The notes under the pieces are model-generated. The model was given only the letters and a program-made list of their open reading frames with translations. It searched no databases and was not told where the DNA came from. From NCBI GenBank assembly GCA_046758505.1, contig JBHIAH010000062.1, forward strand, positions 1-15,083: DNA of 15,083 nt. The letters run 5' to 3'. The position numbers were made by a program, and so were the translations under genes. The stretch's first letter is position 1. Every line of letters starts with the position of its first letter. This DNA comes from Candidatus Methylomirabilales bacterium (lineage in GTDB: Bacteria; Methylomirabilota; Methylomirabilia; Methylomirabilales; CSP1-5). Of the stretch, positions 1 to 15,083 are shown piece after piece.

Positions 1-32
1 ACGGCGCAGGAGGATTCCGTCGGCCACCCACG

Positions 33-51
33 AAAATGTACTCTGACCCCC
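33..51. repeat. Possible REP-like motif AAAATGTACTCTGACCCC(C), of the type found beside RAYT/IS200-like tyrosine transposases
   Basis: The motif was recognised from memory of GGGGTCAGAGTACATTT-type REP sequences. Frame 1 reads ...VGHPRKCTLTP, resembling the GRPRK tails of such transposases. There is only one copy in the window. Confidence 0.3.
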
Positions 52-131
52 TATTTTTTGGGAACGTTTACTCCGTTGGCCCGCCGGGCGGGCGATCTTG
101 GTCGTTAGGGTGGACTTGGAGGAATCTGAAT

Positions 132-773
132 ATGAGCGCCATTAAGCGCGCGTTATTGATTGTATCAATGCTGGCCTTTCCCTTGACGTCGAGCGCCGAA
201 ACCCAACAGCTCTTCAACGGCAAAGATCTAACCGGATGGAAGCACGTGGGCTCCGGCCGCTTTGTGGTCGAGGGTGGTCTGCTCCATCCAGTAGGAGGGG
301 TGGGACTTCTCTGGTTCGATGGAGGGAAAGTGGGCGACGCGGTTGTGCGCGTCGTCTACAAGGTGAAAACGCAGACGGATAATAGCGGCGTGTTCACTCG
401 AATCCCGGATCCACCGGAGGACCCCTGGATGCCGGTCGACAAGGGTTTGGAAGTTCAGATCAACGATGGGGGGGAATCTGGATACTACCGCACCGGCTCA
501 ATTTACACTTTCTCCAAGGTTCGGTCGCGACCCAACAAGGTGGGCGAGTGGAACACGATGGAGATAACTCTCGACGGTCCGCGCACGACGGTGCACATCA
601 ATGGAGTTTTCGTCACCGAATACACGGAGGGGGATCCGGTCCCGCCCAAGAAGCATGACTGGGATCCAAATCGTGGGCCGCGGCCCAATACTGGATATAT
701 TGGCGTTCAGAACCACCCGCATGGCAAGACAGTCTATTTCGAAGAGATCTCGATCCGGTCCATCGAGAAGTAG
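132..773 (+). CDS. Secreted DUF1080 / 3-keto-disaccharide hydrolase family protein
   Basis: ATG 132 follows GGAGG at 118-122. Signal peptide MSAIKRALLIVSMLAFPLTSSA. Family motifs LFNGKDLTGW, NSGVF, EVQI, TGSIY, GEWNTMEI, INGV and GYIGVQNH. Confidence 0.9.
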   Translation: MSAIKRALLIVSMLAFPLTSSAETQQLFNGKDLTGWKHVGSGRFVVEGGLLHPVGGVGLLWFDGGKVGDAVVRVVYKVKTQTDNSGVFTRIPDPPEDPWMPVDKGLEVQINDGGESGYYRTGSIYTFSKVRSRPNKVGEWNTMEITLDGPRTTVHINGVFVTEYTEGDPVPPKKHDWDPNRGPRPNTGYIGVQNHPHGKTVYFEEISIRSIEK

Positions 774-1059
774 TGAGAGCGGGCTCAGAGTTTGATATCT
801 TGACAATCTTCCGACTCGGTACCGAAGTGAGCATAGGTCGACTTGCTCGTCCCCGAGCAGTTTCGCCGCCACCGCGACGTTTACCTACGATGCGCTGTCC
901 CCCCGGACCGGCATCACCGTCCCCAGCCGTGCACGCACCACGTGCTCCTGACCACCTCCGTGATTCTTGCACTCACCCCATCCGCCCCTCCCCAACGCGC
1001 CACCTGGGTACCCCCCCCTGAATAAGGTCACGAGTGACGCCCGAGCCCAAAAATTTCTC

Positions 1060-1088
1060 TTGACAGGCCTAGAGCGGGGAGGTATGGT
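1060..1088 (+). promoter_or_regulatory. Sigma70-type promoter of the regulator-oxidoreductase operon
   Basis: TTGACA (1060-1065), a 17-bp spacer, then TATGGT (1083-1088), with an AT-rich stretch upstream. Confidence 0.75.
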
Positions 1089-1095
1089 CTGACCA
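1085..1095. promoter_or_regulatory. FadR-subfamily (LldR/GlcC/PdhR-type) operator TGGTCTGACCA
   Basis: The palindrome TGGTC-T-GACCA overlaps the -10 box directly upstream of a FadR-type gene. A further half-site CAGACCAGT lies at 1105-1113. Confidence 0.8.
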
Positions 1096-1131
1096 ATAGA
1101 CCTTCAGACCAGTTTCATCCAAGGAAACCGG

Positions 1132-1872
1132 ATGGACCTCAAAGAGGTGAAGAAAACAAGAGTTTACCAGGATATCGTCGCCCAGGTCAAGGACCTGATC
1201 GCCGATGGAAAATTGCGGCCGGGGGATCAGCTCCCCTCTGAGCGGGAGCTCTCGGAGATGTTCAAGGTGAGCCGCGCCTCGGTTCGGGAGGCGATTCGTG
1301 CCCTGGAGTCCTTGGGATTCATCGAGATCAGGCAGGGGGAGGGGACGTACATCGCCTCGAGCGTCGAGACGCTCCTCGCCTCTGTCACCTCCACGCTCCT
1401 GCAGGAGGCGGATCTTCTCATGCAGGTCTTCGAGGCGAGAAAGATCCTGGAACCCGCCATCGCTGCCCTGGCAGCAGAACGGGCGACCGCCGAGGAGGTC
1501 GCCGAACTCGAGGAAATCCTGAAGGAACAGGCCCAGGAGATCGCCCAGGCTGAGACGGGGGTTGAGGCCGACACGCGCTTTCACTCCGCGCTCGCCGAAG
1601 CCGCCAAGAACGAGGTCCTCCTCCGGCTGAACGAGGCCATTGTTGACCATCTCCGGGAGACCCGAGAGCGCTCCCTGCACACCGAGGGGCGACCCCCCCG
1701 GTCCCTGGCCGGCCATCGGGAGATCCTGGGGGCCATCCGGGACAAAGACCCGGCGAACGCACGGGAGGCGATGCTCATCCATCTTGAGACCATCGAGCAC
1801 AATGTCCTGAAATCGCCGGCGCCACAGCGGAGACAGAACGCAGGCGACGGCGCCGGCAGCGCGACGGGATAA
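1132..1872 (+). CDS. GntR family, FadR subfamily transcriptional regulator (wHTH + FCD domain)
   Basis: wHTH region LRPGDQLPSERELSEMFKVSRASVREAIRALE..G.IEIRQGEGTY. FCD motifs EARKILE, DTRFH, HREILGAI and AM..HL. Confidence 0.95.
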   Translation: MDLKEVKKTRVYQDIVAQVKDLIADGKLRPGDQLPSERELSEMFKVSRASVREAIRALESLGFIEIRQGEGTYIASSVETLLASVTSTLLQEADLLMQVFEARKILEPAIAALAAERATAEEVAELEEILKEQAQEIAQAETGVEADTRFHSALAEAAKNEVLLRLNEAIVDHLRETRERSLHTEGRPPRSLAGHREILGAIRDKDPANAREAMLIHLETIEHNVLKSPAPQRRQNAGDGAGSATG

Positions 1873-1898
1873 CTCTCTTTCCAGAAGGAGGAAGCCGC

Positions 1899-3056
1899 AT
1901 GCATGGTTCGGTTGAAGTCGTTTACCGCGGGATCTTCCAGAAGACCCTGGGACAACGGATCACGCGTGGAGTCGTTCTCGCCGCCCGGAAGGAGGGCAAG
2001 GTCGGGATCTCCTTCGGGCGATACGGCGATTCCCCGGAACGGAACGGCATCCCGGCCAAAAGCTTTGCCGTGGTGGCGGACAATGAAGAGGAGCTGCAGG
2101 CCTATCTCGCCCGCTACGAACCCTCGGACAACGACATCACCGTCGCGGTCGACGATACGCTGTGCAAGGGGGTGGAATCCTGGGCCTGGTACGGGCTCCA
2201 GCCGATCAATAAGCTGACCCGGGCGGGCGGGACGGTCTTGACCACCTCCACGCAGTCTCCGGACGAGCTGCTCAAGGACTGCCACCGCAGGGAGACCGAG
2301 TGGAATCTCGCCGTATTGAAGGGGACTGCCAGCTTCTCCGGGCTCTGGGTCTATAAGGACGATCACACCGACGTCCGGGTCCTGGGGGCCATTGCCAAGC
2401 TTGCCCCCCACGTGGTCACAATCGAATCGGTCGAGGCAGCGATTCGGGACGAGTGGAAAGACGACCTGAAGGTCACCTCCGCCCGCAAGGCCTACGAGCG
2501 GGTCGAGGCCCGAAAAGTCCGACCCGATGAAGGGAATCCGGAGCACCCGTACGAGTTCCAGCTTCCCAAGTGGTGGGAGATGAAGGAAGCGGTGAGCATT
2601 CCGGGGATCCCGGTCAAGCAGGACGTGGAGGGTTGGGACGGGGGATACCGGCCGGGCCGCAATCCCACCTTCAAGAAGTTCGCCACACGGACCATGCGAC
2701 CGGTCGTCGATTTCGAGATCTGCACCAAGTGCACCCTCTGCTGGCTCCAGTGCCCCGACTCCTGCTTTGACGTCACCCCGACCGGCCACTACGACGCCAA
2801 TATGGAGGCCTGCTGCGGCTGTGGTGTCTGTGAGGCGGTCTGTCCGGTAACCAACTGCATCACCATGGTCAACGAGTCCGCCTTCGAGGACAATGCCAGC
2901 CAGTTCGCGATGTACGAAAAGGACAAGGGGGTGTATGACACCTGGCTCAAGGGCAAGATCCACGACAAGGTGGTGACAGACCGACACCACGGATTCCAGG
3001 TCCGGGGCAAATACGAAGAGGAGATCCGGGAGATCATCCAGGAGGTGACAAAATGA
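1899..3056 (+). CDS. Oxalate oxidoreductase-like 2-oxoacid:ferredoxin oxidoreductase, fused gamma-delta subunit (domain III + 2x[4Fe-4S])
   Basis: RBS AAGGAGG. N-terminal POR-gamma-like domain (AARKEGK...YGDSPER). Ferredoxin motifs CTKCTLCWLQCP and CCGCGVCEAVCP preceded by RTMRPVVD. ATGA overlap with the alpha gene. Confidence 0.88.
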   Translation: MHGSVEVVYRGIFQKTLGQRITRGVVLAARKEGKVGISFGRYGDSPERNGIPAKSFAVVADNEEELQAYLARYEPSDNDITVAVDDTLCKGVESWAWYGLQPINKLTRAGGTVLTTSTQSPDELLKDCHRRETEWNLAVLKGTASFSGLWVYKDDHTDVRVLGAIAKLAPHVVTIESVEAAIRDEWKDDLKVTSARKAYERVEARKVRPDEGNPEHPYEFQLPKWWEMKEAVSIPGIPVKQDVEGWDGGYRPGRNPTFKKFATRTMRPVVDFEICTKCTLCWLQCPDSCFDVTPTGHYDANMEACCGCGVCEAVCPVTNCITMVNESAFEDNASQFAMYEKDKGVYDTWLKGKIHDKVVTDRHHGFQVRGKYEEEIREIIQEVTK

Positions 3057-4276
3057 GCGTAGCAACCAAAGCGGCGCCCGCCGCTGATCAGGAGATGCTG
3101 ATCAGCGGATGTGCGGCAATCGCCCAGGCCCTCCGCCTGGCGGACCTCGACGTCGTGACGGCCTATCCGATTCGGCCCTACGACACCGTGATGCAGGCCG
3201 TGGCAAAGCTGATCTCCAACGGCGAGCTGGACGCCGAGTACATCGTTGCCTCCAGCGAGCACGATCAGTTTGAGATCGTGAAGCACGCCTCCGCAGTCGG
3301 CGCCCGCGTCTTCTGCGGGTCGAGTGGGGTCGGATGGATGTACGCCATGGAGGCCCTCGCGGTCACCCCGGCGCTCCGGCTCCCGATGCTCGCCCTGGTT
3401 GGAAACCGTGCGCTGGACGATCCGGGCGCCTTCGGCTGCGAACACAACGATGCGATGTGTGTCCGAGACCTGGGGTGGATGCTCACCTGGGTCGATACGG
3501 CCCAGGAGGCCCTCGACACGGCGTTGATCGCCTATCGGGTGGCGGAGGATAAGCGAGTCTTCCTTCCCTGCGCCATCGGGGCGGACGGGGCGTTTCTCAC
3601 GCACTCGGAGGCGTTGGTCCAGGTCCCCAGCAAGGCACAGGTGGACCAGTTCCTGCCCAAGTACGATCGGGGGGACAAGCTCCTGCACCCCGATAATCCG
3701 ATCACCGTCGCCCCGCAGGTCAATGAAGACTGGGTGATGGAGATTCGCAAGCAGAACGACGAAGCGATGCGCCGGGCCCGGGGGGTGATTCAGGAGGCCT
3801 TCCGGGACTTCCACAAGATCTTCGGCCGGCAGGGGGGGAACCCCTTTGTGGAATCGTACATGGCCGAGGACGCCGATGTGATCCTCTTCGGCCAAGGGAC
3901 CCTCTCCTTGCCGGTAAAGGTGGGTGTCCGAAAGCTCCGGGAGCAGGGTCACAAGGTCGGGTTCGTACGCCTGCGCTGGCTGCGGCCTTTCCCCACCCCG
4001 GACGTTCAGGAGACGCTTGGGCGGGCGAAAGCCGTCGGGGTGATCGATCGCGATTACTCCTTCGGCGCACCCAACCACGGCGCAGTGCTGTACAACGAGG
4101 TGCGGTCTGCCCTGTACGACCTCCCGAAGCGGCCGCACGTGATGAGCTTCATCTGCGGCCTGGGCGGCCGCGAAGTCACCTTGGACAGCGTGACGGAGAT
4201 GAGCGAGATCCTGCTGAAGATTGCGAAGACCGGAAAAGTCGAGCAACCCAACTACTGGATTGGGGTGAGGGGGTAG
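3053..4276 (+). CDS. Oxalate oxidoreductase-like 2-oxoacid:ferredoxin oxidoreductase alpha subunit
   Basis: SGC..IA.A, YPIRPY (OOR-type Arg instead of PFOR YPITP), SEH with the TPP-activating Glu, GSSGVG, NR, RPFP and GLGGRE. Confidence 0.92.
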   Translation: MSVATKAAPAADQEMLISGCAAIAQALRLADLDVVTAYPIRPYDTVMQAVAKLISNGELDAEYIVASSEHDQFEIVKHASAVGARVFCGSSGVGWMYAMEALAVTPALRLPMLALVGNRALDDPGAFGCEHNDAMCVRDLGWMLTWVDTAQEALDTALIAYRVAEDKRVFLPCAIGADGAFLTHSEALVQVPSKAQVDQFLPKYDRGDKLLHPDNPITVAPQVNEDWVMEIRKQNDEAMRRARGVIQEAFRDFHKIFGRQGGNPFVESYMAEDADVILFGQGTLSLPVKVGVRKLREQGHKVGFVRLRWLRPFPTPDVQETLGRAKAVGVIDRDYSFGAPNHGAVLYNEVRSALYDLPKRPHVMSFICGLGGREVTLDSVTEMSEILLKIAKTGKVEQPNYWIGVRG

Positions 4277-4281
4277 CAACC

Positions 4282-5343
4282 ATGGCAAAGGAGTTGACCG
4301 TACTGCCAACCCAGACCCTTGAAGCCTTCAAGGGGGTCAAGAAGATTACCATCGAGGAGTACTTCACCTCGGGACACCGGACCTGTCAGGGCTGTGAGTC
4401 GGCCCTGGTGATGAAGCTCATGGCCAAGGCGGCCGGGCCCCGGACCGTCGTCCTGGGCTCCACCGGCTGCATGTACGTGGCCAACACCACGTACTACTCC
4501 ACGTCCTGGGTGGTCCCCTGGATGCACACCCAGCTCGGGGCGTCCGGGTCGGCTGCCGTCGGCACGGCGGCCGGGCTCAAGGTTCTCATGCGCAAGAACC
4601 GGATCAAGCAAGAACCGATCAACGTCATCGCCTTCTGCGGAGACGGGGGGGGTGCCGACATGGGGCTCAGCTCGATCTCGGCCGCCTTGACCTACCCCGA
4701 GTACAACTTTCTGATCCTGATGTACGATAACGAGTCGTACGCCAACACCGACATTCAGCTCTCCAGCATGACGCCGTATGGGGCCAACACGACCTTTTCG
4801 CCTCCAGGAAAGGCCCGACGGATCCTCCACAAGCGGTGGAAGAAGAACGTCGCCGGAATGCTGGCGGCCGGGCACCCCGAGTGTCGGTATGTCGCCACCG
4901 TGGACGCCTCGTACGCGCTCGAGATGATGAACCGGCTGCGGAAGGCCCTGACCATCGGCGGGCCGACATTCATCCACTCGCTGGACCCCTGCCCCAAAGG
5001 CTGGGACTACGACCCAATCCAGTCCCATGAACTCGGGGAGCTGGCCGTCGAGACGGGGGTCTGGCCCCTCTTCGAGGTCGAGGATGGAGTACTCAAGTTC
5101 TACGGTAAATCGAAGGGCATTGCTCAGGGGCGAAAGCGGAAGCCGGTCCGGGAGTATCTCTTGAAGCAGGGCCGATTCGCCCACTTCACCGACGAGGACA
5201 TCGAGTATTTCCAGAAGAAGGTGGACCTCATGTGGGAGCGGTGGCTCGTTCCCGGCGCCATCTGCGTCGAGATGGGTGACGATATCCGGAAGCACCTCGC
5301 CCGCGCGGAGCAAGAGGTCACCGCGGCCGAAGCGAAACAGTAA
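4282..5343 (+). CDS. Oxalate oxidoreductase-like 2-oxoacid:ferredoxin oxidoreductase beta subunit (TPP and proximal [4Fe-4S] binding)
   Basis: GHRTCQGC, TGCMYVANT, the GDGG...YDNESYANT TPP/Mg motif, TPYGANTTF and PCPKGW. Confidence 0.92.
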   Translation: MAKELTVLPTQTLEAFKGVKKITIEEYFTSGHRTCQGCESALVMKLMAKAAGPRTVVLGSTGCMYVANTTYYSTSWVVPWMHTQLGASGSAAVGTAAGLKVLMRKNRIKQEPINVIAFCGDGGGADMGLSSISAALTYPEYNFLILMYDNESYANTDIQLSSMTPYGANTTFSPPGKARRILHKRWKKNVAGMLAAGHPECRYVATVDASYALEMMNRLRKALTIGGPTFIHSLDPCPKGWDYDPIQSHELGELAVETGVWPLFEVEDGVLKFYGKSKGIAQGRKRKPVREYLLKQGRFAHFTDEDIEYFQKKVDLMWERWLVPGAICVEMGDDIRKHLARAEQEVTAAEAKQ

Positions 5344-5352
5344 GGGTCCTCC

Positions 5353-5385
5353 GGCGGAGCCACGCCTTCCCGGTGTGGCTCCGCC
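5353..5385 (+). terminator. Strong hairpin after the oxidoreductase operon (terminator or mRNA stabiliser)
   Basis: GGCGGAGCCACGCC-TTCCC-GGTGTGGCTCCGCC forms a 14-bp stem with one G.U pair, 9 nt after the stop codon. It lacks a good U-tract. Confidence 0.6.
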
Positions 5386-5475
5386 CCCTTCACCATTGTA
5401 TACTGTATCCCTCTTCGAAACGGGACGGGAACCCGCCACGACCGATGAGCATGCTCCGATTTCGCTGTGCGAAAA

Positions 5476-5517
5476 TGTCAAGAACCCCTTGACAAAACGG
5501 TGTTTCCTATGTAGAAG
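5476..5517 (+). promoter_or_regulatory. Putative sigma70 promoter for tctCBA, with the -35 inside an inverted repeat
   Basis: TTGACA (5489-5494), 17 bp, then TAGAAG (5512-5517). Palindrome TGTCAAG-AACCC-CTTGACA at 5476-5494. Confidence 0.45.
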
Positions 5518-5690
5518 CAACATGCCGCGTCCCGCAGGCTTCGTACCCCATGCCAGGGAATAAAGGGGGTGGAAATCGGGTTTGCTGAAGCGATACCTTG
5601 TCCCCGGTCGTGTGTTGGCGAAAACCTCATCGCGTTTCCACTCAGTGGCAGGCGTTCTCTTACCCGCAACTTTATGAAAGGAGGGGCAGC

Positions 5691-6695
5691 ATGTCTAAGA
5701 AGGGTCGGTGGACATCCCTGGTCGTCGTCGGATTGCTCCTGATCTTCTTGGGGCCGGGGACTGTCCTGCTCACGGACACCGCCGCCGAGGCGGCCTGGCA
5801 GCCCAAGAAGCCGATTACGTTCGTCATCATGGCCGGCAAAGGGGGCGGTGCCGATCGGATCGCTCGGCTCATGCAGAAGATCGTGCAAAAGCATAAATGG
5901 TCCCCGCAACCCCTCATCCCGGTCAACAAGCCGGGTGGCGCAGGCGCCGAGGCGCTCCGGTACCTCAAGGACCATAAAGGTGACCCGTACGTTATCCTGG
6001 TCACGCTCAACAGCTTCTTCACCACCCCCCTGCGCGCCAATTTGGGCCTGAGCTACCGGGATTTTACGCCGATCGCCCGGATGGCCATGGACACGTTTAT
6101 CCTCTGGGTCAATTCAAAGTCACCGATCAAGAACGTGGATCAGTACGTCAAGGCGGTGAAGGCGGCGGGCGGTAAGTGGAAGATGGGCGGGACCGGCAAG
6201 GGGCAGGAAGATTCGCTCGTCACCGGCCTGCTCGAGGATGCCTACGGCATCAAAACCACCTATGTCCCCTTCAAGGGTGGCGGCAAGGTTGCGAAAGAGC
6301 TGATCGGGGGACACGTCGATTCCACCGTCAACAACCCGTCAGAGCAGATCTCCTGGTACGAGGCCGGGCGCTCTCGGCCACTGGCCGCCTTCACCCCAAA
6401 TCGGCTGCCCCAGTTTCCGGACGTGCCGACCTTCCGAGAGCTGGGCAAGGACCTCGTCTACTACATGCAGCGGAGCATTAACGCGCCTGGCGGAATCCCG
6501 GCCGAGGCGCGGGAGTGGTATGCGAACCTGTTCACCAAGCTCTCGAAGTCCGAGGAGTGGCAGACCTACTGCAAGAAGAAGGCGCTCCACTGCACGGGGA
6601 AGCTGGGGTTTTTGACCGGCGACAAACTGGGTAAGTTCTTCGCCTCGGAAGAGGCCAAGCACAAGAGGCTCCTCAAGGCGATGGGAGAGATCTAG
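5691..6695 (+). CDS. tctC: Tripartite tricarboxylate transporter substrate-binding protein (TctC/Bug family)
   Basis: RBS AAAGGAGG before ATG 5691. Signal peptide ending AEA-A. Motifs WQPKKPITFVI.AG.GGGAD..AR, VNKPGGAG, DFTPIA, YVPFKGGG, GGHVD and PDVPTFRELG. Confidence 0.93.
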   Translation: MSKKGRWTSLVVVGLLLIFLGPGTVLLTDTAAEAAWQPKKPITFVIMAGKGGGADRIARLMQKIVQKHKWSPQPLIPVNKPGGAGAEALRYLKDHKGDPYVILVTLNSFFTTPLRANLGLSYRDFTPIARMAMDTFILWVNSKSPIKNVDQYVKAVKAAGGKWKMGGTGKGQEDSLVTGLLEDAYGIKTTYVPFKGGGKVAKELIGGHVDSTVNNPSEQISWYEAGRSRPLAAFTPNRLPQFPDVPTFRELGKDLVYYMQRSINAPGGIPAEAREWYANLFTKLSKSEEWQTYCKKKALHCTGKLGFLTGDKLGKFFASEEAKHKRLLKAMGEI

Positions 6696-6698
6696 CCG

Positions 6699-7184
6699 AT
6701 GCGCCGCGCGGAAGTCACCTGTGCCCTGGGGTTGGTGGCGTTAGCCGTCATCTTTGCCTGGTACGCGCGGGAGCTGCCGATCGGCTGGGTGCCTGGGGCA
6801 GGCCCGGGGGGTGGCTTCTTTCCCTTCTGGCTCTCGGTCATCATGGGTGCGGTTGCGGTTGCGGTGGGGGTGCAGGGCTTCATGCGGGGCTCTGCACCCC
6901 GCCACGCCGCCAAGCGCTTCTTCGTGGAAGGGGGTCTCCGGCAGGTCTTCCTGGTTGCTATCCCCGGCCTCGTAATGGTCGCCCTGATCGACATCATCAG
7001 CACGTACGTGGCGGCCATCATCTTCCTGTTGTTTTACACGCGCTGCATCGGCAAACACCCCTGGCGGACCTCGTTCCTGGTAGCCATCGTGGTCCCCGTG
7101 GGGATCTTCTTGCTCTTTGAGAAGTTCTTGCTCATTCCACTGCCAAAGGGCTACCTCGACAAACTGTATTATATCTTTTACTAG
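6699..7184 (+). CDS. tctB: Tripartite tricarboxylate transporter small membrane subunit
   Basis: Several TM segments, GPGGGFFPFW and a C-terminal FEKFLLIPLPKG. Lies between tctC and tctA. Confidence 0.9.
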   Translation: MRRAEVTCALGLVALAVIFAWYARELPIGWVPGAGPGGGFFPFWLSVIMGAVAVAVGVQGFMRGSAPRHAAKRFFVEGGLRQVFLVAIPGLVMVALIDIISTYVAAIIFLLFYTRCIGKHPWRTSFLVAIVVPVGIFLLFEKFLLIPLPKGYLDKLYYIFY

Positions 7185-7287
7185 TGCCGTTCCAACGTGA
7201 TAAGCCGAATGTGAGCGACCTGCCTTGTTGCAAGCGTGGTGAACGAGTACAGCAAGAAAGTTAGCACAAATCCTTGGAACGGCACTA
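7182..7287. mobile_element. Non-autonomous MITE (about 102 bp plus TA duplication), probably derived from the IS630 family
   Basis: Perfect 15-bp inverted repeat CTAGTGCCGTTCCAA (7181-7195) / TTGGAACGGCACTAG (7274-7288). The interior is visibly more AT-rich than the flanking genes. The TA-flanked ...CACTAG ends are typical of IS630 elements. Confidence 0.65.
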
Positions 7288-7335
7288 GCAGAGGGGAAGA
7301 GGACGCCAAGCACCGACACACGAGGACGGGCCACA

Positions 7336-7365
7336 GAGAGGGGCGGGCCGACGCCGCCCCTTTTT
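7336..7365 (+). terminator. Intrinsic terminator-like hairpin between tctB and tctA
   Basis: GAGAGGGGCGG-GCCGACG-CCGCCCC followed by TTTTT. Confidence 0.55.
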
Positions 7366-7378
7366 CGTGAGAGGTAGT

Positions 7379-8920
7379 ATGGAACTTTTCGGCAATCTCC
7401 TGTACGGCTTCAGCATCGCGCTGACCCCCCTGAACTTCATCATGGCGATCCTCGGCGTCGTCCTGGGAACCGCAATCGGCGCCATGCCCGGTCTCGGGTC
7501 CGTCAACGGCGTCGCGATCCTTATCCCGATCACCTTCGCCGTCCCCCCAACCGCGGGGATCATCTTCCTGTCCGCCATCTACTATGGCGCCATGTACGGG
7601 GGCGCCATCAGCTCGATCACCCTGAACATCCCGGGCGCCTCCACGGCCGTCGCAACCACCTTTGACGGCTACCCCATGGCCAAGAAGGGGCGCGCCGCCC
7701 AGGCGCTGGTGGGGGCCGCGGTCAGTTCCTTCATCGGTGGTACCGTTTCGATCATCCTCTTTACCCTCTTCGCGCCCCCGCTCGCCGAGTTTGCCCTGAA
7801 GTTCGGCCCCGCAGAGACCTTCACGCTCATGCTCCTCGCCTACGCCACGTTCGCCGGTCTGGGGGGGGGTAACCCGCTCAAGACGATCGTCGCCACCCTG
7901 ATGGGCCTCATCCTGAGCACCGTCGGCCTGGACATCGTGAGCGGCCGCCCCCGCATGATCTTTGGGGACATCGCCGGCTTCTACCACGGAATCAATTTCC
8001 TGGTCCTCGCCATCGGGCTGTACGGGATCGGCGAGATCCTCTTCACGGCAGAGGAAAGACTGGTCGCCGGCGAGCGATTGCAGGCAAAGGTCCGGCTGCG
8101 GGATATCCTTTCCACCATCAAAGAGATGGCCCGGTACAAGCGGGCCTTCGGAATCGGCTCGCTCCTCGGGTTCTTCGTCGGCATGCTCCCGGCGGCGGGA
8201 GCCACGCCCGCCTCATTCATGAGTTACAGTGTGGTAAAGCGCTTTTCCAAACACCCCGAAGCGTTCGGGACCGGAACGATCGAAGGGGTCATTGCGCCCG
8301 AGACTGCCAACAACGCGGCGAGCACCGGGGCCATGCTCCCGATGCTCACCCTCGGCGTCCCCGGTTCGCCAACGACCGCCGTCATGCTGGGCGCCCTGGT
8401 GGTGTGGGGCCTGCTTCCGGGTCCGATGCTCTTCATTGAGCACCGCGAGTTCGTGTGGGGACTGATCGCCAGTCTCTATATCGCCAACGTCCTCGCGGTG
8501 TTGATCAACCTGTTCGCCATTCCGCTCTTCACCCTGATCCTGTGGCTCCCCTTTACCATCCTGGCACCGCTGATCATCGTCGTCTGCGCGGTGGGGGGAT
8601 ACGCGCCGACCTATAGCGTCTTCGACATGTGGCTCGCCTTCATCTTCGGGCTGGCCGGCTATGTCTTCCGAAAGCTCGACTACCCGCTCGCCCCCATGGT
8701 CCTCGCCCTGGTCCTCGGCCCCGGTACCGAGGTCTCCCTGCGCCAGAGCCTCATCATGTCCCACGGCTCCATCAGCATCTTCTTCGGCTTCGAAGGGGGG
8801 GTGTTCACCCATCCGATCGCCGCGGCCCTCATGTGGACCAGCGTGACTCTGTACGCCCTCCCCGTCGTCGGAGCGTTGATCCGCCTCTTCCGGCGGCGCG
8901 TCGAACTGGCAAAGGCCTAG
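7379..8920 (+). CDS. tctA: Tripartite tricarboxylate transporter large membrane subunit
   Basis: TctA motifs GAMPGLG, YYGAMYGGAISSI..NIPG, DGYPMAKKGRA, APETANNAA, LTLGVPGS and PGPMLF. Highly hydrophobic. GAGAGG precedes ATG 7379. Confidence 0.95.
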   Translation: MELFGNLLYGFSIALTPLNFIMAILGVVLGTAIGAMPGLGSVNGVAILIPITFAVPPTAGIIFLSAIYYGAMYGGAISSITLNIPGASTAVATTFDGYPMAKKGRAAQALVGAAVSSFIGGTVSIILFTLFAPPLAEFALKFGPAETFTLMLLAYATFAGLGGGNPLKTIVATLMGLILSTVGLDIVSGRPRMIFGDIAGFYHGINFLVLAIGLYGIGEILFTAEERLVAGERLQAKVRLRDILSTIKEMARYKRAFGIGSLLGFFVGMLPAAGATPASFMSYSVVKRFSKHPEAFGTGTIEGVIAPETANNAASTGAMLPMLTLGVPGSPTTAVMLGALVVWGLLPGPMLFIEHREFVWGLIASLYIANVLAVLINLFAIPLFTLILWLPFTILAPLIIVVCAVGGYAPTYSVFDMWLAFIFGLAGYVFRKLDYPLAPMVLALVLGPGTEVSLRQSLIMSHGSISIFFGFEGGVFTHPIAAALMWTSVTLYALPVVGALIRLFRRRVELAKA

Positions 8921-8971
8921 CCGGATGCTTTCCGCACCGAGAGGGGTGCGGGCACACGTGTGAGGAGTTTC

Positions 8972-9787
8972 ATGCCAATCGTCGCCATGACAAAAGAGAT
9001 GTGGAGCCTCGGCACCTCCATCGGGCAGGAGGTCGCCCGGCAGCTCGGCTACGAGTTCATCCGGCAAGACATCATCCGGGAGGCGGCGCGGGAGTACCGC
9101 ACGCTGGAAGAAAAGCTCGTCGAGACCCTGGAAGAGAAACCGGGATTTTTCGAGATGCTGAGCGAGACGGCCCGGCGGCACCACATCTTCGTGGCCGCCG
9201 AGGTGTATGAATTTGCGCTGCGGGAGCGGGTGGTGATCATGGGACGGTGGTCCACCCAACTCCTCAGGGGGGTGGATCACGCGGTCCGGATCCGGGTCTG
9301 CGCCCCGATCGACATCCGGGTTCGCCGCCTGATGGAGCGCCTTGGTGTCGGGGAGGCAGAGGCTCGCCGACTGATCCGCCGTTCCGACGAAGGGGTAGCC
9401 AGCCGGATGCACCAGTTCTTCGACGTAGAGTGGGCCGATCCGCTCCTGTATGACCTCAGCATCAATACCGGCAAGGTCTCTGTCACCACGGCGGCGGCCC
9501 AGGTGAATGTGCTGCTCGAGGCCCCCGAGTTTCAGTCAACCGAAGCCTCGGTGAAACAGCTGCAGAACCTCGCCCTGGCCGCAAAGGTCAAAGCCACGCT
9601 GAAGTCCCACCGGGAAACAGCCCGTCTCGATGTGGATGCAGTCGGAAGCGATGGCGAGGTGACCCTTCGAGGAACCGTTCCGGAAATCCTCGACCGCGAT
9701 GAAGCCGAGCGGATCGCCCTGGCAACTCCCGGAGTGCGTGCCCTGAAGAACGAGCTGATCGCGGTCGAAGAACACCGGCGCCTGTGA
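8972..9787 (+). CDS. Cytidylate kinase-like family protein with C-terminal BON domain
   Basis: RBS GAGGAG before ATG 8972. N-terminal motifs IG..VA.QLGY, VIMGR, RIRVCAP...RV.R and DPLLYDLSINT. C-terminal BON-like region GEVTLRGTV.....AERIA...PGV..LKNEL. Confidence 0.85.
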   Translation: MPIVAMTKEMWSLGTSIGQEVARQLGYEFIRQDIIREAAREYRTLEEKLVETLEEKPGFFEMLSETARRHHIFVAAEVYEFALRERVVIMGRWSTQLLRGVDHAVRIRVCAPIDIRVRRLMERLGVGEAEARRLIRRSDEGVASRMHQFFDVEWADPLLYDLSINTGKVSVTTAAAQVNVLLEAPEFQSTEASVKQLQNLALAAKVKATLKSHRETARLDVDAVGSDGEVTLRGTVPEILDRDEAERIALATPGVRALKNELIAVEEHRRL

Positions 9788-9851
9788 GGTCCTCCAAATT
9801 TGGCCAGTGCGCTGCAACCCCGAGGGCTCTGGCCAGACGGGTGCAGCCGAC

Positions 9852-11387
9852 TTATCGCGCTCGCTCAAGCCCCTTGAGATGCTGGCGAACCCACTCCGCG
9901 TCTTCCCCATCCGGGGCCAGCTCAAGGTACCGGCGGTACGCGCGCACGGCCGCCTGCACTTGCCCCCGCCCCTCGTAGATCTCTCCCAGAGCGCGCTGCG
10001 GCTCGGCCAGCTTCGGCCCGTGCGTGATCGCTTTCCGATACGCCGCCTCGGCCGCTGACAGGTCCCCCATCCCGACCAGGACCCGCCCCCACCATGTATA
10101 GGCGATCGCCAGATCGGGGGGAGGGGGAATGTCGATGTCGAGTCCGCCTCCCGTGTCCGGCCCACCCTCGGTAACCTCCCGTGGAGCTTTCTCCAGCAGG
10201 TGGACGCTTCTTTGGAGCGCCGATGCGGCCTCGGGGTACCTCCCCACGGCCGCGTACGCCCGACCGAGGCGATAGTATACTTCGGGATGTGGCGTCACGA
10301 ATTTCGCCGCGCGCGCGTAAGCCGCCACCGCCCGGGGATAGTCGCCCCGGCGCCGCGCGATCTCGCCGAGAAAAAAGTGCGCCCGTCCCTGCTCCGGCTC
10401 AATGCGAATCACCCGCCGAAATGACTTCGCGGCAGCCTCATATTGTTGGAGCCTGAGGCGGACCACGCCGAGCAGGTATGCGATGATCGAACTCTCTGGA
10501 TCGAACTCGGCAGCCCGCGCATAGGCCGCGCTGGCGCGCTGAAGCTCTCCCCGTTCATGATGAATCAAACCGAGGTTCCGCCACGCATCGGCGAACCCCG
10601 GCTGGATCTCGACCGCCGACTGTAACGCGGCGGCAGCCCCATCCAGATCTCCCCGCGCCTTGAGGAGGTTCCCCAGGTAGAACCGGCTCTGGGCATCCCG
10701 CGGATCCAGCTCCGCCGCGCTCCGGTACGCCTCGATGGCCAGGGGAAACTCCCCCCGCCGGATATGAAGCGAGGCAAGCCGTCGATGGGCCAGGGGGAGT
10801 TGGGGATTCACCTGGAGGGCTTTCTCGTAGGACGCGACCGCCAGGTCTAACTTCCCCTGGAGGGTATAGAGATACCCGATAAACAAATAGGGCTTCGCTC
10901 TTTCGGGACCAAGATCGCTGGCTGCCTGAAAGGCTGCAAGGGCCTCCTCGATCCTGCGCTCTTTTGCCAATAGATATGCCCGCCCGTAATGCCCCCAGTA
11001 GTAGCGCGGGTCCAACGCGACGGCCCGATCAAACTCGGCAAGTTGGGAAGCCGGGTCCTCCAGGAGCCGACCGTACAGATAGTGAAATACCGGGCTGTCG
11101 GGCCGCCGGTCCAGCCATGCGCGATACTCTTGGCGAAGTTGCTCCTGCTCCCCACGGGCGGCCAACAGAATGGCCCGCCGCCGATGGGCATCGGTATACT
11201 CCGGTCGCAATCGGATCGCCTCCTGGTAGCTTCGCAGGGCCTTCTCGACCTGTCCCGCCTCCTCCTGCCCCCGGCCACGCTGAAACGCCTGCGCTGCGCG
11301 CACCCGCCTATCCGGCGCATCGCACGCCACCAGGGCCACCATGAGGCTAAGCACCGCGACTATTCGCCAGGGGGCCGTGTCTTGCAC
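9852..11387 (-). CDS. Tetratricopeptide-repeat lipoprotein
   Basis: GTG start with GGAG upstream. Hydrophobic signal with lipobox LVA-C. More than 10 TPR units, for example A...YEKALQVNP and AWRNLGLI...GE...A..AY.RA...DP. Confidence 0.85.
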   Translation of the reverse strand: MQDTAPWRIVAVLSLMVALVACDAPDRRVRAAQAFQRGRGQEEAGQVEKALRSYQEAIRLRPEYTDAHRRRAILLAARGEQEQLRQEYRAWLDRRPDSPVFHYLYGRLLEDPASQLAEFDRAVALDPRYYWGHYGRAYLLAKERRIEEALAAFQAASDLGPERAKPYLFIGYLYTLQGKLDLAVASYEKALQVNPQLPLAHRRLASLHIRRGEFPLAIEAYRSAAELDPRDAQSRFYLGNLLKARGDLDGAAAALQSAVEIQPGFADAWRNLGLIHHERGELQRASAAYARAAEFDPESSIIAYLLGVVRLRLQQYEAAAKSFRRVIRIEPEQGRAHFFLGEIARRRGDYPRAVAAYARAAKFVTPHPEVYYRLGRAYAAVGRYPEAASALQRSVHLLEKAPREVTEGGPDTGGGLDIDIPPPPDLAIAYTWWGRVLVGMGDLSAAEAAYRKAITHGPKLAEPQRALGEIYEGRGQVQAAVRAYRRYLELAPDGEDAEWVRQHLKGLERAR

Positions 11388-11398
11388 AAACTTGTCTC

Positions 11399-11598
11399 CA
11401 GCGGTCGGCGGTCAGCGATCATCTTGAAGCTGTCAGCAGCCGTCAGCAAGGATGAAATCTCAGCATTCAGCAATCAGCAGTCAGCTTGGAAATCCCGAAG
11501 CTGATAGCTGACAGCTAACCGCTGATGGCTTTAAGATTGCTCACTGCTGCCAGCTGCCTGCTTGCCCTTTATTGTTGACTGCGGACAGCTGACGGCTG
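11399..11598. repeat. Nested inverted arrays of TCAGCNN / NNGCTGA heptamer repeats
   Basis: Inner arms TCAGCAT-TCAGCAA-TCAGCAG-TCAGCTT (11460-11487) and AAGCTGA-TAGCTGA-CAGCTAA-CCGCTGA (11498-11525). Outer arms CAGCGGT-CGGCGGT-CAGCGAT (11399-11419) and GTTGACT-GCGGACA-GCTGACG-GCTG (11574-11598). Confidence 0.8.
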
Positions 11599-13260
11599 TC
11601 AGTATCCCAACGCCAGGCCGTCGCCCCGCGGATCGGCCGCTCCCTGCCGGACCCCGGTCTCGGGATCGATGAGGATCGCCTGCGCATGCCCCATGAGATC
11701 GTCCCAGGCCTCCACGACCCGGACCGGCTGCCCCCGACGTCTGAGCGCCTCCACCACGGACGGCGGGATCCGCGCCTCCAAGAGGAGATCGGTGCTCGTC
11801 ATCCCCCAGGTGCGGCCGTACAGCCAGCGCGGCGCTTCAACCGCTTCCTGGAGACCAAACCCAAAATCAACGATGCGGGTCACCAGGGCCGATTGCGTCT
11901 GGGGCTGGCCCTCGCCGCCCATGGTGCCGTACACCAGGAAGAGGCGATCGTCCTTGAGGAGGATTGCGGGGATCAGGGTGTGAAACGTTCGCTTCCGGGG
12001 CTGAAGACAGTTGACATGGGTCGGATCGAGCGAGAAAAAAGTCCCCCGATTCTGGAGGAGGACCCCCGTGTCCCCCGCCACGATCCCGGACCCGAAGTCG
12101 AAATAGATGCTCTGTAACATCGACACACCGTTCCCCGCGGCATCGACCGTGCCGATATAGACCGTATCCCCTTTCACCAGCCCGGGCTCGTAGCGTGCCA
12201 CCGCCCTGGCCATGTCGATCCGTCGGGCCCGATCCTGCGTGTACCGCGGGGAGAGGAGGCGATCCAGGGGAATCCGGCTACAGGCGGGATCGGTCACCCA
12301 CTGATCGCGGTCGGCGAAGGCCAGCTTCGTGGCCTCCACTTGCAGATGATAGTACTCCGTGGTCCCCTCTCCCACCCGTTCCAAATCGAAGTGGCTCAGA
12401 ATGCCCAGGATCATCAGGGCGGCCACCCCCTGGGTATTCGGCGGAAATCCATGCACCCCGTATCCGCGGTAATTCACCCGAATCGGCTCAACCCAATCGG
12501 AATGGTGGTTGTAGAAGTCCCGTTCCGTCAGGACGCCACCGTGCCTATCGAGGTACCGGACGATCCGCCGCGTGATGTCCCCCTCATAAAAGAAACGACC
12601 GCCCCCGTACGCAATGGTCTTGAGGGTGCGGGCGAGATCCGGCTGCTTCATGACCTCGCCCGGCCGATACGGTTGCCCATCGGGCTTGAGAAACGTGCGC
12701 CGGAACCCTTCCCATCGCTGGAGTCCCCGCAGGGGGTCGGCGGTCTCCCCGATGTCTCGGGCGGTCCACACCGCCTGGCTCGGGGTGACCGGGTATCCGG
12801 CCTCGGCGTATCCCACGGCCTCCTCAAAGAGGGAGGACCACAAAACGCGGGTCCCCAAGCTCCAGCGCCCGTACTCGTGGGCGGTCGCCCATCCATCCAC
12901 CGCCCCGGGCACCGTATTGGCCGCCAGGAACCCTCGGGGAGGGATGGCGTCCAAATTGCCCATCCGTTGGTACAGGTCGATCGTACATCGCTCTCCCGAT
13001 CGCCCCGACCCGTTCAGGGCGCGGACGGTTCGTGTCTTGGCATCGTAAATCAACCAGAAGTTGTCCCCGCCAAGACTGCACATGTGCGGATACACGACAG
13101 AGCAGACGGCTGCAGCCGCGATGGCGGCATCAACGGCGTTTCCCCCGGCCTGGAGGACCCGGAGGCCGGCGGCCGAGGCCAGGTAATGGGGGGTCGCCAC
13201 CATCCCCCGGGTGGCCAGGACGGTCGGTCGATGCGCAGTGGCACCTGCCGGAGGTTTCAT
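11599..13260 (-). CDS. Gamma-glutamyltransferase-family Ntn-hydrolase, HpxW (oxamate amidohydrolase)/YwrD-like
   Basis: GMVATPHYLAS..G...L..GGNAVDAAIA, VVYPHM.SLGGD, autoproteolysis site GD/TVY, QSIYFDFGSG, LQNRG..FSLDP, FHTLIP, MGGEGQPQTQ, PRWLYGRTWG and ADPRGDG. Start is either 13260 (GGAGG upstream) or 13278. Confidence 0.9.
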   Translation of the reverse strand: MKPPAGATAHRPTVLATRGMVATPHYLASAAGLRVLQAGGNAVDAAIAAAAVCSVVYPHMCSLGGDNFWLIYDAKTRTVRALNGSGRSGERCTIDLYQRMGNLDAIPPRGFLAANTVPGAVDGWATAHEYGRWSLGTRVLWSSLFEEAVGYAEAGYPVTPSQAVWTARDIGETADPLRGLQRWEGFRRTFLKPDGQPYRPGEVMKQPDLARTLKTIAYGGGRFFYEGDITRRIVRYLDRHGGVLTERDFYNHHSDWVEPIRVNYRGYGVHGFPPNTQGVAALMILGILSHFDLERVGEGTTEYYHLQVEATKLAFADRDQWVTDPACSRIPLDRLLSPRYTQDRARRIDMARAVARYEPGLVKGDTVYIGTVDAAGNGVSMLQSIYFDFGSGIVAGDTGVLLQNRGTFFSLDPTHVNCLQPRKRTFHTLIPAILLKDDRLFLVYGTMGGEGQPQTQSALVTRIVDFGFGLQEAVEAPRWLYGRTWGMTSTDLLLEARIPPSVVEALRRRGQPVRVVEAWDDLMGHAQAILIDPETGVRQGAADPRGDGLALGY

Positions 13261-13280
13261 CTCCCGTTCCCCCTCCATGA

Positions 13281-14606
13281 CTAATACCACCCCACCAGGC
13301 GGGGGAGCCAGAGGGCGATCTCGGGGAACATCAAGAGAATAGCCAAGCCGACGAGCTGCAACGCCACAAAGGGGACGATCCCTCGATAAATATGGCTGGT
13401 CCTCACTTCGGGAGGCGCGACACCTTTCAGGAAAAAGAGTGACCATCCGAAGGGAGGCGTCAGGAAGGAGGTCTGCAGGTTCATGCAGATCACGATGGAA
13501 AACCAGAGGAGGTCAATGCCCATCTTGTCCAGGACCGGTGTGATGATCGGCACCACGATGTAGGTAATCTCAATCCATTCCAGAAAGAACCCGAGGAAGA
13601 ACAGGAGGGCCATGATAAAGGCGATCACGCCCCACTTCCCACCCGGCATGCCGCCGAGGACGTCGTGGACCAGGATGTCCCCGTCCAGCCCGCGAAAGGC
13701 CAGGCCAAAGACCCGGGCCCCCACCACGATGATCATCACCAGACAGGTCAGCCGGGCAGTACGCCGATTGACCTCGCGAATTCGCTGCATCGTCAACCGG
13801 CCGTTCACGGCCGTGATCAGGATAGCCCCGAGGGCGCCCATAGATGCCGCCTCGGTCGGGGCGGCGATGCCGAAGATGATCGATCCGAGCACGGCCACGA
13901 TCAAAGCGCTCACAGGAAAAAGAACCTTCACGGCCCGGATGAACAGGTCTCGCCTGCTGATGCTTGCCCGCTCCTCCAAGGGGATCGCCGGAGCTATCTT
14001 CGGGTAGAGAAAGGATCCGATTGTAATCGCAACGACAAAAATGCCGGCCAGCATAAAGCCGGGAATAAAGGCGGCCACGAAGATGGCGCCCACCGACAGG
14101 CCGAGAATATCGGCCAACACGATGAGGACGAGGCTGGGTGGAATGATCTGGCCGAGGGTTCCCGAGGCACAGATGGTTCCCGTCGCCAGCTCCGGCAGAT
14201 ACCTCCGGCGAAGCATGCTGGGAAGCGATAAGAGGCCCATCGTCACCACCGTGGCCCCCACAATCCCCGTCGACGCCCCCAGCAAAGCTCCGACGACCAC
14301 GACCGAAATTGCGAGCCCCCCCCGCACCTCACCGAAAAGGAGTCCCATCGTCTCGAGCAGGTCCTCGGCCACGCCTGACACCTCGAGCATCACTCCCATG
14401 TAGACGAACAAGGGAATAGCCAGGAGAGTGTAATTGGCCATCACACCGTACACTCGGAGCGGCAACAGGTTGAACAGATCGAAACCGAATCCAAGCATGC
14501 CGAAGATCAAACCAACTGCCCCCAGGGTAAAGGCCACAGGATAGCCCAGCATCAACATGCCGAGGAGCCCCACGACCATCAGGACGGCCAGCGTTTCAAG
14601 CGGCAT
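13281..14606 (-). CDS. dctM: TRAP transporter large permease (FcbT3/TakP-associated type)
   Basis: GYPVAFTLG, LLAIPLF..MG..LE.SG.AEDL, GIVGATVV.MG..SLP.ML, GTLGQIIPPS, PTEAA and NLQTSFLTPPFG..LF.LKGVAP. The ATG at 14606 overlaps the end of dctQ. Confidence 0.95.
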   Translation of the reverse strand: MPLETLAVLMVVGLLGMLMLGYPVAFTLGAVGLIFGMLGFGFDLFNLLPLRVYGVMANYTLLAIPLFVYMGVMLEVSGVAEDLLETMGLLFGEVRGGLAISVVVVGALLGASTGIVGATVVTMGLLSLPSMLRRRYLPELATGTICASGTLGQIIPPSLVLIVLADILGLSVGAIFVAAFIPGFMLAGIFVVAITIGSFLYPKIAPAIPLEERASISRRDLFIRAVKVLFPVSALIVAVLGSIIFGIAAPTEAASMGALGAILITAVNGRLTMQRIREVNRRTARLTCLVMIIVVGARVFGLAFRGLDGDILVHDVLGGMPGGKWGVIAFIMALLFFLGFFLEWIEITYIVVPIITPVLDKMGIDLLWFSIVICMNLQTSFLTPPFGWSLFFLKGVAPPEVRTSHIYRGIVPFVALQLVGLAILLMFPEIALWLPRLVGWY

Positions 14607-15083
14607 GGGTCTTCTCCTCTCCTTCTGAAACTTCCTCGCCCTCGAGGCCGAGCAACCGACAGAGGCTATGGAGCGCCATCGAGACGCCCTGCAGTCCGAG
14701 GAGCGCAAACCCGATGGGCATTATGGCCTTCAGAATGTAGCGGGCCGGAAGTCCCCCGGGATCAGGCGACCCCTCCCCTGCCGCCCACGAGGCACCGATA
14801 AAGCTCCACGAGGTCCAGATGATGATGATACAGACCGGGATGAGGAAGAGGAGGGAACCGACAAAATCAACGTACGCCCTAGTCCTCGCCGAGAACCGCG
14901 AATAGAGGATATCCACCCGGACGTGTTCGTCATACACCAGCGTATAGGCCGCGGTGAGTAAAAAGAGCGGGCCGAAGAGATGCCACTCGAGCTCCTGCAT
15001 GGCAACCGAGCCCCTGTGGAACAGGTACCGGACGATCACATTCCACGCCACCACGAGGACCAACACCAATGCGATCCATGAGG
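14596..15083 (-). CDS. dctQ: TRAP transporter small permease (FcbT2 type), 5'-truncated by the window edge
   Basis: The frame is open to the window end. Motifs V..RY.F, QELEWHL, HVRVDILY, GEGSPDPGGLP, and G..LLGLQG.S. Confidence 0.92.
   Translation of the reverse strand, partial: SWIALVLVLVVAWNVIVRYLFHRGSVAMQELEWHLFGPLFLLTAAYTLVYDEHVRVDILYSRFSARTRAYVDFVGSLLFLIPVCIIIIWTSWSFIGASWAAGEGSPDPGGLPARYILKAIMPIGFALLGLQGVSMALHSLCRLLGLEGEEVSEGEEKTHAA

Follow-up and report, generated by a model that had tools for sequence, protein, structure and literature searches.

A candidate oxamate and oxalate catabolic locus in a Methylomirabilales bacterium: an OOR-like operon converging on a TRAP transporter-amidohydrolase operon

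Gene organization and upstream region of the locus

The window analyzed here is a 15,083-nt stretch of DNA from an uncultured Candidatus Methylomirabilales (NC10) bacterium, the genome of which is 96.8% complete. The left block of genes, on the plus strand, is arranged in the order gntR, OOR-like enzyme genes, tctCBA and cytK-BON. Domain searches assigned its first gene to a FadR-type GntR regulator with GntR and FCD domains (1132-1872), and a GntR match was found in 71 of the 80 alpha loci of relatives. This gene is followed by those for an OOR-like gamma-delta fusion consisting of domain III and a 2x[4Fe-4S] ferredoxin (385 aa; 1899-3056; profile and structure-relative searches), the alpha subunit (407 aa; 3053-4276) and the beta subunit (353 aa; 4282-5343), the latter two also being supported by alignment. 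Downstream lie the genes for TctC, a putative oxalate receptor from an OOR-linked clade of TTT binding proteins (5691-6695; domain search and tree), TctB (6699-7184), TctA (7379-8920) and a cytidylate-kinase-like protein with a BON domain (cytK-BON, 8972-9787; domain search and neighbourhoods).

The right block, gntR2-dctPQM-amidase, converges on the left block from the minus strand. It contains the genes for an Ntn amidohydrolase resembling HpxW (GRTWG type of the GGT family; 554 aa; 11599-13260, with an alternative start at 13278), the TRAP large permease DctM (13281-14606) and the TRAP small permease DctQ (14596-15083), both permeases being assigned by domain search. The start of dctQ lies beyond the window end, and the rest of the gene is on contig C94, the start of which shares 55 nt with the window end. 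C94 also carries, on the minus strand, dctP for the TRAP binding protein (264-1346) and a second GntR gene, gntR2 (1735-2433); the DctP that makes this TRAP system TakP-type is thus encoded outside the window. The named genes are all intact, and every gene of the preliminary description was recovered in its given orientation, including the YPIRP, RALDDPGAF and GRTWG motifs.

Two genes between the blocks had not been named previously. The cytK-BON gene is frequently found downstream of tctA in OOR loci of both enzyme clades, and in 7 of the 80 alpha loci; an Atlas search with its product returned its own Pfam families and nothing else. The other gene, on the minus strand, encodes a TPR protein (9852-11387; domain search). 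It is missing in one related genome, its place is occupied by an aminotransferase gene in another, and it occurs in 1/80 alpha loci, ruling it out as a part of the module and leaving it as a passenger. A DUF1080 gene (93-773) was ruled out likewise (0/80). A terminator scan of the window found 15 candidates against 10.5 +/- 3.0 by chance, with nothing above chance.

A sigma-70-type promoter for the left operon, TTGACA-17-TATGGT (1060-1088, plus strand), matches at 10 of 12 positions, and its TTGACA box is unchanged across nine aligned upstream regions. Its -10 box is covered by a palindromic FadR-type operator, TGGTCTGACCA (1085-1095), followed by AGACC half-sites, which is conserved in the aligned upstream regions. 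The pattern TGGTCWGACCA occurs once in the genome, as this operator. The two blocks carry different operators, and upstream comparison and operator search revealed no common one in the genome; shared regulation of the two was not borne out, and a shared regulon is ruled out.

The OOR-like enzyme and the TTT importer

The best solved relative of all three subunits is Moorella OOR (5c4i), with E values of 2.6e-109 for alpha, 3.6e-85 for beta and 6.7e-19 for gamma-delta. The alpha subunit contains YPIRP at 38-42 and RALDDPGAF at 119-127, so that Arg41, Arg119, Ala126 and Asp123 correspond to Arg31, Arg109, Asp116 and Pro113 of Moorella OOR. Asp116 is the bait-and-switch residue of OOR; its position is Ala in all 108 alpha sequences of the window clade and Asp in 85 of the 86 true-OOR-type alphas read. 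YPIRP, with the Arg31 equivalent, is kept in 108/108; the roles of Arg31 and Arg109 are described in PMC5020499. All three subunits score under the NCBIfam cut-offs, namely 416 against 500 bits for alpha (NF045791), 347 against 590 for beta (NF045792) and 87.5 against 230 for gamma-delta (NF045790), which a true-OOR control set from a related genome passes with 592, 594.6 and 261.7 bits. The enzyme is therefore placed by profile and alignment as a sister clade of Moorella OOR, outside OOR proper. The database label for OOR-type proteins is "pyruvate ferredoxin oxidoreductase".

The cofactor motifs are complete. The beta subunit carries the TPP motif GDGG..NE, the Cys motifs of the proximal cluster and NTDIQ, with Asp where Moorella has Gly, and the two ferredoxin-type clusters are also present in the enzyme. 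The GxGGQG loop binds CoA; in domain III of the gamma-delta subunit, YRGIFQKTL is found where this loop is expected. All tallied members of the clade start domain III with a YRG(I/V)(F/Y)QK-type sequence, and the PorC-type subunit of the same genome has GEGGQG. As domain III is the CoA site (PMC13768988), the missing loop supports the CoA independence proposed earlier, and the enzyme is predicted to work without CoA.

The substrate is suggested by gene neighbourhoods. An OxlT-cluster gene was found in 38 of the 80 alpha loci, directly after beta in 35, and the one cluster member tested passed TIGR04259 (479.6 > 335 bits). tctC was present in 15/80, and OxlT and tct occurred together in none. 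Other neighbours in these loci encode PanE-like proteins (15), acyl-CoA ligases (14), glyoxylate-aminotransferase-like proteins (13) and malate synthase (7). Among 20 further OOR-like loci, chosen for long contigs, tctCBA follows beta in 18 and OxlT is present in one; 80 true-OOR loci, which passed the NCBIfam cut-offs, contain OxlT in 52, tct in 15 and both in two. These OxlT and TTT counts are not independent, because the exclusion mostly tracks taxonomy. In a tree, the TctC proteins of both enzyme clades interleave as one group, apart from the two other TctC proteins of the genome. Since OxlT or tctCBA, never both, lie near the relatives, and the TctC clade is also found beside true OORs, oxalate is the likely substrate of the OFOR, and the oxalate-assimilation-type neighbours sustain the earlier proposal for its clade. 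Likewise, gene context points to oxalate as the ligand of the TTT system, which is somewhat favoured as an oxalate importer; our search found no publication on oxalate as a TTT substrate.

The oxalate module is widespread. An OOR-type alpha is present in 144 of 200 Methylomirabilota genomes, with Oxc above the cut-off in 1/200, and four genomes contain both a window-clade alpha and a true-OOR-type alpha. In the genome studied here, no Oxc, Frc or OxlT exceeded the curated cut-offs, in agreement with the suggested bypass of Oxc/Frc. Surveys of oxalotrophy use oxc, frc, oxdC and oxlT as markers (PMC13409138); if the assignment is true, abundant soil and groundwater lineages would oxidize oxalate by a route that these markers overlook.

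The amidohydrolase, the TRAP importer and their genomic context

The small subunit of the amidase has Klebsiella 5hft_B as its best solved relative (E 3e-57), and the large subunit scores higher with 2nlz (213.7 bits) than with 5hft_A (190.7 bits); identity to Klebsiella HpxW is 39.7% for the large and 51.9% for the small subunit. The nucleophile Thr367 and Ser385 (+18; numbering on the 554-aa query) match HpxW, in which the equivalents are T342 and S360. GG-E/D-GQPQTQ and GRTWG are also common to both proteins; these two motifs occur in a far wider group and are not diagnostic of HpxW. In a quick midpoint-rooted tree, the HpxW clade comprises 15 rows (SH-aLRT 99) without the window amidase, which differs from HpxW near conserved motifs (HE->FD, LN->LI, AG->AQ). 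Orthology to HpxW is accordingly not upheld, and the amidase is placed in this tree as a sister of HpxW. Among the 120 homologues listed, two carry the JGI name "oxamate amidohydrolase"; a protein of Oxalobacter shares 60% identity with the amidase; Paraburkholderia has an hpxW-oxlT operon, and relatives of 55-65% identity lie mostly in uninformative gene contexts. Oxamate is marginally the preferred candidate for the substrate of the amidase.

The DctP protein retains all six Na-pyruvate ligands of TakP: Tyr102, Gln158, Arg179, Glu216, Trp217 and Glu242 match Tyr100, Gln156, Arg177, Glu214, Trp215 and Glu240, with the constant +2 offset from the alignment by which the pocket was mapped. The hydrophobic pocket for the side chain (Val245 and Pro243 among others) appears not to be kept, being replaced by Ser247 and Thr245 in DctP; position 247 is Ser/Thr in 20/20 clade members and Leu/Phe/Met in 66/66 others. 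Among 80 loci obtained with the DctP query, six contain an amidase, all within the 16 of the window clade and none in the 64 elsewhere. The DctP clade is found beside true hpxW in Proteobacteria, and its other neighbours are AtzH with an amidase, hydantoinase/racemase and PuuE-like genes. Ligands and loci thus support the earlier association of TakP-type TRAP systems with HpxW-family amidases. This TRAP system probably carries the substrate of the amidase; our search found no publication on oxamate as a TRAP substrate.

Use of oxamate as a growth trait was reportedly described long ago, by Postgate in 1963. A source could be other microbes, as in E. coli oxamate is left over as a dead-end product in near-stoichiometric amounts (PMC11326118). 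An internal source was not found in this genome, in which AllG is absent (it occurs in 6/41 relatives), tblastn detected no HpxX, HpxZ, AllF, carbamate kinase or PuuE-like protein, and allantoinase and urease were below the cut-off; AtzH was found in 0/41 genomes. By these absences the co-occurrence with purine/allantoin genes that had been anticipated did not materialize, and such a link is ruled out in this genome.

Amidase and OFOR genes lie on one contig within 8 kb in five genomes, in one of them co-oriented. In two genomes the amidase gene is located 7-8 bp downstream of tctA within a tct-terC operon, and in family f4 an amidase paralogue is inserted into this operon, the linkage evidence in families f1 and f4 resting partly on contig breaks. 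Elsewhere, the amidase gene lies downstream of an ABC operon (one genome), the OFOR occurs with no amidase match (two) or the amidase with no OOR-type alpha (three). None of 80 Rokubacteriales-side genomes that have both genes shows the linkage, nor does any of 80 true-OOR loci; within the set of 80 alpha loci, those from Acidobacteria, Armatimonadota and further hosts show none except an unrelated GGT (33% identity) beside an OFOR, which was discounted because it has no GRTWG and clusters with other paralogues. The pairing is limited to two families of one order, and the TRAP-amidase module, in the genomes covered, to this genus. The suggested conserved linkage therefore holds for this genus and, co-oriented with the paralogue, for one other family, and fails as wide conservation. 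In family f9, read by eye, alpha is present in 68/79 amidase-positive (86%) versus 36/48 amidase-negative (75%) genomes, an enrichment that can come from completeness. Genome-wide co-occurrence was discarded as support, this enrichment being small and both genes near-core in Rokubacteriales.

Interpretation and comparison with known systems

We propose, with a probability of roughly 45%, that two separately regulated operons can act in series, an accessory oxamate feeder supplying an oxalate module. The scheme predicts all substrates, the reaction direction, the electron acceptor, induction and the flux between the modules. A FadR repressor would control a TPP/[4Fe-4S] enzyme of (alpha beta gamma-delta) composition, which would oxidize oxalate to 2 CO2 without CoA and hand two low-potential electrons on to a carrier of the ferredoxin type; the TTT importer would bring oxalate in, filling the place that OxlT has elsewhere. 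A second FadR repressor would control the TakP-type TRAP system and the cytoplasmic HpxW-like amidase. Oxamate from outside the cell, or a closely related oxalyl amide, would be taken up by the TRAP system and hydrolyzed to NH3 and oxalate, which would induce and feed the core module. A bolder version is held tentatively: a TRAP specific for oxamate, a TTT specific for oxalate, an amidase from the sister clade of HpxW and a variant OOR with a moved catalytic Asp would convert oxamate via oxalate and NH3 to 2 CO2 plus a pair of low-potential electrons without CoA, letting respiring NC10 bacteria live on the purine dead-end product of other microbes, the oxalate half being near-core across Methylomirabilota and escaping surveys based on oxc/frc.

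The left operon could be an oxalate module beside which the TRAP-amidase operon stands by accident, ancestrally in Methylomirabilales, taking another small amide or N-acyl compound for nitrogen scavenging. This is rather unlikely, although separate regulators and operators, variable filler genes between the blocks, the lack of linkage or clear co-occurrence beyond two families, an amidase outside the HpxW clade and a genome without an oxamate source all fit it; the paralogue inserted into the tct-terC operon, the pairing of the same DctP clade with true HpxW and the existence of an hpxW-oxlT operon argue for a functional connection. Were the amidase unrelated, only the oxalate module would be left of the finding.

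Two further alternatives, both improbable, concern the substrates. Oxalurate or another N-substituted oxamate might be imported and hydrolyzed to oxalate and urea or an amine, with oxalate still feeding the OFOR; the ureide enzymes around the DctP clade, the absence of HpxXZ and AllFGH, which leaves no other route for oxalurate, and putative pocket-proximal differences from HpxW agree with this, while the nitrogen would be lost with no urease found, JGI names close homologues as oxamate amidohydrolase and TakP-type pockets are small. Alternatively, the OFOR might act on glyoxylate or oxamate itself, or run reductively, with Asp116Ala and the beta Gly->Asp change altering substrate rather than mechanism. 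The missed cut-offs and the absence of the switch Asp throughout the clade would suit such a role, and the genomes with both alpha types suggest different roles or conditions; against it, OxlT, TTT, PanE and CoA-ligase neighbours are the same as those of true OORs, both arginines are kept, and repressor and importer fit catabolism. An active OOR without Asp116, if true, would test the bait-and-switch mechanism. On the serial reading, the locus provides candidates for oxalate transport by TTT and oxamate transport by TRAP, and for genes of oxamate use.

Four known systems can be compared with the locus, pocket assignments for all proteins being taken from sequence alignment. The TctCBA proteins share the three-component architecture, Pfam TctA, TctB and TctC, and single operon of known TTT systems, but the window TctC has distant solved relatives only (best E 1.4e-30) and its clade is tied to OOR-type enzymes. 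Oxalotrophy by Oxc/Frc/OxlT has in common the oxalate substrate and the OxlT of many loci, whereas the proposed route would proceed without CoA activation or formate. With HpxW (Klebsiella, hpxWXYZ, PDB 5HFT) the amidase shares the Ntn/GGT fold, Thr nucleophile, Ser +18, GRTWG, FHTL at the site of the gamma-glutamyl-binding motif and the lack of a signal peptide; it differs in its sister-clade position, a genome without hpxX or hpxZ and a TRAP importer as operon partner. The likeness of DctP to TakP (Rhodobacter sphaeroides, PDB 2HZK/2HZL; relatives 4PET, 5CM6, 7UG8) lies in the six ligands, the difference in Ser247 for Val245 and in the association of its clade with amidases and ureide genes.

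The reference system for the enzyme is Moorella OOR (EC 1.2.7.10; PDB 5C4I/5EXD/5EXE; NCBIfam NF045790-92), with which it shares three subunits (I-II, VI, III-V), YPIRP, Arg109, TPP and three [4Fe-4S] motifs, the lack of a GxGGQG loop, and GntR and OxlT/TTT neighbours. Apart from the missed cut-offs, the differences are Asp116->Ala, Pro113->Asp, beta NTGIQ->NTDIQ and a longer gamma-delta subunit (385 versus 315 aa). The window operon lacks the Cdc48-type ATPase present in 60 of the 80 true-OOR loci. The genome gave no NarG match above the cut-off, and, in contrast to Moorella, the host of the window locus has heme-copper oxidases.

Genomic setting and architecture of the two blocks

The window spans the whole of contig C62, which belongs to a genome of 2.99 Mb and 96.8% completeness. 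Methylomirabilales/NC10 MAGs are the closest named relatives of this genome, which lies outside family f7; among 19 f7 genomes of at least 80% completeness, searches detected the alpha gene in one and the amidase in none. The lone f7 match (genome G059, contig C117, locus L439) shows 71% identity, and its genes stand in the Rokubacterial order; this contig may be misbinned. Three genes of the heme-copper oxidase family are present in the window's genome, and NarG was not found there above the cut-off. Genes of fetched loci were called by a codon-score script, which recovered 13/13 window genes and places starts approximately.

The forward strand of the window encodes gntR, the gamma-delta, alpha and beta subunits, tctC, tctB, tctA and cytK-BON, and the reverse strand encodes dctQ, dctM, an Ntn-hydrolase (the HpxW-like amidase) and a TPR gene. 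The palindrome TGGTCTGACCA, which occurs once in the whole genome and is kept in 8/8 aligned relatives, overlaps the sigma-70 promoter of the left operon (1060-1088). A 55-nt overlap connects the window end to the start of contig C94 of the same genome, which supplies the missing start of dctQ and also carries dctP and a second GntR gene. As the operator TGGTCTGACCA was not found upstream of dctP or the second gntR, the blocks form two regulons, which bears out the suspicion of separate transcription units in the preliminary description. Another GntR-headed operon of the wider enzyme family (OFOR) in this genome (L227, contig C1, 45100-48700; alpha identity 31%) has a related palindrome, TGGTCATACCA, upstream and adjoins TRAP, CoA-transferase and enoyl-CoA hydratase genes. 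The intergenic region separating the amidase from the TPR gene (11400-11600) consists of imperfect CAGC(A/T)(A/G)TCAG-like repeats, which might fold into hairpins. A cytidylate-kinase-like + BON gene (8972-9787 in the window) lies behind tctA in loci of both enzyme clades described below.

The oxidoreductase and its oxalate-related neighbours

Moorella oxalate oxidoreductase (OOR) is the nearest solved structure for alpha, beta and gamma-delta alike, and OOR models are the nearest in NCBIfam for all three subunits, each of which misses the cut-off. Arg31 and Arg109 of Moorella OOR are both conserved in the window alpha, whereas Pro113 is replaced by Asp and Asp116 by Ala in 108/108 alpha sequences of the window's clade, and the beta motif NTGIQ reads NTDIQ in all 100 beta sequences of the clade read. 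The available text of PMC5020499 describes Asp116 and Arg31 as driving the bait-and-switch mechanism of OOR. A second clade, with ~45% identity to the window's, passes the OOR cut-offs and retains Asp116, and is labelled true OOR here. A glycine loop in domain III is characteristic of CoA-using OFORs; it was not found in domain III of the window enzyme.

Both enzyme types occur in four genomes (G018, G026, G045, G047) and, inside a single locus, in two Acidobacteria (L088, L092), which suggests a division of labour, e.g., by oxygen or substrate level. True-OOR loci often include a Cdc48-type AAA ATPase (60 of the best 80 of 418, L277-L356; likewise L217, L218, L219, L225), unlike those of the window's clade; this label was assigned by similarity to one L218 protein, which we take to be of the Cdc48 type.

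Among the best 80 of 527 alpha loci, 38 contain an OxlT-cluster gene, 15 tctC and none both, with 11 containing neither and 16 too short downstream, and among the best 80 of 418 true-OOR loci the figures are 52 for OxlT, 15 for tct and two for both, these neighbour counts not being independent of taxonomy. The single OxlT-cluster member tested passes TIGR04259. At acidobacterial loci within the same 80 alpha loci there are also genes for a PanE-like reductase (in 15), an acyl-CoA ligase (in 14), a class-V aminotransferase (in 13) and malate synthase (in 7), presumably a set for oxalyl-CoA synthesis, reduction and glyoxylate assimilation. In the phylum, an OOR-type alpha (E <= 1e-90) was detected in 144/200 genomes (104/127 in family f9, 13/16 in f10), a few of which carry the true-OOR type only, and Oxc above the cut-off in 1/200. 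In 20 phylum loci chosen for long contigs, beta is followed by tctCBA in 18, by OxlT in one (G047, of the same order as the window's genome) and by neither in one. In a FastTree phylogeny with midpoint root, TctC proteins beside either enzyme clade intermingle in a single group, which excludes the two other TctC of the window's genome. Since OxlT and the TctCBA transporter replace each other inside a single order as well as across the two enzyme clades, oxalate import is the simplest role for the window's transporter.

In most Rokubacterial and several true-OOR loci, tctA is followed by a YjbE/TerC-family membrane gene, which in family f4 comes after the amidase (L231-L250, L439, L452, L458; L178, L180, L182). 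This gene is absent from the window's genome; its product possibly handles a metal (Mn/Ca) in connection with the uptake of oxalate. In 11 of the best 80 of 527 loci (L039, L041, L044, L051, L052, L055, L057, L058, L062, L063, L086), the window-type OFOR has an acetamidase/formamidase-family gene as a neighbour, in five of them together with a carbon-nitrogen hydrolase; this gene may be a non-homologous counterpart of the amidase, supplying the oxalate module from amides.

The amidase, its TRAP partner and the linkage of the blocks

The closest match to the amidase small subunit is 5hft_B, whose sequence matches the Klebsiella gene at the head of the hpxW-X-Y-Z cluster; HpxW is an oxamate amidohydrolase according to the available text of PMC5270733. 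The window amidase is 39.7% (large subunit) and 51.9% (small subunit) identical to this gene. In a tree of 110 rows (quick method, one duplicate row dropped), it falls not within the 15-row HpxW clade but with proteins of Bacillota, cyanobacteria, Desulfovibrio and Oxalobacter, the last of which is able to use oxamate. More distant relatives adjoin lactate permeases or an OFA transporter, a true hpxW lies in a gntR-hpxW-oxlT operon of Paraburkholderia (L438, AP028202.1 632122-636125), and most relatives of 55-65% identity have uninformative neighbours. Family f5 has true HpxW orthologues near allFGH-type genes, neither of which was found in the window's genome. The Methylomirabilales families f1, f3 and f5 possess allFGH-like clusters with carbamate kinase, a cytosine-deaminase-like gene and an ABC importer (L212, L213, L216, L214, L215, L194), adjoined in two genomes by a true hpxW orthologue.

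DctP on C94 is of the TakP type and conserves all six TakP ligands given in the available text of PMC1839085. Its clade (20 members, support 1.0) takes in 9/10 of the amidase-labelled DctP among 87, and the amidase is present at 6/16 loci in this clade versus 0/64 outside, counting loci fetched with DctP. The partner is true HpxW in Proteobacteria and its sister clade in the window's genome, pointing to an identical or similar substrate. Position 247, mapped onto TakP by offset only, is Ser/Thr in 20/20 clade members and Leu/Phe/Met in 66/66 others, as would be expected were an amide NH2 bound in place of pyruvate's methyl. A close orthologue (at least 84%) occurs in 5 of 41 relatives, all of the window's genus. 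Other neighbours in the DctP clade are PuuE-like deacetylases, AtzH + amidase, and hydantoinase + racemase. The PuuE-like polysaccharide deacetylase is a steady neighbour in the alphaproteobacterial branch (L361, L365-L368, L370, L371, L376); at 126.6 bits it stays under the PuuE cut-off and is a candidate for an unassigned ureide enzyme.

The two blocks lie convergently within 8 kb on one contig in the window's genome, G003, G006 and G009, and within 8 kb on one strand in G034 (gntR-gamma/delta-alpha-beta-CBS-amidase-terC). Across contig breaks, tctA-cytK faces the amidase in G012 and G001, tct faces an amidase paralogue in G005, and the amidase lies 7-8 bp behind tctA and ahead of terC in G031 and G021; G021 is, like G007, an unpublished genome, and its arrangement also occurs in G031 and G034. 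Because the f4 and G005 amidases form a paralogous branch, the linkage may reflect one ancestral event plus duplication rather than two events. Counter to linkage, the amidase of G008 lies behind an ABC operon; no amidase match was found in G007 and G011, though alpha is present, and no alpha in G016, G019 and G023, though the amidase is present. In families f9-f12, none of the 80 genomes with both matches has them within 1 Mb and two have both on one contig, > 1.2 Mb apart, in a tally read by eye from many fragmented assemblies; these amidases are 45-55% relatives from another branch. The preliminary description counted lack of conserved linkage among the findings that would refute its proposal: linkage is indeed lacking outside Methylomirabilales, the amidase being found in none of the best 80 of 418 true-OOR loci and in 0/20 and 0/20 further loci, but it is conserved in two Methylomirabilales families.

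Proposed route and relation to known systems

When E. coli uses allantoin, oxamate is left over as a dead-end product, according to the available text of PMC11326118. External oxamate would be bound together with a cation by DctP and imported, and the amidase, by way of an acyl-enzyme on its Thr, would split it into oxalate and NH3. The oxalate formed in this way or entering via TctCBA would relieve FadR repression and be oxidised on TPP by the OFOR to 2 CO2, with electrons leaving via three [4Fe-4S] clusters to a carrier and probably on to respiration. The route from oxamate through oxalate to CO2 proposed earlier is recast here: the oxalate module is likely widespread, and the block linked to it locally is probably an oxamate feeder. 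In the literature covered (titles, abstract openings and few subscription papers), no description of the OOR-sister clade, an oxalate TctCBA transporter, an oxamate TRAP transporter or their combination was found. Every part of both blocks falls in a known family; the oxidoreductase, judged from its residues, would work like OOR, yet it lies outside OOR by two tested features, since the NCBIfam cut-offs are missed and Asp116 is replaced.

What the first reader, a model, noticed from the sequence alone, without database searches (positions are those of the whole stretch)
3164..3445. OOR-like alpha subunit keeps both active-site Arg residues but has Ala at the catalytic Asp position
Seen in the sequence: YPIRP (R41), E69 and NRALDDPGAFGCEH (R119, D123, A126, F127). 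From memory, M. thermoacetica OOR has YPIRP (R31), E59 and DRTLDPPGDFGEEH (R109, D116, F117), giving an ungapped +10 offset. Asp116, the switch-loop acid that contacts the oxalate-TPP adduct, therefore maps to Ala126 (codon 3428-3430), and a new Asp appears three residues earlier. Inference: this is a distinct OOR subfamily with either a relocated acid or another substrate such as oxamate, glyoxylate, pyruvate or mesoxalate.
Basis: partly seen in the sequence, partly recalled or inferred. Interest (0 to 1): 0.8.

Follow-up and report, generated by a model that had tools for sequence, protein, structure and literature searches.

The report
Oxalate oxidoreductase sister lacking switch aspartate
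These genes encode a thiamine- and iron-sulfur-dependent enzyme from an untested sister group of the Moorella oxalate oxidoreductase that has alanine where the known enzyme has its proposed catalytic aspartate, yet its gene neighbourhoods suggest it still oxidises oxalate to CO2.

Summary
Alpha aligns without gaps to Moorella OOR (5c4i_A): Arg41, Glu69, Arg119 and Phe127 are kept and Asp116 maps to Ala126. It is a clade signature: among Arg31-type alphas, 133 carry DDPGAF and 121 carry DPPGDF, as two sister clades. The window fails all three NCBIfam OOR cut-offs. Context favours oxalate over a new substrate. In related loci the same oxalate-CoA ligase–PanE–GntR cassette precedes either enzyme type, with GntRs up to 93% identical while the alphas share 43%. 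An oxalate/formate antiporter lies in 48 of 96 Ala-type loci. Only 5 of 69 Ala-type genomes hold an Asp-type enzyme, and 0 of 35 an Oxc. Candidate replacement acids are Asp123-alpha and Asp157-beta; neither could be placed structurally. Oxamate and glyoxylate remain rivals. Verdict: a new variant of OOR, probably oxalate to 2 CO2 without CoA (about 0.65), with no activity shown. The scan noted this clade before on other DNA.

The parts
1085..1095 (.). Palindrome TGGTCTGACCA, 36 nt before gntR; candidate FadR/GntR operator (consensus recalled)
   Evidence: Exact match; with one mismatch allowed the window count equals chance (3 vs mean 3.25). TGGTnnnACCA lies upstream of gntR in 7 of 82 Ala-type and 8 of 50 Asp-type loci, against 2 in-gene control hits.
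1132..1872 (+). GntR/FadR-family regulator (GntR + FCD domains) heading the operon
   Evidence: Pfam PF00392 and PF07729; a homologue lies in 84 of 96 Ala-type loci.
1899..3056 (+). Fused gamma-delta subunit (domain III plus a 2x[4Fe-4S] ferredoxin domain; Cys275/278/281/285 and 305/308/311/315)
   Evidence: Best PDB hit 5c4i_B; Foldseek ranks 1-8 are OOR chains; NF045790 87.5 bits vs cut-off 230; the Cys are invariant in 24 sequences.
3053..4276 (+). Alpha subunit (domains I-II) of an OOR-sister 2-oxoacid:ferredoxin oxidoreductase
   Evidence: 5c4i_A E 2.6e-109; Foldseek TM 0.85/0.88 to 5c4i_A; NF045791 416.1 vs cut-off 500.
3164..3184 (+). YPIRPYD: Arg41 (= OOR Arg31) kept; Asp44 replaces Thr
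   Evidence: D44 in 130 of 133 Ala-type, T in 120 of 120 Asp-type.
3404..3445 (+). Switch-loop motif NRALDDPGAFGCEH: R119 (= R109), D122 (= D112), new D123 (P113 in OOR), A126 (= D116), F127 (= F117)
4282..5343 (+). Beta subunit (domain VI: TPP diphosphate/Mg motif; proximal-cluster Cys35/38/63/237)
   Evidence: 5c4i_C E 3.6e-85; NF045792 347 vs cut-off 590.
4744..4752 (+). Beta N155-T156-D157: Asn143 kept, Gly145 replaced by a clade-invariant Asp (candidate replacement acid)
   Evidence: alpha-Ala pairs with beta-Asp in 87 operons and alpha-Asp with beta-Gly in 86; confounded by clade.
5691..8920 (+). TctC-TctB-TctA tripartite carboxylate transporter, candidate importer
   Evidence: Pfam. Window TctC is 46-49% identical to TctCs beside six Asp-type operons, against 29% for its best paralogue in its own genome.
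11599..13266 (-). GGT-family Ntn hydrolase resembling oxamate amidohydrolase HpxW; convergent and about 6 kb away, so its link to the operon is uncertain
   Evidence: Small-subunit best hit 5hft_B, 197.5 bits vs 144.4 next; 5HFT is HpxW (PMC12360370 passage); a 60% identical homologue follows beta on the same strand in L172.

Best explanation
The three genes encode an (alpha-beta-gamma/delta)2 TPP/[4Fe-4S] oxidoreductase that oxidises oxalate to 2 CO2 without CoA and passes the electrons through three clusters to ferredoxin: the OOR reaction in a sister clade with a rebuilt switch loop. SHOWN by sequence: subunit set, TPP and cluster motifs, both substrate arginines, Glu69, Phe127, Gln222, beta Asn155, and Ala at the Asp116 position. 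INFERRED: TctABC imports oxalate (OxlT does so in many relatives); GntR derepresses the operon; Arg41 and Arg119 bind the dicarboxylate; TPP adds and two decarboxylations follow. The acid or charge-switch role proposed for Asp116 is either taken by another clade-fixed acid (beta Asp157 or alpha Asp123 first) or is dispensable. Asp116 may be an innovation of the Moorella branch rather than something this clade lost.
For: Locus interchange: oxalate-CoA ligase–PanE–GntR precedes an Ala-type operon in L024, L048, L049, L058 and an Asp-type operon in L113, L118, L197. The ligase's best PDB hits are oxalate-CoA ligases (E 5e-123 vs 9e-75 for the best other ligase). 23 of 47 scored Asp-locus GntRs (50 found) are at least 80% identical to an Ala-locus GntR, while six such alphas share 42-43% across types. 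The L059 antiporter passes the OxlT equivalog cut-off, and OxlT lies in 48 of 96 Ala-type and 23 of 89 Asp-type loci. An Asp-type alpha was found in only 5 of 69 Ala-type genomes, and in 1 of the 15 with the ligase cassette. Oxc passed its cut-off in 0 of 35. Arg41 is confined to the two sister clades and two odd rows. No Thr/Ser-type alpha has Asp at position 126; Asn (34) and Ser (20) are commonest of 79.
Against: No activity data exist. The evidence for oxalate comes mostly from Acidobacteriota loci: the window's own genome has no OxlT, Oxc or Frc over cut-off and no close oxalate-CoA ligase. Both types co-occur in 7 loci and in 4 of 61 relatives, which fits different substrates. Amidases (FmdA 12, GGT 6), AGT (13) and malate synthase (9) lie beside Ala-type loci and beside 0 of 89 Asp-type loci, though the Asp-type sample is narrow and has shorter flanks. 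34 alpha and 29 beta columns are clade-fixed, so the Ala/Asp157 covariation is not independent evidence. Many Ala-type genomes keep two copies.
Confidence: 0.65

Rival explanations
1. Oxamate oxidoreductase: TPP attacks the amide carbon, which needs no protonation, so Asp116 is unnecessary. Beta Asp157 binds the amide NH2, and the products are CO2 plus carbamate (then CO2 and NH3).
For: FmdA-family amidases of two subtypes lie in 12 and GGT/HpxW-like genes in 6 of 96 Ala-type loci, in varying positions and orientations, and in 0 of 89 Asp-type loci. An HpxW-like gene is in the window. Both enzyme types co-occur in some genomes.
Against: An oxamate amidohydrolase directly behind beta (L172) would turn oxamate into oxalate first. 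The five FmdA N-termini inspected look exported (read by eye). The second arginine is kept. The regulator and OxlT are shared with Asp-type loci. The HpxW-like gene also occurs in relatives where no Ala-type alpha was found (G001, G016, G019, G023).
Confidence: 0.1
2. CoA-independent glyoxylate oxidoreductase (glyoxylate to formate + CO2), or a TPP enzyme that releases formate from oxalate, giving OxlT its counter-ion.
For: AGT in 13, malate synthase in 9 and glycolate oxidase in 1 of 96 Ala-type loci, none in Asp-type loci. OxlT is an oxalate/formate antiporter, and the OOR reaction makes no formate (established knowledge).
Against: The glyoxylate genes follow oxalate-CoA ligase and PanE as an assimilation branch (PanE-type oxalyl-CoA reductase is recalled). 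OxlT also flanks 23 of 89 Asp-type loci. Arg41 points to a dicarboxylate. All three clusters are intact.
Confidence: 0.12
3. An ordinary CoA-dependent PFOR or broad OFOR, as databases label it, or an enzyme for another small dicarboxylate such as mesoxalate.
For: Source names read 'pyruvate ferredoxin oxidoreductase'. Gamma keeps PERNG, which is nearer the PorC motif (recalled) than Asp-type PDRxN is. Beta has extra invariant basic residues R180, R185, K187.
Against: YPIRP, not YPITP. PorA cut-off not met (337.5 vs 550). Gamma has YRGIFQK where PFORs have a Gly-rich loop (recalled). The genome has separate OFORs on C1, C5 and C40. No tartronate or mesoxalate genes were recognised among the conserved neighbours annotated.
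Confidence: 0.1

Closest known systems
Oxalate oxidoreductase of Moorella thermoacetica (EC 1.2.7.10 recalled; PDB 5C4I, 5EXD, 5EXE; NCBIfam NF045790-NF045792)
   Same: Three chains with fused gamma-delta, gene order gamma/delta-alpha-beta (Moorella order recalled), YPIRP Arg31, Glu59, Arg109, Asp112, Phe117, Gln211, beta Asn143, all cluster cysteines, no Gly-rich loop in domain III. Best hit by sequence and by fold for the chains tested.
   Different: Asp116 to Ala, Pro113 to Asp, Asp108 to Asn, Thr34 to Asp, beta Gly145 to Asp, beta CAGCGP to CQGCES. The gamma plug-loop region is rebuilt (SFSGLWVYKDDH) and gamma-delta is about 70 aa longer. Alpha identity is about 45%, and all three equivalog cut-offs are missed.
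Uncharacterised Asp-type (DPPGDF) OORs of Acidobacteriota and Methylomirabilota, e.g. L065, L069, L162
   Same: Sister clade; same GntR, OxlT, TctABC and ligase/PanE neighbours.
   Different: They keep Asp116 and beta Gly145, and the two alphas scanned pass NF045791 (582, 587 bits). Most have a separate gamma and a GltD-like NAD(P)H subunit (74 of 89 loci vs 0 of 96).
Four-subunit PFOR PorABCD (M. acetivorans, PDB 9BT4; NF040682) and phenylglyoxylate dehydrogenase PadG (NF045764)
   Same: Same fold and domain set.
   Different: 9BT4 has YPITP, Asn at the Asp116 position and beta NTG; both need CoA (PMC12337175 passage: all OFORs but OOR). Cut-offs not met.

Membership tests
Oxalate oxidoreductase (Moorella type) | YPIRP motif, Arg31-alpha | tested here: met
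   R41; named unique to MtOOR in PMC5020499.
Oxalate oxidoreductase (Moorella type) | Arg109, Glu59, Phe117, Gln211 (alpha) and Asn143 (beta); roles other than Arg109 recalled | tested here: met
   R119, E69, F127, Q222 and beta N155 align.
Oxalate oxidoreductase (Moorella type) | Asp116-alpha of the bait-and-switch mechanism | tested here: not met
   Ala126; Ala in 133 of 133 clade members.
Oxalate oxidoreductase (Moorella type) | NCBIfam equivalog cut-offs NF045790/91/92 | tested here: not met
   87.5/230, 416.1/500, 347/590. The beta cut-off is narrow: two Asp-type betas also miss it (436, 441), while their alphas pass.
Oxalate oxidoreductase (Moorella type) | Three subunits, TPP motif, three [4Fe-4S] clusters | tested here: met
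Oxalate oxidoreductase (Moorella type) | Plug-loop acid Glu154-gamma (role recalled) | tested here: inconclusive
   Two alignments put D154 opposite it, at low confidence. D155 and W150, not D154, are invariant. Model pLDDT is under 50 at 146-153.
Oxalate oxidoreductase (Moorella type) | CoA-independent oxidation of oxalate to 2 CO2 | not testable with these tools
   Only gene-context support.
Pyruvate:ferredoxin oxidoreductase (PorABCD) | YPITP Thr and NF040682 cut-off | tested here: not met
   Arg at that position; 337.5 vs 550 bits.
Phenylglyoxylate dehydrogenase (Pad) | NF045764 and NF045766 cut-offs | tested here: not met
   252.8/700 and 139.3/700.

The most novel reading that the evidence does not exclude
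The Ala clade is not an isoenzyme but a second CoA-independent TPP chemistry. It oxidises the amide oxamate to carbamate, or releases formate from oxalate or glyoxylate to drive the OxlT antiporter, using beta Asp157 as a new active-site acid. This would explain the recruited amidases and the genomes that keep both enzyme types.
Probability: 0.2. Interest if true: 0.78.

Novelty: new variant of a known kind. Interest (0 to 1): 0.55.

Why it matters
The bait-and-switch model of OOR rests on Asp116. A large natural clade that seems to do the same job with Ala there is a ready test of whether that acid is needed, relocated or peculiar to one branch. The clade occurs in MAGs labelled Acidobacteriota, Methylomirabilota, Armatimonadota, Chloroflexota, Nitrospinota and others, is named 'pyruvate ferredoxin oxidoreductase' in databases, and sat in genomes without Oxc (0 of 35). 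If it oxidises oxalate, surveys based on oxc/frc or on the OOR HMM cut-offs miss a route of oxalate breakdown in soil and groundwater. It would also add a second family of CoA-free TPP enzymes at the CO2/oxalate couple.

Tried and rejected
Sequencing error or local decay: rejected, the motif is in 120 of 120 proteins and 80 of 80 loci. Register shift putting D123 on Asp116: not supported, the alignment is ungapped with D122, P124, G125 and F127 as anchors, though a 3D shift of the loop cannot be excluded. The AlphaFold monomer left residues 120-138 under pLDDT 50, so it says nothing about the loop. The alpha-beta complex model scored 0.84 against a best control of 0.00; that mark was reached by 116 of 157 solved and 2 of 215 mismatched pairs, runs agreed in at least 93% of contacts, and partner pLDDT was at least 85. 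A like complex is solved, so the pass shows likeness only. Its interface list names neither alpha 118-131 nor beta 155-157, which is no evidence either way; an alpha2-beta2 job exceeds the size limit. Alpha126/beta157 covariation was rejected as independent evidence (63 clade-fixed columns). FmdA and GGT as obligatory partners: rejected, they are patchy. No RNA holder was listed for the operon. The careful tree did not finish; the quick tree is cited. Gibson 2015, both Gibson 2016 papers and Pierce 2017 were not held. Paper searches listed no description of this clade; subscription papers and their supplements, notably the OFOR structural phylogeny, could contain one. A place look-up in earlier findings returned nothing.

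Full report
OBSERVATION. The finding lies in ORF 3053-4276 (+, 407 aa). YPIRP starts at nt 3164, the loop motif ends at 3445, and codon 126 is GCC at 3428-3430. The best solved relative is Moorella thermoacetica oxalate oxidoreductase (OOR) alpha, 5c4i_A, E 2.6e-109. The alignment is ungapped through the loop at +10, so R31, E59, R109, D112, F117 and Q211 map to R41, E69, R119, D122, F127 and Q222; P113 maps to D123 and D116 to A126.

ANATOMY. The alpha gene sits in a run of GntR/FCD regulator (1132-1872), fused gamma-delta (1899-3056), alpha, and beta (4282-5343), followed by TctCBA. Gamma-delta and beta also hit OOR chains best; Foldseek on models of alpha and gamma-delta agrees. TPP and cluster motifs are intact. 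All three OOR equivalog cut-offs are missed (87.5/230, 416.1/500, 347/590), as are those of PorA and PadG. A palindrome TGGTCTGACCA lies at 1085-1095. Close relatives are labelled Methylomirabilales/NC10. The genome (96.8% complete) has one YPIRP operon and three other OFOR alphas.

A CLADE, NOT AN ACCIDENT. All 120 listed closest proteins and all 80 genome loci carry NRALDDPGAFG. The search found 5115 proteins at E <= 1e-60, but that total mixes clades. I pooled 387 proteins from three searches with the window; 347 of 388 covered both motifs. Of those with Arg at position 41, 133 have D123/A126, 121 have P123/D126 and 3 are otherwise. A quick ML tree of 95 alphas gives Ala-type (24 rows, SH-aLRT 100) and Asp-type (20 rows, 100) as sister groups inside an Arg clade (99). 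P0127, with DDPGNF, branches next to the Ala type at support 94. The Moorella sequence itself was not in the tree; it shares the Asp-type motif. No Thr/Ser-type alpha has Asp at 126, and Asn (34) and Ser (20) are commonest of 79. I infer that Asp116 may have been gained on the Moorella branch.

CANDIDATE REPLACEMENT ACIDS. D123 is invariant (133 of 133) and D44 nearly so (130 of 133). Following a lead from earlier finding e1-5227405, I paired alpha and beta in 179 loci: alpha-Ala goes with beta NTD in 87 operons and alpha-Asp with NTG in 86; 12 alphas had no paired beta, and four loci were duplicates. Beta D157 lies two residues after N155, the OOR Asn143 equivalent. But 34 alpha and 29 beta columns are clade-fixed, so this covariation is not independent evidence. 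The monomer model leaves 120-138 under pLDDT 50, and the alpha-beta model's interface list names neither region. Which acid, if any, replaces Asp116 is open. In gamma, D154 aligns weakly with OOR Glu154 (role recalled).

SUBSTRATE: EVIDENCE FOR OXALATE. I counted neighbours in 96 Ala-type loci (window included), 89 Asp-type and 7 mixed, after dropping five duplicates, one locus with neither motif and one unpublished locus. OxlT at 300 bits or more lies in 48 Ala-type and 23 Asp-type loci; the L059 copy passes the oxalate/formate antiporter equivalog cut-off. An acyl-CoA ligase whose best PDB hits are oxalate-CoA ligases lies in 14 Ala-type, 1 mixed and 3 Asp-type loci as a strong hit. The strongest point is interchange: ligase–PanE–GntR precedes an Ala-type operon in L024, L048, L049 and L058, and an Asp-type operon in L113, L118 and L197. 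23 of 47 scored Asp-locus GntRs (50 found) are at least 80% identical to an Ala-locus GntR, up to 93%, while the six alphas compared share 42-43% across types.

The Ala type usually stands alone. An Asp-type alpha was found in 5 of 69 genomes searched (69 of the 80 loci; one genome, G091, is unpublished), and in 1 of the 15 with the ligase cassette. Of the extra 40-46% hits, the 16 I read were Ala-type; five were assigned by identity alone. Oxc passed its cut-off in 0 of 35 of these genomes, all 15 included. These are incomplete MAGs, so this means not found. For the window itself, TctC is 46-49% identical to TctCs beside six Asp-type operons, against 29% for its own paralogue. A convergent GGT-family gene resembles HpxW oxamate amidohydrolase in its small subunit, and its homologue follows beta directly in L172, which fits oxamate being hydrolysed to oxalate first.

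EVIDENCE AGAINST. Nothing is measured. The window's genome has no OxlT, Oxc or Frc over cut-off, and its best ligase match is 35% identical. Both types co-occur in 7 loci and in 4 of 61 relatives (G018, G026, G053, G057; that tally includes unpublished G007 and G021). FmdA amidases (12), GGT (6), AGT (13) and malate synthase (9) flank Ala-type loci and none of the 89 Asp-type loci, although that sample is mostly one lineage with 6-kb flanks. Co-occurrence could instead reflect electron acceptors: a GltD-like subunit accompanies 74 of 89 Asp-type and 0 of 96 Ala-type loci. The HpxW-like gene also occurs in relatives without a detected Ala-type alpha.

MECHANISM. Most likely (0.65): oxalate enters by TctABC, GntR releases the operon, Arg41 and Arg119 bind it, TPP adds, two CO2 leave, and two electrons pass through three clusters to ferredoxin, without CoA. 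The parts are shown by sequence; substrate, CoA independence and the replacement acid are inferred. Rivals are glyoxylate oxidation or formate release (0.12), oxamate oxidation (0.10), and a CoA-dependent or other-substrate enzyme (0.10).

LITERATURE. I saw passages of PMC5020499 (YPIRP unique to MtOOR; Arg31 and Asp116 in bait-and-switch; CoA not required), PMC12337175 (OOR the only CoA-free OFOR), PMC12360370 (5HFT is HpxW) and PMC13768988 (domain III binds CoA). Passages of PMC10699278, PMC12873857, PMC10176493 and PMC13340500 added nothing on this clade. Of the four primary OOR papers I saw nothing, so I cannot say whether Asp116 was ever mutated. Searches listed no description of the Ala clade; subscription papers are not covered.

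VERDICT. It works like OOR but is not filed as a Moorella-type member, since Asp116 and the cut-offs are not met: a new variant of a known kind. This scan noted the clade before in five other windows; those notes are unchecked and are not counted as support. Interest 0.55.

Noticed in passing
L065:8001-15526, L069:723-10268; also L099, L130, L140, L144, L148: Ala-type and Asp-type operons lie within a few kb of each other in 7 loci.
   Followed up: partly
L154:1202-3421, L126:4155-5984, L162:10847-13039: Asp-type operons usually carry a CDC48-like AAA ATPase (55 of 89; name from my reading) and a GltD-like NAD(P)H subunit (74 of 89), suggesting an NAD(P)-coupled OOR form.
   Followed up: partly
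   Followed up: partly
L179-L190, L193-L195, L198: Many Acidobacteriota genomes hold a second Ala-type operon, mostly GntR-led with OxlT; some lie beside malate synthase, isocitrate lyase, glycolate oxidase or formate dehydrogenase genes (names read from N-termini).
   Followed up: partly
L016, L018, L028, L032, L035: Two subtypes of apparently exported FmdA/AmdA amidases sit on either side of Ala-type operons; substrate unknown.
   Followed up: partly
window 8960-9787 (+): Cytidylate-kinase-like plus BON domain protein after tctA; beside 8 of 96 Ala-type and 0 of 89 Asp-type loci.
   Followed up: no
window 13281-15083 (-) and 9852-11387 (-): TRAP transporter DctQ/DctM upstream of the HpxW-like hydrolase (a possible oxamate uptake module), then a TPR protein.
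   Followed up: no
window 36-773 (+): 3-keto-disaccharide hydrolase (PF06439) upstream of gntR; homologue seen in only a few close relatives.
   Followed up: no
L161:12366-18453: In G053 the Ala-type operon is followed by two OxlT genes and a CoA-transferase-like gene (last name from my reading).
   Followed up: no
window alpha D122 (3416-3418): Asp112 of OOR is kept in 133 of 133 Ala-type and 118 of 120 Asp-type alphas but is not among the common residues of Thr-type enzymes: a shared Arg31-clade acid worth mutating.
   Followed up: partly
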